Shown here: positions 1 through 64,000 of the stretch, piece after piece
Layout of the letters: each line of letters starts with the position of its first letter
Position numbering within the stretch: the stretch's first letter is position 1
Assembly: GCA_963790475.1 (NCBI GenBank)
Contig: CAWBOS010000012.1
Span: 1,440,001 to 1,504,000 of the forward strand
Length of the DNA stretch: 64,000 nt
Direction of reading: 5' to 3'
Source: an uncultured delta proteobacterium
GTDB lineage: Bacteria; Desulfobacterota; RBG-13-43-22
Program-made: the position numbers and the translations under genes
Notes under the pieces: generated by a model
The model's input: only the letters and a program-made list of their open reading frames with translations
The model's database searches: none
Told to the model about the DNA's origin: nothing

Positions 1-232
1 AGCGAGCTGGAGGTGAAGCTGATTTATAGAATTCATACTGATGGTATGACCATGAGGGTAGAGCGATAGATTCTTGCAGGCAAGCAATAAACTTGCAAAA
101 ATCTTCTTGGTTGGGTTCAACTCATCTTCTGAAGAGTTTTTTCCTGCAGAGGTGGGTTGATTATGCTGAAGGTTCATAAGCTGACCATTAAAGTATCATG
201 CTGCTGCCAAGGGTTAATAATTCTAACCTCAT

Positions 233-1576
233 CTATCCTTTTTGGGGTTTGTTCTCATACATCAATTTGTCGGCCTGGGCCAACAGGGCATCTATGGAAC
301 AAGGGTTTCGAGGATCAAAAAAAGCAACGCCCAGGCTCAGAGAGAGGGTATAGGCGCGCTTTGTTTGCCAATGATTGTCTTTCAGGACATTCTTAAGGCG
401 TTGGATCAGTTTTTCTGCCGAAGTCTCAAAGCCATTCGTGGCCAAAATAACAAATTCATCACCGCCTATGCGGGCAATGATATCCGATTCTCTAAATGTT
501 TCTTTGAGTATTTGGGAAGTATCCACCAGGGCTTGATCACCTTCTTTATGGCCGAAGGTATCATTAATTCCTTTCAAATTATCCAAGTCTCCGAAAATAA
601 GAAGCATTTCTGTTCTCATCCGTTGGGCATTCTTTAACCACTGGTCCGCCAAGGCAAAGAAACCCCGGCGATTATAGAGACCGGTCAAGTCATCTTTAAG
701 GGATAAGGTCTTAAGGGCCTCCTCGGCCAGTTTACGGTCGGTGATATCTCTTAAATAGACCAGGGAAACAGTTTCTCCCCGATAAATCGTTTTAGTGGCC
801 GAGGCTTCAATATTAAGGCATTTCCCGTTCTTCCCTTGGCCTCTAAATTCATATTTATCAGGAACCGATTCACCTTTCTGCCGTCGACGGTTGGTATTTA
901 CTACCAACTCCCGGTCATCAGGATAGATCAGCATAGAAACCGGCTGGCCTATGATTTCCTCCGGTCGATCATACCCAAAGATTTCAATCATCTTTTGATT
1001 GACAAAGATGTGCCGGTCCCCTTTAACCAGGGCAATACCGTCATTGGATTTTTCAATCAACACCCGATATCGTTCCTCACTCTCCCGTAATGCTTCTTCG
1101 GCCTCTTTGCGTTTGGTGATGTCACTCAGAAAATTCAGGGTGGCTATTCTTCCCTTCCAGTTTATCGCCACAACGTTTAGTTCTACCCACTTGACGTTGC
1201 CGTCTTTATGTATAATCCGAAAATCATAGATTTGAGAAATCTCCTCACCTTTCATTCGCCTGACATGTCGGTCGATCACCATATCCTGATCATCCGGGTG
1301 AATGAACTCAACAAATGGTCTTGACAAGATTTCCCCGGCGGAATAGCCGATCATGATAACGGTTCTCGGATTGAGAAATACCAGTTTACCGTCCTGCGCC
1401 ACAAAAATGGCCTCGTTGGCATTCTCAAAGAGGCTTCGGTAGTTTTCCTCGCTCTCCCTGAGCGCCTCCTTCGCCCGCGGGCGATCATTTTCTGACTTTT
1501 CGAGTTCAGCAGTCCTCCGGCGAAGATGTTCCGGTTTCTGGATCAGTTGTTCTTCAGTGGGAATCTCAGATTTCAT
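233..1576 (-). CDS. PAS-PAS-GGDEF diguanylate cyclase
   Basis: Two PAS S-box repeats (EENYRSLFENANEAI; EERYRVLIEKSNDGI), then D-LTGLYNRR, DLDNLKGINDTFGH and intact RIGGDEF with an RESD I-site. Confidence 0.93.
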   Translation of the reverse strand: MKSEIPTEEQLIQKPEHLRRRTAELEKSENDRPRAKEALRESEENYRSLFENANEAIFVAQDGKLVFLNPRTVIMIGYSAGEILSRPFVEFIHPDDQDMVIDRHVRRMKGEEISQIYDFRIIHKDGNVKWVELNVVAINWKGRIATLNFLSDITKRKEAEEALRESEERYRVLIEKSNDGIALVKGDRHIFVNQKMIEIFGYDRPEEIIGQPVSMLIYPDDRELVVNTNRRRQKGESVPDKYEFRGQGKNGKCLNIEASATKTIYRGETVSLVYLRDITDRKLAEEALKTLSLKDDLTGLYNRRGFFALADQWLKNAQRMRTEMLLIFGDLDNLKGINDTFGHKEGDQALVDTSQILKETFRESDIIARIGGDEFVILATNGFETSAEKLIQRLKNVLKDNHWQTKRAYTLSLSLGVAFFDPRNPCSIDALLAQADKLMYENKPQKG

Positions 1577-1666
1577 CTTTTACTTTTCCAATTTCCAGTA
1601 GGCTTTCGGACAGGATTGATCGTTTTTTTATCGGCCACCGGAGAAACCCATATGAACGACAGGTGG

Positions 1667-1870
1667 TCATCGGCTATCCTCCTGGTTTCCATTTTTAATT
1701 CTATTCTTAAACCAAATCTCAATATCGTTACGGTCAAACCGCCAATGCCTGCCGATTTTTGTCCCGGGGATCTGACCTTCGCGGCAAAGTTTATAAATGA
1801 TCGACTTAGGGATTCTCAACCATCTCGATACTTCATCCGCTTTGAGAACTTCATCTTTAAAATGTCTCAT
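1667..1870 (-). CDS. Excisionase-like helix-turn-helix DNA-binding protein (HTH_17 type)
   Basis: 67 aa; VLKADEVSRWLRIPKSIIYKLCREGQIPGTKIGRHWRF pattern; AGGA upstream. Confidence 0.85.
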   Translation of the reverse strand: MRHFKDEVLKADEVSRWLRIPKSIIYKLCREGQIPGTKIGRHWRFDRNDIEIWFKNRIKNGNQEDSR

Positions 1871-1936
1871 AAAAATTCCTTTTTCTGGTAAAGGCCCGGA
1901 AAGCCCATTTTCCCAGTTACTTTCTCTTGTCTTTAT

Positions 1937-1952
1937 AGCAACAATTAGGCCA
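1937..1952 (-). promoter_or_regulatory. Putative sigma-54 -24/-12 promoter for the HTH + diguanylate cyclase genes
   Basis: Minus strand TGGCCTAATTGTTGCT = GG-N10-GC, about 67 bp upstream of the 1870 start. Confidence 0.6.
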
Positions 1953-2204
1953 TTAAAGGTTTAAATGGTGAAATTAATGTTATTTTGGGGGGTTAAGGTA
2001 TAGGTGAAGTCTGTGAGGGTTGTGAATATTTTCAGAAACAGATCATAATGAAGATAATCGGACAAATTTTGTATTATTTTGAACAAGAAATGAGTCGTTC
2101 TCAGGATCTTTAGAGTTGAGCAGGTGAGCTAAGAAATGAATAGAGCTATCCTCCCTTTTGGGGCAGATGCGCCTGACCTCGGATGATTGGCTCTATTTTT
2201 CTCC

Positions 2205-2233
2205 TTGACCGTGTCTTTTTCTTTCCTTATACT
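2205..2233 (+). promoter_or_regulatory. Putative sigma-70 promoter of the pilin operon
   Basis: TTGACC-N17-TATACT upstream of 2386. Confidence 0.55.
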
Positions 2234-2385
2234 TTTTATTAAAGAAGGAAATTCAGGTTAACCATTAAAGAATATTAAAGTTCTCTTGGGATCTTTCGAT
2301 GAAGAATGAATGAAGAATAAGATAAATTCTATCCCGGCGACCGCTCATTCTTAAAGAGCTGAATGACGAGGTATCCAACTCGATT

Positions 2386-2850
2386 ATGGCCATAAAAAAC
2401 AATTCCGGTTTTACTATTATTGAGCTGATTGTTGTTATTGCCGTGATAGGCATTTTAGCGGTAATTGCCATCGTTTCTATCGGAAACCCTCGGGGGTCTC
2501 AAGCCATTGCCGAAGCGGAGGCCCTGAAGGCCAACCTGAGGTTTACCCAATCCAAAGCCATGAGTGATCTGCCGGGAAATACCTGGGGCTTGAATATCAC
2601 TTCGTCCGATTATACGATTCAGCGAAATGGAGGGGTGCCCAATCCCCCGGTCAACCTTCCCGGCTCGAATTCAGGGACCTACACCCTGCCCACCGGCCAG
2701 ACGATCACCTCTGGGACCGGACTGATCCGGTTCAATTTCCGGGGGCAGCCGGTCGATGCCTCGGGAAGCCCCCTGGCGGCCAATTATACTATTACAGTCA
2801 ATAGCGCCCCCCAGGTCACCGTCACCCGGGAGACGGGATTTGTTCCATGA
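2386..2850 (+). CDS. Type IV minor pilin/pseudopilin (MshC/GspH-like)
   Basis: Prepilin motif SG|FTIIELIVVIAVIGIL; C-terminal IRFNFRGQP..VTRETGFV. Confidence 0.88.
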   Translation: MAIKNNSGFTIIELIVVIAVIGILAVIAIVSIGNPRGSQAIAEAEALKANLRFTQSKAMSDLPGNTWGLNITSSDYTIQRNGGVPNPPVNLPGSNSGTYTLPTGQTITSGTGLIRFNFRGQPVDASGSPLAANYTITVNSAPQVTVTRETGFVP

Positions 2851-3285
2851 ATAAGTGTGGTCTAAACCAAACTTGGGGCTTCACCCTCATCGAACTGGTC
2901 ATCACCATAGCCCTGGCCGGGATTGTCATGATGATGATTATGCCCTTTTTCCAATCCGGCATTACCACCAGCCACCTGCCCGCCCAGCGGCTTCAGGACG
3001 CAGTGACCCTTCAACGGGTCATGGAAAGCATAAACGGGGCCTATGGAAAGGGCCTCAAGGACACAGCATCCTCTGAATACTCTTTCTGCTGCTATCGGTT
3101 CAGCCGGGTCTTCGCCTAACAACCAGTTCGGCGCCTATACCGTTTTGGAAAACAGTTTTATCACTTTTCAGAATAACGGGAACGAACAAGCAGGGGGCAC
3201 GCTTATTTTAAAAGTAACCATCTGCAGCCCGTCCACCCCCGGCCATCAATTAACCCAGCTTTTTACCGTGCAGGTCCTCCATTGA
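2847..3285 (+). CDS. Type IV minor pilin (MshD-like), split by a frameshift near 3065
   Basis: G|FTLIELVITIALAG in ORF 2847-3119; plausible C-terminus (LKVTICSP..LTQLFTV) in ORF 3043-3285. Confidence 0.75.
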
Positions 3286-3295
3286 TCGAGGGTTC

Positions 3296-3820
3296 ATGAC
3301 CTTACTTCCAGAGCAAAAAGGTTTCACCCTTATCGAGCTCATCGTGGTCATGGTCGTCCTGGGGATACTGATGTCGGTTGGACTCTTCGGGCTCCAACGG
3401 GCTATGGACGGCTATAATCTGGCCCGGGCCAGCGCCACATCCACGCAAAAGGCCCAAATCGCCCTGGATCGCATCACCATCGAACTGTCCCATATCACCA
3501 GCTTGGCAGGTGCAGGTTATAACATTTTGGCCGGGACCGGGAACAGTATTACCTATACCTCTAACTTCGATGTGACGGACCCCCCCCCCCGCCACTCCAT
3601 CGATCAAAATGCGAACCTAGTCCGGCTGGATACCGATGACACAAAACCGCTTATTGACGGGGTGATAACCAACGGGCTGCAATTCACCTATTTTGACGGC
3701 AACGGCAATTCGGTGGCAGCCACCAGTACGGACATGCACCTGATCGGAATTGCTTTAACCGTCCAGGTGACTTCCACTGCGACCCGAACGTTTAACGCCC
3801 GGGTAGCGTTGCAGCAATAA
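3296..3820 (+). CDS. Type IV minor pilin (MshO/PilW-like)
   Basis: KG|FTLIELIVVMVVLG; LQFTYFDGNG motif. Confidence 0.87.
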   Translation: MTLLPEQKGFTLIELIVVMVVLGILMSVGLFGLQRAMDGYNLARASATSTQKAQIALDRITIELSHITSLAGAGYNILAGTGNSITYTSNFDVTDPPPRHSIDQNANLVRLDTDDTKPLIDGVITNGLQFTYFDGNGNSVAATSTDMHLIGIALTVQVTSTATRTFNARVALQQ

Positions 3821-3850
3821 GCTATGTTAGAAAACAGGAGATGGCAAACT

Positions 3851-5553
3851 ATGATCGCACCCAACAACCCCAAAGGGTTTTCCCTCATCTATCTTATCGT
3901 TATCATGTTGGTCCTGGCCGCCATAGGGGCCGCCATTTATTCCTTCACCACCAGTACCTCTTATACGGAATTGGCGGAAAATAATCGAAACCGCGCCTAC
4001 CAGTTGGCCGTAGCGGGGATGAATTACGCCGCGGAGGAATACGCCGCCGGGGTCGATTTAGCCAGTACCCAATTCCAAACCAAGACCTATACCCTGGCCA
4101 ATAACCGGGGCCAGATCACTTATACCGTCAACCTGGTTACCGGCTCCTTAATCCCCTACTATGATGTCACATCCATCGGGACCGTAAATGGTAACGATGG
4201 GTTGCTTCTGGCCCGGGCCCAGGTCCGGTCCAGCAGCAAGCCCGGTACGCCCAATTATTTTTCCTCTGAGCCTCCGAACAATCACATCATCCTGTCCGAT
4301 ACCATGAACGATTTAAGCGGTTTCATAACCCAGGACCTGAAGGATGCCGCCAACAATACCATGGTCAGCATACAGTCTTACATGTCCACCGGCGGCACGC
4401 ATCTTTACTGGGCCGCCTTTACCAACACGGGGACCTATCCCCGTCACCGACTGGCGACAACCCAGGCTGCACCATGGGGTTTCACGTGGCCCGGATCAAC
4501 AATAATGCCGCCAATCAGCTCAGACAGTCCTGGCAAACCTATAATCACGTCAATTACGACACCCAGGCCAAGGTGGGCTGGTACGTGGGCCTTCAGGCGG
4601 CCGTCTCCGGGATTAATTTCCGCTGGCACGAAACGGCCCACAATTCCGGCCTGTTCCAAGGCTACGGCCTGGCTTTCATGCGCTATACCTACAGCGCCTC
4701 CGGCTGCGGGTCCGGGTATGACTATATCCCCAACAGCATCAAGCCGCCGGGACTGGCCAATAAGCTGCTGCTGGTCCTCTGGGAGCAACGGGTTGAAGGC
4801 GGGGTGGAAAAGAGGCGCTGGCTGGCCTATGCCGATTTGGGCACCCCGGCAACCTACCCCAATCCCCGTACCGGGAATGACTTGAAGGTTGTCGGGGCCC
4901 AGGATGACGTGGACGGTCTAATAAACGATGACTCTCTGGTGATGGTCCGCATCAAAGAGAATCTATCCCCGCCAGGTAAGGCGGACCAGCGGGTCAACGA
5001 AATCAACGTTTTTTACGGGGATGCCTCCCCCTACTACGATGGTGTGCGAACCCCCAACTCGGTGGCCACCGATATCACCCGGAAAAGGATGTTTCCGCAA
5101 TGGATCCGGCCGGATCTCTTTCCCAGTTGGCCTTCCAATAAACTGGGCTTGTTCAGCTATACCGATAGCGGAATTCCCTATGCCATCAATAACTTCTGGG
5201 TCCCGGATTCCACGACCACCGATCCCACCTACTACGATTTCTTCACCCTGGTCAGTGCTTCGAACAAAATCGGTCCGGAACCGCCCGTCGACCACGCCGG
5301 GAGCGAACCCGGTACAATGGATCATCAATCCCGCTTTCGCCGATACGAGATCCGATACGGGCAGCGTCTCCCAGCTAACACCGATCTGGTAACCCTGCTG
5401 CCCGATAAAGCCACCCTGCGGACCTACAAGTTTGTCCTCAATGCTTTTAAATCCTGGAACAAGGAGGTAGGTCTCCATGCCATGGGAAATTTAAATAATT
5501 CGGACCGGGTCGTGGCCTTTGACGACTTTGCCCTTCAAATCCTGGGCCGATGA
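3851..5553 (+). CDS. Large pilus-associated protein with PilX/MshP-like N-terminus (possible tip adhesin), frameshifted near 4445
   Basis: KG|FSLIYLIVIMLV (no E5) plus RAYQLAVAGMNYA; continues in ORF 4474-5553 ending AFDDFALQILGR; AGGAG before ATG 3851. Confidence 0.7.
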
Positions 5554-5636
5554 GAAAGAGTGTTTCACGGAATTCTGAATTCCGGGGTCAGAAGCCGGAA
5601 TAAATAAAAAGGGTATTTATCCCTGCGAGGTGAACG

Positions 5637-5867
5637 ATGAATTTTTTAAATTTAAAAATAACAGGGATTCTCCTGGGCGGCTTTTTGTTTTTGGGGGCCA
5701 GCGGCGGGCAGGCCTTGGTATCCCCCGAGCATTACGAGAGAATGAAAATGCAAAACAAGCAGAAAACCAAGGAAGCCGAAAAAGTTCAACCGCAAGTGCC
5801 TGTCAAAATCCAGGTCCATCAGCCGGGCGAAGGTCGTCCCCCCGCCGGCAAAGCCGGGCAGAAGTAG
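5637..5867 (+). CDS. Small secreted hypothetical protein
   Basis: GAGG RBS, signal-peptide-like N-terminus, 76 aa. Confidence 0.55.
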   Translation: MNFLNLKITGILLGGFLFLGASGGQALVSPEHYERMKMQNKQKTKEAEKVQPQVPVKIQVHQPGEGRPPAGKAGQK

Positions 5868-6297
5868 TTCTTAAGGGGTAAGGCTCGAATTAGCGGTCTT
5901 GCCCGACTGTTAAGATTAACTGTTGGATGAAAACTTCGATCAGAAGTCGTTATCTTGCTTCTCGCTAAGCGGGAACATCAGCCCGGTCATAATCTGCTAA
6001 AATCCTGAAATCCGTTTCCTCGGGATGACTAGGCTCTTCCGCCACTTATGAGATCTGATCCTTTCGTCTTTCCAAAATCCACCTGGCAGCCATTCTTGCC
6101 GCTGCCGACAGGCATCAGCCATTTATAAGGCAAAACGAGTGTTTCAAATTCTCCTTTCCCTCACTTCCTGGCCTTGATTCCATATCTTGTATAATGATTA
6201 TAAAATTATACCAGATATGGAGTTTTTTCTTGACTTTTCTCCTTTTTGAAAGTACACAATATTTAAGCCGAAAAGTCTTCATTGACAAAGGAAACCC

Positions 6298-8111
6298 GTG
6301 TATTCATTTCAACTGACCAAAAATTTTATAGGAATCGATATCGGGACTCATTCCCTGAAAATCGCCGAATGCCAACGTGCCGGGGACAAGGTCACCCTGC
6401 TTAATTACGAAATTATTCGCCTGCCGGAAGGATCGGGATCCAATCAGGCCTTATCTCCCAGGAAATCTCCTCCTTTATCCGAGATACTCTGAAAAGATTG
6501 GGCATCAAGACTTCGGACACCGTCTCGGAAGTCACCGGTCCCTGGACGGTTGCCAGGCACCTTTTTATGACCGATCTGGCCGATGATGAAATGAGAGAAG
6601 CGATCCGCTGGGGTTCCAAGGCCGATTTCCCTTTTGCCCTGGAAGAGGCCATCATTGATTTTTATAAATTGGAGGTCTTAAAAAAAGAGGAAGGGGAGTC
6701 GGAAGCCGAGATTATCTCCGCCGTAGCCACCCGGGAAGTGGTCGAGGAACAAGTGGCCCTTTTAAAGGAAGCCGGATTGAAACCTCTTTTCCTTTCCATC
6801 CCTTCATTCAGTTTAATGCAGGCCTACCGTGTCACCCAGCCTTCTCCCTGGTCTGAGACGGCGGCCATTATTGATTTGGGAAACAAAAGCACCCAGATCA
6901 TTGTCCTGAAAGAGGGGAAACTGAAATTCTCCCGGGAAATTGCAGTGGCCGGAGATGTCTTTACTCAATCTTTGACCGGAGTCTTATGAGATAAACGGAG
7001 AGAGGGAGGAGATAGACGAAACTGTGGCCGAAAGGATCAAGATCAAGATCGGCCTGTCGGAGGAGGAAGGGGCCGATCCGATCATTGAGGGGGTTCCCTG
7101 GGATCAGGTCCAAAAACGGCTCGGTTCGGTTATGGACCGGCTTCTTGCTCGAAGTTGAAAGATCATTAAACTATTATAAAAACCAGTTTAAAGACTACGA
7201 AATAAAAAGGATCCTTTTAACCGGAGGGGGTAGTCTTTTAAAAGGTCTTCCGGAGGCCCTGGAAAAAAATTTGGAAATTCCGGTCCATTTTTTCGAAACA
7301 GCCGGTTCGTTGACCCTTAAGAAAAAAATCAACGAAGACCTTTTCTTAAGGAATCTGCCCTTCCTGACTACTTTGTTGGGTCTGGTTACCCAGACTCAAC
7401 CTTTCATCAATCTGAGTTCCCAATATTCAGTCCCGCAAGTTAAAAAAATTTCCTATGGAAATTATTTAAAACCCATCCTGGCCAGTGCCTTGCCCCTGGG
7501 AGTAATTTTTTTCTTCGGCTCCCAATACTGGACCGCCAGCCGGCAGGTGACCCAGCTCCAGAAGGAGATAAACGGAAAAAAAGAACAGTTGGCCCGAGTG
7601 GGGAAACCAGTTGAGGAAATGGCCCGTCTGGAACAGGAAGAGGCCGGGTTGAATAAAGATCTGGAGGGATTTCCCAAGGTCGAAATCAGAAAACTCCCGT
7701 TAAACAATTTATTCCGGGAACTGGGCCGGATGGTGCCTTCCCAGATGACCTTAACCCACTTTGAATTTTCCAGGGCCCAGGAGGCCCGGAAAACACCGGA
7801 GGTTGCGGCCGGTGCTCCCAAGGCGGGAGGGGCTGATGGAAAGACTACGGAGATCAAGGCCGTAACCAATACCGAAAAGGGGAAGCGGGAGTTCCAATTG
7901 ACGATTCAAGGTTTGATTTTCGGCTCAGACCAGGAAATTATTGCCACCTTGTCCGGAGTTTGCCAAGGCTCTGAACCGGTCTTCTTTTTTTAAAGAGGCT
8001 AAGGTGCAAACCACTTTAAAAAGCACCGAATATTCGAAGGGGGCCGCAGAATTTAAAATCCTGACTAAGCTCAGGGAAGGGGCTGGTCCGTCATTGGGAG
8101 GGTCTTCCTGA
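6298..8111 (+). CDS. PilM-PilN-like fusion (MshI-like alignment subunit), interrupted by about 4 frameshifts
   Basis: Actin-like motifs IGIDIGTHSLK, IIDLGNKST, ILLTGGGSLLKGL, then TM plus coiled coil; pieces 6298-6492, 6498-6989, 7085-7993 and a tail ending at TGA 8109-8111 overlapping the next ATG. Confidence 0.8.
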
Positions 8112-8734
8112 TGGTCTTAAAGACTCGGGAAAAGATTATGATCGGGGTGGCTGTATTGGTTGGGGTGGTCATGGGTTTTGATCAATTTCTCACTCAACCC
8201 AAGAAAAAGGAGGTATTGGCCCTTCAAAAACAAGTTCAGGAATCCAATGAAAAGCTGGCTGCGGTTACCGGGTCTTTAGTCGGACTTAATCAGATCAGAA
8301 AAAGGGTGGAAGAAAAAAGAAAAGAGAAGGAAGCCTTGTCCGGCAGGATCCCTGATGACCGGCAGTTGGAAATTGTTCTGGACCAGTTGGGAAAAGAAAG
8401 CCACACTAAACAAATTGATTTGATTCAATTGAATATAAACGATCAACCTGCCGGAGGTCCGGCAGAAGATAAAGGCGGGGCCCAATCCGGATCCTTTAAA
8501 AAGGTGGTTATGGATATAGAGATGAATGCCGCTTTTGGGAATATCGGTCCCTCTTTGGAGAATATGCTATCCCTGCCCATTTTCTCGGAGTTCGAAAAAG
8601 TCGACATCAAGCGAAAGGAAGAAATATTTCCTAAATTGCAGGTGACGGTACAGCAGACTTTGTATATTTCTTCTTCTCCAAAGAAGGAATCCCATGGTGA
8701 GGGAGATGGTCAAAATATCCGGACAACGCCTTAA
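8111..8734 (+). CDS. PilO/MshJ-like protein
   Basis: LKTREKIMI + TM + coiled coil + ferredoxin-like C-terminus; operon position. Confidence 0.8.
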   Translation: MVLKTREKIMIGVAVLVGVVMGFDQFLTQPKKKEVLALQKQVQESNEKLAAVTGSLVGLNQIRKRVEEKRKEKEALSGRIPDDRQLEIVLDQLGKESHTKQIDLIQLNINDQPAGGPAEDKGGAQSGSFKKVVMDIEMNAAFGNIGPSLENMLSLPIFSEFEKVDIKRKEEIFPKLQVTVQQTLYISSSPKKESHGEGDGQNIRTTP

Positions 8735-8745
8735 TAAATTTAACT

Positions 8746-9156
8746 ATGTATTTTGGGTTATTTTCTCTCGTCTTCTTTTTAAACGGTTGGATTTTCCACA
8801 AGGCGGAAGGGGCTTCCGGGGAACGAGATCCCTTTGCCTTGCCGGCGGGGGTCCAAAAGGGCCGGACCATGCAAAAAAAAGAAGGAGCCGGTCCGGCAAA
8901 GACAGGGCAAGAATCGACACCGGGGTTTCGAGTGACCACAATCCTGGTCAGCGGCCGGACCAAAGTAGCGGGTATCAACGGGGTTCTGAGACAAAAAGGG
9001 GAAAAGGTTAACGGTTACCGAATCATGGAGATCGAAGAAAAACAAGTTACCTTGTCTCGGGGAAAGGAAAAACTGGTGCTGAAAATAGATGCGGAGGCCG
9101 GGTATTCCTTTAAAAAATTGAATTCAAAAAATCAAACTATGGGATTTTCAAAATGA
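8746..9156 (+). CDS. MshK/PilP-like protein
   Basis: RDPF motif, VAGINGVLRQKGEKVNGYRIMEIEEKQVTL; lies directly before the secretin. Confidence 0.72.
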   Translation: MYFGLFSLVFFLNGWIFHKAEGASGERDPFALPAGVQKGRTMQKKEGAGPAKTGQESTPGFRVTTILVSGRTKVAGINGVLRQKGEKVNGYRIMEIEEKQVTLSRGKEKLVLKIDAEAGYSFKKLNSKNQTMGFSK

Positions 9157-10757
9157 AAATCTATTATCAAGCGGCAATTACTTTGGTTTTCTTAGGGGTA
9201 TTGGCCGGGGGTGTTTTTGGGGCCGAGCTCCAGGGGAAAGATCTGACCTTGCCTTCCCTGGAGGGGGTTAAACCTTTGGAGGAGGGGCAGATCCCTGAAG
9301 AAAAATTGTATTCCCTCTCGGTCCGGGATGCCGACTTAAAGGAGGTCCTCTTCGCCTTTTCCAAAGATAACGGGGTCAATATTATTGTCGATCCGGATGT
9401 CTTTGGAAAGGTCACCGTGGATCTTAAAAAGGTTACCATGGCAGCGGCCCTGGATGCCTTGCTTAAACCCCTTGATCTGGACTATCAACAGGAAGGGAAC
9501 CTGATCCGGGTCACCCGGCCGAAGATGGAAACCCGCACCTTTATTTTAAATTATCTGACGACCATTCGTAAAGGTTCCGGATCGGTATCCGGTATCGGCG
9601 GATCCTCTGCGGCCAGCAGCTCTAAGACATACGGCGGATCGGTCTTAAGTCAGGTTATCACCGAGGATCACTCCGATCTTTGGGAGGAAATCAAAGAAGG
9701 CCTTAAGAATATTATCACCAAAAAAATGGGGAAAAGGGTTTTAAAGAGGGAAGGCGAGATTCTAAGCAAAGAGACTGATAAAACAGCCGGCGGAGAAAAA
9801 ACCGGCGCTTCCTATGTGGAGGAAATTGAGGCCGAAGGAGATGGGAAAGTCCTGATCAATAAAATGGCCGGTATGGTGATCGTGACCGATTATCCCAGCC
9901 GGCTTCGGGAAGTGGAAAAATTTCTGGCCAGGGTGGAAGAGACGGTTCAAAGGCAAGTTTTTATTGAAGCCAAAATAGTTGAGGTTTCCCTCAATGACAA
10001 TTTTCAATTGGGGGTCGATTGGCGTCTAATCCCCAATATTATGAATATGGGTGTCGGGGGGTTTGTCCGCCAGAGCCTAACCGGGACCACGAATTTCCCG
10101 GCCACCAACGCGATCCAGGTCGGGGTGGCCAATACCGATTTCAATGCCCTGGTGGATGCCCTGTCCACCCAGGGAAAGGTGGAGGTCCTTTCCAGCCCCA
10201 GGGTTTCCACCTTGAACAACCAGAAGGCCATTGTCAAGGCCGCGATCGAAGATGTTTATTTCGATGTCACTGTTGCCGCCGGTACCCCACCCATCACCAC
10301 CGCCACACCAAAATATATCACCATCGGGGTGATTCTGGATGTCACCCCTCAGATCGATGCCGACGGGACGATCATCATGGATATCCACCCCAGTGTCACC
10401 GAACGGGTCAGTACCGCCACCTTTAAGGATACCGGTCAGCAGGCCCCGATCATCAGTGTTCGGGAGACCCAGACCATTGTCCGGGTTCGGGATGGACAAA
10501 CGATATTGATTGCCGGGCTGATGCAGTCCAAAGAATCGGAACAATTGAACGGCCTTCCCTGTTTGATGAACATACCGGTAGCCGGGCAAGCCTTCCGTCA
10601 AACCCGGAGAGATAAAACCAAGTCGGAGATCGTGATCTTGATCACCCCCAATTTATATACCGGTCGAAAGATCATTGATTTTACCAGGCAGGGGAACCAG
10701 ACCATCCAGGACTACCGCTCCCAGCCTGCGCCCGGGCGTTATGACCTGGTGAAGTGA
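9153..10757 (+). CDS. mshL: Secretin, MSHA-type (MshL)
   Basis: STN-like N-terminus, TRTFILNYL, QVFIEAKIVEV, VLSSPRVSTLNNQKA, GQTILIAGL, EIVILITP. Confidence 0.88.
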   Translation: MKIYYQAAITLVFLGVLAGGVFGAELQGKDLTLPSLEGVKPLEEGQIPEEKLYSLSVRDADLKEVLFAFSKDNGVNIIVDPDVFGKVTVDLKKVTMAAALDALLKPLDLDYQQEGNLIRVTRPKMETRTFILNYLTTIRKGSGSVSGIGGSSAASSSKTYGGSVLSQVITEDHSDLWEEIKEGLKNIITKKMGKRVLKREGEILSKETDKTAGGEKTGASYVEEIEAEGDGKVLINKMAGMVIVTDYPSRLREVEKFLARVEETVQRQVFIEAKIVEVSLNDNFQLGVDWRLIPNIMNMGVGGFVRQSLTGTTNFPATNAIQVGVANTDFNALVDALSTQGKVEVLSSPRVSTLNNQKAIVKAAIEDVYFDVTVAAGTPPITTATPKYITIGVILDVTPQIDADGTIIMDIHPSVTERVSTATFKDTGQQAPIISVRETQTIVRVRDGQTILIAGLMQSKESEQLNGLPCLMNIPVAGQAFRQTRRDKTKSEIVILITPNLYTGRKIIDFTRQGNQTIQDYRSQPAPGRYDLVK

Positions 10758-10761
10758 TCCT

Positions 10762-12038
10762 ATGTACCAACGGTATTTCGGATTAAAAGAAAAACCCTTC
10801 CGGATAACCCCGGATCCCCGTTTCCTGTATCTCAGTGAAAAACACGCCGAGGCCCTGGATCATTTAATCTATGGGATCAGCCAGGGCGAAGGATTTATGG
10901 TCATCAGCGGGGATGTAGGTACAGGAAAAACGATGATCATTCGTTCCCTGTTGGAGCGGTTGGATGACTCCAAGATAAAAACGGCCATCATCCTCAATCC
11001 TTTGCTGGAGATTGACGAGCTGTTAAAATCCATCCTGGAGGATTTCGGCCTTTCCCCTAAAGGGAATTCAAAAAAGGAGTTGATCGATCAGTTAAATTCC
11101 TTTCTGCTCTCCCTTAACCAGGAAGGGGGGAAGGCAGTAGTTATCGTTGACGAATCTCAAAACCTGTCCCCCGATCTACTGGAAGAACTCCGGTCCCTTT
11201 CCAACTTGGAAACAGATCAGGAAAAACTTCTTCAGATAGTTCTGGTCGGGCAACTTGAATTATGGAACAAACTGAACGACCCCAACCTTAGACAACTCAA
11301 GCAGCGGATCTCGGTCAATTTTCGTCTGGAGCCATTATCCCTGAAGGAGATGAAGGAGTATATTTCCCATCGGTTGGCTATTGCCGGTTTCCGGGGTGAG
11401 ATAGCTTTTTCGAGCCAGGGCCCTGAGTTTGATTTTCAGGGTCTCCCGAGGGATCCCCCGCTTGATTAATCTGCTTTGTGACCGAATCCTGTTGGTCCTT
11501 TATCTGGAGCAGAAGATGCGGGTAACCACGGCCCATGTCCGAAAGGCCATAGAAAGTCTTGAGGGGAGGGGAAACTTCATTTTCTTTTTTTAGGGCAACT
11601 TTCTTCCGTCGTCTGGCCTTTGGGGGGATTGGGGGTCTGGTCATTTTTTTGCTGATCTTGATTTTTCTATGGTTATCGCCCAGCAAAACCGCGAGTCTAG
11701 AATCAACAAGTGTTTCCAGGGAGATTCCCAAAATCCAGAGTTCTGTTTCCCCTCTCCTGTATTCGGTGCACATTTCTTCATTCAAGAAGAAGAACTTAGC
11801 CGACCGGGCGATAGAAAAGATTTCTCAAGAAGGTCTTGAAGCCTTTGGGATGGTGGTCCAATTGCCTGAAACGGGAACCTGGTACCGTGTTTTAGTAGGC
11901 CAATATGAAACCAGAGAAGAAGCCCAAAGTCTGGCCAATCGAATGAAGGAAAGCGGATCATTCCCTTATTCCGTGGTCACCTCCATCCGTCAAGGGAATA
12001 CCAAAATAAAACCGGAAATCAAAGGGTCGACGCTATGA
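10762..12038 (+). CDS. ExeA/MshM-family AAA ATPase with C-terminal TM + SPOR domain, frameshifted near 11420
   Basis: MYQRYFGLKEKPF, Walker A GDVGTGKT, VIVDESQNL, LVGQLEL; the shifted frame gives SRGIPRLINLLCDR and joins ORF 11559-12038 with SPOR (YSVHISSF..WYRVLVGQY). Confidence 0.85.
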
Positions 12039-13156
12039 GCCTTATCAGGCAGGCTTTAAAAAAAGCAGCCGATGAAACCGAATCCCCTCCGCCTTTAAAC
12101 TCCAATGCAGGAACCGGGGGGAATAAGTCGGGGTCTTTTCCTCTAAAAAAAATAATTTTGGTGGTTTTATTATTGATTGGCCTGAGCGGGGTCCTTATTT
12201 ATTCTTTTTTCCCCAAGAGCCTGCCCCTTACAAAAATGCCTCGTCCTCGGGCCCCAATACAACTGGCCAAGAAAATTGAAATTAAACCACCGGCTCCGGC
12301 TCCGGTCAAAGAAAGAGAATACGCCCAGCAGACAGTTCCCGGAAAGATTGAGGCCAAAAGTCCCCAACCGTTGCCGGACCAGGTGAAAAAACCTCCGGAG
12401 CAGGTGCCGATTAAAAAGTCGGAGGGGATTTCAACGGCTGTTCCCACCACACGATTTTTCAGTCCCAGATCGATGCCCAGGACCTTTCGCCGGCCTTATG
12501 CGTCAGCGAAACCAGTCATCAAAACCAAACCGCCAACCGAAATTTCCGAATCACCCCAGGCCCCGGCCGCAGCGAAAGAACCCGACTCCCTTCAGGTGGT
12601 TCGTTTATTTAACGAGGCGGTTCGAAATCAGAATAAGGGCCAGTTTCCTCAGGCCATCCAGTCCTATCAGGAAATATTGTCCATTCGCCCCAATTATTGG
12701 GAAACCTATAATAATTTAGGCCTGATCTACCAAAAGCAAAAGCGTTTCCCCCAAGCCTTGGAGATGTTCCAAAAGGCTCTGTCTCTTAACCCCCGCTATC
12801 TAAAGGGGTTCAACAACTTAGGCCTCTATTATTTGAACTTGGGAAAACTTGAAGAAGCCGGGAACCAGTTCAGAAAAGCCCTGGATCTGGATTCGAGCTT
12901 TTTGCCGGCCTACATCAACTTAGCCGTGGTTTTGAATAGACAGGGCCAAGTGGAACAGGCCAAAAAAGCGCTTCTCAAGGCCCTGGAATACGACTCCGAA
13001 AACTTGGAAGCCCATTACAATTTGGGACTCTTGTGGGAAAGTCAAGGGGTGAAAGACAAAGCCCTTGAACATTATGAAAAATTTATTTCCAAAGCCCAGG
13101 GACCCTATTCGGAATTGGCCGATGAATTAAAAAAGAGATGGCCGGAGCTGAAGTAA
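12035..13156 (+). CDS. TPR protein (MshN-like)
   Basis: MSLIRQALKK start, TM, Pro-rich linker, about 5 TPRs (YNNLG, AHYNLG). Confidence 0.85.
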   Translation: MSLIRQALKKAADETESPPPLNSNAGTGGNKSGSFPLKKIILVVLLLIGLSGVLIYSFFPKSLPLTKMPRPRAPIQLAKKIEIKPPAPAPVKEREYAQQTVPGKIEAKSPQPLPDQVKKPPEQVPIKKSEGISTAVPTTRFFSPRSMPRTFRRPYASAKPVIKTKPPTEISESPQAPAAAKEPDSLQVVRLFNEAVRNQNKGQFPQAIQSYQEILSIRPNYWETYNNLGLIYQKQKRFPQALEMFQKALSLNPRYLKGFNNLGLYYLNLGKLEEAGNQFRKALDLDSSFLPAYINLAVVLNRQGQVEQAKKALLKALEYDSENLEAHYNLGLLWESQGVKDKALEHYEKFISKAQGPYSELADELKKRWPELK

Positions 13157-13159
13157 CAA

Positions 13160-13266
13160 AGAGCAAAGCGCATAGGGCATAGAGTATAAGGACAATGGGT
13201 ATGAAGATTAGGGTTATTAGAATTTAATGCCTTTGCTCTCTGCTCTTTGCTCTCTGCCCTGTGCGC
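13160..13266. repeat. Inverted array of degenerate 7-bp repeats between convergent genes
   Basis: AGAGCAA/AGCGCAT/AGGGCAT/AGAGTAT faced by TGCTCTC/TGCTCTT/TGCTCTC/TGCCCTG. Confidence 0.7.
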
Positions 13267-13623
13267 TTAGTTTTTCCACCAGACATTGGCCGAGGGGGGG
13301 TCGAATAATTTGATATTGTCTCCCTGCCTGACCAAAGGGGAGGTTTGGTTCTCATTGGCTTCACGGAACAGTCGGTCTACGGTCAGTAACAGGCCAAGAA
13401 ACGGCCCATATTCGGAAAGGGCCTGCTTGGCATAGGCCGAACAACTGGGGAGCATGTAACATTTAGAATCCAGGACAGGAGATAAAAATTTTTGATAGCC
13501 CTCGATACCGGCCGATAAAAGGGATGAGGATTCTGAGGGAGGGGGCTGGGAAGGTTCCAAACCGTATCCCTTGATGGGAAAGACCAGGAGCAAAAGGATA
13601 AGAAAACAGACGGGGTTTAGCAT
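13267..13623 (-). CDS. yidD: Membrane protein insertion efficiency factor YidD-like (haemolytic domain) with N-terminal hydrophobic extension
   Basis: YQKFLSP..CYMLPSCSAYAKQAL..YG motif; AAGGAG before ATG 13623. Confidence 0.75.
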   Translation of the reverse strand: MLNPVCFLILLLLVFPIKGYGLEPSQPPPSESSSLLSAGIEGYQKFLSPVLDSKCYMLPSCSAYAKQALSEYGPFLGLLLTVDRLFREANENQTSPLVRQGDNIKLFDPPSANVWWKN

Positions 13624-13714
13624 TAGGACTCCTTTAGTGTGCGGCACCTGTGAGGGGCAGGGGTGTTCTTCGAAATTCAAAGAGGACGATAGATTTTTTA
13701 TGAAGGTGTTTTTA

Positions 13715-14627
13715 TTAAAAGGCATGATGGAGCACCAGATAAGGAGTTGGTGAGGATGACGGGCCCTGGGATAAGAGTCCAAACCGGATCCCATAGCCTT
13801 CCAAAAAATCGGTATCCAGCTTGCGATTGAATTTATGAGCGCTGTTCACCGCACTGTAGATATTGCCGGAATACCAGGCCAGTTCAATAACAGCCAACAA
13901 GGCGCCCAGACCGTCGTTCCCCTGTTGGAAGGAAGACAGGGCTGCCCAGGTAAATAAACCGTTTACGGCAAAGGCGATCAAGGCATCTTGCTTGCGGTCC
14001 AGATACAAGTGGCCGGCCCCTGGAAGGATGGCCGCCAGGATTCCTGCGGTGGTAGGGGATTTATAGGGTAGATTTTCAGCTTTCAGAAAAAAGGCTTCGT
14101 GGGCCTCCTTTTCAGAATCTTTCAAAGGAGAGTTCTTTAACAGTAATCGGGCCGAATCATAGCGCTTTTGTTTGGTGAGACCCCAGAGAATGGCCCGGGC
14201 GGCGGAAGATTTTATCGAAGACTGGCCTTCCTGAAGTATTTTTTCCCAGAGGAGCATGGCCTTGTCTTCCTGGCCCAGTTCCCAATAAGCCCTTCCGGTT
14301 TGGAACTGGATCTCTCCTTTAAAGGGGGTGTTCGGGGTTTGGCGAAGGACCCCCTCCCAATGGATGATGGCTTCCTTATAGGATTTGAGGAAGAAACTGG
14401 GCTTCTCCGAGAAGGTAATTGGCCTCATCAACCTTAGTCCCCGAAGGATAAAGAAAGAGGAGTCTTTTAAATTCAGTAGCGGCCCGAAAATAATCGTGAT
14501 TCTGTAATAAATAGTTGGCGAAGGCGAATTGTGTTTCTTCCGCAGGCAAAGGCTCTGCCGTATTGGAAAGGGCCAGTGAAGGAACGAGGACGATCAAAAG
14601 CAGTGCGGAGAAAAATTTTCCAAGCAT
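13715..14627 (-). CDS. TPR (BamD-like) protein with C-terminal TM2-like membrane domain, frameshifted near 14405
   Basis: Signal peptide + FANYLLQNHDYFRAATEFKR in ORF 14376-14711; KSPTTAGILAAILPGAGHLY in ORF 13715-14431. Confidence 0.75.
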
Positions 14628-14792
14628 CCTATTGATTCTCATGGTATTGGAGGGGAGGGGAAAATTATTTCTCATGAAAAAGATACTATCATAAGCCTTT
14701 CTAATAGCCAAGAAATATTGCGGGCTAAAAAGAGGTTGGCTTGGGCGGAAAGAAATGGTAAAGGGACAGATGAAAGTAAAATTTGACCTGGT

Positions 14793-17069
14793 ATGGAGTT
14801 GACTATGCCCAACCGGTTTTGGATCTTGTTAATCCTCATTTTTTCAATAATGCTTTGGGGACTGCCTCCTTCTTCTCGAGCCGGAGAAAATATTCTGTCC
14901 CTGGGGTCGGAGACCACCAAGGAACCTTGGGAAATAGAGGCCCTGGAACTAAGTTACGATAAAGATAGCGATGTTTATACGGCCGTCGGAGAAGTGGTCA
15001 TCAAAAAGGAAAAGAAGGTATTGAAGAGCGATTATGCCTGGGTAAACCGAAAGACTATGATCGCCGAAGCCCGGGGGAATGTGGAGTTTAAGTCCGAAGG
15101 AGACGAACTCCGCGGAGATGAGGTGACCTTTGATTTGGAAAAACAAACCGGCGAGGTAAAAAAAGGCCGTCTTTTCCTCAAAAGTAATAACTTTCACGTC
15201 ACCGGAGAAGAGATCTGGAAAACAGGAGAATCCTCTTACCGGATCCAAAACGGGACCGTTACCTCCTGTGACGGGGAAGACGTCCCCTGGGAGATCAGAG
15301 CCAGGGAATTATCGGTGACTATCGAGGGCTATGGACAAATCTGGGATTCCTCTTTCAGGGTTAAAGACCTTCCCATCCTTTATTTCCCTTACATGATTTT
15401 CCCGGCCAAGACCAAGCGGCAGAGTGGGCTTCTGATGCCGGATCCCGGTTATTCAAGCCGGGATGGTCTGACCTTAAACCTCCCCTTTTTTTGGGCCATC
15501 TCGGATAATACCGATGCCACCTTCAATGAGTATTATATGAGCCGCCGGGGGCTGATGCAAGGGGCGGAATTTCGATATGCCCTTTCTCCCTTTTCCAAGG
15601 GGACCTTGATGGTGGATTATCTGTTTAATGACTGGGGAAGTGAAGAACAGTTTCAGAATAATAATATTCTTAAGCCTTATACGGAACGGTACTGGTTTCG
15701 TTCCAAGATCAATCAGCGATTGCCCGCCAACATGGATTTGAAGATGGATTTGGACTGGGTCAGTGACCAGGATTTTTTGAAGGAATTTAGGGGGAAACCT
15801 AACGGCCTGGACCAAAATCGAAGATACTTTCTCAGCGAGTTTTCCCGGGACTTGGATGATGAAACCCAACTCCTCAGGAGAAACACCGCCGTATTCACCA
15901 AAACCTTCGGCACCTATCAGTTCACCGGCGGATTTGCCTATTTTCAGGAACCGGACCAACCCATCAACGCCTTAAATCAACTTCCCTATGCCCGGTTTGA
16001 GAATATTAAACAGGTCCTGTGGAAAGATATTTATTATCAGTGGGGTTCCTCCTATAACAATTATTGGCGTGAAACATTGGATCGCGGACAGGTACTCGAG
16101 CTTACCCCGACCGTGTACTATCCTTTTAAGTTGAAAAGTTACCTTAACCTGGAAGGCTCCATGGGGTTGACCGAGACGATGTATCAAGTCGACAACAAAC
16201 AAAGTGAATCGGTTGATTCGTTGGGGAACCGTGCCGTTCCCAATCTTCGATTGGATTTATCGACCGACATTCAAAAGATATTTAATTTTTCAGGAGAAGA
16301 AGTTCAAAAGATTAAACATAACCTGCGACCCCAGATCATCTATAATTACGTTCCCGATATTAAACAGGATTCTCTGCCCGGTTTTCTTTCAGCCATCAGT
16401 ACGGTCAATACAGTGACTTATTATTTAATCAACACCTTGACCGCCAAGTCGCTACTGGGGAAGGGTGGGCAAGGGGAGGATCTTTTTGGTTACCGGGATT
16501 TTGTCCAGTTTAAATTGTATCAGACCTATTCCCTCAGTCCAGGCACCTTCACTACCCATACCACTACTGGTGGCACCACCACCCCTATCACTACCACTAC
16601 CAACATTGCCGGCACCATCACCACTTTCACTACCGACCCCGGTGGCACCACTATCACTACTACTACCCCCGCCCTCTCGGATGTTACCGGAGAGCTGGAA
16701 TTAACTCCCTATCCGAATCTTAGCTTACGAGCCAGTGCAGCTTGGTCTCCCTACACAGGCCAGATAGATACTCAAACTTACAACTTGACCTTATTGGACA
16801 AAAAGGGCAATAGCGGTTACCTGGAATATCTGGCCACATCCGGAAATCAATCCCAGCAGATCAATGCCAACTTGACCTGGAAAATAAACCCCATCTGGTC
16901 GGCCAATTTTCAGACCAGCTATTCCTTGGATCAGAACAGAAATTATGGAACCAACATCGGGGTTACTTACACGAAGCAATGTTGGGGGGTAAAACTCAGT
17001 TATTGGAGCACCCCTATTGACACAAGCCTCATGCTCTCTTTAACCTTAAAAGGTCTGGGGGAATTTTAG
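14793..17069 (+). CDS. lptD: LPS assembly outer-membrane protein LptD
   Basis: Signal peptide, OstA-like N-domain, TSCDG..PW, KRQSGLLMP, QCWG, terminal LKGLGEF. Confidence 0.9.
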   Translation: MELTMPNRFWILLILIFSIMLWGLPPSSRAGENILSLGSETTKEPWEIEALELSYDKDSDVYTAVGEVVIKKEKKVLKSDYAWVNRKTMIAEARGNVEFKSEGDELRGDEVTFDLEKQTGEVKKGRLFLKSNNFHVTGEEIWKTGESSYRIQNGTVTSCDGEDVPWEIRARELSVTIEGYGQIWDSSFRVKDLPILYFPYMIFPAKTKRQSGLLMPDPGYSSRDGLTLNLPFFWAISDNTDATFNEYYMSRRGLMQGAEFRYALSPFSKGTLMVDYLFNDWGSEEQFQNNNILKPYTERYWFRSKINQRLPANMDLKMDLDWVSDQDFLKEFRGKPNGLDQNRRYFLSEFSRDLDDETQLLRRNTAVFTKTFGTYQFTGGFAYFQEPDQPINALNQLPYARFENIKQVLWKDIYYQWGSSYNNYWRETLDRGQVLELTPTVYYPFKLKSYLNLEGSMGLTETMYQVDNKQSESVDSLGNRAVPNLRLDLSTDIQKIFNFSGEEVQKIKHNLRPQIIYNYVPDIKQDSLPGFLSAISTVNTVTYYLINTLTAKSLLGKGGQGEDLFGYRDFVQFKLYQTYSLSPGTFTTHTTTGGTTTPITTTTNIAGTITTFTTDPGGTTITTTTPALSDVTGELELTPYPNLSLRASAAWSPYTGQIDTQTYNLTLLDKKGNSGYLEYLATSGNQSQQINANLTWKINPIWSANFQTSYSLDQNRNYGTNIGVTYTKQCWGVKLSYWSTPIDTSLMLSLTLKGLGEF

Positions 17070-17389
17070 TCCAGGCCTTCTTCCCGGCATCTTGTTTTTC
17101 CCCTTGACCTTGTTTTTCCCTTACCCTATAGTTTAAACAAAAAAGAACTTCCCCTTAAAGGACCCCGTTGGATATCAGCCGGAGATCGCCTTTTAATTAT
17201 TTCAGGCAAAAGCTCCGCAAGGATGAAGGCCTGATGTCTTCCCGTATCATCCCCATTTGCGCATAAAATGCTGGGAACGCGGCCGGGTTGAATGAGCTTT
17301 CCTTTAGGCCTTTCCATCGGGAGAGTTTTCGGAGAAAGCCTTTGAGCTGATCAGCGAAAAAGCGGGAAGAAAGCCTTAAGGATATTTGG

Positions 17390-18368
17390 TTGATGAATGA
17401 AAAACCGGCCCACCCCTTGGAATCCTTATTTTACCCTCTGGTCATCTTCAGTGTTCCTTCCAAAGTAGTGCTCGAGGTCATGGGCGACTGCGTGGCCAAA
17501 GGCGTGAAATACGTCCATCTCTTTACTGCCGGCTTCAGCGAAACCGGAAGAGAGGACCTGGCCCGTTTGGAACTGGATATGATCCGGATGGCCCGTCAAG
17601 GCGGTATCCGGGTTATCGGGCCCAATTGCATGGGGCTGTATTGCCCCGAGGGCGGCTTGGCCTGGATCAATGAATTTCCGATCAGTCCCGGTCCGATCGG
17701 CATTGTGTCCCAGAGCGGCCAACTGGCCGGAATGTTCATTTCCATGGCCGCGGGCAAGGGCCTGCGTTTCAGTAAAGTCATCAGTTACGGCAACGCCGGA
17801 GACCTGCAAAACCATGAGTTTCTCGAATATCTGGCGGCGGCTCGGTGACCATGACGGATATGGCTGAAGAGGCCGGGCTTCGCGTGCCCCATCTGACTGA
17901 CAAGACGGTCAAGGCCATTGAGGAGTTCGTGCCCATTCAGGGCAGCAGCGCCAAGAACCCCTTGGATATCATGGGCGCTTTCTTTGATCGGGGTTACGAA
18001 AACCTCCAGTTACTCATGGATTTGCTTCGAGAAGATCCGAACATCGACGCCCTTATCTTCAATCAGCCGGTGGACCTCATCGCCCGGGTAGTGGGGAGTT
18101 CCATGATTTCCCTCCTTCCTCAGTTGATCAGAGAATCCATGGATCGTATGGGCAAACCGATCTTTGTGGTGTTGGATAAGGGTCGGGGGGCCTCGAACGC
18201 GAGATCCTCAGGCAGGAGTTGGAAGACCGATATAACAATGCCGGTTTGGCCGCCTTCGCCACCTTCCCACAGGCGGCTCGGGTTGTGGCCGAGCTGGTTC
18301 GGTATCGACGGTACCTGGAGAAGGTCCGGGGGCCGGCCCCGTACGACAAGAAAGAATATAATGGATAA
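17390..18368 (+). pseudogene. ADP-forming acyl-CoA synthetase alpha (CoA-binding) subunit with two internal deletions and frameshifts
   Basis: LESLFYP joined directly to LVIFSVP; TAGFSE, IGPNCMG, VSQSG, SYGN; EFLEYLA jumps to GGGSVTMTD in another frame; NPLD; C-terminus ends TAA 18366-18368. Confidence 0.8.
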
Positions 18369-18507
18369 GCGGACTGTCCCTTCACTGTCCGGGAGAAGGC
18401 CGCATTTTTTTTGCAGGGTAACAAAAGGGTTGGTATATCACGCAAACCAACAGCCTATTAAAGGTCTTAAAATAGTATCGACCAATGGGGACCGGGGAGG
18501 GTAAGCA

Positions 18508-18846
18508 ATGGTCAGGGAAATCGGGGATGAGTTATTAGAAAAAGAAGTTCTGGGGAAAGAGGGAACGGTTCTTCTTCTGGTCTACGCCACCTGGTGCGGC
18601 GACTGTCAGCGGATCCTGCCTGTTTTGAATAAGTTCTCCACCTTCCCGGAGTATGACGGGGTGAGTTTTCTGCAACTGAATGTTGATAAAAATCCGCAGA
18701 CCAAGAGGCAATTGAATGTGGAGCGGTATCCGACCCTTTATCTGTTCCAGGACGGCCGCAAGGTAGCGGAACAGACAGCCGAAGTGCCGGCTGAAGAACA
18801 GAAGGCGATCATTCAGTCGTTGCTGAGCCGTTCGCTTCCTGGGTAA
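18508..18846 (+). CDS. Thioredoxin family protein
   Basis: YATWCGDC active site, LNVDKNP, YPTL; GGAGG RBS. Confidence 0.88.
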   Translation: MVREIGDELLEKEVLGKEGTVLLLVYATWCGDCQRILPVLNKFSTFPEYDGVSFLQLNVDKNPQTKRQLNVERYPTLYLFQDGRKVAEQTAEVPAEEQKAIIQSLLSRSLPG

Positions 18847-18875
18847 GGGGAAGCAGAGGCAGGCAGGAGAAAATT

Positions 18876-19157
18876 TTGCTTTTGATGGGTCTCAATATCG
18901 GGCTGGTGTTGTCAGCCATTGTCTCCTTTGGGATGAGACATTCTGTTCCCGGCGTTTTGGCTATTGCCTGCGGGACAGTAGGAGGTGTCACGCTATATTC
19001 AAGGGTTAAATTATGGAAAACCGGTATGGCCGGCCAGCTTTATGATTTGGTAGGGGACAATGAAAAAGAAATGAAAAAAATGAGAAATTTCGATTATATG
19101 TTTTGGGGCACAGGGGCGTTCAATACGATAGTCTTTCTTTGGCATCTGGCCCGGTAA
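18876..19157 (+). CDS. Small membrane hypothetical protein (start uncertain)
   Basis: Three hydrophobic segments; no recognisable family. Confidence 0.45.
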   Translation: MLLMGLNIGLVLSAIVSFGMRHSVPGVLAIACGTVGGVTLYSRVKLWKTGMAGQLYDLVGDNEKEMKKMRNFDYMFWGTGAFNTIVFLWHLAR

Positions 19158-19246
19158 AATCAGGGAACGTTCAGACAGATTACTGATCCCTCCTCGGGAG
19201 TCGATGCCTGGAGGGATTGATGGTGCTAAGTATCGAAGCCAATCCT

Positions 19247-20446
19247 TTAGATTGAATCGGATTTTTGGTCATCCGACTCCCGATTTATTTCCTTTCGCTC
19301 ACTTCTTTGAACAGCCAGGATTTCCCGGCCGAAATGATCTTTAAACCATCTTTTCATCCCCGGAATTTCGCCCAACTCCTCCAGGGACCGAGTATTTCTT
19401 AAAGCCAGGGTATTGATCAGGACGTTATTCATGAGAATTCCAGGCTCCATCTCCAACTCTTTTGCCTGTTGATCCCGCCAGTTTTTCAGGGCTTTGATCC
19501 TGTTGCGCGCGGCCGATGGAAAATCAGGTCTGGCTTCCCGGGGGTACACCGGAAGATTCTTGTCGGGAATGGCCATGGCCAGATGAATTGCCTCCAGCAG
19601 GTGTGTCCCATATCGGTCGCTTTGCTTCCGGCTCAGGGACATCCCGGTTTCCATTTCCACCCGGCTTAAAGGTTTTTTTATAGCCATTTCCAAAAGGGAT
19701 TCATTACCGATCACCTTGAAAGGAGGAAAATCCGATTTTCTGGCCTGCGCCTCGCGGAATTTCAACAAAACCTCAAGTACGGCAAGACCCCTGGGATCAA
19801 GGTGCCCGGCCCCTTTTACTTTTAAGAACAGCGGGGCCTGGTTGGGGGCCGTAAAGCGGACCCTGGTCATGAGCTGGCATTCTTCTTCCACCCAGGATAA
19901 CCGTTTCTTCTCTTCCAGTTCCCTTTCCAGCATACGGGCCAGGGGGATCAGGTACCGCCCGTCCATCGCTGCATATTCGACCATCCCCAAAGGCAGGGGT
20001 CTTCGGGACCAATCGGCCCGCTGAAATTTCTTGTTCAATTCCACCTGGAATCGGCTTCGCAACACCGCCTCCAGACCGGTTTCCCGCAGGCCCAGAAATT
20101 GACAGGCCAACTGCGTATCAAAGAGGTTGTTTACCTGGAACCCAAAATCACGGTGCAGGGAACGGATATCATAATCCGCCCCATGGAATACCTTGCGGAT
20201 GTCGGGATTGGAGAAAATAGGGCGTAAAGCGGAAAGATCCCTCAGGGCCAGGGGATCCAGGATGTAGGAATCGGATTCGGTGACGATCTGCAGGAGGCAT
20301 ACCTTTTCGAAGTAGTGGTACAAAGAGTCCGCTTCCAGGTCGACTCCGATGATCTTGACTTGAGCCAGAGTCCTGGCAACCTCCTGCAATCGGGGAAGAG
20401 TCTCTATCCATTCGTAGGAAACCCTATTTTTATCCATCGTGATCAC
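19247..20446 (-). CDS. rnd: Ribonuclease D-family 3'-5' exonuclease with two HRDC domains
   Basis: GVDLEAD, KVFHGADYD, FDTQLA, DWSRRPL..YAAMD; HRDC-like LKNWRD. Confidence 0.9.
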   Translation of the reverse strand: MITMDKNRVSYEWIETLPRLQEVARTLAQVKIIGVDLEADSLYHYFEKVCLLQIVTESDSYILDPLALRDLSALRPIFSNPDIRKVFHGADYDIRSLHRDFGFQVNNLFDTQLACQFLGLRETGLEAVLRSRFQVELNKKFQRADWSRRPLPLGMVEYAAMDGRYLIPLARMLERELEEKKRLSWVEEECQLMTRVRFTAPNQAPLFLKVKGAGHLDPRGLAVLEVLLKFREAQARKSDFPPFKVIGNESLLEMAIKKPLSRVEMETGMSLSRKQSDRYGTHLLEAIHLAMAIPDKNLPVYPREARPDFPSAARNRIKALKNWRDQQAKELEMEPGILMNNVLINTLALRNTRSLEELGEIPGMKRWFKDHFGREILAVQRSERKEINRESDDQKSDSI

Positions 20447-20750
20447 TCCCTTGCTTCAAGTTCCCGGTTAGGGCTCCTTTGAAGGAAGGAGTATAGGGCA
20501 AGAAAAGGATACAATCAAGGAGAAAGAATAGTCAGGAAAACGGGGTAGCGATGGCCTCTTCTCAAGGAAACCGGACCATTATGAACCTCAATCTTGTTTT
20601 AACTGATCCGGAGATCAGAGAAAATCAACAGATCCAAGTCAAACTTTCTCTTGGATATTGGGTCGTCCAGTCATTGAAATAATATTCCTTTTAATTTTAA
20701 AATGACTTGGTGTATTTATAATAGGCAAGCAATGACTGGAGGAGGGGGGC

Positions 20751-21535
20751 ATGGAAGATAAAATAATTAAAGTGGTGGAGATGATCCTGGCCGCCGACAG
20801 GGTTGTTGTTTTTACCGGGGCGGATGTCAGCACGGAATCCGGCATTCCCGATTTTCGCAGCCCCGGCGGGCTCTGGACAAGATTTGATCCCGATGACTTT
20901 ACAATTGATAAATATCTAAGTTCCGGCCAAACGCGCCGGAAGATGTGGAAGATCCTCATGGAGGGCGGTTTGCTGGCTGATGCCGCACCTAACCCCGCCC
21001 ATTATGGCATTGCCGAATTGGAAAAATTGGGTAAACTGAGTTCAGTTATTACCCAGAACGTGGATAACCTGCACCAGAAAAGCGGCAATAATCCGGCCAT
21101 CGTCCATGAATTGCACGGTAGTATGAAATGGATCGTTTGTCTGGGGTGCGGCGGCGTTATCCCTTGGAAGTCATGATGAGGGATGTTCCTTCTGATGATT
21201 CCGTTTCCGAGTGTAAAATGTGCGGGGGGATTTTAAAGCCCGATGTCATTTTTTTCGGCGAAGCCCTTCCCGAAAAAACACTCAGGGTGGCCACAAAGGA
21301 ATCTCGGGAGTGTGATTTGTTCATCGTCATTGGTTCTTCCCTGGTCGTATATCCTGCCGCCTTTTTGCCTTTGCAGGCCAAGCACTCGGGCGCCGGGGTG
21401 GTTATTATCAATCTCGGCCCCACGGAACAGGACCATATCGCCGATATCATTATCAATGAATCGGCCGGGAAAGTCATGACGGAGATAGTGACCGGGGTAA
21501 AGAATAACTTGGATCAAAAAGCCTCGGAAATTTAA
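20751..21535 (+). CDS. cobB: NAD-dependent deacylase (sirtuin), frameshifted near 21155
   Basis: STESGIPDFR, ITQNVDNLH, ELHGS, CxxC..CxxC, KPDVIFFGE, GSSLVVYPAA. Confidence 0.88.
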
Positions 21536-21604
21536 CCAAAGATTTTTTGAAATTTTTCTGTTGTCAGTTATGGGATACGAGTTATAAGTTTCTTCCCCCT
21601 TTTC

Positions 21605-21640
21605 GTCATTCCGGGCTTGACCTGGAATCCAGGGATTTAA
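21605..21640 (+). repeat. Left half of a REP-like palindromic element split by IS1634
   Basis: GTCATTCCGGGCTTGACCTGGAATCCAG; partner half starts at 23624. Confidence 0.75.
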
Positions 21641-23623
21641 CCCATCTTCCGCAGTTTGGAGAAAAAATCAAGAAAAACGTGATGAATTTTCAGGAATTGT
21701 TAAATGATTTCAAGTCCTGATCTTTGAAAATTGGATGTAGTGAAGACCACCCCCTTGCCAGGTGCTGTGGGAACGGAGATAATGGGGTTATGTATCTCCG
21801 GCGTGCGACCAAAAAGAAAGGTGGAGCGGAGTACGAGAGCTGGCTTTTAGTTGAGTCGGTCCGTACTGCCCGAGGGCCCCGTCAGCGAGTAGTGGCGACG
21901 ATAGGGAAACTTCCTGGCCTTGATCGGGAAGAGCGGATAGGTTGGGAGGAGATCGGACGGATTCTTTCCGGAAAGCCTCTACCTGGACCTGAACTGTTTG
22001 AGCAGGGGGAAGACCCCCCATCTTGGGCCACGGTCAATATCCATGGCGTAAGCGTCGAGCGACTCAGAGGCTTCGGCGATGTCTATTTGGGGTTGCTTTT
22101 GTGGAACAAACTGGGGCTTGCCAGGTTCTGCCGAGATCATATTCCTTCCAACCGGGAAGAGATTCCTTGGTCGATCATGGCGTCTATTTTAGTTCTTGGA
22201 CGCTTTTGCGCCCCATCGTCGGAATTACAGATGGCCGAGTTTTGGTATGGCCAGACGGCCTTAGACGATCTGCTGGGAGTGGCCGACTATAAGATCAATG
22301 AGGATCGGCTTTATCGTGCCCTGGATGCCTTGCTTCCCCACAAGGATGCCTTAAGCCGTCACCTTCAGGAGCGTTATGGGGAACTGTTCGGCAGTAGCTT
22401 TGATTTTTTGTTTTATGACATAACCTCCACCTATTTTGAGGGGACCGCCAAGGGCAATGCCCAGGCCAAGAGGGGTTACAGCCGGGACAGTCGTCCAGAT
22501 TGTCCCCAGGTCTGCATCGGCCTGGTGGCCACCCGAGAGGGCTTTCCCATAGCCTTTGAGGTTTTTGACGGCAATCGACCGGATGTTACGACGACCCAAG
22601 AGATGGTTCAGATGATGGAGGCCAAATACGGCCAAGCCAACCGGATCTGGGTTATGGATCGCGGCATGGTGAGTGAGGAGAATCTGGAGTTTATGCGCAA
22701 AGTCGGTGCCCGCTATTTGGTCGGCACCCCAAAAGTGATGCTGAAGAAGTTTGAGCAGCAGCTTTTCGAACAGAACTGGGAAGCGGTCCAACCTGATGTT
22801 GAGGTCAAGCTCTGTTGCTCGCCGGAAGGAACGGATGAAATCTTTGTCCTGTGCCGGTCTCAAGGCCGGAAGGAGAAAGAAAACGCCATTCTAAACCACT
22901 TTTTGACCCGACTGGAAAGCCAACTGGATCACCTGGCCCGCCAGGCCGAAACCGGCAAGCTCCGAGACAAGCAGAAAGTCGAGCGGAGAATAGGGCGACT
23001 GCTGGAACAAAATAAACGTGCGGCCTCGTTGTTCAATATTACAGTCATAGAGACCGGTACCGGAAAAGACGCACCGCTTTCCCTAGAAGTCAAGAAGAAC
23101 GAACAACGGCAACAGTGGGCCTTGGAGACCGGCGGTAGCTACATCCTGCGCACCAACTGGACCGAAAGTGACCCGAAAGTCCTATGGAATACCTACATCC
23201 AACTGACGGAAGTGGAAGATTCATTCCGTACCGAGAAACATGATCTGGGAATGCGACCGATCTTCCATCAAAAACAGGAACGGACCCAGGCTCATATCCT
23301 GGTCTGCTTCTTGGCGCTGACTATGTGGCGAACGCTCCAGCAATGGATGAAAGCCTCGGGACTCGGTACCGCCCCAAGAAAGCTGTTGGAGGAGTTGCGG
23401 GAATTGAAATCTTTGGATGTGCTACTACCGGCGCGGGAGAGAACCCTCCGGCTCAGAATGGTGGCTACTCCCTCAAAGGAACTCAAAGTGCTGCTTCAGA
23501 GATTGAAAATTCTGCTCCCCAACAAACCAAAAATTATTGAAAATGTAGTGAAGAAAATGCCCTAATTCTTGTCGTAACTATTTGATATCGCGTCTTCCAT
23601 GCTTTCTAACTGCGGAAGATGGG
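21641..23623 (+). mobile_element. IS1634-family insertion sequence
   Basis: Perfect terminal IR CCCATCTTCCGCAGTT / AACTGCGGAAGATGGG; TTAA on both flanks; intact transposase. Confidence 0.9.
21790..23565 (+). CDS. IS1634-family DDE transposase
   Basis: LVESVRTARGPRQR, YDITSTYFEG, GYSRDSRPD, VMDRG, VEDSFR, RPIFHQ..AHI. Confidence 0.92.
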   Translation: MYLRRATKKKGGAEYESWLLVESVRTARGPRQRVVATIGKLPGLDREERIGWEEIGRILSGKPLPGPELFEQGEDPPSWATVNIHGVSVERLRGFGDVYLGLLLWNKLGLARFCRDHIPSNREEIPWSIMASILVLGRFCAPSSELQMAEFWYGQTALDDLLGVADYKINEDRLYRALDALLPHKDALSRHLQERYGELFGSSFDFLFYDITSTYFEGTAKGNAQAKRGYSRDSRPDCPQVCIGLVATREGFPIAFEVFDGNRPDVTTTQEMVQMMEAKYGQANRIWVMDRGMVSEENLEFMRKVGARYLVGTPKVMLKKFEQQLFEQNWEAVQPDVEVKLCCSPEGTDEIFVLCRSQGRKEKENAILNHFLTRLESQLDHLARQAETGKLRDKQKVERRIGRLLEQNKRAASLFNITVIETGTGKDAPLSLEVKKNEQRQQWALETGGSYILRTNWTESDPKVLWNTYIQLTEVEDSFRTEKHDLGMRPIFHQKQERTQAHILVCFLALTMWRTLQQWMKASGLGTAPRKLLEELRELKSLDVLLPARERTLRLRMVATPSKELKVLLQRLKILLPNKPKIIENVVKKMP

Positions 23624-23683
23624 TTAAATCTCTTCTGGACCCCGGCTGGAGTTTATCCCGCGGGTGGCGGGACCGGGGCGACG
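23624..23683 (+). repeat. Right half of the REP-like element split by IS1634
   Basis: CTGGACCCCGGCT..CCCGC..GCGGG..ACCGGGGCGAC; CTGGA pairs with TCCAG of the left half. Confidence 0.65.
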
Positions 23684-23773
23684 GCCAAAGGACTCTTGGC
23701 AATATCATCAACCAGATCGACAAAACATTGTCGGTTGATTTTAGAATCGACTAATAAGAGATGAGGAAATGAG

Positions 23774-24541
23774 ATGTGTTTTATTGTTTTTGCTTATAAG
23801 GTCCATCCTTCGTACCGTTTGATTGCCGCCGCCAATCGTGATGAATATTACGAAAGGCCCTCAGCTCCCGTCGCCTTCTGGGAGGATGCTCCCCAAGTGC
23901 TTGCCGGTCGCGACCTAAAAGAAGGAGGCACCTGGATGGGGATTAGCAGAGGGGGGAAATTTGCCGCCATAACCAATTTCCGTGATCCGGATAGTGTCAC
24001 GACCGGGGCTCCATCTCGAGGCGGATTGGTCAGTAATTTTCTCACGGGTTCTGAAAGCGCCGTTTCCTACATGAATAAAATTTCTCGATCGGCGCAGAAA
24101 TATAACGGCTTTAATCTGATCTGTGGAGACCCCCAGGACCTCATTGTTTATTCCAACCGGGGAGAAATAATAAAGCTCGAACCGGGAATCTTCGGGCTGA
24201 GTAACCACCTTCTGGATAGCCTCTGGCCGAAAGTGATCAAAGGTAAGAAGGCCTTGTCAGCGGCCATGGAAGAAAAAGGTTTAGTCCTGGAAGAAGCGCT
24301 TTTTAAAATATTGTCTGATCGAAAAATAGCTCCGGAGAATAAACTTCCTCACACCGGTGTCGAATTGGAATGGGAAAGACGTTTATCCTCTATTTTTATC
24401 GAAAGCCCCGGTTATGGTACCCGCTCTTCGAGCGTGCTGTTGGTGGGAAAGAACAAATGGGTAAAATTTGTGGAAAAAGTTTTCGATGGAAAACCTGAGC
24501 CCTGGGTGGAAAGCCGGTTTTCCTTTCGGCTTAATTATTAA
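23774..24541 (+). CDS. NRDE/TANGO2 family protein
   Basis: MCFI, AANRDEYYERP, GRDLKEGGTW, LSN, YGTRSS. Confidence 0.93.
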   Translation: MCFIVFAYKVHPSYRLIAAANRDEYYERPSAPVAFWEDAPQVLAGRDLKEGGTWMGISRGGKFAAITNFRDPDSVTTGAPSRGGLVSNFLTGSESAVSYMNKISRSAQKYNGFNLICGDPQDLIVYSNRGEIIKLEPGIFGLSNHLLDSLWPKVIKGKKALSAAMEEKGLVLEEALFKILSDRKIAPENKLPHTGVELEWERRLSSIFIESPGYGTRSSSVLLVGKNKWVKFVEKVFDGKPEPWVESRFSFRLNY

Positions 24542-24854
24542 TGGTCTCAAAATAGTATTGACAAAATTTTTGGTGACAGGGGCCGGGGGGTTTCCTTTCC
24601 CGGGGATTGTCCAAAGGGTAACCCATCGCCCTGTCCCGGCCCGGACGGCTAAGTGGATTAGGTGCAGGCCGGGAGGCTCCCCGGTCACCCAAGCCCATTT
24701 CAAACTTGTTTGTAGGCCTGCTTCCAAATGTAATTTAAAAATTGGCCCGGCAAAGAAGCATTGAGCTTTAGGGTGGACAACCCCGGAAAAGGGAACCCCC
24801 CGGCCCATTTAATGCAAGCTCTTCGCTTTCATGTCCAGATTATTAAAGAGCCCC
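24542..24854. mobile_element. MITE-like non-coding element (~313 bp)
   Basis: Imperfect terminal IRs (TGGTCTCAAAATAGTATTGACA / TGTCCAGATTATTAAAGAGCCCC), inner ~33-bp IR (24580-24613 / 24774-24806), TTAA on both flanks, diverged partial copy at 32825-32928. Confidence 0.6.
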
Positions 24855-24882
24855 TTAATAACGAGACAAGCCGGGTAGAGGC

Positions 24883-24910
24883 TTGACAGACGACTCGGAA
24901 AGGTTATGAT
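24883..24910 (+). promoter_or_regulatory. Putative sigma-70 promoter for the activase gene
   Basis: TTGACA-N16-TATGAT. Confidence 0.5.
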
Positions 24911-24982
24911 GGACCTTTCCTGACGTTCATCCGCTTCTTGATAAACTGGGGTTAAGAAAGATCGATCCCCTGGAGACCTCAA

Positions 24983-27900
24983 ATGGCCCCATTCGGTCAG
25001 GTGCTCGGTTTAGACATCGGGTCAGTCTCCCTGGCAATCGCCTGCCTGGCTCCCGACAGGACTATTCTTAAGACCTTCTACGCCTTCCACCAGGGAAGGA
25101 TATTGGAAACCCTGGTGTCCCTGCTTTCCGGATACCCGCTGGAAGCCGTCAGTCATTTGGCCTGCACTTCTTCTACTCCCGAAACTATCGGCCCTGCTAC
25201 CCGTTTTGACACCCAGTTGGCGGTCATCAGCGGCGCCTCCCTGGTCCAGGAAAAAATCGGCAGCATTCTCCTGGTAGGCGGTGAAAAATTCAGCCTTCTG
25301 CAGTTCGACCCTCAAGGCCGTTACCGGCGATCCAGGACCAACACCTCCTGTGCTGCCGGGACCGGCAGTTTTCTCGATCAACAGGCCTTTCGCTTAAATC
25401 TGAACGGGGTCGAGGCCCTGGCGGAATTGGCTTTTTCCAATCAGGGTGAGATCCCCAAAATCGCCTCACGCTGTGCCGTCTTCGCCAAAACCGACCTGAG
25501 TCATGCCCAACAGGAGGGATTCTCCCTGGCCGAGATTTGTGACGGTCTCTGCTTCGGACTGGCCCGGAATATCGTGGATACCCTGTTCAGCGGCGGCGGT
25601 GCGACGGTACCGCTGATTATGAGCGGTGGGGTGTCGTTGAACCGGGCGGTGGTCGGTCATCTTTCCAAACTGATCGGAATGCCGATCGTGATCGACGCCT
25701 ATTCCCCGCTGCATGGGGCCATCGGCGCGGCCATCTGTCTGCTCCAGGAACAAAAATCCGGGAATCCCCTGTCGGTCCGGCAGCCGTCCGATTTTTATCA
25801 TCCTTCGATGGGGAAAAGGACCTATTACTATCCGCCTCTGAAGGCATCGAATTCCAAGGACCCTGATTTTGAAGAAACGACCCTCTACCATTCCCGGGAC
25901 TCGGATTTTGAGCCCGAAGTGGAGGTGGAAAAATTCAAACCTCTTCCCTCGGGGAAAAGTATCGAAGTGTTCCTCGGACTGGATATCGGCTCCACCAGTA
26001 CCAAAGCCGTCCTGACCGGGCCGGGCCGACAGGTGTTGGCCGGTTTTTACACCCGGACTGCCGGCCGACCATTGCCCGCAGTTCAGGCCTTGCTGGAGGC
26101 CATAGACGACCTGGCTCGAAATCAGGGGACGGCCTTCAAGTTCCTGGGGGCGGGAACGACCGGATCGGGACGTGCTTTTATCGGTAGGATTATCAATGCC
26201 GACCTGGTCATCGACGAAATTACGGCCCATGCCCGGGCCGCTGTGGAGTTAAATCCGGCGGTAGACACGATCATCGAGATCGGCGGACAAGACTCAAAAT
26301 TCACTACCCTGAACAATGGGATGGTCACTTTCTCGACCATGAACACCGTCTGCGCGGCCGGGACGGGCAGTTTTATCGAGGAGCAGGCTTCACGGCTCGG
26401 CTGCCCACTATCCGAATATTCCCGGCGGGCCGAGGGAGTCAGTTCTCCCATGGCCAGTGACCGCTGCACGGTGTTCATGGAGCGGGACCTGAATCATTAT
26501 CTGAATAAAGGCTATGAGGTCGAAGAGATCCTCTCCGCAGTGCTTCACGCGGTAAGGGACAACTACCTGTCCAAGGTGGCCGTGGTTTCCCGCATCGGGA
26601 CCTGCCTTTCCTTCCAGGGAGCGACCGGTCGCAATCGGGCTCTGGTGGCGGCCTTCGAACAGAAACTGGGTCAGCCGATTTTCGTTTCCCAATACTGTCA
26701 TCTGACCGGGGCCCTGGGAGCGGCTTATATCCTGGAGGAAAGCGGCCTGGTCCGGTCAAACTTCCGGGGCATCGATCTGTATAAGCAGGCCGTCCCGATC
26801 AAAACCGAAGTATGCGAATACTGCACCAACCATTGCAAGATCAAACTGGCCCGGCTTTCTGGCGAAACTGTGGCCTATGGGTTTTTATGCGGCCGGGATT
26901 ACGATACCCGGCAATTCGTCAACAAGAACCGCTCCGGTTTCGACCTCCTGCAGGAACGAACCAAGGCCTTCCGCTTTAAACCGGAGACCAAAAGTACCGG
27001 GGCTACCATCGGGCTTCCGGCGGCCCTGCACCTTTTCGAGGACCTGCCCTTCTGGGAAAAGTTTTTTGATCTGCTGGGGCTGAAAACCGAAACGAGCCAG
27101 GCCTGTGGGGATGCGGTCCCCAGGGGAAAGTCCCTATCCGGCGCCGAGTTTTGCACCCCCATCACCGCCCTCCATGGCCATGTCTCCTATCTGGCTGAAC
27201 GGTGCGATCATATTTTTTTGCCGGTCTATCTGGAAGCGCGGGACAAGCCGCCGGGGATGATACGAAAATTCTGTTATTACACTCAATACGCGCCGGCCCT
27301 TGTCTCCCGGCTCAATGAAACCATCCATCGGAAGTGCCTGGTCCCGCTTCTGGATTCCAACGCCGGGGTTCTGGCTGGCTTGCGGCAGCTGTACCAGACC
27401 CTGAAACCGGTCTGCCCGGGCCTCTCCTTTTTCGCAGTCCACTCGGCCTTTCAACAGGCCCGGGCCTTTTATGCCGCAGGTCAAAAACATCTCCAAGACC
27501 TTTTCCAAAACACCTTCTCCAGAAATGACCAAATGAGCGTTGTTTTGCTGGGCCGCCCTTACACCCTTTTCTCCCGGGCGATGAACAAGGGGATCCCCGA
27601 GATTTTCGGGTCTTTGGGGATCAGGACTTTTTCTCAGGACATGTTGGATATGGCCCCGGAAAGGGTTGAGCGGATCAGCGGGTTGCTGAAGGCCTTTCAC
27701 TGGAATTACGCGGCCCAAATCCTTAAGGCGGCCGAAGCGATCGCCTCCGGAAACGGGATCTACCCGGTGCTGGTCACCTCCTTCAGATGTTCCCCGGATT
27801 CCTTCGTGACCGAGTACTTCAAACGAATCCTGGAAGGGAAAGGCAAGCCCTACCTGATCCTCCAACTGGATGAGCACGATTCCAGCGTAGGCTACGAAAC

Positions 27901-29179
27901 CCGGATCGAGGCCGCTGTCCGAGCCTTCAGCAATCACTTCCGGGGGAAGACCCGGGACCTGAACCGTAAGATTCAGGATATAAACCCCCGCATCGAAAAC
28001 CGAATCGACGGGAAGACCCTCTTGCTTCCCAACTGGGATCCGATCTGCTGCCGGCTGATCGCCGCCAACCTGAATCACTTTGGGTTCGATGCCCGGGTGT
28101 TGGAAGAAGACCGGATCATAATCCAGAAGAGTCTGCGTTACAACACCGGCCAATGTTTGCCGCTCAATACCATTGCCCAGGAATTCATGGACTATATCGA
28201 AAGGCATCGATTGGAACCAGAAAAAACCCTACTCTGGATGGGGGGCTCTGAGATCGCCTGCAATATAAGGCTCTTTCCCTATTATATCCGAAGCATCCTG
28301 GATGCCCGCGGAGGGGGCCTGGAAAAAGCCGGGGTCTATGTGGGGAACATTACCTTTACCGACCTGTCGCCGCGTATCGGGGTGGAGATGTACTTCGCTT
28401 ATATGTTCGGGGGGTTCATTCGAAAAATGGCCTGCAAGCTCAGACCCTATGAGCTGAGCAGGGGGGAAACCGACCGGGCGGTTACCATGGCCGTTCAGAC
28501 CGCTACCGATTCATTCCTGGGGAAGCGGGACCGCCAGGAGGCCGCTCGGGAAATTTCCCGGATGTTCCAGGAAATCAAAATCGACCGAACCCGGCCCCGT
28601 CCCCAGGTAGCTATCTTCGGCGATCTCTATACCCGGGACAATGAGGTCATGAATCAGGACCTGATATCGGCCATCGAGCGGGCCGGTGGGGAAGTGGTCA
28701 CCACACCCTACAGCGACTACCTCAAGATAATTGCCGAGCCCTATCTCAAACGCTGGATGATCGAGGGGCATTACGGGGAGGTGCTGGTCAACAAGGCCTT
28801 GCTCGGTCTGGTCAATTTACTGGACCGGAAATATTACCGGATTTTTGAACCGGTATTGGGCGACCCTTATCCCGTTTATCGGCACTCGGCCCTGGAAATA
28901 ATGTCGCGCTTCAACCTGAGGGTGCAACACGCCGGGGAGTCTATGGAAAATCTGATCAAGGTTTTTTCCCTGATGCGGATGCATCCCCGGATCTCGCTTT
29001 TTGTTCAGGCCAGCCCGGCCTTCTGCTGCCCTTCCCTGGTCACCGAGGCCATGGGCCGGGACATCGAGAGCCAGACCGGGATTCCGATCGTATCCATTAC
29101 CTATGACGGGACAGGCAGTTCCAAAAATGACGTAATTATCCCCTATATCCAATATGCGGCCAAGGAGCTGACTCAATAA
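24983..29179 (+). CDS. 2-hydroxyacyl-CoA dehydratase activase fusion (two BadF/BadG/BcrA/BcrD ATPase domains + DUF2229-like domains)
   Basis: Two GLDIGS..CAAGTGSF..RCxVF units, IEIGGQDSK, LGRPY, LQLDEH..TRIEA. Confidence 0.92.
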   Translation: MAPFGQVLGLDIGSVSLAIACLAPDRTILKTFYAFHQGRILETLVSLLSGYPLEAVSHLACTSSTPETIGPATRFDTQLAVISGASLVQEKIGSILLVGGEKFSLLQFDPQGRYRRSRTNTSCAAGTGSFLDQQAFRLNLNGVEALAELAFSNQGEIPKIASRCAVFAKTDLSHAQQEGFSLAEICDGLCFGLARNIVDTLFSGGGATVPLIMSGGVSLNRAVVGHLSKLIGMPIVIDAYSPLHGAIGAAICLLQEQKSGNPLSVRQPSDFYHPSMGKRTYYYPPLKASNSKDPDFEETTLYHSRDSDFEPEVEVEKFKPLPSGKSIEVFLGLDIGSTSTKAVLTGPGRQVLAGFYTRTAGRPLPAVQALLEAIDDLARNQGTAFKFLGAGTTGSGRAFIGRIINADLVIDEITAHARAAVELNPAVDTIIEIGGQDSKFTTLNNGMVTFSTMNTVCAAGTGSFIEEQASRLGCPLSEYSRRAEGVSSPMASDRCTVFMERDLNHYLNKGYEVEEILSAVLHAVRDNYLSKVAVVSRIGTCLSFQGATGRNRALVAAFEQKLGQPIFVSQYCHLTGALGAAYILEESGLVRSNFRGIDLYKQAVPIKTEVCEYCTNHCKIKLARLSGETVAYGFLCGRDYDTRQFVNKNRSGFDLLQERTKAFRFKPETKSTGATIGLPAALHLFEDLPFWEKFFDLLGLKTETSQACGDAVPRGKSLSGAEFCTPITALHGHVSYLAERCDHIFLPVYLEARDKPPGMIRKFCYYTQYAPALVSRLNETIHRKCLVPLLDSNAGVLAGLRQLYQTLKPVCPGLSFFAVHSAFQQARAFYAAGQKHLQDLFQNTFSRNDQMSVVLLGRPYTLFSRAMNKGIPEIFGSLGIRTFSQDMLDMAPERVERISGLLKAFHWNYAAQILKAAEAIASGNGIYPVLVTSFRCSPDSFVTEYFKRILEGKGKPYLILQLDEHDSSVGYETRIEAAVRAFSNHFRGKTRDLNRKIQDINPRIENRIDGKTLLLPNWDPICCRLIAANLNHFGFDARVLEEDRIIIQKSLRYNTGQCLPLNTIAQEFMDYIERHRLEPEKTLLWMGGSEIACNIRLFPYYIRSILDARGGGLEKAGVYVGNITFTDLSPRIGVEMYFAYMFGGFIRKMACKLRPYELSRGETDRAVTMAVQTATDSFLGKRDRQEAAREISRMFQEIKIDRTRPRPQVAIFGDLYTRDNEVMNQDLISAIERAGGEVVTTPYSDYLKIIAEPYLKRWMIEGHYGEVLVNKALLGLVNLLDRKYYRIFEPVLGDPYPVYRHSALEIMSRFNLRVQHAGESMENLIKVFSLMRMHPRISLFVQASPAFCCPSLVTEAMGRDIESQTGIPIVSITYDGTGSSKNDVIIPYIQYAAKELTQ

Positions 29180-29476
29180 AAAAATATTCCTTTAAAATTG
29201 GCTTTAACCCCTGATCATGATCTATTTAATTAAAATTCAACCCAGCTTCAAAAAAGATAGAAACCCAACCCGAAAGGATGCCCATGAAGCAGCTGACAAA
29301 ACCCCAAAAGGCATAAGCTCAACCGCGCTGGAAAAGAGGCGGCCGACCGACGAATAAGTAAATAAATCTGGCTATTCGACTCAGAGGGTAAGCAATTCCA
29401 CAACACCAGGATCTATAATAACAGTCTGGTATAAGTAAACCACTATTTCAGAAAAGCCAAGAGCAGGAGGCAAAAA

Positions 29477-31219
29477 ATGAAAAAGAGTTTTTATGGTTAT
29501 TTGATGGCATTGTTGGTTCTGTTGGTATTGTTACTCGGATCATTGGCGAATGGGGCGCCAACCAAAGCTGTAAGCCCCAAGGCTAAAGGCGCCGCCGTCC
29601 AGGAACCTCAATACGGCGGGACCCTCAGTTTACCCAGAACCATTAATCCTATCGCCTGGGACATCGCTGAATGGACCTGGAAACACGCCAACGATACCGG
29701 ATTCTATATGGATCACCTGATGATGGGTGATCTGCAGAAAGGACCGCGGGGGGCGAATAAATTCGATTTCCAAACCGAAGCCTGGAATCCTCTTCAACTT
29801 TGCCGTCCCGAGCTTTTGGAGAGCTGGGAAGTGAAGAAAAACCCCATGCAGATCATTTTTCATTTGCGCAAGGGCATTATGTGGCAGGAGAAGCCGGGGG
29901 TCATGAAAGCCAGGGAGCTGGTGGCCGATGACGTGGTCTACAGCCTTAACCGGAGAAAGAATTCCCCCAAGGCCCCAAAACTATATTTGGATTTTGTCGG
30001 TAAAATGGAAACCCCCGACAAATATACGGTGATCATCCACATGGCCGAGTGGTGTCTCGATTGGGACTACCGTATTGGCTGGGGATACTATGATGCCATC
30101 CAGGCCCCGGAGCAGGAGAAGGCCCCTGGCGGCGCCAATAAATGGGAAAACGCCACCGGTACCGGACCCTTTATGCTCACCGAGTATAAAGACGGTCATT
30201 CCCAGACCTATACCAAAAACCCCAATTACTGGGACTCGGAGACCATAAGCGGGAAAAAATACAAGCTGCCCTTTGTCGATAAGATCTATCTACCGATCAT
30301 CAAGGATGAACAAACAAGGATTTCGTCCTTCAGATCCGGAAAGCTCGACATATATATCGGCATTAACTGGAAGAATGTGGATGAACTTAAACAGAGCCTT
30401 CCCCAACTTATTTGGAGGAAGTACCCGGGCACCGGTAATTTTTCCCTGGCTTTGCGAATGGACCGGAAACCTTTTAATGATATCCGGGTCAGGCGGGCCA
30501 TGAACCTGGCCGTCAACAAACAGGAGATTATCGATTCCTTCTTCAAGGGTAATGCCGAACTGCATACCTATCCCTTTCCTCCTTCTTTTGGGGAGGTTTA
30601 TACCCCCTTGAACAAACTCCCGGCTTCAGCCAGGGAACTGTACACCTACAATCCGGAAAAGGCCAAAAAGCTCCTGGCCGAGGCTGGGTATCCCAATGGC
30701 TTTTCCTTTAAGGCGCAAATTTTTAATTCCGACCAAACCGCCTTGGATCTGGCGGCCATGGTGGTGGCCTATCTGGCCAAGGTCGGGGTCAAGCTGGAAC
30801 TGGATGCCATGGATTACGCATCATATCTAAACATGATGTTGAAAAAGACCCATTCAGATGGATATTTCTTAAGCACCGGCCAGACTAACCCTATTATGGG
30901 GATCAAGAAAAATTTCATGACCAACCAGCAATGGAATCCCCACATGATGGCTGATCCCTATCTTGACAAAGCGTGGACGGACGCGGTCGAAGACCCGAAA
31001 CCGACTGAAAAACAAGTGAATGAGACTTTAAAAAAATTGGCTATCTATGCCATAGAGCAGGCTCCGGCTGTCATACTCCCTACCGCTACCAATTATATAG
31101 CCTGGTGGCCCTGGGTAAAAAACTATTACGGAGAAACCAATGTGGGGGCCCAGAGATTTGGACCAATCAGTGCCCGCATCTGGATCGATCAGGACATGAA
31201 GAAGAAAATACGCTATTGA
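29477..31219 (+). CDS. ABC transporter substrate-binding protein, family 5 (Dpp/Opp-like)
   Basis: PQYGGTL, GTGPF, NPNYWD, DIRVRRAMNLAVN, YNPEKAKKLLAEAGYPNG. Confidence 0.93.
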   Translation: MKKSFYGYLMALLVLLVLLLGSLANGAPTKAVSPKAKGAAVQEPQYGGTLSLPRTINPIAWDIAEWTWKHANDTGFYMDHLMMGDLQKGPRGANKFDFQTEAWNPLQLCRPELLESWEVKKNPMQIIFHLRKGIMWQEKPGVMKARELVADDVVYSLNRRKNSPKAPKLYLDFVGKMETPDKYTVIIHMAEWCLDWDYRIGWGYYDAIQAPEQEKAPGGANKWENATGTGPFMLTEYKDGHSQTYTKNPNYWDSETISGKKYKLPFVDKIYLPIIKDEQTRISSFRSGKLDIYIGINWKNVDELKQSLPQLIWRKYPGTGNFSLALRMDRKPFNDIRVRRAMNLAVNKQEIIDSFFKGNAELHTYPFPPSFGEVYTPLNKLPASARELYTYNPEKAKKLLAEAGYPNGFSFKAQIFNSDQTALDLAAMVVAYLAKVGVKLELDAMDYASYLNMMLKKTHSDGYFLSTGQTNPIMGIKKNFMTNQQWNPHMMADPYLDKAWTDAVEDPKPTEKQVNETLKKLAIYAIEQAPAVILPTATNYIAWWPWVKNYYGETNVGAQRFGPISARIWIDQDMKKKIRY

Positions 31220-31250
31220 TTTTCAGGGACATCACCAAACATTAAACACG

Positions 31251-31279
31251 AGGGGGGGCAAAAAAAGCCCCCCCTTCTT
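31251..31279 (+). terminator. Possible intrinsic terminator hairpin
   Basis: AGGGGGGGC-A7-GCCCCCCCT about 30 bp after the stop, between convergent genes. Confidence 0.55.
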
Positions 31280-31367
31280 GACCCAGGCCAACAGATCCCA
31301 GCAAACCTCAGGAAAAGAAATATATCTCTCCGCTCATTTTTCAGATTAATAAAGATAATGCGGAATA

Positions 31368-32702
31368 TTATTCAAGGGCCAGAAGCATCCCATCCCTGGT
31401 GCGGGCAAAGAGCAGGCCGGCGGCATATATCAAATCTCCTTTTAGCGGAGACCCCAGGAGAAATTTCCATCGCGGGCTTCCGTCCTGGCTGCTCAACCCA
31501 TATAGCACTCCGGCTTTTGTCCCGAAATAAACCGTGTCTCCAAGTATCAACGGCGCTGTTGCTATGCCGTCCCCCAGTTCAATCTCCCAAATGGTAGATC
31601 CTTTCCGGGCATCCAAGGCATAAAACCTGCCTCGGTCATCTCCCACAAACAAGCGGTCATTGAAAACAGCGGGAGAGGAGACAAATTTCCCTATTTTCTT
31701 TTTGGGAAAGGTTCCCCACATGGTCCCGGCTTGCAGGGGAGGCCGCGGCACAGGAAATCCCAGCACCCAGGACTGGATCCAGAGGACTTCTAACGAATGC
31801 GACCAGGGGTATTGACGGGATTTATGTTTCAAGGCAATCAGCTTGCCATCTTGAGTTACGGAATAAACGATATTTCCCGCAATTACCGGGGCATCGATTA
31901 ATCTTTCCGACAGGAAAAATTCCAAGCGTCGGGCGCCGGTTTGGGCACTCAGGCTATAGAGTTTTCGAGTGCCGGAGCCCGCGTAAACAATTTTATCGCC
32001 AACCGCGGGGGCCTGGTCAATGTTATCATTGATTTGTGCCTTCCAGACCAAGGTACCGCGATTGGCATCCAAGGCGTACAGGTTCCCATCAGCAGAGCCA
32101 ATATACAAAAGGCCGTTGACCACCGTCGCTGAGCCATCGATGAAATTTTCGCTTTTAAACTGCCAGCGCAGTTCTCCCGAATGGCGATTCAAAGCGATAA
32201 CCCGGCCATCCAGCAAACCCAGAAACAACAAGTCGTTGGCTATGGCCGGTGACGAATTCACGGGACCGGTGGTCCGGTAAGTCCAGATTGGTTTCCCATC
32301 GGAGACCTTTAGAGCAAGCACCTTGAAGTTGTCTCCCACATACAGGACCCCGTCTGACACTGCCGGGGAAGAGTCAGCCGACTCGGACTGAGCCAGTGAC
32401 CAACGGATTTTCCCTTTAAAAGAAACCCGTTGATCAAGATGACGCTGGTGGGTGGGAGTTCGGGCATAGGTCGCCCATTCCCCCGGCTGAGCACCGTTTT
32501 CGATCCGAGAAGAGAGGTGATAAAACAGCAATCGCAGGTTCGGGATAAAGGGGCTGCTCAAGACCAGGTAGGTGAGAAATCCAAAGAACAGGAGCAGGAT
32601 AAGGCCCCTAAATTTCCAACCTACTTTTTTTGCGGCACCATGAGGCGAATTAGAACGCCTCTTGTTATACCAGATGGTCTTTTTGAAATCGAATTCTTCC
32701 AG
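31368..32702 (-). CDS. PQQ-like beta-propeller repeat protein (BamB-like) with N-terminal TM
   Basis: Repeated SSPA..LYVG..DG.LYALDA..G..W units; frame stays open 47 codons upstream of 32561 to a CTG preceded by AGAAGG. Confidence 0.85.
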   Translation of the reverse strand: MEEFDFKKTIWYNKRRSNSPHGAAKKVGWKFRGLILLLFFGFLTYLVLSSPFIPNLRLLFYHLSSRIENGAQPGEWATYARTPTHQRHLDQRVSFKGKIRWSLAQSESADSSPAVSDGVLYVGDNFKVLALKVSDGKPIWTYRTTGPVNSSPAIANDLLFLGLLDGRVIALNRHSGELRWQFKSENFIDGSATVVNGLLYIGSADGNLYALDANRGTLVWKAQINDNIDQAPAVGDKIVYAGSGTRKLYSLSAQTGARRLEFFLSERLIDAPVIAGNIVYSVTQDGKLIALKHKSRQYPWSHSLEVLWIQSWVLGFPVPRPPLQAGTMWGTFPKKKIGKFVSSPAVFNDRLFVGDDRGRFYALDARKGSTIWEIELGDGIATAPLILGDTVYFGTKAGVLYGLSSQDGSPRWKFLLGSPLKGDLIYAAGLLFARTRDGMLLALE

Positions 32703-32824
32703 TTAAATAACCTTCTTTTGTTTTATATCTGACGCGGATGGACACTACCATATCTGCTGAATTATTGCAGCATGTTTAATGTCCTGAGACCTCCATAAAA
32801 TAAGGTTAACCGGAGATTAAGGGT

Positions 32825-32928
32825 AAAGAAGCTTTGGGCTTTATGGTGGACAACCCCGGAAAAGAGGACCTCCCGGTCCCATTTAATGCGAGCTCTTCAT
32901 TTTCATGTCAAGACTATTATGAGACCCT
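32825..32928. repeat. Diverged partial copy (one end) of the 24542-24854 element
   Basis: AAAGAAGC..GGTGGACAACCCCGGAAAAG..CCCATTTAATGC.AGCTCTTC..TTTCATGTC shared with 24752-24854. Confidence 0.8.
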
Positions 32929-33384
32929 TTCTTACTATTGGTTTCCTGACATCCTGGATGAGACTCTAATTCCTCCGCAGATATGGAGTCTTGAATTATG
33001 AAACTACTTTTGATAAACTGAAAAAAATTACTTACTCAGACCGGAGTATTTCGTTATGGAGACCATGGATTTCAGGCCTTGAAGACTCTGGAGTCGGGTC
33101 CGCTCAACCCGGAAGAAATGGAACGGATGAGAAAAATCGGGGATTACCTCCATGGGGATTAATGAAATCCTTGTTTAACTTGGGGGAGTGAATTTAACTT
33201 TTTTAAGCAGGGGGGGTCTGATTCATTAAAATAAAATGTTTTAAAACTCATTGCAATTACTTTAACCGTTGTAATTCTAATTAAGAAGGGAGGCGACTAA
33301 TCCGGAATTACCTTAATCCTAAAAGTTGTGCAACCCTTATTCGCCTTTCGGCGCCAAAAATTATCTTTAGAAGGAGGAATGATC

Positions 33385-33867
33385 ATGAAAAAGAAGGTTA
33401 ATCTGTCTGCTCGTTCGGCTGTACCCGTTATGGTGATGGCGGTTTTCCTGGCCGCTATCTTTTTTACCTGGGCCAATCTTTCAATGGCGGCTGCGGCCGA
33501 CCAGTCTGCTCCGGCCAAAGTCAGGCGCTCACACGTGGAACGGACCGAGGCCCACATTAAAGACCTTCAGGCTGCCCTCAAAATTACCAAAGAACAGCAG
33601 GGGTTATGGGATGAAGTTACCAAGGTGATGAGGGAGAATGCCAAGATCCTGGAGGACCTCATCAAGGCCAGGATTGATAAAAAGAATAATATGAATGCTG
33701 TTGAGGATCTTAAATCCTACAGCCAGATTTCTGAAGCCCAATTAGAAGGGATGAAGAAGTTCATTCCGGCTTTTGAGGCCCTTTATAACAGCATGTCGGA
33801 TGAACAAAAGAAAAATGCCGACGTTTTATTTAAAATGGGCAGGCATGGACAGCACAGAAGGAAATAA
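33385..33867 (+). CDS. Spy/CpxP (LTXXQ) family periplasmic protein
   Basis: Signal peptide, LKITKEQ..W, LYNSMSDEQKKNAD; AAGGAGG RBS. Confidence 0.85.
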   Translation: MKKKVNLSARSAVPVMVMAVFLAAIFFTWANLSMAAAADQSAPAKVRRSHVERTEAHIKDLQAALKITKEQQGLWDEVTKVMRENAKILEDLIKARIDKKNNMNAVEDLKSYSQISEAQLEGMKKFIPAFEALYNSMSDEQKKNADVLFKMGRHGQHRRK

Positions 33868-33940
33868 TCGCCCGGGCCGCTGCCTCAAGATCGGGCACCT
33901 ATCAGGCGATCGGGAATTATTTCAATAAAGGAGGTCTGTT

Positions 33941-34273
33941 ATGAAAAAAATAAAGATAAGAGACAAGAAAATCTGGTCTACTGCGGGCAAGATTCTTGTC
34001 GGACTGGTATTGGTTTCCATGGTCGGCGGCCTATCCCCCCTACCGGCCAATGGTGAAGATTTTAGACGGGGGGGCCCCCATGACCGAGACCGGTTTGAAC
34101 GCCGGGACCGAGACCGGTTTGAACGCCGGGACCGAGGTCGGGATGGCTATTACCACCGGCGGGTCTATCGAGATTATCGTCCCTCACATCGTGGTTATGG
34201 GCCTCCTACGGTGTTTATTGAGCCACCGCCGCCTCCGCCGGGCTTCAGTATTTTTTTCCCCTTTGGCCGGTAA
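33941..34273 (+). CDS. Small secreted Arg/Asp-rich, Pro-tailed hypothetical protein
   Basis: AAGGAGG RBS, signal peptide, 24-bp tandem repeat (DRDRFERR x2, 34082-34129), PPPPPPGFSIFFP tail. Confidence 0.75.
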   Translation: MKKIKIRDKKIWSTAGKILVGLVLVSMVGGLSPLPANGEDFRRGGPHDRDRFERRDRDRFERRDRGRDGYYHRRVYRDYRPSHRGYGPPTVFIEPPPPPPGFSIFFPFGR

Positions 34274-34464
34274 GAGGGGGGTCCGTAGGACCATAAGCCT
34301 GACGTTGTTCAGTTTATCCGTTAGATTTTCTTAAGCCTCAATCCGGGGACACCAGGCCTATTTGATTTTTGGCATTTTTCTAAATCAGGATATTGGGCTG
34401 GATGTCCCCGGAATTTTAATTTCAATATACGGTTGTGGAAAGTTCTTCAGCGCGGAGGGTAGAT

Positions 34465-35328
34465 ATGGGCGTTCGGTTTCGTTGGCTGGGATATGTCTGT
34501 TTCGAGTTTGTCCTGCCCTCGGGCAAAGTGCTGGTAGTCGATCCTTATATCGACTATTCACCCACGGCGCCGATTAAAGGCAGTGAAGTTACCGGCGCCG
34601 ATTACATCGCCCTCACCCACGGTCATTACGATCACATTACCGATGTCGGATATCTTCTGCACAAATTCCATTCCAAAGTAATATGCAGCCGGGAAATCGC
34701 CGAACCCTTATCCAGAGTCTTCAATATCGATTTGGGGGACCTCATCCGGGTCAGCGCCGATGACAGGGTCGATTTCTGCGATCTGCGTATCGAGGTTAAG
34801 CGAGGTCAACACATCAATCTGCTCCCGCCGATGCGTCAGGCCTACGCGCAACTCCTGGGTAAAGAGGCTGACTTGGCCTGGTCTTTTAAGAAGATTCAAA
34901 AGGAAATAGAGACCGCCTTGAACCGCATTCAAAAACCGGAAACGACCGCGATGCTGGAAAAACTTGATCGGGCCGGGGTGACGGGAGGCGAGCAATTAAA
35001 TTTTCTTTTCCAGACTGAGGACAATCTGCGCCTTTTCTTCTACAGTTCGGGCCCTGAAGACCACCTGCGTCCGATTGCGGCCGAGGCGCGTCCCCAGGCC
35101 ATTTTCATTCAACTGGGAGGAACGGATTTAGAAAAAATGGCGGAGATGGCCGCAATCTCCGGTGCAGGCCTGGTCATTCCCACGCATCACGACGGCAACG
35201 GGGTGGAGAGCTCCCAGCGCTTAGCCGGAAAATTCGCCCACCTGTTGGCAAAAAAAACAAAAGCCCGGTTTGTGAATATCGAACACGGGAAGTGGTACGA
35301 AATCGCAACTCATTGCCAGCCCCTCTGA
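34465..35328 (+). CDS. MBL-fold metallo-hydrolase
   Basis: FRWLG, VDPYI, THGHYDH, VIPTHHD. Confidence 0.88.
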   Translation: MGVRFRWLGYVCFEFVLPSGKVLVVDPYIDYSPTAPIKGSEVTGADYIALTHGHYDHITDVGYLLHKFHSKVICSREIAEPLSRVFNIDLGDLIRVSADDRVDFCDLRIEVKRGQHINLLPPMRQAYAQLLGKEADLAWSFKKIQKEIETALNRIQKPETTAMLEKLDRAGVTGGEQLNFLFQTEDNLRLFFYSSGPEDHLRPIAAEARPQAIFIQLGGTDLEKMAEMAAISGAGLVIPTHHDGNGVESSQRLAGKFAHLLAKKTKARFVNIEHGKWYEIATHCQPL

Positions 35329-35386
35329 GAAATCAAGAAGTCTTATTTAATATCAGAAGGCCATCCGGGTCACCAGGGGAGAAAAC

Positions 35387-36430
35387 ATGAAGGAATTTAT
35401 CGATCTGAGAAGCGACACCGTCACCAAACCCACGCCGGGTATGCGAAAAGCCATGGCCGGAGCGGAAGTGGGGGATGACGTTTACGGGGAAGACCCCACG
35501 GTCAACGCCCTGCAGAAAAAAGTGGCCAGGATGTTAGGTAAAGAGAGGGCTATTTTTGTTCCTTCCGGGACAATGGCCAATCAATTATCCATCAAGGCCC
35601 ACACTCAGCCCGGAGACGAGGTTATCCTCGAGGCTACGTCTCATCCCTATAATTTTGAAGGCGGGGCCGCAGCTGTTTTGTCCGGGGTCCAATTTTTCTG
35701 TCTTCCGGGGACAAGAGGTATTCTCGAGGTCTCTCAGGTCGAAGAGGCCATCCGACCCCTCGATGCCCACTTCCCGGTGACCAGACTGGTCTGTCTGGAG
35801 AACACCCATAACCGTGGGGGAGGGTCTGTCTATCCTATTAAGAACCTGTCAGAGATTTATAAACTGGCCAAATCCAAGGGCCTTTCGGTCCATCTAGATG
35901 GTGCGAGACTCTGGAACGCTTCAGCGGCCACCGGAATCAAACCATCCGAATATGCCCGATGGGCGGATTCGGTATCGGTTTGCCTTTCAAAGGGGTTGGG
36001 GGCCCCAGTCGGCTCCCTGGTAGCCGCCTCCGCCGCTACTATCGATCGAGTCCACCGCTTTCGGAAAATGTTCGGCGGCGGGATGCGTCAAGCCGGAATT
36101 CTGGCGGCTGCCGGGATCTATGCCCTGGGCCATCATCTGAAAAGGCTGAAGGTCACCCATGATCAGGCCAAACGCCTGGCCCTTTTTCTCTCGGGATGCG
36201 AAGGAGTCTCCATCGATCCCGATCAGGTTGAGACAAATATCGTCATCTTCGATGTGTCCCAAAGCCGAAAAACACCGGCGCAGGTAGCCAAGGCCATGAA
36301 GGCAAAAGGGGTATTGATCCATTCCCTGGGCAAGACCCAGATTCGTTTGGTGACCCATATCGACATCTCCGACGCCGGTATTGAAAAGGCCATCGAAGCC
36401 TTTAAACAGGTATTCCATTATTCGGGATGA
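35387..36430 (+). CDS. ltaE: Low-specificity L-threonine aldolase
   Basis: [57 protein letters not shown]. Confidence 0.95.
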
Positions 36431-36693
36431 AAGAGCCAGCGTTATCTCTATAAATTCAAAGCTCTCATATATTCTCGCATTGAAAAATACAGTCCTCTCA
36501 CAGCGATAATAATGTCAAGCCGTTATTGTTCCTTTCAACCCATTCCCTAAAATAGGAACCAGGAGTTGTCTCACCCAACAACCGGGAGGCCGAGTGAAGA
36601 CCCATAACAGGTAATCCCTATGAACCGGCCTTAACTTGGGGGAGGGAGCTTCAAGGCTGAGAAAGCCTCGTCAAGGCAGAAAGAGAGGACAGG

Positions 36694-38049
36694 ATGCAGA
36701 TGGTCAATAAGAAGGCAACTCGCCTTATGATTTGGTTGATGGTGCTGGTCTTAGCCGTACCGCTCCAGCTTCCGGCCCAGAACACCGCGGGGGCGGACAA
36801 TACGGAAGGAAATTACACCTACTCTCAGGAACGGCTCGACCGACTGCTGGCCCCCATAGCCCTCTATCCGGACGTCCTCCTTTCTCAGATCCTCATGGCC
36901 TCAACCTACCCTCTTGAGGTGGTCGAGGCCGACCGCTGGCTCAGACAAAGAGCGGGGCTTACGGGGGACCAACTCGATGAGGCCTTGAAAGAAATGCCGT
37001 GGGACCTGAGTGTGAAATCGCTTTGCCATTTTCCGAAGGCTCTCGACATGATGAGCACCAAACTCCAGTTTACGACGGACCTGGGGAATGCCTTCTTAGA
37101 CCAGAAGGACCAGGTGATGAATACGATCCAAAGCCTGCGGGCCAGAGCACGAGCAGCAGGGACTTTGGCTTCCTTAAGTAATGAAAGGGTTGTCGACCAG
37201 GACCCCTATATCTCGATTGACCCTGTTGAACCGGAGGTCATTTACGTTCCGTATTATGATCCGTGTACGATCTACGGACCGTGGTGGTATCCTGAGTGCG
37301 GACCCCTGTGGTTCTGGTGGCCTGACGTTGTGATTGGAGTGGGTTTCTTTTTCGGCCCCCCCATCTTTTTCGGCCGCCTGCACGGCTGGTGCGGGTTTCA
37401 CTGGCGTCACCACGACATCTTTGTCCATGTAAACCGGGTAGGCTTTCTCGGGAGAGTGGGTATTACCAGGCTGCACGGTGGTGTGGAAACCTGGGTCCAT
37501 AACCCCATACACCGCAGAGGAGTGGCCTATCCCGGCCCGGCGACGGCCCGCCGCTTCGGACAGGCTCCGCGGCCGGGTGTGGAAGCCCGGCGCCTTTTCA
37601 GGGGATTTCCATCCACGGAGGGGGCTCCCGGGTCGCGGGCTATGCCCGCCAGACCGACACCCGGCCCTGTTGAGCGAGGAGAAAGGCTGGAAAGATCGAG
37701 GCCTCCGGAGGTTCAACGACCGTCCAAACCGGAGGGCTTGAGCCGCCCTCCCGAGGTTCTAAGGCCAAGCAGGCCGGAACCCAGGTTTCAGGCAGCCCCC
37801 CGGCCCTCAGGGGGAGCAGGGCCGATGGTCCAGCCACAGTTCCGGCAGCCGAGAATGGGCAACCCTTTCGAGGGTTTCGGACGCAGCGGTCCGGAAGTGA
37901 GACAGCACAGCGAGCGTGGTTTCCAAAGTCTTCAGGGCGGCCGGCCCAGCGGAGGCTTTCAGCAGGGTGGTCGGCCAAGTGGTGGCGGGGGAACGCCCCC
38001 GGGGGGAGGCTTCAGTGGAAGAAGCAGCCCTGGGCGTGGTCGGAGATGA
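36694..38049 (+). CDS. DUF3300 domain protein with R/G/P-rich tail
   Basis: LLAPIALYPD.LLSQILMASTYPLEVV, YVPYYDP. Confidence 0.9.
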   Translation: MQMVNKKATRLMIWLMVLVLAVPLQLPAQNTAGADNTEGNYTYSQERLDRLLAPIALYPDVLLSQILMASTYPLEVVEADRWLRQRAGLTGDQLDEALKEMPWDLSVKSLCHFPKALDMMSTKLQFTTDLGNAFLDQKDQVMNTIQSLRARARAAGTLASLSNERVVDQDPYISIDPVEPEVIYVPYYDPCTIYGPWWYPECGPLWFWWPDVVIGVGFFFGPPIFFGRLHGWCGFHWRHHDIFVHVNRVGFLGRVGITRLHGGVETWVHNPIHRRGVAYPGPATARRFGQAPRPGVEARRLFRGFPSTEGAPGSRAMPARPTPGPVERGERLERSRPPEVQRPSKPEGLSRPPEVLRPSRPEPRFQAAPRPSGGAGPMVQPQFRQPRMGNPFEGFGRSGPEVRQHSERGFQSLQGGRPSGGFQQGGRPSGGGGTPPGGGFSGRSSPGRGRR

Positions 38050-38094
38050 GCCATCTGAGAGATTCGGCTTACGATTGAATAACGGAGGAAAGTT

Positions 38095-39057
38095 ATGGAC
38101 CTGTTCAGACATAAAGAAAAAAGTCTTTTCCCTTCGAGAGTTATCCCTGTCCTGGTTATTGCCTTGTTTTTGGTAGGGATAACCGGCCTTACCAGCCATT
38201 CCTCTCGACTGAAACACCAGGAGACCTTCAGTTCTCCGGAGGAAGCCTTCAAAACCATGATGGAGGCCATCAAGACCGGCAATAGTTCACACTTAGTCCG
38301 TCTTTTCGGCCCCCAGGGGAAGGCCCTTTTTTCGGAGGAGGCCCGATTGAGCGGGCAGACGTTAGGTCGGTTTCTAAAGGAATACGGGGAAAAGAACAGG
38401 TTGGAAAAGATAGGTAAAAATATGGTTGTGCTGCATGTCGGCCAGGAAGACTGGCCCTGGCCTATTCCGGCGGTCAAGGTTGGAACGCGATGGCGGTTCG
38501 ACGTTGAGAAGGGCAAAAGGGAAATCCTGGCCCGAAGAATCGGCGGGAATGAAGTGGCCGCCGTTCAAGTCTGTCTGGCCTATGTTGATGCCCAGCGTGA
38601 ATATGCCCGGGAGCATCCCACAGCCAAGGGATTGGGCGAGTACGCCGAAAAATTTATGAGCGACGAGGGGAAAGAAGACGGCCTGTGCTGGGTTCCGGGG
38701 AAAGAAAAAAAGCAAAGCCCCATCGGACCGCTGTTAGCCAATGCCTGCCAGATTGATTACTCGGGCACCCGGCCGAAGGGAAAGCCCGCTCCTTACTACG
38801 GTTATTATTACAAGATTCTGACTCGGCAAGGCAAAGATGCTCCAGGAGGCGCCTATGATTATATCGTCGATGACAAGATGATCGGAGGATTTGCCCTGGT
38901 CGCTTACCCGGCCTTCTACGGAAAGTCAGGCATAATGACCTTGATTGTCAACCAGGACGGGCAGGTCTATGAGAAAGACCTCTTGGAAAAGACCGAAAAA
39001 ATTGCCAGTGCCATGAAGGAATTCAATCCGGATAAAACCTGGAAAAAAGTGGATTAA
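38095..39057 (+). CDS. DUF2950 domain protein
   Basis: WPWPIP, EILARRIGGNE, PYYGYYYKIL, GFALVAYPA.YG.SGIMT, FNPDKTW. Confidence 0.9.
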   Translation: MDLFRHKEKSLFPSRVIPVLVIALFLVGITGLTSHSSRLKHQETFSSPEEAFKTMMEAIKTGNSSHLVRLFGPQGKALFSEEARLSGQTLGRFLKEYGEKNRLEKIGKNMVVLHVGQEDWPWPIPAVKVGTRWRFDVEKGKREILARRIGGNEVAAVQVCLAYVDAQREYAREHPTAKGLGEYAEKFMSDEGKEDGLCWVPGKEKKQSPIGPLLANACQIDYSGTRPKGKPAPYYGYYYKILTRQGKDAPGGAYDYIVDDKMIGGFALVAYPAFYGKSGIMTLIVNQDGQVYEKDLLEKTEKIASAMKEFNPDKTWKKVD

Positions 39058-39395
39058 GAATTGTGCCTGTGCAATTGTCCTGCTCATGTGCCGGTTTCGT
39101 CTGCTCGGGTACCTCGGGCTACGATACTTCCTTGATGAGTCGGAGTTGGGTGTCAGACCAGGCGATGTCCTTCTTTCCATCTCCAAAAGGGCTTATTTCA
39201 ATACACTTCCAACATGGGATTAAATATTCTCCCACCCGCCCAGCTTGCCTGAAAAATGGGATGTTGAAGCCGAATCCCTGGATATCGGGGGAGCTTCAGA
39301 AATAACCATGGGATTATGGGCTCAGGCAAGTTCGCAGAATGAAATCGTCCCTTTGGACCAAGGGGTTATTACCTTTTGTCAAAAAAGGAGGATAA

Positions 39396-40029
39396 ATGGC
39401 AAATCTTATCACACGGAGACTCGGCCGCACTGATCGGCAGGTAACAACTCTCGGTCTTGGCGGTCAAGCTTCAATTCAGTGGACTGGTCCTGATATTAAC
39501 CCGATTTCTATCAGTAGCAGGCATCAGCACCGTTATCATCGGAATTGGACATATTGATCAAGATCCCAATCGATGCCAACTGGAGCAAAATCTTAAAGCC
39601 GCTCAGCTTGAAAATCCATTGATCGCCGACAAGATGAAAGCCATTGAGGGTAAGGTGATTGCGGCAGGGAAGGAACAGGTCAATTCCTACTTCCAACGCA
39701 AATATATCGGGCTGACCGCACCACGAAATGTGGGTATGGAAGCCGACATGGCCGGACCAAATTTCGGTCACCTAGCGGTAAGAGTCAGTTGGGATACCGC
39801 CTACGCCGGTAAGTTTCCCGAAGAACGTTATGATATAGTGTTTGACGATAAGCTTGTGGCCGGTCTTTCCCACCATCCTCAGATCACCACAAGACGTTTC
39901 CATTATGATATGATTTTCAACAAGGACCAGAAACCCGCAATTCATCGCTGTTTAGTACGGGTAGTCGATAGCAGTGGGAAAACAGTGGATAGCAACATCT
40001 TGTCTATCAATCTGGGGGCCATGATTTAG
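39396..40029 (+). pseudogene. Aldo/keto reductase with large internal deletion
   Basis: AAGGAGG + MANLITRRLGRTDRQVTTLGLGG (AKR N-terminus) joined out of frame near 39515 to GISTVIIGIG..QLEQNLKAA (AKR C-terminal motif). Confidence 0.7.
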
Positions 40030-40234
40030 GATCACCAAGGGGGTAGGTCCCCTTCACTTTTCACGGAATGGTTGTTTAATAGTGTCAAAGGTCTGAAGTT
40101 AAGCCCGGGGCGGACCTCCCTCGAAGAGCTCGGGATCTACAACTTGCTTTATACCAATATTTTTGCTATCATGTTGAGCAAGTTAGATTGATTGAATAAA
40201 TCAAAACACCATTTCTGTTGAAGGAAGGAACTGA

Positions 40235-40594
40235 ATGGATATTAAAGGCAAAATCAACGTGGAAAATCAGAGGAAGAGTGCCCTGAAAAATCTTGAAGCC
40301 CAGCGGGTTTTTCTGAAAGAAAAAGGGCTCAAGATCGATGAGATCAAAAAAAATGTTATAGTGCGAAAGCTGAAAGCCGAAGTAAGAAAAGCTGATTTTC
40401 GGATGAGCCGCATTGCCGATCAGGAGAAACAAGACCTGGATCTGGCCCAAGCGAAGGCTGAAAAGCTGGCATCCGGGAAGAAGGCCAAGGAAGAATCAAA
40501 GAAAGAGGCCAAAGTAGAAGAGCAGGGAACGAAAGGAGAAAAGGAAAGATCGGAAAAGAAGACCAAATCCGAGGGAAAGAAGGACAAGAAATAG
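40235..40594 (+). CDS. Lys/Glu-rich hypothetical protein
   Basis: AAGGAA RBS; highly charged coiled-coil-like 119 aa. Confidence 0.6.
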   Translation: MDIKGKINVENQRKSALKNLEAQRVFLKEKGLKIDEIKKNVIVRKLKAEVRKADFRMSRIADQEKQDLDLAQAKAEKLASGKKAKEESKKEAKVEEQGTKGEKERSEKKTKSEGKKDKK

Positions 40595-40699
40595 AAGATT
40601 TTGTCCTGCTTGTCTCTTTGCCCCGGACTTGTTCTTGCCCTATCCTCATTCCACCAAAAAGCAGCTTGCAGATTGTAGAGAAAAGGAGGGTTAACGATT

Positions 40700-41386
40700 A
40701 TGGATGCGGGCCCGACTATTTTTACAGTTAAGGAAGTAACCACAGAGACGGAGCAGATGCGCCTGTTCTCTCTGGTGGCAGAAAAGACATGGTCTTTCAT
40801 CCCGGGGCAGGTAGCCATTCTCGGGATGGAGGGAATTGGCGAATCGTACTATGCCATCGCCTCCGCGCCCGAGGACAAAAATGGCCTGGAGGTCCTGGTG
40901 AAGGACGGGAAGGGCGTGTCAGCCAACTTGTTCAGAGCGAATAAGGGGGATAAAATACAAGGCAAGGGGCCAGTTGGCAAAGGCTTCCCGGTCGACAACT
41001 ATCCCGGTCGAGATTTCATTATGGCGGCGGTAGGGAGTGCCATATCACCCATGAGAAGTGTTATAAGACACATTTGTGCCAAGCGAGGTCAGTACGGGAA
41101 AATATCATTAATATACGGTGTCAGATTCCCCAATGACTTCTCCTTCCTCAAGGAAGTCAAGGACTGGGAGAAATCGGATATTACGGTAACGCTAACCATC
41201 AGCCGTCCCGAGGGGACGAACTGGACCGGAAAGACCGGATATGTAGAACTTTATTTCCCGGAGGCTCTTAAGCAACTGAAACAACCGGTGGCCTTAATCT
41301 GCGGTATGAAAGCCATGCAGGAACAGAGCCGGGATGAACTGGTCAAACTGGGTGTGGCGTCCGACCAAGTCCTGACCAACTACTAG
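40700..41386 (+). CDS. FAD/NAD(P)-binding oxidoreductase (FNR-like electron transfer subunit)
   Basis: FIPGQ, YYAIASAP, GPVGKGF, GSAISPMRS, LIYGVR, ICG. Confidence 0.85.
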   Translation: MDAGPTIFTVKEVTTETEQMRLFSLVAEKTWSFIPGQVAILGMEGIGESYYAIASAPEDKNGLEVLVKDGKGVSANLFRANKGDKIQGKGPVGKGFPVDNYPGRDFIMAAVGSAISPMRSVIRHICAKRGQYGKISLIYGVRFPNDFSFLKEVKDWEKSDITVTLTISRPEGTNWTGKTGYVELYFPEALKQLKQPVALICGMKAMQEQSRDELVKLGVASDQVLTNY

Positions 41387-41392
41387 TGTAGT

Positions 41393-42934
41393 CCCGGATG
41401 TTGCATAAAAAAAGTGCAAATTTTGTAAAGACCGATCAGGCGGCCTTTTTAAAAGCATCCAGATACACAAAAAAGTCTCTTTGGACTGATTCATTTCCAT
41501 TAAGCGTCAGGGTTAGTTGCTTTTGGGGTAACGTTAATCTCCCTGCTCTTTGAATAATCAGATGGCGTAAAGTTTTTAATTCTTCAAAACACCATAGAGG
41601 GGCTCTTTTCTCGGTCGTCCCTCTTTCCCTTGGACGAGCCGCCATTTGTAATTCGCGGGTTAAATTGTGGGCCATGATTGCAGCCATCGTATAAAGCTGG
41701 TTTCCGCCCCAGCGACGAACAGGGATATAATCCATTTGAGCTTGAGATTTCAATTCTCCAAAGAGTCCTTCCTGGTCGGCGCGCCCATTATGGAACATCA
41801 ATACCTTCTTAGCCTTGACCCGCTTGTTGGTTACGATGACTTTAAATTCGTAGCCTTCCTCCCGAGGAACGAATAAGTCCAGTTGAATCGGACCTCGGAA
41901 AGCCAGGGAGACTCGTTGACGGATGCACAGGAAACGAAATCGGTTATCCCATTTCTTGGGTTTCCAAAACGTTTCAAACCAAGACCATCGGTCATCCAGC
42001 CGCTTCCAACGTTTTCGCTCCTGGATCATTTGTTTCCATTCGGCAAAACGTTCAAAAGGCACTGACAGAGTAAACTCAACCCCTTGTTCTTCTAAAAACG
42101 GTACGAGGTTATCGTTAAAAAAGGCGCTGTCCAGTCGGGCTTCTATGATTACGCCGGGAAGGGCTTCCTTCAAGAGGCGTAGGCATTGTTCGATAAATTC
42201 CCGTGCTCCATTAGAGTCGTGGACATTTCCGGAACGAAACAGGGTATCGAAAACCTGCCCGGTTTGGGCAATGGTGCAGAACAAAGGATAATAACTGCGG
42301 GCTCCTTTTTTCTTTTTGTTATACCCCACAGCGGTTCCCTCCGCTCGACGCTGACAGGTCCAAAGAACGGATCCGTCAAAATCCAGTGTCAGACGAAAAG
42401 GAGCCAACTTTTGCAGTCTGGCAATAACCTGGTTCCGGCATAGTTCCCGAACTTTTTCGATGGCCGAAATATCAATCGTTCGCAAAGCGCGAGAAACCGT
42501 TGAGACCTCTGGCAGCCTTTTTAACCCTAATAAACGCTTGATCAAGGGATCATCTTGGTAATAATCCAGATCCCTCAGCTTACGGAAACCCAGTAAAAGG
42601 TGAAAGATCAAAAGAAGCATAATGAGGTGATGACCAAATATCTCGGAAACTTTTAAATGGTCAAAACATTTCTTGAGTTGTGCTTTGAGATTCAGGTTCT
42701 GGAGCAGTGGCTGATAAATAACTAGCCCGGCAAATGAGGTCAATTGTTGATTTTCAAACTTGATGGCTGGAATTTTAAACATTCGACTAAAAATATTCCT
42801 TTTGCTATACTTCACCTTAGGTGGCCTCCTGTATCGGTTCTTTTGAGATGTGCTAATTTCACTTTAGCCAATACTGGAGCCACCTTCAAGCATTTTCATG
42901 GTGTTTTATGCACTTTTATTATGCAACTATGAGG
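41393..42934 (-). mobile_element. IS1380-family insertion sequence
   Basis: Imperfect 26-bp TIRs CC..GTTGCATAA.AAAAGTGCA; 4-bp duplication TAGT (41389-41392, 42935-42938). Confidence 0.9.
41436..42815 (-). CDS. IS1380-family transposase
   Basis: LTSFAGL, TLDFDGS, YYPL, RSGNVH, RLDSAF, HNGRADQEGLFGELK. Confidence 0.92.
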   Translation of the reverse strand: MKYSKRNIFSRMFKIPAIKFENQQLTSFAGLVIYQPLLQNLNLKAQLKKCFDHLKVSEIFGHHLIMLLLIFHLLLGFRKLRDLDYYQDDPLIKRLLGLKRLPEVSTVSRALRTIDISAIEKVRELCRNQVIARLQKLAPFRLTLDFDGSVLWTCQRRAEGTAVGYNKKKKGARSYYPLFCTIAQTGQVFDTLFRSGNVHDSNGAREFIEQCLRLLKEALPGVIIEARLDSAFFNDNLVPFLEEQGVEFTLSVPFERFAEWKQMIQERKRWKRLDDRWSWFETFWKPKKWDNRFRFLCIRQRVSLAFRGPIQLDLFVPREEGYEFKVIVTNKRVKAKKVLMFHNGRADQEGLFGELKSQAQMDYIPVRRWGGNQLYTMAAIMAHNLTRELQMAARPRERGTTEKRAPLWCFEELKTLRHLIIQRAGRLTLPQKQLTLTLNGNESVQRDFFVYLDAFKKAA

Positions 42935-42963
42935 TAGTGTAACAGTAATCCCTTCCCATGGTT

Positions 42964-43068
42964 GTCATTCCGGACTTGATCCGGAATCCAGTCTTTTCAA
43001 CCTGGATTCCTGCTTTCGCGGGACTTGATCCGGAATCCAGTCTTTTCAACCTGGATTCCTGCTTTCGC
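42964..43068 (+). repeat. REP-like palindromic element with internal 49-bp tandem duplication; right arm cut by IS110
   Basis: GTCATTCCGGACTTGATCCGGAATCCAG..CTGGATTCCTGCTTTCGC; 42972-43020 is identical to 43021-43069. Confidence 0.85.
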
Positions 43069-43159
43069 GAGACCTTATGATTGAAAAAGAAAGGCAAGTC
43101 TCGAGTTTTCGGATATAGTCTTTTGTAGCAGCAAAAAACAAACCGAAAGGAGACTTGCC

Positions 43160-44090
43160 ATGGAACATGTTAACAAATTGGATTTTTCGGGTCAATCGAT
43201 TTACGTAGGACTGGATGTCCATAAGAAGAGTTGGACCGTGAGTATTTTTTCGGAACAATGTGAGCATAAGACTTTTACCCAACCTCCGAAAACAGAAAAA
43301 CTGGTCCATTATCTTAAACGCAATTTTCCCGGAGCGGCCTATCAGGCGGTGTATGAGGCCGGCTTCAGCGGCTTTTGGACTCATGATCAGCTTCGGGAGC
43401 AAGGAGTCCATTGTATTGTGGCCAATCCGGCCGATGTTCCGACGACGAATAAAGAACGAACCGGCAAACGGGATCCCAGCGATTCCCGGAAGCTGGCCAG
43501 GAGCCTCCGGAACAGGGAATTGAAGGGGATATACGTACCGGTCCGTTCGAAACGGGAGGATCGCAGCCTGGTTCGAACCCGTCCGAGCATGGTGAGAAAG
43601 CAAACCCGGTGTAAAAATCAAATTAAGGCGCTCCTTTACTTTTATGGGATTAATCTGCCCGAAGAGGTTGTTCCATTATTTTGCTGTCCCGGGAAGCAGA
43701 ATATCGCGAAAGGGTCCGGTTGTTAAAAACGGTCCCATCAGTACCCTGACGGCCATGATTTTCTTGACCGAGCTTGGTGAGTTGGCCCGATTTGCCTCTT
43801 TGGACAAGCTGGCCAGTTATGTCGGACTAATCCCCGATGTCGAATCCACTGGGGAGACCGAACATATAAAAAACTTAACCCATCGGCGAAACCCCCAGTT
43901 AAGGGCTTTGCTCATCGAAGCCGCTTGGGTGGCTGCCCGGAAGGATCCGGTCCTGCTCCTGGCCTTTAATGAATATTGCCAACGGATGAAGAAAACCAGG
44001 GCCATTATTAAAATTGCTCGGAAACTGCTCAACCGCATTCGTTATGTATTAAAGAACCAGGTAGAATATGTTCCTGGGGTAGTTCAATAA
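43160..44090 (+). pseudogene. IS110 recombinase with internal deletion and frameshifts
   Basis: YVGLDVHK, YEAG, KRDPSD in 43160-43726; SYVGLIP..STG, LIEAAW, IARKL in 43644-44090; middle helical part shortened. Confidence 0.88.
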
Positions 44091-44500
44091 TAACTTGAAG
44101 AGGTGCTTCCAATCCGATAAATCGGCTCGTGGGCGTAAACGGTCCGTCATTCCTGCAGCTCATCGGTAGAGGGTGTCTGCTCTTCGCGAGACTCCGTGCC
44201 CACGATTTTAATATAATCAAGATGATGCAGCTATCTGATCCAGATATGTCTGCTGATAGAAGGTTGATTTTAAAGATTGGTTCAGCCCTTAAGTTTGGTT
44301 TCAATTGCTCGACGGATCGGCTTCCGGGCTAATCTCCTGCGGTTAAAAGAGAATAGCCCCAATTGGCCTCTTCATGGATGGCTGCCTGTTTCTATCGCAG
44401 GTAGTTCAGCCTCCTCAGGAGATCATACCGGTAGCCATCCATGAAGAGGTTTATCTTAAAAACCTTAAAAACCATTTAAAAGTCATTCTCTAATAAAAAA
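44091..44500 (+). ncRNA. Putative bridge/seek RNA region of the defective IS1111-group element
   Basis: Stem TCGTGGGC/GCCCACGA encloses target-matching segments; second long hairpin CCTCTTCATGGATGGCT..AGCCATCCATGAAGAGG; boundaries approximate. Confidence 0.55.
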
Positions 44501-44559
44501 GACTTGCTTTTCAACATAGAAGGAAGGATGTGCTGAAATTATCGATTACGGTTTGTAGG

Positions 44560-44661
44560 TTATTACGCTAAGGATCAGCTGCAAAAAAAGCCAGCCAAGA
44601 CACTTCAATTGCAACAAAATCGCACTGGCTTTTTGTGTCAGGCTGAATCCTGTTGTTGGCC
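44560..44661 (-). other. attC-like integron cassette recombination site (degenerate R')
   Basis: Minus strand GGCCAAC-AAC-AGGATTCAGCCTGAC..AAAAAGCCAG / CTGGCTTTTT..GCAGCTGATCCT-TAGC-GTAATAA; long imperfect palindrome with unpaired bases on one arm. Confidence 0.6.
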
Positions 44662-44703
44662 TGCCTTTCCATTTCGACAGCTGCTGGTTGCCCAAATTCG
44701 CTT

Positions 44704-45050
44704 TCACTCTGGCGACGTTCTCCTCGATGACGTAAAATTTGCCCTGGGCTTGCTCCCCAGATACTTGCGAGCGGGTGACTCAACGTAATGTTCGAGCAGA
44801 ACGGCCAAGGCGAAGCTCGCAGGGATCACGACGAACGTTCCCCAGGCTGGCATCGGCGTGGGCAACCCCTTGATCCAGAGCTGATTGGGATGGGCGATCC
44901 AGGCCACATACTGGATGATGGGTTCATGCACTAGGTACAACGACATGGAAATCCTGCCGAGAAACAACATGGGTGGCCAATTCAGCAAGCGGCCAGTGAC
45001 GGACACCGCACCCTGTTCGGCCATCGACAGGCCAACGATAATCTGAAGCA
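44704..45050 (-). pseudogene. Acyltransferase-3 family C-terminal fragment
   Basis: LGRISMSLYLVHEPI and HYVESPARK motifs; no own N-terminus. Confidence 0.75.
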
Positions 45051-45434
45051 GCGCTGAATGCCGGCGGAGGTCGTGGGGCCCGATGGATATTTTGAGTTGG
45101 GCACCAAGATTTTTTATCATCGATCTGGCCGTTGAATAGGAAACCGGGAAAAGACGAGATCATCCGGTCCCAGGTTCTGGGCTCGGATATATTCCTCCAA
45201 TCGTTTGGCGATAGGTTCCGGCATATAAGCGACTTCGGCTTCCTTTCCGGACTTCGGCTCCCGAAGGACTATTTTTATTTCCGAAATATCCGACACCTTG
45301 ATCTTTAAGGACTCTCCAATACGCAGCCCACAACGGGCCTGGAGTTCGAGGATCAATCGATCCCGGAGGTTTTTGGTTTTGTAGATGATCTCGTCTATCG
45401 CCTCTTTATCGGGGACTTTCCTGGGGCTCTGCAC
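45051..45434 (-). pseudogene. Tyrosine recombinase (XerC/D-like) internal fragment
   Basis: RDRLILEL..CGLRIGE, KSGKE and, after a frameshift, PHDLRRHSA; lacks N-terminus and the catalytic Tyr region. Confidence 0.8.
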
Positions 45435-45648
45435 GAGCGCAGGCCAGTGGATCGCAGCTTTCTATCTTTAGTACTCCATTCGGGGCTGGGTAAGGTGTCG
45501 CTGTAACTTTTTTAATCTTTGGCCTGTTGAATCAATATCCAAGAAAATCCGTTTGATTGTTTCCTCTGGCCCCAGCCTTCTGCCTTGGCAACTTAGACTA
45601 TATAGGAAAAAGCAGTTTGTTTTTAATGATAGATTTGGATTGTCACAC

Positions 45649-46830
45649 CTACCCGGATTGAAAAGCCCTCATCACCCTTATCATCAGTATAAACGGCTTA
45701 ATTTTTGAATCTACCTGATTGATAGACCCTGCCAGGTACAGATTCTTTTCTTTGGAATAATAAAGAAATGAGCCGGTAGAACCCGAATGACCCCATAAAG
45801 GCGATACCTTCAATACCTTAGAAATGAATGGAGGGAATTGGAAGTACATCGTTCCGAACCCATATTGAAGCGGAAATTCCAATTTATGCCAGTTATGCAT
45901 CAATTTCAGGGTGTCTTCACTGACAATTCGACCTTCCTTTAGGGCTTTCAGGAATATGATCATTTCTTCTGATGTGGAAACAATGCCTCCATCAGCCCAG
46001 TAGGACCCATTCGAACGGGTTTTGGTAATGTTCACATCCTTATAAAATATATCCGCCGTAACGCCGGTTGGCGGGAGCTGAGGTTTAGAACGGCCGATCA
46101 ACCAAGTATGTTTGAGTCCCAGAGGACGAAAAAGAAGATCCTCGTAAACGATGTGAAGCGGCTTCCCGGTTATGGCCTCGATGACCTTTCCCAACAACTG
46201 AAAATTGGTATCTGAATAGGATGCATCCGTACCGGGCGCAAAATTGGGTTTCAGATCCTTTCGGACCCTATCAATCGTCTCATCCACCGTCCAAGATCGT
46301 CCCGGTTCTTCCAGGAACATTTCAAAAAGGCTTTTTCCTCCTTTTGGTTTCTCAGAATAGTAATCTGCGATCCCGGAAGTATGCGACAACAATTGTTTTA
46401 TAGTTATTCCATGGGAATAATCCTTACCTCTATAGACGTGGATCCCTCGAGTAAGCCCTTCGGGAAGGTATTTCGACATTGGATCATCTAAAGAGAGAGC
46501 TCCCTTTTCATACAATCGCATGATGGCCGTGGCGGTATATAGTTTGGTAATGCTGGCGATATAGATAGGAGTATCTTTAGTCATAGGGACCTGACCGGCT
46601 TGGCTGGCAATCCCCGCAGCCCCCGACCAGGAGAAGGTGCCATCCCCCTTCGCCACGGACAGAACACAATTCCTCACCCCTTTATCTTTCTTTACTAAAT
46701 CTGAAACCAAATATTGCATTTTCTGATTGAAATCATTAAATGGTGGAATTGAAAATCTTAATTTAATTATAAACAATCCCCCTGCCATAATAATCACAAT
46801 TATGGCGAATATAATTATGATCCGTTTCAT
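45649..46830 (-). CDS. Serine hydrolase, beta-lactamase/D-Ala-D-Ala carboxypeptidase family
   Basis: IASITK (SxxK), LLSHTSG, YSDTNF, WGHSG; N-terminal anchor. Confidence 0.9.
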   Translation of the reverse strand: MKRIIIIFAIIVIIMAGGLFIIKLRFSIPPFNDFNQKMQYLVSDLVKKDKGVRNCVLSVAKGDGTFSWSGAAGIASQAGQVPMTKDTPIYIASITKLYTATAIMRLYEKGALSLDDPMSKYLPEGLTRGIHVYRGKDYSHGITIKQLLSHTSGIADYYSEKPKGGKSLFEMFLEEPGRSWTVDETIDRVRKDLKPNFAPGTDASYSDTNFQLLGKVIEAITGKPLHIVYEDLLFRPLGLKHTWLIGRSKPQLPPTGVTADIFYKDVNITKTRSNGSYWADGGIVSTSEEMIIFLKALKEGRIVSEDTLKLMHNWHKLEFPLQYGFGTMYFQFPPFISKVLKVSPLWGHSGSTGSFLYYSKEKNLYLAGSINQVDSKIKPFILMIRVMRAFQSG

Positions 46831-46874
46831 CGGTATGGTTCTCCTCTGATAGCATTCTAATCACCGAAAATTAC

Positions 46875-46940
46875 TTCCAACGTCTTGAATAGGAGCAGTT
46901 AATTGTTCCATTTCTTCTTTGGGTTCCATAAAGGTTAGGC
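46875..46940 (-). other. Possible decayed attC site
   Basis: GCCTAAC 5 nt after the stop of the upstream gene and GTTGGAA closing a 66-nt span; internal pairing poor. Confidence 0.3.
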
Positions 46941-46945
46941 CTTGA

Positions 46946-47434
46946 TCAGTCTTCGTCTCGTCGCCCTACCCGTGGCACCCACTTGCCGGTTCTCCTCTTA
47001 TATTCCCTGTATACTTCTCCAAATCTCGCTTTCAATAGTTTTTCTTCGTAACTGGCGATGTAGTTGTAAAAGACAAAGATAGGAATCAATAATGCAAAGG
47101 ATAAAAGAAACAGAGAAGAAAGCGTTGTCCCAAGATAAGCCAGGAGAGCTGCCAGATATATGGGATGGCGCACGTAGGAAAAAGCACCGGTATCGACCAC
47201 GTGGTTGGGTCGTTCCTTTCCGCTGATGACTCTGTGCCCTTTCCATAAAAGGGTTAGAGTGATCAAGAGGGCCAAACCCAACATTGTCATGCGCACAGAT
47301 TCAGGAACCCAATTTTTTAAGAATGTCGTCCAGTATAGAAAAAATGAATCCCCCACCCATACGATAAGGAACAAAGCGGCGGAAATCAACTGTCCACAAT
47401 CCCCAAATGGATGTTCTCCTTTTTTCTCTTTCAT
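46946..47434 (-). CDS. Isoprenylcysteine carboxylmethyltransferase (ICMT/PEMT) family membrane protein
   Basis: TGAFSYVRHPIY, EEKLL..FGEVY.EYK. Confidence 0.9.
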   Translation of the reverse strand: MKEKKGEHPFGDCGQLISAALFLIVWVGDSFFLYWTTFLKNWVPESVRMTMLGLALLITLTLLWKGHRVISGKERPNHVVDTGAFSYVRHPIYLAALLAYLGTTLSSLFLLSFALLIPIFVFYNYIASYEEKLLKARFGEVYREYKRRTGKWVPRVGRRDED

Positions 47435-47452
47435 GATTGCCTCTCACCAAAG

Positions 47453-47543
47453 GCCCAACGAAAAGTTTAACCAGGGGTGGTGGAGACGGTAGAACTGGAT
47501 AGAAAAAAGCTAAACCTGCCCCTGGTTAGATCATTTATTACAA
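47453..47543 (-). other. attC-like site directly upstream of the ICMT gene
   Basis: Palindrome TAACCAGGGG..CCCCTGGTTA ending in GTTGGGC (GTTRRRY) 18 nt before the ATG. Confidence 0.5.
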
Positions 47544-47985
47544 ATACCTCATTGTTTCAGTTTTACCCTTGATACAAAGATCAAGAAAATAATTTATTTT
47601 TCCACCTTGTTTTTTTTAACCATTTTTCTCAAAACAAAAAAACCCCACCTCTCGAATGAGAAACAGGTTTCCTAAATTCCTCCATTGACTTGCCTCCTTT
47701 TGGGTTAAGTGGCGAAACTGGAAGAAGGGTTAACTTGCTTATCCGGCCATTGAATAAAATGGATTATACACGATCTTAGGAAATAGCAAATAGGAGGTTT
47801 TTTATCAGGCTGGAACCTTAAATTTGGAGGGGGGCCTTAAACTATTATGGTTTGTACTCTTCTGATTTTTCACAAATGGAACTTACAACCTTTCACGAAG
47901 AACTCACCACCAAACCAGACAATGTCTGCATGGTCAAATTATGATTTTCATAGCTGATTTGTGGGTGTTTCCTTATTCTTCCGGT

Positions 47986-48768
47986 TTATTCACCCCTGGA
48001 AACAGCAACCAGTACCAGGGTTTGATGGGTGAACAGGATCTTTCCTTCTTTGTTTCTTACGCGCAGGCCTGTTCTATCCTGTTTCAACGCCTCTTCGAAC
48101 CTCCGACGGATTTCCGCCTCTATTTCCGGTGCTGGTCCGCCGTGAAGGATCCAGCCATCCAAGTCATAGTGTACCCGCCCGGCAAGCTCGTTTGCTATTT
48201 CCAATCTGTTGGCACGGAATAGTTCCCGGAACTCGGTCGCCTTGAGGGCTCTCACATGGGTGGGATCGCAAAGGCGTTCGATTTCATTGTGCACGCCGGC
48301 CTCTAATCGATCCTCGGAGGTCACGATATCGGCGGTCAGTATTTTCCCGCCAGGCTTTACGACCCGGTACATTTCCGCCAGCACCCGACCAGGTTCCGGA
48401 AAATGGTGGAATGCGGCCCGGCAAGCGACGATATCGAAGGTCGCCGGGGCAAAGGGAAGGGCGGTAGCCGCGCCTTTCTCGAAACGGACATTGTCCATCC
48501 CTCGTCTTCCCGCCTCAGCCCTGGCCATCGACAGCATGGCATCCGTGGCGTCCAGACCCACGGCGGTGGCGCATCGTCGGGCAAAGGCCATCGTCAGAAA
48601 TCCCGGGCCGCAGGCGACGTCCAAAACGCGTCCCTCCGGTTCCGGCCGACACATTTCGACCATCATGGTATGGGAGGCCTCGTCTCTGGCCTGAGCTGTA
48701 GCGGCATAAGCGTCGGCTTGCCGGGTGAACTGGGTACGGATGTCATCGATGTTGTCTTTGCTCATCAT
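47986..48768 (-). CDS. Class I SAM-dependent methyltransferase
   Basis: VLDVACGPG, LPFAPATFD, AFHHFPEP, RVVKPGG. Confidence 0.92.
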   Translation of the reverse strand: MMSKDNIDDIRTQFTRQADAYAATAQARDEASHTMMVEMCRPEPEGRVLDVACGPGFLTMAFARRCATAVGLDATDAMLSMARAEAGRRGMDNVRFEKGAATALPFAPATFDIVACRAAFHHFPEPGRVLAEMYRVVKPGGKILTADIVTSEDRLEAGVHNEIERLCDPTHVRALKATEFRELFRANRLEIANELAGRVHYDLDGWILHGGPAPEIEAEIRRRFEEALKQDRTGLRVRNKEGKILFTHQTLVLVAVSRGE

Positions 48769-48867
48769 TAACCTCTATGATACTTTCTAACCCGGACAAG
48801 CCGGAACCATATTTGAAATATTGTAACATTTGGTGGATTCGTAAAAAGTCACCGAAAGCCTATTTTC

Positions 48868-48920
48868 GTCATTCCCTTGAAAAAGGGAATCCAGTGTTTT
48901 TAATAAGTTGAGAATAGCCT
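48868..48920 (+). repeat. Left part of a REP-like element interrupted by IS110
   Basis: GTCATTCCCTTGAAAAAGGGAATCCAG..AGCCT; continues at 50453. Confidence 0.8.
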
Positions 48921-49021
48921 AGACATAATGGCTGACAATTAAAAAAGCGACCTGCCCCTTATCGTCGTGGGTTATATTAGGGAGTGATCCCAATACAGAG
49001 CCAAGAATAAGGAGGCAGGTC

Positions 49022-50134
49022 ATGAAACATTTTATCACAGTTGTCGGTATGGATGTACACAAAGATTCCATAGAGATTGTAATCGCCGAAACCACGGGAA
49101 CTGAAGAAGTTCGGCATTACGGAAAAATTAACGGCGACATGGCCTCATTGGACAAAGCAGTCAGAAAACTCAAAAGCACCAGTAGGGAACTGCACTTTGT
49201 CTATGAAGCTGGGCCATGCGGCTATGAGATTTACCGTCACCTATCCTCGCAGGGGTTTACTTGTGTGGTCGTTGCCCCCTCGAAGACTCCCAGACGGAGC
49301 GGCGACCGAGTCAAGAACGACCATCGCGATGCCCAGACACTGGCCCGGCTTTATCGGGCCGGGGAGTTAACCCCGGTCTATGTCCCTCGACCGGACGACG
49401 AAGCCATGAGAGATTTGACCCGCGCCCGGGAAGATGCGGTCAAGGCCTTGCGCACTGCTCGTCAACACTTAGGGGCTTTTCTGCTTCGGTATGGCCATAG
49501 GTACCCCGGTAAAACATCCTGGACGCCTGCTCATAGGCGTTGGCTATCGGACGTCACCATGCCCCACCCCGCCCAGCAGATTACCCTTCAGGAATATATC
49601 CACACGGTAAACGAGGGCACCCTGCGAGTCGGTCGTTTAGTTGACCAGAGTCTGAAGCTGTTGCCCCAATGGAGCCTGGCCCCAGTGGTTGAAGCCCTCC
49701 AGGCCCTCAGAGGGGTGGCTCCTACTGTGGCTATAACCACCGTCTCTGAGATCGGCGATATCACTCGTTTTGAGAACCCCCGGCAGTTCATGGCCTATCT
49801 GGGTCTGGTTCCCTCGGAACACTCCAGCGGCCAGTCCGTCAAACGGGGCAGCATCACCAAAACCGGCAATGGCCACGTAAGGCGCGTTCTCGTTGAAGCG
49901 GCGCATGCTTATAGCTATCCGGCCCGGATAAGCAGGTTTCTGCTCAAACGACAACAGGGACTGCCGCAGCCCATCCGGGAGATCGCCTGGAAGGCCCAGG
50001 TTAGACTCTGCGGCCGGTTCCGTAGGCTTATGGCCCAAGGAAAAATGAAAACCAAAGTGGTAACCGCCATCGCCCGCGAGCTCTCCGGCTTCATATGGGC
50101 GATTGCCAGGGAAGTTCAGTTGCGAAACGTGTAG
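49022..50134 (+). CDS. IS110-family DEDD recombinase/transposase
   Basis: VGMDVHKD, YEAGPCG, KNDHRDA, YLGLVPSEHSSG, ITKTGN, AIAREL; AAGGAGG RBS. Confidence 0.95.
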   Translation: MKHFITVVGMDVHKDSIEIVIAETTGTEEVRHYGKINGDMASLDKAVRKLKSTSRELHFVYEAGPCGYEIYRHLSSQGFTCVVVAPSKTPRRSGDRVKNDHRDAQTLARLYRAGELTPVYVPRPDDEAMRDLTRAREDAVKALRTARQHLGAFLLRYGHRYPGKTSWTPAHRRWLSDVTMPHPAQQITLQEYIHTVNEGTLRVGRLVDQSLKLLPQWSLAPVVEALQALRGVAPTVAITTVSEIGDITRFENPRQFMAYLGLVPSEHSSGQSVKRGSITKTGNGHVRRVLVEAAHAYSYPARISRFLLKRQQGLPQPIREIAWKAQVRLCGRFRRLMAQGKMKTKVVTAIARELSGFIWAIAREVQLRNV

Positions 50135-50190
50135 CCTAGGTCAAAAAACAAACCTTCTTAAAGGAGTATAGAGACCACCCATTATATCCT

Positions 50191-50383
50191 ATCCAGGGGA
50201 CCAGCAGAGACGCGACCCCGTTGGGAGAATCCTCGAGGAATCCAAGGAATAAGGTCATCCGAATTTCCGATCCTAGAGCGAGGCAGCTCCTGTGACGAAG
50301 TCAAGTCAGGCGTTCAAAATACGCGAATATCAGAATGATCAAACGTCGCTAAATCGGTCCCGTCTCTGCTTGTGCCCTGGATT
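50191..50383 (+). ncRNA. Putative bridge/seek RNA of the intact IS1111-group element
   Basis: Closing stem ATCCAGGGGACCAGCAGAGACGCGACC / GGTCCCGTCTCTGCTTGTGCCCTGGAT; contains GGAATCCA (target match) and ATATCAGA (circle-junction match). Confidence 0.65.
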
Positions 50384-50452
50384 AAACTGACAGTCTAACC
50401 CTCTACTAGGGCCAGGAAAAATCTTTTCCTCTTGACAACTGTCAGCCATATC

Positions 50453-50477
50453 GGATTCCCGCCTCCGCGGGAATGAC
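50453..50477 (+). repeat. Right part of the REP-like element
   Basis: GGATTCCCGCCTCCGCGGGAATGAC. Confidence 0.8.
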
Positions 50478-50594
50478 GACGAAATATTCTATCCAATTTG
50501 AGTAGAATTCTATTCCTAAGTTACTAAGACTTTATTGGTTTCTAAATCTGGGGAAATCATACTTGTTTGATTTCCCCCCAGGCCTTGTCTGATC

Positions 50595-52187
50595 CTAATT
50601 TTTCAGCAGTTCCGCGATTTCAACTTTAAGGGCAAGTTTGTCGACCTTTCCGTTGGCCAGCAAGGGCAGCAGCGGCCGGATGATGAATTTCTTGGGGACC
50701 TTGTAGTTGGCCAGCCGGGACTTACAATATTCGCTCAGTTCCTCTTCCGTGACCTCCTTGCCCGGAAGGGTCATGGCAAAGGCCCATCCGACTTCCTGGT
50801 AGATCTCATCAGGGACACCGATGACCGCGGCAAACAGGATGCCGCCCTGGGCTTCAAGGATTTCCTCTATTTCCCGCGGATAAACGTTTTCACCCCCGGT
50901 CTTGAACATTTCCGACTTGCGGCCGCTGATGGTGATATAACCCCGATCATCCTTAGAGGCCAGATCGGAAGTGTAATACCATCCCTGGCTATCGAGGACT
51001 TCGGCGGTTGCATCCGGCTTATTGAGATATTCCTTGAACATGAAGGCGCCCCGAACGGCTATCTCACCCACCTGGCCGTTGGGGATTTCACGGCGTTTTT
51101 CATCAACGATCTTCAGTTCAAAAGGCGGGGCGATCTTGCCTGCGGTTTTCATCCGCGTTTCCAAATCGTCCCCCTTTTCCGTATAGGTAACGAAACCGCA
51201 GACCTCGGTAGAACCATAACCGGTCACCAGCATGGTACCGGTCTGATTGGAGATGCCTGACAGGACATCCAGCATAATCCTGGGGGCCGCCGCGCCGGCC
51301 CAGGCGATGAGCTTCAGAGAGCTGAAGTCGGTCTGGAAGAATTCGGGCTGCCTCATCTGTAGGAGGAACATAACGGGAACCTGTCCGAACAGGGTGATCC
51401 GCTCTTTTTCGATCATCTTCAGAGAAGCCAGCGGGTCAAACTGGTCCATGAAAACGATGCACCCGCCAGCCAGGACGGCGGCAAAGCCGATTTCGACGTC
51501 CGCCGCCACATGATTGATGGGGAAGTGGAGGAGGACCCTCATATATTGGTCGGCATAGAACTTCTTGGCCTCAACCTTGATGTTCTCCACGATACTGCGA
51601 TGGGTGTGGACCACCCCCTTGGGCTTGCCCGTGGAGCCGGAGGTGTACATCAGAAGGGCCCGGTCATTTTCTCGGACCCCGGCGGCCCGTTGCGACAGCG
51701 CCGAGTCAAGCTCGGGGCGGGGCTGTTCCGTAAATTCGATGAAAGATTCGGTCCCTTCAACAGGCTCGCCTATGACCAGGACCTTTTTAACGAAGGTAAA
51801 TTCATCCCTCAGCGCCCGGATCGTCGCGGCTATATCGTTTCCCAGAAAGGTGCGCACAACGATCAGCACCACCGGCCGGGAGTCCATGATCTGGTAACGA
51901 AGTTCATCCAGGGTGAATTTAGGATTGAGCCCCAGCCACACGGCACCGATCTTGCCCGCGGCCATGTACGTTGTCAGGAATTCGTTACAGGCCGCAGCGA
52001 GCATCGCCACCCGGTCGCCAGGCTGCACGCCTGCGGCCAAGTAAGCTCGGGCGATCCCGTCCATCCGCGTCTTGAAATCACCCCAGGTGAGACGCTCCTC
52101 GCCAAAGACAAGGGCCTCGGCCCTGGGTTTTTCGGCGGCCCATTTTTCCACGTAATGCCATGTCAATTTCAGATGGCTCCAGTCCAT
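50595..52187 (-). CDS. Long-chain acyl-CoA ligase (AMP-binding)
   Basis: YTSGSTGKPKG, GYGSTE, GRKSEMFKTGGENVYP, YKVPK, NGKVDK. Confidence 0.93.
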   Translation of the reverse strand: MDWSHLKLTWHYVEKWAAEKPRAEALVFGEERLTWGDFKTRMDGIARAYLAAGVQPGDRVAMLAAACNEFLTTYMAAGKIGAVWLGLNPKFTLDELRYQIMDSRPVVLIVVRTFLGNDIAATIRALRDEFTFVKKVLVIGEPVEGTESFIEFTEQPRPELDSALSQRAAGVRENDRALLMYTSGSTGKPKGVVHTHRSIVENIKVEAKKFYADQYMRVLLHFPINHVAADVEIGFAAVLAGGCIVFMDQFDPLASLKMIEKERITLFGQVPVMFLLQMRQPEFFQTDFSSLKLIAWAGAAAPRIMLDVLSGISNQTGTMLVTGYGSTEVCGFVTYTEKGDDLETRMKTAGKIAPPFELKIVDEKRREIPNGQVGEIAVRGAFMFKEYLNKPDATAEVLDSQGWYYTSDLASKDDRGYITISGRKSEMFKTGGENVYPREIEEILEAQGGILFAAVIGVPDEIYQEVGWAFAMTLPGKEVTEEELSEYCKSRLANYKVPKKFIIRPLLPLLANGKVDKLALKVEIAELLKN

Positions 52188-52495
52188 GATACCCTCCTGT
52201 TTTTCATGAGAGAGGTCTAAAAATCTTTACCCGACATAATCTGAAGTAGTTTCCATAAATGCCCCTTATGGTTGGATGCCGTACTTTATCATAGGTTGAA
52301 GATCTTTTCACTTACATCTTTATCCAGTTTTATTGTTTTACCTCTGGCCTTCCCACAACCCGCAAAAGCCTTCCTTGACAAAACCCGGACCGAAATATTA
52401 GACTAAAAGTAATATCTGGCTCTGCAGCGGGGTCGGACCAGAGGATGGGATTTAATTTCCTTTTAATATTCCGGCAGGGCATTTAACATAAGGAG

Positions 52496-52999
52496 ATGGC
52501 CATGAAAGATTTGAATTACATGAGCATTGCTGAGGATAACATCAAGAAAATCAGAAAAGGGGCTTTTTTAACCGTAAGAGCCGGCAAGGCCCTCAACACC
52601 ATGACCATTGGCTGGGCTACTTTCGGATTTATCTGGCAAAAGCCGATTATGATGGTGGCGGTTCGGTCTTCGAGGCATACCTTTGGTCTTATGGAGGCAG
52701 CGGAGGATTTTACCGTTACCATACCGACGAATGATATGGCTAAAGAAATTGCTTTTTGCGGTTCGAAATCGGGACGGGACCTGGACAAGTTTAAAATGGG
52801 CAACCTGGAAATAACCAACGGCAGTAAGGTGGTTTCCCCGATTATCAACACCCCTGGGCATCATTACGAGTGCAAGATAGTCTACAAGTCGGCTATGAAC
52901 CCGGCCTATCTGGACCAGAATTGTGATACATCCCTTTACCCACAAAAGGATTACCATACCCTTTACTTTGGCGAGATACTGGCCTGCTACGAAACCTGA
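52496..52999 (+). CDS. Flavin reductase family protein
   Basis: NTMTIGW, VRSSRHT, CGSKSGRDLDK, HTLYFGEI. Confidence 0.9.
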   Translation: MAMKDLNYMSIAEDNIKKIRKGAFLTVRAGKALNTMTIGWATFGFIWQKPIMMVAVRSSRHTFGLMEAAEDFTVTIPTNDMAKEIAFCGSKSGRDLDKFKMGNLEITNGSKVVSPIINTPGHHYECKIVYKSAMNPAYLDQNCDTSLYPQKDYHTLYFGEILACYET

Positions 53000-53178
53000 T
53001 ATTCAAAAAGTCATCAATAAGGGGTGGCCAATCGACGTTTGACTTAAGACCTTTCCAATCGATGGACTTGGGGACGACTGCCCCTGGGATGGGCAGCGTC
53101 CCCAAGTAGGGTAAGCCATCAACCGGGGTTGATCGATGGTATGGAAATACCGGTCCTGCTTTCCCTGAAAACCTTGGT

Positions 53179-53567
53179 TTAGATCATCAATTCCCCATCC
53201 TTCATCAGGCACTGATCGTCGATCATAATCGTCGGATTACTGAATAACACGTCCTGGTGGATGCGGCTCATGGTACTGCCGCCGATGTCTTGGTGTGGGC
53301 GATGGTTGCCCCTTCGGCAACAGAGAAAATGGCATTAACGGCCTTCATAGCCGCCGTTACTGCCGCGGTTGGTTCGCCCCCGTCGATTTTCCGTGGTGGT
53401 ATGACGGCCAGCGTGGTATCAAGCCCCATTTCCAGCATGGCATCCAGAAGGGTCTGACCTAAATGTGCCGGCCGGGGCAGGTTGTCGGCCACAATCAAAA
53501 TTTTTTTCCCCTGGTTGACCGCATTACAGGCTACCAGCATATTTTGAATATTTTTCTTTACATCCAT
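53179..53567 (-). pseudogene. Aminopeptidase T/M29-like (leucyl aminopeptidase family) gene with its centre deleted
   Basis: N-terminus (KILIVAD, GGEPTAAV..AM, IAHTK) joined out of frame to C-terminus IGGSTMSRIHQDVLFSNPTIMIDDQCLMKDG. Confidence 0.7.
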
Positions 53568-53819
53568 GGGTTTCTCCTTGGCATCTTTGTTTTTTAATTA
53601 CCCTTAACATATAGCAACGGTTAGGAAGAGTTAATTATAATAATTTCAATAGGTTATGCTATCACATAGCGATAAAAATTTCTTTTCACCTGATCTCGGG
53701 TCACCTGAACAATGGCCTGAAGAATAGGGCCTGAACAATAAGGATTGACGATCGTTGGAATTCGAGGATAGAATAAATTGTTTGGAGAATTTTATTTATA
53801 AAGTTAAAGAGGGGAATAT

Positions 53820-54599
53820 ATGGAAATCAAAAATAAAGTTGTGGTGGTCACCGGCGGTGCTGAAGGAATAGGCGCGGCCTTGTGCCGGCGGTTTGCCCGA
53901 GAAGGGGCTAAAGGTATAGTCGTGGCTGATATCAATGAGACGAAAGCCAAAGCCGTAGCGGATGAAATACAGGGGGCGGCTTTCAAATGCGATGTCAGCA
54001 AAGAAGAAGAGGTGAAGGAGCTGGTCCGCTTTACGGAAAAGAAGTACGGACCAATAGATCTTTTTTGCTCGAATGCCGGCATTATTGCCATCGGCGGCGT
54101 AGAGTGTCCCAATGATCAATGGCAGCGGATTTGGGAGGTCAATGTCATGTCCCATGTGTATGTGGGACGGGCGATTATTCCCGGAATGATCCGGCGGGGC
54201 GGTGGTGCGCTGATGATCACCTCTTCGGCCGCGGGGCTCCTCAGTCAGATCGGTTCGGCGCCTTATTCGGTTACCAAGCATGCGGCTGTGGGGCTGGCCG
54301 AAAATATCGCCATCACCTACGGCGATCAGGGGATCAAGGTATTCGCTCTCTGTCCCCAGGCCGTGCGCACGGCCATGGCCGGTCCGGATGGCGGCGTAGC
54401 GGCGGTTGACGGGCTGATGGAACCGGAGGAGCTGGCCGAGGCGGTTATCGAGGGTTTGAATAAAGAAGAGTTTCTGATTCTGCCTCACCCCGATGTAAAA
54501 ACTTACCTGCAGAGAAAAACAAGCGATTATGATCGCTGGCTTCAAGGCATGCGGCGACTTCAGGCCCGGTTCATGGCCGGAGGGCCTCTCAAGAAATAG
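53820..54599 (+). CDS. SDR family oxidoreductase
   Basis: [18 protein letters not shown]. Confidence 0.93.
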
Positions 54600-54727
54600 G
54601 ATTTTGCCGCCCAGAGAGATGTTGTTGAATTAGTCAATCTGGAATTTTATGGTCCGAATGGACCCCGGAAGCATCGAACCGGTAGGACAGACGAACAACA
54701 ATTCTGCGAGAGGAAATAATAACGCCA

Positions 54728-55303
54728 ATGTTTGACAGGGTAACCAACATTATATCGATGATGTCAAAAACCCGGTTTAATTACTGGGCTGAATTTGCTA
54801 TCGATATCCCCTTGGGCGCGGTGATGATTTTTGCCGGTCTGCGTCATGGCGGACACAATCCCATCACGGTTCTTCTAACCATCCTCCTTGGCCTGTTTCT
54901 TTTCACTATTATCGAATACTCCTCTCACCGCTGGCTGTTTCACGGATCGGTGCCGATCATAGTGCAGGGTCACCGCGCGCATCATGAGAACCCGCTGGGT
55001 TACGATGCCCTGCCTTTCTTTTTACCGGCCCTCGTACTGCTGGGGTTGTCAGGACTATTTTGTTTGTTTATGTCCGCGAGCTATTCATTCCTGCTGACCG
55101 GAACCATAGCTTTAAGCTACACTACCTATGGACTGAGCCATTTCACCATTCACCACCATCGTTTTCACTGGGTGCCGGCCCGAAACTGGGCGGCCAATCA
55201 TCATATCCATCACTACCACTCCGACACCAACTTCGGTGTTACCACACCGCTATGGGATATATTGATCGGAACACGCTATGTTTACGATCACAAAAAAAAT
55301 TAG
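54728..55303 (+). CDS. Sterol desaturase/fatty acid hydroxylase family protein
   Basis: His boxes EY..HRWLFH, HRAHH, HFTIHH, HHIHH; NFGVTTPLWD. Confidence 0.9.
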   Translation: MFDRVTNIISMMSKTRFNYWAEFAIDIPLGAVMIFAGLRHGGHNPITVLLTILLGLFLFTIIEYSSHRWLFHGSVPIIVQGHRAHHENPLGYDALPFFLPALVLLGLSGLFCLFMSASYSFLLTGTIALSYTTYGLSHFTIHHHRFHWVPARNWAANHHIHHYHSDTNFGVTTPLWDILIGTRYVYDHKKN

Positions 55304-55544
55304 GGTCTTTCGATTTCGCCACCCCTTTGCCCTTTGCCTGGCCTTTTCTCCCCCATTTGCTCCCTAAATAAAGCTCAAAGTTCTCTTCAATTACTTGGTC
55401 ATGGATGGTGCGCCTGGCGTCTGCCGTGGATAGATGGGTACAACCGGTTGTATTACCATAGGTTGCTGTGTCTCTTCATTTTGCTGGTCATGGATGGTAG
55501 TAAGCCTCTCTACCTTGCCGGTGCTGTGGATATGCAGATAGACC

Positions 55545-56336
55545 TTATTCGGACTTTAAAGACTCTCCTTTGAGGTGTCGCGACCGGAGTTTGCGCATAC
55601 CAAGGAGCCACCGGTCGTAGTCGGAGGTCTTTCTTTCCAAATAGGTCTTTACCTCAGGATGGGGCAGGATCAGAAATCTCTCATCAGCCAAAGCCTCAAT
55701 CACCGAATCGGCGACCGTCTCCGGTTCTAATCGGCCGTCGACCGCCGCTACACTGACCTCTTCCCGAGTCATCCCGGTGCGAACTGCCTGTGGACAGACC
55801 ACTGAAACTTTAATCCCCTGATCGCCATACATGATGGCGATATTTTCCGCCAAACCCACGGCCGCGTGTTTGGTTGTCGCATAAGATGAAGATCCGGTCG
55901 TATTCAGCAAGCCTCCGGCAGAGGCAACATTAAGGAGAAAGCCGCCCCCACGTTCAATCATTCGGGGAATAACCGCCCTGGCTGCGTATACATGGGCCAT
56001 TACATGGACTTCCCACATCTTTTGCCAGATTTCATTGGAAAGCTCAAGGCCTCCTCTAACCGATATTCCGGCATTCGAGCAGAACAGATCAACAGGACCG
56101 TATTTTTCTTCGGTCCGCTCGACCACGTTTATAATATCATCTTCATGGCTGACATCACATTTCAGCCCCAATCCCTTGATTTCATCGGCCACGGCCAGGG
56201 CGCCGTTTTCGTTAATGTCAGCCACTGTGATGCCTCTTGCGCCTTCCCGGGCGAACCGTCGGCAAAAAGCCCTGCCGATGCCGCTGGCCCCGCCCGTGAC
56301 CACAACCACTTTATCAGTAACTTTCATCTTATTCAA
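55545..56336 (-). CDS. SDR family oxidoreductase (close paralog of 53820-54599)
   Basis: TGGASGIG, CSNAG, YATTK; shared [22 protein letters not shown]. Confidence 0.93.
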   Translation of the reverse strand: MNKMKVTDKVVVVTGGASGIGRAFCRRFAREGARGITVADINENGALAVADEIKGLGLKCDVSHEDDIINVVERTEEKYGPVDLFCSNAGISVRGGLELSNEIWQKMWEVHVMAHVYAARAVIPRMIERGGGFLLNVASAGGLLNTTGSSSYATTKHAAVGLAENIAIMYGDQGIKVSVVCPQAVRTGMTREEVSVAAVDGRLEPETVADSVIEALADERFLILPHPEVKTYLERKTSDYDRWLLGMRKLRSRHLKGESLKSE

Positions 56337-56583
56337 ACCTCCCGGTTCTGATTTAAACCCCCTTGGTGTCTTGTACCATTGAATAATAGAAATTAAAATA
56401 CCAATTTCCCTCCCGTCCCCATCTCCTTTTTTCCCCTTGACCCGGCCTTTTTCTAAGATTAAAGTCTTCTCGTCAAAAGAAAATCCCGGGGATGTAATGA
56501 GAGAATATGAAGATCGGTTTAAAAGGAACAGGCAGACTGCCGATGTCTAGTCCGCAGGCAATCCATTCATGATCGATTGTAAC

Positions 56584-56651
56584 AATCCCCCTCATTCCCC
56601 CTTTCCAAAGGGGGACTTTCCCTTTGAAGAAAAGAGGGCGGGAGGGATTTT
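56584..56651. repeat. Short palindromic CCCCCTTT/AAAGGGGG-type intergenic repeat
   Basis: AATCCCCCTC..CCCCCTTTCCAAAGGGGG..GAGGGATT nested hairpins. Confidence 0.5.
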
Positions 56652-56738
56652 TGATGGTTTTTCAAATGGCCAAATTGATACGATGATTTTATTTCGACTT
56701 CGAGGTGTATTTATTGGAAGTTTTCATAAGGATTTAAT

Positions 56739-57872
56739 TTGGAATATCAGCTTTACGCAACCTGCCCCGACGAGATAACGGGCCTTTTGGCCAAGGAAAT
56801 CGCTTCTCTTGGCGGAACCAAAATTCGGATCGACTATCGGGTGGTGTATTTCAGCGCATCGAAGGAAGTCGCCTACAGGGCCCACCTGCACCTGCGGCTG
56901 GCGAATCGAATTTGCCGGGTTGTAAAGGAAATTCCGGCACAATCTCCAACCATCATCTTCGACAAAGCGAGGAAGATTCGATTTCATGAGCTCTTTTCCG
57001 ACCAGGAGGCGATCAGCATCAGGGTGGTCGCCTCCAACGAGGGAAGCAAGATCCCGAATCATTTGATCGGCAGTAAACTGCGCGAAGCTATCAATGATTG
57101 CTTTCAGCATCACCTGAATATCACCCCCAATCAAAGCTCTCGGGGCGCCGCCATCGGGGTCACCGGTTACTTCCATGACAAACGTCTGCTGGTCAGTGTC
57201 GATACCACCTTTGAGGGTCTTCACCGCCGGGGATTTCGCGTTGAAGGCCATCCGGCCCCTTTGAACGAAACGCTGGCCGCGGCTCTGCTGGCGGTCTGCG
57301 AATACGACGGGACCACGAGCTTTTTCGATCCCATGTGCGGGAGCGGAACGATCGTGGTCGAGGCCGCTCAGATGGCCATCCATCGGGCTCCGCAGATCCA
57401 CCGAAAAAAAGGCGGGTTTGGCCTTGAACATCTTTATGGTTTTGATGCCAGTCTCTGGCAGACCGTTCAGGCTCAGGCCCGCGCAGCTGAGAGGCCGGCG
57501 AAAGCGGGAATCTTTGGTTCTGATATCGAGCCTCAATTTGTCGAGATTGCCAAAAAATCCGTTGCCAAGGCCCAGTTGGAAACGGTTGTTCATCTGGAGA
57601 CCAAAGATTTCTTTAGAACGGAGAAACCGGCTGAGGGCGGGCTCCTGATCGCCAATATCCCTTATGGCCTCAGAATGACGGATAGAGACGTCAACCCGGA
57701 GTTTTTGCGAGCCATCGGCGACCACCTCAAAAATCACTTCAAAGGGTGGCGCTGTGGGATTCTCGCTCCCGTTTCATCGCCTCTTAAGGAAATCGGACTG
57801 AAGCCTGATAAGCAGGCCTCGTTTTTGAATGGTACCGTTCCCGTCAGACTCGTTGTCTTTGATATCTATTGA
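56739..57872 (+). CDS. THUMP-domain RNA m2G methyltransferase (RlmL/YpsC-like)
   Basis: LHRRGFR, APLNETLAAA, DPMCGSGT, GSDI, ANIPYG, FLNG. Confidence 0.9.
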   Translation: MEYQLYATCPDEITGLLAKEIASLGGTKIRIDYRVVYFSASKEVAYRAHLHLRLANRICRVVKEIPAQSPTIIFDKARKIRFHELFSDQEAISIRVVASNEGSKIPNHLIGSKLREAINDCFQHHLNITPNQSSRGAAIGVTGYFHDKRLLVSVDTTFEGLHRRGFRVEGHPAPLNETLAAALLAVCEYDGTTSFFDPMCGSGTIVVEAAQMAIHRAPQIHRKKGGFGLEHLYGFDASLWQTVQAQARAAERPAKAGIFGSDIEPQFVEIAKKSVAKAQLETVVHLETKDFFRTEKPAEGGLLIANIPYGLRMTDRDVNPEFLRAIGDHLKNHFKGWRCGILAPVSSPLKEIGLKPDKQASFLNGTVPVRLVVFDIY

Positions 57873-58188
57873 TCCCGGCATTCCCGCACCTTCTTTCCGG
57901 GATAGGGTTAAGGGGAAAATACTATCCCTTGAACAAAAATATACAGGAGACCCGTTATTTCTTTCGGGTCGGCTCCGGGAAATAATAAACGCATTAACAA
58001 TGATACCAAGATCCTATTTCTTTGCCGTAAGGTTCTGCAGAGGTCCGCAGCTCAGTTGTTCCCCTAAAAGGTTGGCCTGAAACAGATCCTTCGGGAATTT
58101 TATTAACATCGTCGAAAAATTCCAAAACCTTTTACCTCGGCGAAAGCGGCAACAGGTAGATTAACCTTTTTTAAAAGGAGAATCGAAA

Positions 58189-58893
58189 ATGGTCAATTCC
58201 TGGATCACCTCTTTTTATCACCTCTTAGGTCAGCTTGGATACACCCATCCTGTCCATCCCGCCCTGGTTCATATGCCCATCGGTCTGGTGACCGGGGCCT
58301 TTATCCTCAGATTGGGGGCCATTTTTTTCAACAAGGAAAACCTGATCCGTTCGGCCCGTCACTGCTTTGTCCTTGGCTTCCTTTTTTGGTTTCCGGTAGT
58401 CCTCTTAGGCTTTATGGATTGGCAACATTTTTATGGAGGGGTCTGGCTGACCCCCATCAAGATAAAGATGGTTTTGGCCTTGGTCTTACTGGTTCTTTTT
58501 CTGCTGGTTTTAATTTTAAATTTTCGGAAGGAGAGAAATTCGAAACTGACTTTGGCCCTGTATTCCCTTGGCCTGCTTACCGCGGTCCTTCTGGGTTTTT
58601 TCGGCGCTCAATTGGTATACGGAGGAAAATCACTCCAGTCGTCAACGTATCAACCCGGAGAAAAATTATTCGCCGCCAACTGCATTGCCTGTCATCCCGG
58701 AGGAAGGAATATCCTGAAACCTGACCATCCGATCATCAATTCGCCCAAATTGAAGGATCTCGATACGTTTGTGTCCTGGATCCGTCATCCCATTGCCCCC
58801 ATGCCGACCTTTTCCAATTCCGAAATTTCCGATAACCAGGCCAAGGCCCTCTACGCCTATATCACCAAGGTGCTGGTCAGTTCAGGAGAATAA
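58189..58893 (+). CDS. DUF2231-like membrane domain fused to a c-type cytochrome
   Basis: HPALVHMPIG, four TMs, GAQLVYG, then CIACH and MPTF. Confidence 0.85.
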   Translation: MVNSWITSFYHLLGQLGYTHPVHPALVHMPIGLVTGAFILRLGAIFFNKENLIRSARHCFVLGFLFWFPVVLLGFMDWQHFYGGVWLTPIKIKMVLALVLLVLFLLVLILNFRKERNSKLTLALYSLGLLTAVLLGFFGAQLVYGGKSLQSSTYQPGEKLFAANCIACHPGGRNILKPDHPIINSPKLKDLDTFVSWIRHPIAPMPTFSNSEISDNQAKALYAYITKVLVSSGE

Positions 58894-58912
58894 AACCGAG
58901 GCTCTCTTTTTT

Positions 58913-60319
58913 ATGCGACGTTACCTTATTTTTGCTTCCGCCGGTTTAAGTCTCCTCATGTATTCCATCGACAGTACAGTGGTCGCGGTGGCTTTTCCCA
59001 ATTTGATCAAAGACCTGAACACTAACGTACTCTGGGCGGCCTGGACCATTTCCATCTATCTGATAGCAGTTACCAGCTCCATGCCCTTAATGGGCAACCT
59101 GAGTGACAGCTTTGGCCGAAAAAAGGTCTTTCTTATTTCTCTGATTCTTTTTACGGGAAGTTCTCTGGCCTGCGGTCTCGCTTCCAATATTCAAAGCCTG
59201 GTGGCCTTCAGGTTCCTTCAGGGGATCGGGGGAGCCAGTTTTCTTCCGACGGCGGCAGGCATTGTCAGTGATCAATTTCCGGAAAATCGGCAGAGGGCCA
59301 TCGGGCTTTTTACCAGTATTTTTCCCATTGGGGGGATTGTAGGGCCGAATTTAGGGGGCTGGATAGTGAGCCGATATTCCTGGAGGTATATTTTTTATAT
59401 CAATTTACCCCTTGGCATAGTTCTCATAGTGATGATCGCGGTTCTGCTTGAAAAATCTAAAGGTTCTTTTCGTCCCCATGTAGACTTTAAAGGGGCTTTG
59501 CTTTTTTTGGGGGCGATCCTGTCCCTCATGCTGGGTTTCAATCGAATTGCCCAGAATTTCTCCACATCCTCCATTTTCCTGACCGTGATTTTTATAACTT
59601 GTTTTTGTTTTTTTATTTACCTATTTTTTCGTCAGGAAAAAAAAGAGTCCAACCCGATCCTCAATATGGATTTGTTGAAATCAAAGCCTTTTCTGGCTGC
59701 AAACCTCTACAACTTACTAATCGGGGCCGGGGTCATGGGAATTTTTGCTGTTATTCCCCTCTATGCCACCTCGGTGTACAAGTTATCCATTTTGCTCAGC
59801 GGGATGATATTGACCCCTCGCTCTCTGGCGGTCATTCCCGTTTCAGCGATCACCAGCTTTTTGCTCAAACGATGGGGGTACCGATGGCCCATGCTGTCCG
59901 GGTTGATCATCATCTCTTTTTCCACGATTCTGCTGGGTGGACCGGGAATTCAACTGATGCCGATGATGGGGATTCACCTGGGAATTGCCGGAACCCTGGC
60001 TCTTCTGATCATGGTCAGCGGAATAGGCATGGGAATCGCCCTCCCCGCTTCCAATAATGCCTGCATTGAATTAATGCCCGACCATGTGGCGACTATTACC
60101 GGGCTTCGAGGGATGTTCCGGTCTGTCGGAGGAGCCTTGGGAATTTCCTTAATCACCATTATCCTCCATTTGAGCTCCACTCCGGCCCAGGGCTTCAGGG
60201 TTACCTTTATCGGCTTTGGTCTCGGACTTCTATTTTCGATCCCCCTCATTTTTCTCATGCCGGATGGAAGGTATGTCCCTCAGGATTCGGAAAAGCACCT
60301 CACCGAACACCACCAATAA
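58913..60319 (+). CDS. MFS transporter, DHA2/EmrB-like
   Basis: IDSTVVAVAFP, GNLSDSFGRKK, FRFLQGIG, GPNLGG, WRYIFYINLP. Confidence 0.92.
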   Translation: MRRYLIFASAGLSLLMYSIDSTVVAVAFPNLIKDLNTNVLWAAWTISIYLIAVTSSMPLMGNLSDSFGRKKVFLISLILFTGSSLACGLASNIQSLVAFRFLQGIGGASFLPTAAGIVSDQFPENRQRAIGLFTSIFPIGGIVGPNLGGWIVSRYSWRYIFYINLPLGIVLIVMIAVLLEKSKGSFRPHVDFKGALLFLGAILSLMLGFNRIAQNFSTSSIFLTVIFITCFCFFIYLFFRQEKKESNPILNMDLLKSKPFLAANLYNLLIGAGVMGIFAVIPLYATSVYKLSILLSGMILTPRSLAVIPVSAITSFLLKRWGYRWPMLSGLIIISFSTILLGGPGIQLMPMMGIHLGIAGTLALLIMVSGIGMGIALPASNNACIELMPDHVATITGLRGMFRSVGGALGISLITIILHLSSTPAQGFRVTFIGFGLGLLFSIPLIFLMPDGRYVPQDSEKHLTEHHQ

Positions 60320-60569
60320 GTGGCTTCTTCAATGGCGCCCAAGGTAGAAAGATGATTATTAAGACCCTGAAGCCTGGGGATTGACAGGGGAGGCCCTGTA
60401 ATCCTGGTCCGTTTTATCATATTAGGGAGATCGTTGATCCTGGGGCCGTATAGGGGGACGGGGGAGTGTTTGAGAAGGAAGTTACACCAACAACTCTTGT
60501 TTGGGAGCTGGACTAAAAATTGAGAATTACCATTCGAAATGTGCGAAACAAAGGCAGGGCCATTTCTGA

Positions 60570-60695
60570 TCAGGCCATTGTTTGTCTTCTCCACAACATC
60601 GCCAGCGCCTCCTGCGCCTTGGCCAGCCAATAATCCATGCCTATCTTGCGGAACATGGTCTCGGCCTTTTTAAGATTTTCCGAAGCATCTTTTTT
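60570..60695 (-). pseudogene. C-terminal fragment of a TPR-like protein
   Basis: Minus strand KDASENLKKAETMFRKIGMDYWLAKAQEALA; no upstream gene body. Confidence 0.5.
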
Positions 60696-60769
60696 TTATA
60701 AGATGTTAAGTGGTGGTTTTCATAAGAATCTCCAAGGGGGTGTGACGTTTAGATAACCCCGTCAGTCTC

Positions 60770-60943
60770 AAAGAAGATCCCTTCCGAGTGGTTCTTTTTG
60801 GTCATCCGGCTGAGCCAGGAAGGATAATCTAAAGGGTCCAACAGCAGGGTCACCCCGATCTTTGACAGATAAGCCACCACCATTTGCTCCAGATCCATTT
60901 GTTCCTGACTGGCATTTGGGATTTGAGCCTTGAAGGTGAAACC
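60770..60943 (-). pseudogene. Internal fragment of an ABC solute-binding protein paralog
   Basis: 58 codons aligning without gaps to the 29477-31219 protein (34/58 identical by hand count). Confidence 0.85.
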
Positions 60944-61420
60944 ATGACTGATATCTGATGGATAGCCTGTTTAATCTCTTCATTACTTGGTCTAGGGTTA
61001 TTGCCCAATTCACTTTTCAATAGATCAATAAAAGTTCTTTTATTTCCCATTCAAGATTTTTTATCTCACTTTCAATTCCTTCATTCTCTATCTGTCTGAT
61101 TATTTCTGCAGATTCTGATATAATATTTTTCATAAAGTATCCATTTCAATAGCCTTCAATCTGCATATTATCATTTTCTTTATCCTACCAAATATTAGGA
61201 GAACTATTCAAATTATCCAACTTAATTCTTAGCACTGTTGTTTTTAATTTCTTCTATAGATTCAATTACTTTAAGAACATGCTTTTTAATGGAAAGAGTA
61301 TAAAACAAGAAAAAGACGGGACCAAGAAGAAAGAAACGGCTGAAAGTACAGGAAAGGAAACTAGAATCTGATGAGTCTATCTGAAGTTCGAGGGATTTGG
61401 GTTTGTCCTAATGATGCTGA

Positions 61421-61818
61421 TCTCCAGGATAAGTTCAGGGGGAACCTGTTTACTGCTTGGGCGGCATCCGGCATAAAGGTGGCGCGAACCTGATTTAGGC
61501 TCTGGTGTGGAACGTGGGAACCTGTCGTCCCGATGATAAGGGAGAAATTCAAGTGGAGGACCCTACAGGAATGAGAGTACCGATGCGGGGCACAGGGATG
61601 GACCAACTCGTAGTAGTGTTGAAATCTCTGTAATGGGGATGGAGGGAAGGGGTTGGATCATCTGTCCTTGCCTTTTGGTCAACCAACGATGGGAGGAACC
61701 AAGAGGTAAGGAAAGGTCGCCATAAAAGGCAACTGGATGATAGGAGCCGGATGACGGGGAGACTGTCACGTCCGGTTCTGTGAGGGCCTGGGGGTGAAAT
61801 TCCCCCGGGCTACTCGAC
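61421..61818 (+). ncRNA. Group II intron remnant, ORF-less and apparently 5'-truncated
   Basis: DV GAGCCGGATGACGGGGAGACTGTCACGTCCGGTTC (61744-61778), DVI ending CTACTCGAC, upstream GGAACGTGGGAACCTG / CGTAGTAGTG..GAAATCTCTGTAATG motifs; no RT ORF. Confidence 0.88.
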
Positions 61819-61861
61819 TCAATAAAATAGATTTCCCGAAATTTATGTGATATTTTCCGAA

Positions 61862-61889
61862 TTGACAAAGATTATAAAAGGGTTATACT
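61862..61889 (+). promoter_or_regulatory. Putative sigma-70 promoter of the S53 protease
   Basis: TTGACA-N16-TATACT. Confidence 0.55.
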
Positions 61890-61947
61890 TGACTAAAAAA
61901 GTTTGCTTTTAGTCTGCCGTTCTGGTTTCTGGGCTTCATCTGCCTGA

Positions 61948-64000
61948 ATGAGATCAAACATGAAGATCGTATCCCTTCGCCTTTTCAACCAAATAGGTTT
62001 GTTTTTGCTTGCTCTTATCCTCGGCATGGGTTTGGTGGCGACACCATGTTTATCTGGTCCAATTCCCTCCATGGTCAGGCTGCCCGGCCATATCCCGGGA
62101 AAAGCTATAGCGAACGCCAAATGGATAGAGCGGCTGAATCCAAAAACCGAAATTCCTATTACTTTTTCTTTACCGCTGCGCAACCAGCAAGAGTTGGACG
62201 ACCTGCTTATCCATATCTACGGTCCAACTGATCCGCTTTATTCGCACTATTTAACCTCCCAGGAGTTTACCGACAGATTTGGACCTACACAAGGCGATTA
62301 TGATGCTGTCGCTGCCTATGCGACAAGCCTGGGACTTAAGATAACCGGAACTCATCAAAACCGCACCCTTTTGAACGTATCGGGCACAGCGGCAGTAATT
62401 GAATCTGCCTTTGGTTTGCATCTTCATAATTATCAGGCGCCGGATAACCGAAAATTTTATGCTCCTGACAATGACCCTCAAGTTTCCAATTCGATTGCTT
62501 CCCTTATTGTAGGGGTGATTGGTCTGGACAATGCAGCCGTCTGGCACGCCCATAGCCGTTTTGTTTCTGCGGAGGGATTTTCGCAAATATCGCCGTATCA
62601 AATAGGAACAGGTCCCGGTGGCGGTTTGACTCCCAGCGACATCCAAAAAGCTTACAACCTAACTGGCGTATTGGCCAATGGGTCCGGCCAAACACTTGGT
62701 TTATTCGAACTCGACGGGTATAACACCTCTGATGTGAACCAGTACGTGAGCTATTATAAGTTGCCATCGATACCGCTCCAAACCGTCTTGGTTGATGGGT
62801 TTTCCGGTAACGCCGGGAGCGGGGCGTCCGAAGTGACGCTTGATATTGAGCTACAGATCGCGCTGGCGTCGGGTGTGAACAAGATCATCGTTTACGAAAG
62901 CGCGAACTCGAATACGGGGGTAGTTGACACTTATAACAGAATCGCCACGGATAATCTGGCCAAACAGATCAGCACGTCCTGGGGACTTAGCGAAGGGCAA
63001 AGCAGCTTGACGGTTATTAACAGCGAGAATGCCATCTTCCAGCAGATGGCGGCGCAAGGGCAGTCGATCTATGCGGCATCGGGTGACAGCGGCGCCTATG
63101 ACGATGGTTCCACTCTCAGCGTCGATGATCCTGCCTCTCAGCCTTATATGGTTGGAGTGGGAGGAACCCAGCTTTTTGTCAACTCTGATGGTTCATACAA
63201 TCGTGAAACAACCTGGAACGTCAACAACACGGTAAACGGAGGGGTCGGTGGCGGCGGTGTCAGTTTGTTATGGAGCGTTCCCACCTGGCAGCAGGGAGTT
63301 GTATCCGCAGCGTCAGCCACCATGCGGAACGTACCGGACATTTCACTCAACGCCGACCAATATACCGGCTATTCGATTTATTATAACGGCGGCTGGTGGA
63401 TTTTTGGCGGCACGAGCTGTGCTTCTCCCGTCTGGGCGGCTTTCACCGCGAGCGTCAATCAGGTGCGCGCTGCCAATGGGTTGCCGACGTTGGGATTTGC
63501 CAATCCTTTAATTTACCAGATTGCGAAGGGCGCAAACTATGTGATGGATTTTCATGACATCGCAGACGGAAGCACGAACCTGTATTATCCGGCCGGAACG
63601 GGTTATGACAATGCAACCGGCTGGGGTTCTTTCAACGGGGCTAATCTGCTGGCCGACTTGGTAGGCCGCTCTCCCTCTCCGCCCAGTGCAACAACAAACT
63701 GGACCACATACTTGACCAGCAACTCCGCCCAATTGAACGGTGCGGTGAATCCCAATGGATTATCGGCCACCTTTTATTTTCAGTGGGGGACCACAACTGC
63801 TTATGGGAATGTGACGAGCACCCAATCAGCTGGCAGCGGCACGGGGGTCATTGCCGTATCGGCGAACCTAGCCGGCCTTACTGCCGGGGTTGTCTATCAT
63901 TGTCGCCTGGTGGTGACCAATAGTGCGGGAACCAATTACGGATTGGACGTAACTTTTATCCCCAGGGTGGCCGTAATAGTAAAGGGAGATTTTAACAGCG
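61948..64000 (+). CDS. Secreted S53 (sedolisin/kumamolisin) protease with prodomain; partial, runs off the window and is absent from the ORF track
   Basis: Hand translation: signal peptide, LPLRNQQELD..YLTSQEFTDRFGP prodomain, EVTLDIE, ISTSWG, AASGDSGA, RNVPD, GGTSCASP, GYDNATGWGS, then an FN3-like segment. Confidence 0.92.
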   Translation, partial: MRSNMKIVSLRLFNQIGLFLLALILGMGLVATPCLSGPIPSMVRLPGHIPGKAIANAKWIERLNPKTEIPITFSLPLRNQQELDDLLIHIYGPTDPLYSHYLTSQEFTDRFGPTQGDYDAVAAYATSLGLKITGTHQNRTLLNVSGTAAVIESAFGLHLHNYQAPDNRKFYAPDNDPQVSNSIASLIVGVIGLDNAAVWHAHSRFVSAEGFSQISPYQIGTGPGGGLTPSDIQKAYNLTGVLANGSGQTLGLFELDGYNTSDVNQYVSYYKLPSIPLQTVLVDGFSGNAGSGASEVTLDIELQIALASGVNKIIVYESANSNTGVVDTYNRIATDNLAKQISTSWGLSEGQSSLTVINSENAIFQQMAAQGQSIYAASGDSGAYDDGSTLSVDDPASQPYMVGVGGTQLFVNSDGSYNRETTWNVNNTVNGGVGGGGVSLLWSVPTWQQGVVSAASATMRNVPDISLNADQYTGYSIYYNGGWWIFGGTSCASPVWAAFTASVNQVRAANGLPTLGFANPLIYQIAKGANYVMDFHDIADGSTNLYYPAGTGYDNATGWGSFNGANLLADLVGRSPSPPSATTNWTTYLTSNSAQLNGAVNPNGLSATFYFQWGTTTAYGNVTSTQSAGSGTGVIAVSANLAGLTAGVVYHCRLVVTNSAGTNYGLDVTFIPRVAVIVKGDFNS

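Follow-up and report, generated by a model that had tools for sequence, protein, structure and literature searches.

We identified an IS1111-group (IS110 family) insertion sequence at positions 43070-44520 of the window, the whole stretch of 64,000 nucleotides of DNA that was analysed. The element lies within a REP hairpin, and its non-coding DNA is unequally divided, with 430 nt (44091-44520) downstream of the recombinase gene (tnp) compared with 88 nt (43072-43159) upstream. The features of the element and its target are listed here; those of the RNA encoded in the 3' region are given below.

42964..43069, + strand: left target, a composite REP (GTCATTCC...GGAATCCAG...CCTGGATTCC...)
43063-43069, + strand: left target half TTTCGCG, 7 nt, matching the last 7 nt of UCUUCGCG at 6/7
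43070..43071, + strand: left crossover dinucleotide AG
43072..43159, + strand: left end and 5' untranslated region, 88 nt, from sequence reading
43076-81, + strand: TATGAT, -10 of the predicted junction promoter
43089-43101, + strand: subterminal inverted repeat, left arm GAAAGGCAAGTCT
43093-43102/43150-43159, + strand: hairpin covering the ribosome-binding site
43160..43726, + strand: recombinase 5' fragment, DEDD/RuvC-like domain (PF01548, 54 bits)
43644..44090, + strand: recombinase 3' fragment, PF02371 domain with GLIPDVESTG (PF02371, 59.9 bits)
44367..44449, + strand: long 3' non-coding hairpin (z = -6.03; 0/200 shuffles equally stable)
44500..44520, + strand: right end, inverted repeat arm AGACTTGCTTTTC (44500-12), then ...AACATAGA
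44504-09, + strand: TTGCTT, -35 of the predicted junction promoter, inside AGACTTGCTTTTC
44521..44529, + strand: right crossover dinucleotide AG (44521-22) and right target half GAAGGAT (44523-29), a degenerate REP arm

Element boundaries and insertion site

IS1111 elements are described as having a GL-P----S(t)G motif, a transposase of 330-350 aa, and terminal extensions beyond the subterminal inverted repeats (PMC11187229); for the repeats, the criterion applied here was a length of 7-17 bp with short terminal extensions. The arms at 43089-43101 and 44500-44512 are 13 nt long and 92% complementary. By eye, the repeat extends past a gap to TATGATTG / CAACATA, and the left and right terminal extensions beyond this prolonged repeat measure 4-6 nt and 2 nt, respectively. 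The motif reads GLIPDVESTG in the window ORF 43644-44090 and GLIPDVESSG in the proteins of two sister copies (group B, below). Together the domains, the motif, the non-coding layout and the orientation-specific insertion, in which nothing but the shared crossover bases is duplicated, fit an IS1111-group element in a REP, as the original prediction had proposed.

The target REP contains a 49-bp tandem duplication (42972-43073). Excision of 43069-44520 had been expected to restore the hairpin, and the joined flanks do read ...TTCCTGCTTTCGC|AGGAAGGAT; the uninterrupted form CTGGATTCCTGCTTTCGCAGGAATGAC occurs four times in the genome, which has 195 REP matches overall. The placement of the left end at 43069 located the element correctly but not its exact boundary, which lies 1-3 nt further inside. 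We assign G 43069 to the target on the basis of the family-wide junction pattern, and the spacer between TTGCTT (44504-09) and TATGAT (43076-81) in the joined ends is consequently 17 nt. Both promoter motifs had been recognized, with a spacer of 18 nt that holds only for the earlier ends; sequence reading of the joined form ...CATAGA-AG-ACC... gives the corrected length. The right flank was said to have drifted and has done so, the present AG+GAAGGAT matching the guide-predicted AG+GAATGAC at 7/9 positions. The window's other IS110-family element, at 48930-50464, interrupts a REP of this type between CCT and GGATTCC. The two elements thus occupy different positions of one REP family, as had been suggested, with 43070-44520 in the terminal hairpin loop.

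The stored contigs of four public runs include none that joins the flanks or the right end to the left end, which is uninformative on excision and empty sites. The contig from the RNA run reached only 42960-43215 (the REP and the left end) and is likewise uninformative on expression.

Recombinase gene and copies in the genome

The recombinase gene is broken, in agreement with the original prediction, and two lesions separate the ORFs 43160-43726 and 43644-44090. The first is a 136-nt deletion after about 43672, beyond which the frame is lost. The second is a 4-nt deletion after 43736 that is shared by the other copy of the same group (group A). The two group-B copies encode an intact recombinase of 356 aa, counted from a GTG start, which slightly exceeds the published range. 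Against NF033542 ('IS110 family RNA-guided transposase', cut-off 140), this intact sister protein reaches 198.8 bits.

The genome carries four full copies and three fragments, all in REPs and in a single orientation; insertion outside REPs, which would have counted against the original prediction, is not seen among these seven. Not all copies lie at TTTCGC|AGGAATGAC, the site that had been put forward for checking: the near-identical copy C12:171500-173087 sits at CTCCGCG|GGAATGAC, from which we conclude that the left guide tolerates mismatches. The group-B copies have the same end sequences and RNA scaffold as group A. The right guide is GTCATTCC with flank GGAATGAC in groups A and C, and GTCACCCC with flank GGGGTGAC in group B. 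In group D the right guide contains an additional C (TCACCCCC) and the flank match is poorer (TGGGGTGAC, 4/9 in fixed register). The left guides contain CGCG, CACU or CGCC; among the left flanks, whose junctions are preserved in groups A and B but not in C and D, that of A ends in CGCG and that of B in CACC. Further matched sets of guides and flanks occur in genomes of the same genus and the same family.

The element may be correctly identified and yet be a dead relic, its loops still intact through recent decay, with nothing active in cis or in trans. We consider this a serious possibility, though we lean somewhat against it. The 4-nt frameshift is present in both group-A recombinase genes, to which the window copy adds the 136-nt deletion, and this copy may therefore be inert. 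Its right flank has two mismatches to the guide, a simple promoter scan inside the element found no promoter-like site on the + strand, and group A has only two copies in 6.3 Mb. However, outside the deletion these two copies differ by five substitutions, two of which fall in the 3' non-coding region (about 99.6% identity), a similarity that points to recent movement, and contigs from other metagenomes carry group-A-like elements that retain the 4 nt and about 138 nt. The two group-B copies supply an intact recombinase with the same ends and scaffold, and in the published work an IS1111 seekRNA functioned from a separate plasmid (PMC11187229). Given the two intact sister copies, activity of the group-A RNA in trans is plausible.

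A predicted two-loop RNA in the 3' non-coding region

In IS1111 elements, seekRNAs of 70-100 nt are encoded downstream of tnp (Siddiquee et al. 2024, PMC11187229), and IS1111 bridge RNAs are located in the right end (Durrant et al. 2024, PMC11208160). The 3' region of the element described here contains two consecutive stem-loops.

44127..44205, + strand: seekRNA / bridge-RNA stem-loop 1, predicted target-binding loop (covariance model, 72.1 bits, exact coordinates)
44127-44134/44198-44205, + strand: loop 1 outer stem, TCGTGGGC / GCCCACGA
44139-42/44194-97, + strand: loop 1 second stem, ACGG / CCGU
44146..44154, + strand: right-target guide GUCAUUCCU, complementary to top strand AG+GAATGAC
44155-59/44177-80, + strand: loop 1 inner stem, GCAGC / CUGC
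44181..44192, + strand: left-target guide UCUUCGCG (8 nt), then crossover AG, then AC
44215..44269, + strand: stem-loop 2, predicted donor-binding loop
44215-20/44264-69, + strand: loop 2 outer stem, AAUCAA / UUGAUU
44227-31/44250-53, + strand: loop 2 inner stem, GCAGC / CUGC
44256-62, + strand: loop 2 3' side, AUAGA-AG, identical to the element right end plus crossover dinucleotide

The outer stem of loop 1 was proposed from the window sequence, and TCGTGGGC does pair with GCCCACGA. The two segments that had been read as guides within it are both present; their limits required revision. In GTCATTCCTGC (44146-44156), proposed as the right guide, the terminal GC of 'CCTGC' belongs to the conserved inner stem, and in CTGCTCTTCGC (44177-44187), proposed as the match to the left flank, CTGC at 44177-80 is scaffold and the guide starts at 44181. 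The revised guides (44146-54 and 44181-90) overlap in the target on AG, the guide complementary to the top strand being the 5' one. The AC that follows the left guide and its AG equals the first two nucleotides of the element's left end, and UCUUCGCG-AG-AC is identical in sequence to the left junction.

Folded as a single sequence, loop 1 is not exceptionally stable (z = -1.39, with 19/200 shuffles as stable), and in its minimum-energy form part of the left guide is paired with the spacer that precedes the right guide on its 5' side. The consensus fold leaves both guides unpaired on opposite sides of an internal loop, so that the two segments do not pair together; pairing between them would have told against the original reading. 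In an alignment that was fitted to the model and whose related sequences are not independent, 16 of 21 scaffold pairs show compensatory changes on both sides, and pairing holds in 86.0% of cells, compared with 31-45% for slid partners. The covariation score was reached by 0/500 shuffles. A search of the whole window with Rfam at the gathering score returned only a group II intron (61742-61818), and in 44050-44560 there were chance-level matches only (E >= 0.58).

The 3' side of loop 2 tracks the right end of the element in all 45 rows with a recognisable end (AUAGA/CATAGA 30, AUAAA/CATAAA 9, AUAGG/CATAGG 5, AUAAG/CATAAG 1); in six more rows the end was not found. Inspection by eye of the 5' side against the left end ACCTTATG did not reveal a clean, uninterrupted match. 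This side contains GAUGAU here, and the relatives mostly contain AAGGU.

Guides and flanking targets covary

We examined 85 elements of the wider family and found the loop by pattern in 76 of them; relatives occur in MAGs labelled delta proteobacterium, Nitrospirota and Ignavibacteriota. Like the copies in this genome, the related elements elsewhere are inserted in one orientation, between a left half and xG plus a right half. On one conserved 77-nt scaffold there are at least 26 distinct right guides and 32 left guides, together with the insertion sites that correspond to them. Cognate pairs of right guide and junction (62 unique) match at a mean of 7.63/9 positions with 42 pairs at 8 or more, whereas non-cognate pairs (3238) have a mean of 4.94/9 with 4.4% at 8 or more; three registers were allowed for cognate and non-cognate pairs alike. 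Scoring in a fixed register (mean 5.29/9) was set aside, since a one-base shift affects half of the REP insertions and the fixed register therefore under-counts. The left-guide matches are short, at about 5/7 on average, with a mean over 56 pairs of 4.75/7 for cognates compared with 2.89 for non-cognates. The right and the left mean were each reached in 0/2000 label permutations.

The two segments thus vary with the target, both within this genome and across relatives, rather than being constant regardless of it, and this covariation in the sister copies and the wider family upholds the proposal that two opposite-strand guides span the insertion point. It also bears on two other explanations. 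In the first, the guide segments are pieces of REP acquired, for example, by recombination with neighbouring REPs, and no RNA guidance takes place. GTCATTCC is indeed the left arm of the REP palindrome, and REP arms are very frequent in the genome. However, relatives that do not target REPs carry different loop sequences that match their own flanks (26 pairs, cognate 7.15/9 compared with 4.31 non-cognate), an example being AGATTACGC after CATAGA in five copies in one genome. In addition, the segments are set in a scaffold with compensatory base changes, and the AG-AC after the left segment is element, not REP, sequence. We regard such an origin as very improbable.

In the second, the recombinase protein itself recognises the REP hairpin and the 3' non-coding RNA is otherwise employed, for instance in the regulation of expression. 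Every copy in this genome does sit in a structured REP, the subterminal inverted repeats of IS1111 elements are possible protein-binding sites, and the 5' side of loop 2 lacks a clean match to the left end. This explanation seems to us hardly tenable, as guides and flanks covary base by base while the recombinases remain 86-91% identical at the DNA level, many targets in the family are not hairpins, and reprogramming of the RNA redirects IS1111 elements experimentally (PMC11187229).

Crossover dinucleotide and junction asymmetry

The crossover dinucleotide that we assign is xG (AG in the element), which fits 55/59 insertions with both junctions. Cores consisting of a duplicated GA or AGA, or of a single nucleotide, were dropped because they did not fit the uninterrupted REPs and all junctions together. 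At the left junction the dinucleotide is AG in 58/59 unique insertions with both junctions. In half of the REP insertions the target crossover dinucleotide is GG, not AG, and such targets are unpredicted by a strict shared-core model. At GG targets, which represent the ordinary REP form, the AG of the element is kept on the left and the GG of the target on the right in 19/19 unique insertions (eight guide sets); the reverse arrangement (GG left, AG right) does not occur among the 59 insertions with both junctions.

A 2-nt staggered reciprocal exchange should leave a mismatched core, and replication should then yield both arrangements equally. The asymmetry might reflect survival of the information of one strand, or a crossover 5' of the first core base on both strands, an account we offer tentatively and think unlikely on balance. 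Survival of one strand, if true, would mean that one strand is exchanged and the rest is completed by replication or directional repair.

Proposed mechanism

We are highly confident in the reading as a whole: a non-autonomous, decayed IS1111-group element in the terminal hairpin of a REP, with a 3' region that encodes a two-loop guide RNA. In the mechanism that we propose, the element would be excised as a circle with the junction ...CAACATAGA-AG-ACCTTATG..., which would assemble the promoter TTGCTT-17 nt-TATGAT and drive expression of the recombinase gene and the co-transcribed guide RNA behind it. The 5' segment of loop 1 (GUCAUUCCU) would pair with the top strand of AG plus the right target half, and the 3' segment (UCUUCGCG-AG) with the bottom strand of the left target half plus AG. 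The AC beyond the left guide matches the element's own left end, as it would in a handshake with the incoming donor strand. Loop 2 appears to repeat the design of loop 1 for the donor, its 3' side corresponding to the right end and the crossover dinucleotide. The complex of recombinase and RNA would then recombine the circle with a target consisting of a left half (about 7 nt), xG, and a right half (7 nt). As both group-A recombinase genes are frameshifted, present mobility of group A would need the 356-aa group-B recombinase acting with group-A RNA.

Comparison with known systems

The seekRNA / bridge-RNA architecture of IS1111 elements is already published, as is the targeting of REPs (ISPa11), and the state of knowledge is unchanged by the present element: RNA-guided targeting by IS1111 elements, including that of REPs, was shown experimentally in 2024. 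The value lies in a clean natural data set of four retargeted lineages in one genome that follow the sub-families of one REP. For the engineering of IS1111-type recombinases, the data tabulate the guide-target mismatches, wobble pairs and crossover-dinucleotide variants that are tolerated, and the covariance model detects the guide RNA where Rfam yields nothing.

The seekRNA is described as having its match to the top strand 5' of its match to the bottom strand, the two overlapping in the target (PMC11187229). ISPa11, an IS1111-family element of Pseudomonas aeruginosa that targets REPs and has a 96-nt seekRNA (PMC11187229), shares with the element here this order of matches, the DEDD recombinase, the long non-coding region downstream of tnp, and a fixed position and orientation in REPs. 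It differs in host lineage and REP family; the comparison covers these described features. The published structures of ISPa11 and ISPpu10 (PMC11187229, PMC11208160) may show a closely similar scaffold.

As in groups A-D, the stems of ISEc11 and ISXne4 are kept while the target-matching stretches are replaced, and the flanks differ accordingly (PMC11187229). However, the retargeted lineages here coexist in one genome, and rather than having unrelated targets they follow the sub-families of a single REP (GGAATGAC compared with GGGGTGAC arms; CGCG, CACC and CGCC loops).

The bridge RNA of IS621 (PMC11208160; PMC11208158) also consists of a target loop and a donor loop, each of which reads both strands around a 2-nt core, with extra 'handshake' bases. 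In contrast to the published account of IS621, the RNA here is in the right end, not the left, and the strand-specific guides come in the opposite order. Handshake-like bases are found after the bottom-strand guides (AG-AC; AG-G) instead of after those for the top strand. The core is AG/xG where IS621 has CT, and the subterminal inverted repeats are long.

ISPpu9 and ISPpu10, IS110-family elements of Pseudomonas putida, resemble the present element in targeting REPs or BIMEs (PMC12288879). ISPpu9 is described there as having no junction promoter and as producing the extra small RNAs Asr9 and Ssr9, whereas the joined ends of the element here read TTGCTT-17-TATGAT.

The element, its copies and the recombinase gene

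The IS1111-group (IS110 family) element at 43070-44520 interrupts a REP hairpin, and its flanks (read from 43069-44520) are ...CCTGGATTCCTGCTTTCGC on the left and AGGAAGGAT on the right. As the original prediction held, removing the element restores the hairpin, whose uninterrupted form (CTGGATTCCTGCTTTCGCAGGAATGAC) occurs four times in the genome. The broken recombinase gene is represented by two overlapping reading frames:

43160-43726, reading frame 1, match to the DEDD transposase domain (PF01548)
43644-44090, reading frame 2, match to PF02371

A genome search identified a near-identical second copy (C12:171500-173087; five substitutions, about 99.6%) that is 136 nt longer than the window copy, two copies at 86-91% identity (C13:478883-480472 and C1:240097-241686), and three fragments besides the full copies. 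We refer to the first pair, including the window copy, as group A and to the second as group B. Alignment of the copies shows that the window copy is without 136 nt after about 43672, and that both group-A copies, compared with group B, are missing 4 nt after 43736. These losses limit the longest group-A frame to 241 aa. In group B the frame is uninterrupted in both copies, and its 356-aa product scores 198.8 bits, against a cut-off of 140, on NCBIfam NF033542 ('IS110 family RNA-guided transposase'). Group-A-like elements in which the 4 nt and about 138 nt are present were found on contigs from other metagenomes.

Two further hairpins occur within the element. The left arm of the subterminal repeat (GGCAAGTCTC, 43093-43102) forms a perfect 10-bp pairing with GAGACTTGCC (43150-43159), which overlaps the ribosome-binding site immediately 5' of the ATG at 43160. 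Distant relatives show this arrangement too, and it has the look of a brake on recombinase translation. The second, in the 3' non-coding region (44367-44449), has 23-bp arms and is much stabler than shuffled sequences (z = -6.03); in a diverged copy on contig C15 the sequence differs and the pairing is kept (CCTTGGTATGGATGACTGCC / GGCAGTCATCCATACCAAGG). There are also short derivatives, resembling miniature RNA-only passengers, that retain the two RNA loops together with the right end and are without about 220 nt of non-coding sequence, the recombinase gene, or both:

G000 C13:444758-445044, short derivative in this genome
locus L016/L040, short derivative
joint 44280 to 44501, short derivative on a contig of metagenome run X1

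The REP target

The last hairpin of the REP (CTGGAYYCC-N4-16-GGRRKGAC) has 195 matches in the genome. The form split by the other group-A copy (...CCCGCCTCCGCGGGAATGAC) occurs nine times and that split by group B (...CCCCGGTTTTCACCGGGGTGAC) seven times. All copies lie in a single orientation in the loop-proximal part of this hairpin.

The neighbourhood is a mobile-element cluster. An intact 459-aa DDE transposase (PF13701, PF01609; 41436-42815, minus strand) is the immediate left neighbour of the REP. Rfam also matches a group II intron catalytic domain (RF00029, 58 bits) at 61742-61818 (plus strand). Another IS110-family element (48930-50464; 401-aa frame, three identical genome copies) is likewise inserted in a REP of this family, at another position (between CCT and GGATTCC). 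Outside the REP, its flank and that of the group-A copy at C12:171500 are nearly identical over more than 100 bp. Just left of the element under study, a 49-bp REP unit is tandemly duplicated (42972-43073; 2.1 copies, 98% match). The novel joint, TTTCGCG|GGACTTGATCC, consists of the left target half followed by xG-AC..TTGAT and resembles the element's left junction, TTTCGCG|AGACCTTATGAT; the recombinase may have produced the duplication incidentally, by acting on a pseudo-end.

Two RNA segments covary with the flanks

The 3' non-coding region contains the segments GTCATTCCTGC and CTGCTCTTCGCGAGAC in group A, and GTCACCCCTGC and CTGCTCTTCACTAGAC in group B. The right flank is GGAATGAC in the copy at C12:171500, AGGAAGGAT in the window copy and AGGGGTGAC in group B; the left junctions are ...TTTCGCG-AGACC and ...CTCCGCG-AGACC in group A and ...TTTCACC-AGACC in group B. 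From A to B, a TT-to-CC change in the first segment pairs with an AA-to-GG change in the right flank, and a G-to-A change in the second is mirrored by the identical change in the left flank. A group-B guide U opposite a bottom-strand G is a wobble pair. Two of the fragments are further lineages with a left guide ending in CGCC: in one the right guide GTCATTCC adjoins GGAATGAC, and in the other TCACCCCC, with one extra C, adjoins TGGGGTGAC, a poorer match. Related sequence is present in 10 of 61 genomes searched around this one, and the copies there add matched guide/flank sets (for example, GTCATTCT with AGAATGAC). A group-A-like element in contigs of metagenome run X2 is a further natural guide variant, with T for G at 44188, the last left-guide position, together with four other changes in loop 1 (44127-44205).

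Searching genome contigs with the group-B protein yielded 79 loci at 54-87% identity, from metagenome-assembled genomes labelled delta proteobacterium, Nitrospirota, Ignavibacteriota, Bacteroidota and others. Together with six elements from this genome, 85 were examined, and 76 fit a simple pattern for the loop frame, GTGGG...[9 nt]-GCAG...CUGC-[5-11 nt]-AGAC...CCCAC. The bracketed stretches are highly variable and match each element's own flanks, as with AGATTACGC immediately 3' of CATAGA in five copies of one genome, or AGTAATCAA 3' of CATAGA in a second example. Element ends were located independently from conserved end motifs, and three registers were allowed equally for cognate and non-cognate comparisons. 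On the right, the 62 unique guide/junction pairs agree on average at 7.63 of 9 positions (42 at 8 or more), against 4.94 for 3238 non-cognate pairs (4.4% at 8 or more); on the left, 56 unique pairs average 4.75 of 7 against 2.89, all with misses counted, several of which come from mislocated ends (about 7 right junctions). None of 2000 shuffles of guide labels reached the observed mean on either side. Guides that are not REP-like give 7.15 against 4.31 when taken alone (26 pairs).

The guide scaffold

When ten close copies are folded to a consensus, the two guide segments (right-target, 44146-44154; left-target with its AG-AC, 44181-44192) face each other across an internal loop. This loop is closed on one side by the 44127-34/44198-205 stem with ACGG/CCGU, and on the other by an inner stem, GCAGC/CUGC, bearing a small hairpin. 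The original prediction had counted CTGC, and the GC after GTCATTCCT, as guide; these belong to the invariant inner stem. A covariance model trained on 48 distinct loops found 58 matches in the 60 loci supplied and exactly six places in this genome, the window match being 44127-44205 (loop 1). In the model-fitted alignment, both partners vary in 16 of 21 scaffold pairs. Paired cells make up 86.0%, compared with 31-45% after shifting partners by 1-3 columns, and the covariation score was reached by 0 of 500 shuffles. These figures are supportive rather than exact, as the alignment is biased towards the model and its sequences are related to one another. The single-sequence fold of loop 1 is not unusually stable (z = -1.39), and in its minimum-energy form part of the left guide pairs with the spacer. 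The second stem covaries in relatives (ACGG/CCGU, CGC/GCG, UCGU/ACGA), which favours the consensus fold. No Rfam family matches the element's guide RNA.

A second loop, 44215-44269, repeats this design with an outer stem AAUCAA/UUGAUU and an inner stem GCAGC...CUGC. Its 3' side, UGAUAGA-AG-G, tracks the right end of the element across 51 distinct rows (right end not located in 6): AUAGA with CATAGA in 30, AUAAA with CATAAA in 9, AUAGG with CATAGG in 5 and AUAAG with CATAAG in 1. AG always follows the end-matching stretch. This tracking, followed by AG, identifies loop 2 as the probable donor-reading loop. The 5' side of loop 2 gave no continuous match to the left end.

The crossover

AG terminates both bottom-strand guides. 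Among 59 unique insertions with both junctions, the left junction is AG-ACC in 58, and the right junction, after ...CATA[GA][AG], is AG in 37, GG in 19, AA in 2 and unreadable in one. On the simplest reading, a donor ...CATAGA-AG-ACCTT... would recombine with a target left half-xG-right half to give left half-AG-element-xG-right half; within the window, 43063-69 would then be the left target half, AG would lie at both 43070-71 and 44521-22, and 44523-29 would be the right half. So placed, the two guide footprints would share the crossover dinucleotide, in agreement with published IS1111 seekRNAs (PMC11187229). Excising AGACC...CATAGA gives an exact ordinary REP for the other group-A copy and two relatives; thus the elements also enter targets with G as the first core base. 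GG at the right junction accompanies AG at the left in 19 of 19 cases, from 8 guide sets and in REP targets. The reverse arrangement was not found among the 59 insertions, which come from loci L039-L117 and this genome; a truncated copy in this genome, C12:755202-755481, has GG at its left junction.

The TTGCTT/TATGAT pair originally noted at the joined ends stands, with a spacer of 17 nt under the revised boundary rather than 18. One sub-family has TTGACT as its -35 at unchanged spacing. The element is predicted to form a circle whose joined ends would make a promoter, from which the guide RNA may be transcribed.

Comparison with known systems

The original observation is confirmed with small corrections to the boundaries and the left-guide extent. 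Its reading as two opposite-strand guides is supported by their covariation with the flanks; the AG-left/GG-right asymmetry lies outside that explanation. The suggestion that group A could be active in trans is reasonable, because the two groups have their ends and scaffold in common, the group-B recombinase is intact, and an ISEc11 seekRNA supplied from a separate plasmid is described as working (PMC11187229). Against it, the window right flank fits the guide at only 7 of 9 positions, and the same source describes excision as requiring donor flanks that match the RNA.

All IS1111-group features testable here are present: two protein domains, the GL-P----S(t)G motif, a long downstream non-coding region, subterminal inverted repeats and orientation-specific insertion. 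The group-B protein has 356 aa; the published range is 330-350 aa. The position and size of the RNA, and the order of its strand matches, agree with those described for the IS1111 seekRNA in PMC11187229, and its location agrees with the right-end placement reported for IS1111 bridge RNAs (PMC11208160). ISPa11 is a published case of a seekRNA-carrying IS1111 element that targets REPs (PMC11187229), and an AG crossover in REPs has been published for ISPpu9 (PMC12288879). In contrast to IS621 as described in PMC11208158, the strand order is reversed, and the extra 'handshake-like' bases follow the bottom-strand guides here and the top-strand guides in IS621. The element is a clear further IS1111-type case of an already known mechanism.

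Follow-up and report, generated by a model that had tools for sequence, protein, structure and literature searches.

The element at positions 48921-50452 of the window (the whole 64,000-nt stretch of DNA analysed) is very probably, as judged from its sequence and that of its relatives, an intact and recently active IS1111-group insertion sequence, with a recombinase guided by an RNA from the 318-nt region behind its gene. Recent activity is indicated because its three copies in the genome differ little (of the other two, one is identical and one carries 2 substitutions), sit in the same orientation at CT|GGATTCC and have seven empty paralogous sites as counterparts. The initial annotation had read a complete RNA-guided recombinase here, which appears largely right in view of the covariation of both fold and guides among homologs. 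The novelty that it claimed was too high, as 3' bridge/seek RNAs of IS1111 elements, the REP-targeting ISPa11 and IS621 have been published (PMC11187229, PMC11208160). The element is ordinary for its kind apart from a mismatch at the crossover point.

The whole insertion sequence measures 1532 bp and lies, like all features below unless otherwise stated, on the plus strand. Its ends are exact because they are defined by seven uninterrupted paralogues of the repeat unit (at least 200 bp), which lack the element and read ...atagcct|GGATTCCC... unbroken; their identity to the occupied site is 135-141/150 nt on the left and 73-82/100 nt on the right. Target duplication is absent and neither end has an ambiguous base. 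The absence of duplication had already been proposed, and these paralogues indeed show no repeated base at the ends, for which reason a duplicated core, AG or CT as read along the element, was considered and rejected. The left end consists of a 7-nt terminal extension, AGACATA (48921-48927), whose first two bases, AG, form the donor core, followed by the sub-terminal inverted repeat ATGGCTGACA (48928-48937). At the right end, the repeat TGTCAGCCAT (50440-50449) precedes a 3-nt extension, ATC, which ends at 50452. The two repeats are 10 bp long and perfect, and their predicted placement 7 and 3 nt from the ends was correct.

Abutting the two ends, as in a circle, would join TTGACA (50432-50437) to CATAAT (48924-48929) across an 18-nt spacer, giving the -35 and -10 halves of a putative junction promoter, as the initial annotation had pointed out. 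TTGAC is retained in the right end of most homologs, and the left-end hexamer is retained as CATAAT or TATTAT. In the linear element, the promoter scan returned a sole result, a weak site combining flank and left end (TTAATA-18-CATAAT) in copy 1.

The recombinase gene (49022-50134, with AGGAGG 8 nt upstream) encodes 370 aa, compared with the 330-350 aa typical of the family. Its product matches PF01548 (72 bits), PF02371 (83 bits) and NF033542, "IS110 family RNA-guided transposase" (266.9 bits, cut-off 140). Residues D11, E62, D100, D103 and G270 are invariant among 10 homologs and S269 is nearly so, in line with the proposed intact IS1111-group recombinase. A DEDD RuvC-like N-terminal domain is thus combined with a PF02371 C-terminal domain, in which the conserved motif G261-L-x-P264-xxxx-S269-G270 fits the IS1111-group pattern GL-P----S(T)G. 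Solved structures matching the protein were of the IS110 group alone, and matched weakly. Other traits of the IS1111 group were found as well: asymmetric extensions (7 bp at the left end and 3 bp at the right end), the 7-nt left extension being a hallmark of IS1111 (PMC11187229); sub-terminal repeats, here one base under the usual 11-13 bp (PMC11187229); a long non-coding region behind the gene (318 nt, vs 101 nt upstream of it); site- and orientation-specific insertion without duplication, duplication not being considered characteristic of either family, IS110 or IS1111 (PMC11187229); and the predicted promoter at the abutted ends.

The target is a REP repeat. It extends over 50453-50477 and starts with GG, the target core, followed by ATTCCCGC-CTCC-GCGGGAAT-GAC; the second REP of the doublet, inverted and unoccupied, lies at 48868-48894 on the minus strand. 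The last two bases of the left flank, CT (48919-48920), are the same at all insertions of the clade, and CT|GGATTCC was found in the same orientation in every insertion: three in this genome, two in genome G017 and four in metagenome contigs. The initial annotation had placed an empty site within a REP arm; the empty site is borne out by the seven paralogues, its position being instead the 5' edge of the REP, outside the arm and 2 nt ahead of the palindromic stem. That the target is a high-copy genomic repeat was also recognized correctly, as CT precedes 141 of the 172 REP-like GGATTCC hairpins. The element adds another natural bridge/seek RNA system, the host repeat of which offers more than 140 candidate sites. 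At the 141 sites, the base ahead of CT gives ACT in 75 cases, CCT in 53 and TCT in 10.

The region behind the gene folds into a covarying structure. Its single-sequence fold reaches -103.6 kcal/mol (z = -4.4) and includes a closing stem, P1 (50193-50216 with 50357-50380), which delimits the predicted bridge/seek RNA core (50193-50380). About 100 homologous loci were considered. One search kept the best 80 of 584 confirmed relatives, and 55 of the 68 extracted segments were aligned. Six segments were left out as mis-anchored (L054, L065, L068, L080, L083 and L097) and seven were removed by hand as near-duplicate, decayed or very distant (L011, L026, L071, L074, L081, L089 and L103). In the consensus fold of these 55 homologs, compensatory changes affect 27 of 41 pairs, and 93.0% of cells are paired, vs 40-46% in slid controls; the covariation score is 0.465, vs about 0.11, and was reached by none of 500 shuffles. 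The closing stem announced in the initial annotation is thus real and covarying, with 24 pairs in the single-sequence fold and 19 in the consensus, all 19 with compensatory changes, rather than about 27. It encloses a target-binding arm (50224-50290), with stems 50224-27/50287-90 and 50231-34/50280-83, an internal loop and a cap hairpin (50246-68), and a donor-binding arm (50292-50349), with stem 50292-97/50344-49, an internal loop and a cap hairpin (50310-24). The two 8-mers that had been proposed as guides would lose that role in paired stems; both fall in internal loops of the consensus structure. For one IS1111 lineage, the homolog set yields a secondary structure backed by covariation and a map of four guides, parts of which may already be visible in the folds and guide maps published for IS1111 (Durrant Fig. 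6d, Extended Data Fig. 10c and Supplementary Table 5; Siddiquee supplementary figures).

Target guide 1 is predicted at 50236-50244 (AGGAAUCCA), complementary to the top strand T|GG-ATTCC. Within it, GGAAUCCA (50237-50244; DNA GGAATCCA) lies in the internal loop of the target arm, and its reported position and match, as the reverse complement of T|GGATTCC, were confirmed. Each 8-mer alone is weak evidence because such a match is common by chance, as the initial annotation had cautioned of its short matches: it occurs in 9.5% of 5000 shuffles of the non-coding region for the 24-nt site, in 11.2% of 5000 for the 24-nt junction and in 0.9% for both. The homologs, rather than the 8-mers themselves, support the guide reading. 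Covariation was counted in 51 elements with both ends and both guides anchored, collapsed by identical guide pair to 42, and all mis-registered, low-scoring rows were retained. Guide 1 varies and follows the right flank, with 5.52/8 matches vs 3.03 +/- 0.19 in permuted pairings (maximum 3.76; 2000 permutations, 42 elements), which answers the call for covariation with targets made at the outset; with the core excluded, the 42 non-redundant elements gave 3.98/6 vs 1.71. The core complement in the guide tracks the target core (CU with AG, UU with AA, CC with GG), and in homologs with other targets the nine positions after CCUCG are the reverse complement of their own right flank. Among the low-scoring rows (1-3/8), which also include L026 and L093, those of L027, L053, L084, L086 and L101 reflect a shifted register, those of L068, L080 and L083 an anchoring of CCUCG on a second copy of the motif, and that of L079 a mis-detected right end.

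Although the partner guides had been described as not clearly identifiable, a target partner can be predicted at 50271-50277 and a probable donor partner at 50303-50309 (see below). Target guide 2 reads UCCU + AG + A, in the same sense as the left flank, the donor core and the first left-end base. It matches the left flank at 3.0/5 positions vs 1.83 +/- 0.12 in permutations (maximum 2.45), the guide being short, and its variable bases within the GGATTCC clade match the site in part (UCCU at CACT in L109, CACU at ACCT in L110). In IS1111 seekRNAs, the match to the top strand comes first, ahead of that to the bottom strand, and the target positions covered by the two overlap (PMC11187229). The same arrangement was found here (50236-44, then 50271-77), with both strands matched, so that guide 1 corresponds to the seekRNA "T match" and the LTG of IS621, and guide 2 to the "B match" and the RTG of IS621 with its core and handshake base. 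Two further candidates were rejected. The first, CCUGGAUU (50376-50383), identical to the target top strand, had been considered as a second target guide and is the 3' strand of P1: homologs directed at other targets retain the CCAGG/CCUGG of this stem, and L006 and L007, which have the same target, do not retain its AUU. The second was the idea that guide 2 explains why CCT sites would be preferred to ACT sites, which are commoner. Support was weak: elements with guide 2 read as UCCU, a set without L108, occupy four CCT sites, one TCT site and one ACT site.

These data bear on the view that the 3' region is a mere structured 3' UTR or IS terminator and that the 8-mers are chance matches. A single 8-mer match in about 10% of shuffles would accord with it, as would the Rfam search, in which no family matched the region and two sub-threshold matches (E = 0.57 and 0.75) fell on REP hairpins. 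Such a view is nonetheless very improbable, given guide-flank covariation far beyond the permutations, guides located in the loops of a covarying structure, and a sequence scan that found no terminator-like site inside the element.

The second arm would serve donor recognition. On the 3' side of its loop, the predicted donor guide AUAUC + AG + A (50327-50334) repeats, in sense orientation, the right-end terminus, the core and one base. Its 8-mer, AUAUCAGA (DNA ATATCAGA), had been noted as identical to the predicted circle junction ATATC|AGA; position and match are both confirmed. As to the covariation with the junction that remained to be checked, AUAUCAGA stays unchanged only among elements with an unchanged right-end terminus, and varies with that terminus over four sequence states. 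AUAUCAG is present in 30/30 alignment rows with terminus CATATC, whereas CATGAG is accompanied by CAUGAGAG or UAUGAGAG (L053, L087, L093 and L106), CATACC by AUACCAGA (L080) and CATAGA by CAUAGAAG (L026). For the terminus CAT[G/A]AG, the guide is [C/U]AUCAGAG, with one mismatch, in 9/10 alignment rows. This covariation involves few, phylogenetically clustered states. Where the motif core is followed by a base other than A, that base agrees with the first one of the right flank in 18/25 non-redundant cases. A probable donor guide on the 5' side of this loop is, tentatively, AAGUCAG (50303-50309), 5/7 complementary to C-AG-ACAT on the top strand of the junction; in homologs, G/A in the RNA tracks C/T at left-end position 4, and GGUC tracks left end AGACC, a partial covariation. 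CCAUUAU (about 50179), complementary to the left end, was rejected as a donor guide, being conserved in the closest relatives alone.

Alternatively, the RNA might guide target choice alone, with the protein recognizing the ends through the sub-terminal inverted repeats and no donor-binding loop; AUAUCAGA would then be conserved for some other reason, e.g., as a protein-binding or structural motif. Siddiquee et al. indeed mapped target matches alone and stressed that the repeats may make end recognition different in IS1111 (PMC11187229), and the near-invariance of the donor motif across most homologs, the one-base mismatch of one large group to its own terminus and the weakness of the 5' donor guide all fit this scheme. 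We nevertheless consider it unlikely, since four right-end termini go with four matching versions of the motif, a protein motif would hardly account for the handshake-like 18/25 match to the first right-flank base, and Durrant et al. reported donor-complementary loops in IS1111 members (PMC11208160).

From a mechanistic point of view, the bispecific guide map suggests the following cycle. Excision would join the ends and form a circle, where the recombinase gene and the RNA would be under the control of TTGACA-N18-CATAAT. The core of the RNA (about 50193-50380), a long closing stem bearing two arms, would then be bound by the recombinase. In the target arm, GGAAUCCA on the 5' side would pair with the REP top strand T|GGATTCC. 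On the 3' side, UCCU-AG-A would pair with the left flank (bottom strand of ..CCT) and extend through the donor-type core to the first left-end base. In the donor arm, the joined ends would be bound on their bottom strand (..ATATC|AGA) by AUAUC-AG-A of the 3' side, and probably on their top strand, at C-AG-AC, by AAGUCAG of the 5' side. The complex would then place the circle, in a single orientation, between the CT and the GGATTCC of the target, through a recombination chemistry presumed by analogy to be that of IS621.

The organization of the element resembles that of several known systems. ISPa11 (IS1111 family, Pseudomonas aeruginosa), whose 96-nt seekRNA co-purifies with the transposase and carries its two matches in the order top strand, then bottom strand (PMC11187229), likewise has sub-terminal repeats, a downstream non-coding region and a REP target; its REP and site, compared by text description, are different (GG*CG in the published table, PMC13604230). 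For 93% of IS1111 elements, the right end was predicted to contain a bridge RNA (PMC11208160). ISEc11 and ISXne4 (IS1111) illustrate natural retargeting by a swap of the two target matches with conserved stems (PMC11187229), a pattern that recurs across the present homologs, although their targets are short linear sites and that of the element is a repeat family. ISPpu9 and ISPpu10 (Pseudomonas putida) also target REPs and recombine at AG at both ends (PMC12288879), but they belong to the IS110 group, lack sub-terminal repeats, have AG at both junctions and carry the extra small RNAs Asr9 and Ssr9.

IS621 (IS110 group, Escherichia coli) shares with the element a REP target, a (here predicted) junction promoter and, in the predicted guide map, two loops with guides for both strands, and handshake bases. 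When the DNA is read along its other strand, this map turns into that of the IS621 bridge RNA: the donor core becomes CT (= AG), LTG and LDG occupy the 5' sides and pair with the bottom strand, and RTG and RDG occupy the 3' sides and pair with the top strand, the core and a handshake base. By contrast, the RNA of IS621 is encoded upstream of the gene, at the left end, with loops in separate stem-loops and without long sub-terminal repeats, while the element carries its RNA behind the gene and both loops under one long closing stem; the similarity between the proteins is weak (E = 7e-8 over 70 residues).

The crossover point itself departs from this scheme. The target core is GG and the donor core AG, with no base shared at the ends, so that the identity of donor and target core dinucleotides described for IS621 is absent here, a difference that the rules of IS621 disfavour and that counts against the reading as a guided recombinase of this type. 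IS621 donor and target share CT, and the target of the element is the equivalent of CC: in the IS621 frame, C replaces the near-invariant T beside the cleaved bond. In most homologs, donor and target share AG. Where the target core is not AG, the left junction is AG and the right junction is the target's own dinucleotide in 17/17 cases (9 GG, 7 AA and 1 AT). As IS621 is cleaved 3' of the CT core on the top strand (PMC11208158), this fixed configuration would, by analogy, be exactly the product of exchanging the sole strand that IS621 cleaves 3' of its core; random resolution of a 2-nt heteroduplex should give both configurations. It is conceivable, albeit short of probable in our estimation, that IS1111-group elements fix their insertions by single-strand transfer followed by replication, tolerating a non-T at the core position adjacent to cleavage; such a pathway was proposed for one IS110 element in a 2025 preprint (10.1101/2025.10.25.684509). 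The systematic mismatch with its fixed junction bears on one-strand vs two-strand integration, and on the freedom of the core in the reprogramming of such systems. The term "mismatched core" was not found in the text available of PMC11208160, and we do not claim the pattern as unpublished.

Some individual copies deserve mention. L011 and L006 are decayed or truncated copies, and L123 has a duplicated right terminus. L029 has CG instead of AG at its left junction; its left end is probably rearranged, since its left flank mismatches its guide 2.

The element is a 1532-bp insertion sequence (48921–50452) whose sole ORF (49022–50134) encodes a recombinase of 370 aa. This ORF matches both Pfam domains of IS110-family recombinases (PF01548, 72 bits; PF02371, 83 bits), as well as the NCBIfam model NF033542, "IS110 family RNA-guided transposase" (266.9 bits; cut-off 140). 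In an alignment of the recombinase with nine homologs, five residues (D11, E62, D100, D103 and G270) show no variation and S269 almost none; the last two belong to the recombinase motif G-L-x-P-xxxx-S-G, as its S and final G (S269 and G270). Sub-terminal repeats of 10 bp lie 7 and 3 nt in from the element ends, an asymmetry described as a mark of the IS1111 family (PMC11187229), and abutted ends would give TTGACA, 18 nt and CATAAT, as predicted from sequence. The element stands between two minus-strand genes: it lies upstream of a 260-aa ORF (47986–48768), 153 bp from that ORF's start, and downstream of a 530-aa ORF (50595–52187), 142 bp from that ORF's stop. Its insertion may cut the downstream gene off from transcription entering from upstream.

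Three copies of the element are present in the genome, one identical to that in the window and another with two substitutions, both within the gene. All three are preceded by CT, and the right flank reads GGATTCC(C/G)GC-N4-GC(C/G)GGAATGAC. The copy in the window interrupts a repeat unit, 200 bp long or more, that is composed of two inverted REPs (about 48770–48920 plus 50453–50550). Seven uninterrupted paralogues of this unit in the same genome (G000: contig C10, four places; C11; C12 at 1548433; C13) run unbroken across the insertion point, with identities of 135–141/150 nt on the left and 73–82/100 nt on the right. Because these paralogues read through, both element ends are fixed to the base, with no duplicated or shared base. 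The IS1111-group element described in the initial annotation is borne out as an observation. Genome-wide, 172 REP-like hairpins open with GGATTCC, 141 of them preceded by CT, and CTGGATTCC occurs 305 times versus 47 expected from base composition.

Two 8-mers of the 3' non-coding region had been proposed as a target guide (50237–50244) and a donor guide (50327–50334). On their own, they do not stand out from chance: with a 24-nt window around the target site or the joined-end junction, shuffled non-coding regions contained an 8-mer match to the site in 9.5% of cases, to the junction in 11.2% and to both in 0.9%. As the 8-mers alone were insufficient, relatives were gathered from the same order (8 places), the phylum (21 places, spread over 16 of 401 genomes), species-representative genomes (the best 80 of 584 confirmed) and metagenomes (25 loci). 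Seven metagenome contigs (L113, L115, L116, L118, L120, L128 and L129) carry, as separate records, an insertion with identical flanks, which was therefore considered as one event. Among the other loci, the L011 copy (genome G017) has decayed (it contains an in-frame TGA, and its left end is degenerate), L006 (genome G004) has lost its left end, and L123 shows a second AACCATATCA after the right terminus.

The non-coding region folds at -103.6 kcal/mol (z = -4.4), more stably than shuffles. An alignment of 55 homologous segments gave a consensus structure of 41 pairs in 7 helices, with compensatory changes in 27 pairs. Paired cells reached 93.0% on this structure, versus 40–46% with partners slid by 1–3 columns, and the covariation score was 0.465 versus about 0.11. 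No shuffle out of 500 attained any of five structure measures. The closing stem P1 (50193–50216 with 50357–50380) encloses two arms, each with an internal loop. The target arm (50224–50290) has two short stems and is capped by a hairpin at 50246–50268; the donor arm (50292–50349) has one stem and a cap at 50310–50324. Both 8-mers are placed in these internal loops. A P1 stem sequence (50375–50382, 50191–50198), considered as a target guide, is also kept by homologs that have other targets, and its match was therefore read as coincidence.

Target guide 1, AGGAAUCCA (50236–50244), consists of the nine bases 3' of an invariant CCUCG. It varies among homologs, and in each it is the reverse complement of the last left-flank base together with the right flank of that same element: CCGCCGCUA is paired with T|AGCGGC in one case, and AGCCUCCUA with T|AGGAGGCU in another. 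Over 42 non-redundant elements, guide 1 matched its own flank at 5.52 of 8 positions, versus 3.03 ± 0.19 with flanks permuted (maximum 3.76 in 2000), a figure lowered by the retention of rows in which the guide register was shifted, the anchor misplaced or the end wrongly detected. Without the core, the match was 3.98 of 6, versus 1.71. The partner target guide, which the initial annotation could not identify, is UCCU (50271–50274), on the opposite side of the loop and 5' of an invariant AGA. This guide 2 repeats the last left-flank bases (3.0 of 5, versus 1.83 ± 0.12 permuted, maximum 2.45). The order of guides 1 and 2 is that described for IS1111 seekRNAs, namely a top-strand match and then a bottom-strand match, overlapping in the target (PMC11187229).

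On the donor side, AUAUCAGA (50327–50334) reads in the same sense as ATATC|AGA, the joined ends. AUAUCAG is found in 30/30 alignment rows with the right-end terminus CATATC, while CATGAG is accompanied by CAUGAGAG or UAUGAGAG (L053, L087, L093 and L106), CATACC by AUACCAGA (L080) and CATAGA by CAUAGAAG (L026). With one mismatch, [C/U]AUCAGAG occurs in 9/10 rows with CAT[G/A]AG, which form one large group. Evidence that this motif varies along with the terminus is good but not overwhelming, since there are few terminus states and they cluster by descent. In 27 non-redundant cases, the core in the donor motif is followed by A, as in the left end, and in 18 of the remaining 25 by the first right-flank base, a pattern reminiscent of IS621 handshake pairing. 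AAGUCAG (50303–50309), complementary to C-AG-ACAT at 5/7 positions, is the probable donor guide on the 5' side of the loop: its G/A tracks whether position 4 of the left end is C or T, and left ends beginning AGACC go with GGUC.

In most homologs, AG opens both the left end and the right flank, as a shared core. In the element's clade the core is unshared: the target has GG, with which CC of guide 1 pairs, and AG is present in guide 2 and in the donor guide. Among insertions with non-AG target cores and both junctions readable, the left junction was AG and the right the target dinucleotide in 13/13 (5 GG, 7 AA, 1 AT), as in four of four further GG cases (L108, L109, L110 and L112); not all of these are independent, and some may be one locus in related strains. 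L029 has CG at its left junction, and the adjoining flank mismatches its guide. The AG-left, target-right configuration is that predicted if only the IS621-type top strand is exchanged; it could also be explained by an unstaggered cut or by biased repair. Under top-strand-only exchange, excision would return the site to GG and leave AG in the circle. IS621 is described as nearly always having T adjoining the cut (PMC11208158); in the IS621 frame, the element's target has C there, while the homologs' AA and AT cores retain T.

In the published description of IS621 (PMC11208158), the bottom strand is paired by the left target and donor guides (LTG, LDG) and the top strand by the right ones (RTG, RDG), the top-strand cut lies 3' of the CT core, and after exchange the incoming core and two handshake bases are paired by RTG and RDG. 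Read on the opposite strand, the element's donor core AG becomes CT, GGAAUCCA would take the place of LTG and AAGUCAG that of LDG, UCCU-AG-A would be RTG, core and handshake base, and AUAUC-AG-A would be RDG, core and handshake base. Since this four-guide mapping fits IS621, the "reversed order" of IS1111 seekRNAs would follow the same logic, with gene and RNA reversed relative to the crossover site. Judged from published descriptions, its nearest relatives are ISPa11, an IS1111-family element with a REP target and a seekRNA, and, in mechanism, IS621. The initial reading, an element with a predicted bridge/seek RNA, is supported by guide–flank covariation and by structure, and is corrected on three points, namely the partner guides, the stem sequence falsely taken for a guide and the unshared core. 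The element would then be a further example of known IS1111-type seekRNA systems rather than a new kind.

An Rfam search returned two sub-threshold matches, the Francisella sRNA FtrB at 50377–50495 (-) (E = 0.57), mostly due to the REP hairpin GUCAUUCCCGCG..CGCGGGAAUC, and tracrRNA at 48831–48903 (+) (E = 0.75), spanning the left REP. In a single-sequence fold, pairing is possible between CTGACAG (50389–50395), a copy of the repeat arm inside the element, and CTGTCAG (50439–50445) of the right sub-terminal repeat. This pairing, which encloses the -35 box and two small hairpins (about 50399–50431), could mark the 3' end of the RNA or hide the element's right end.
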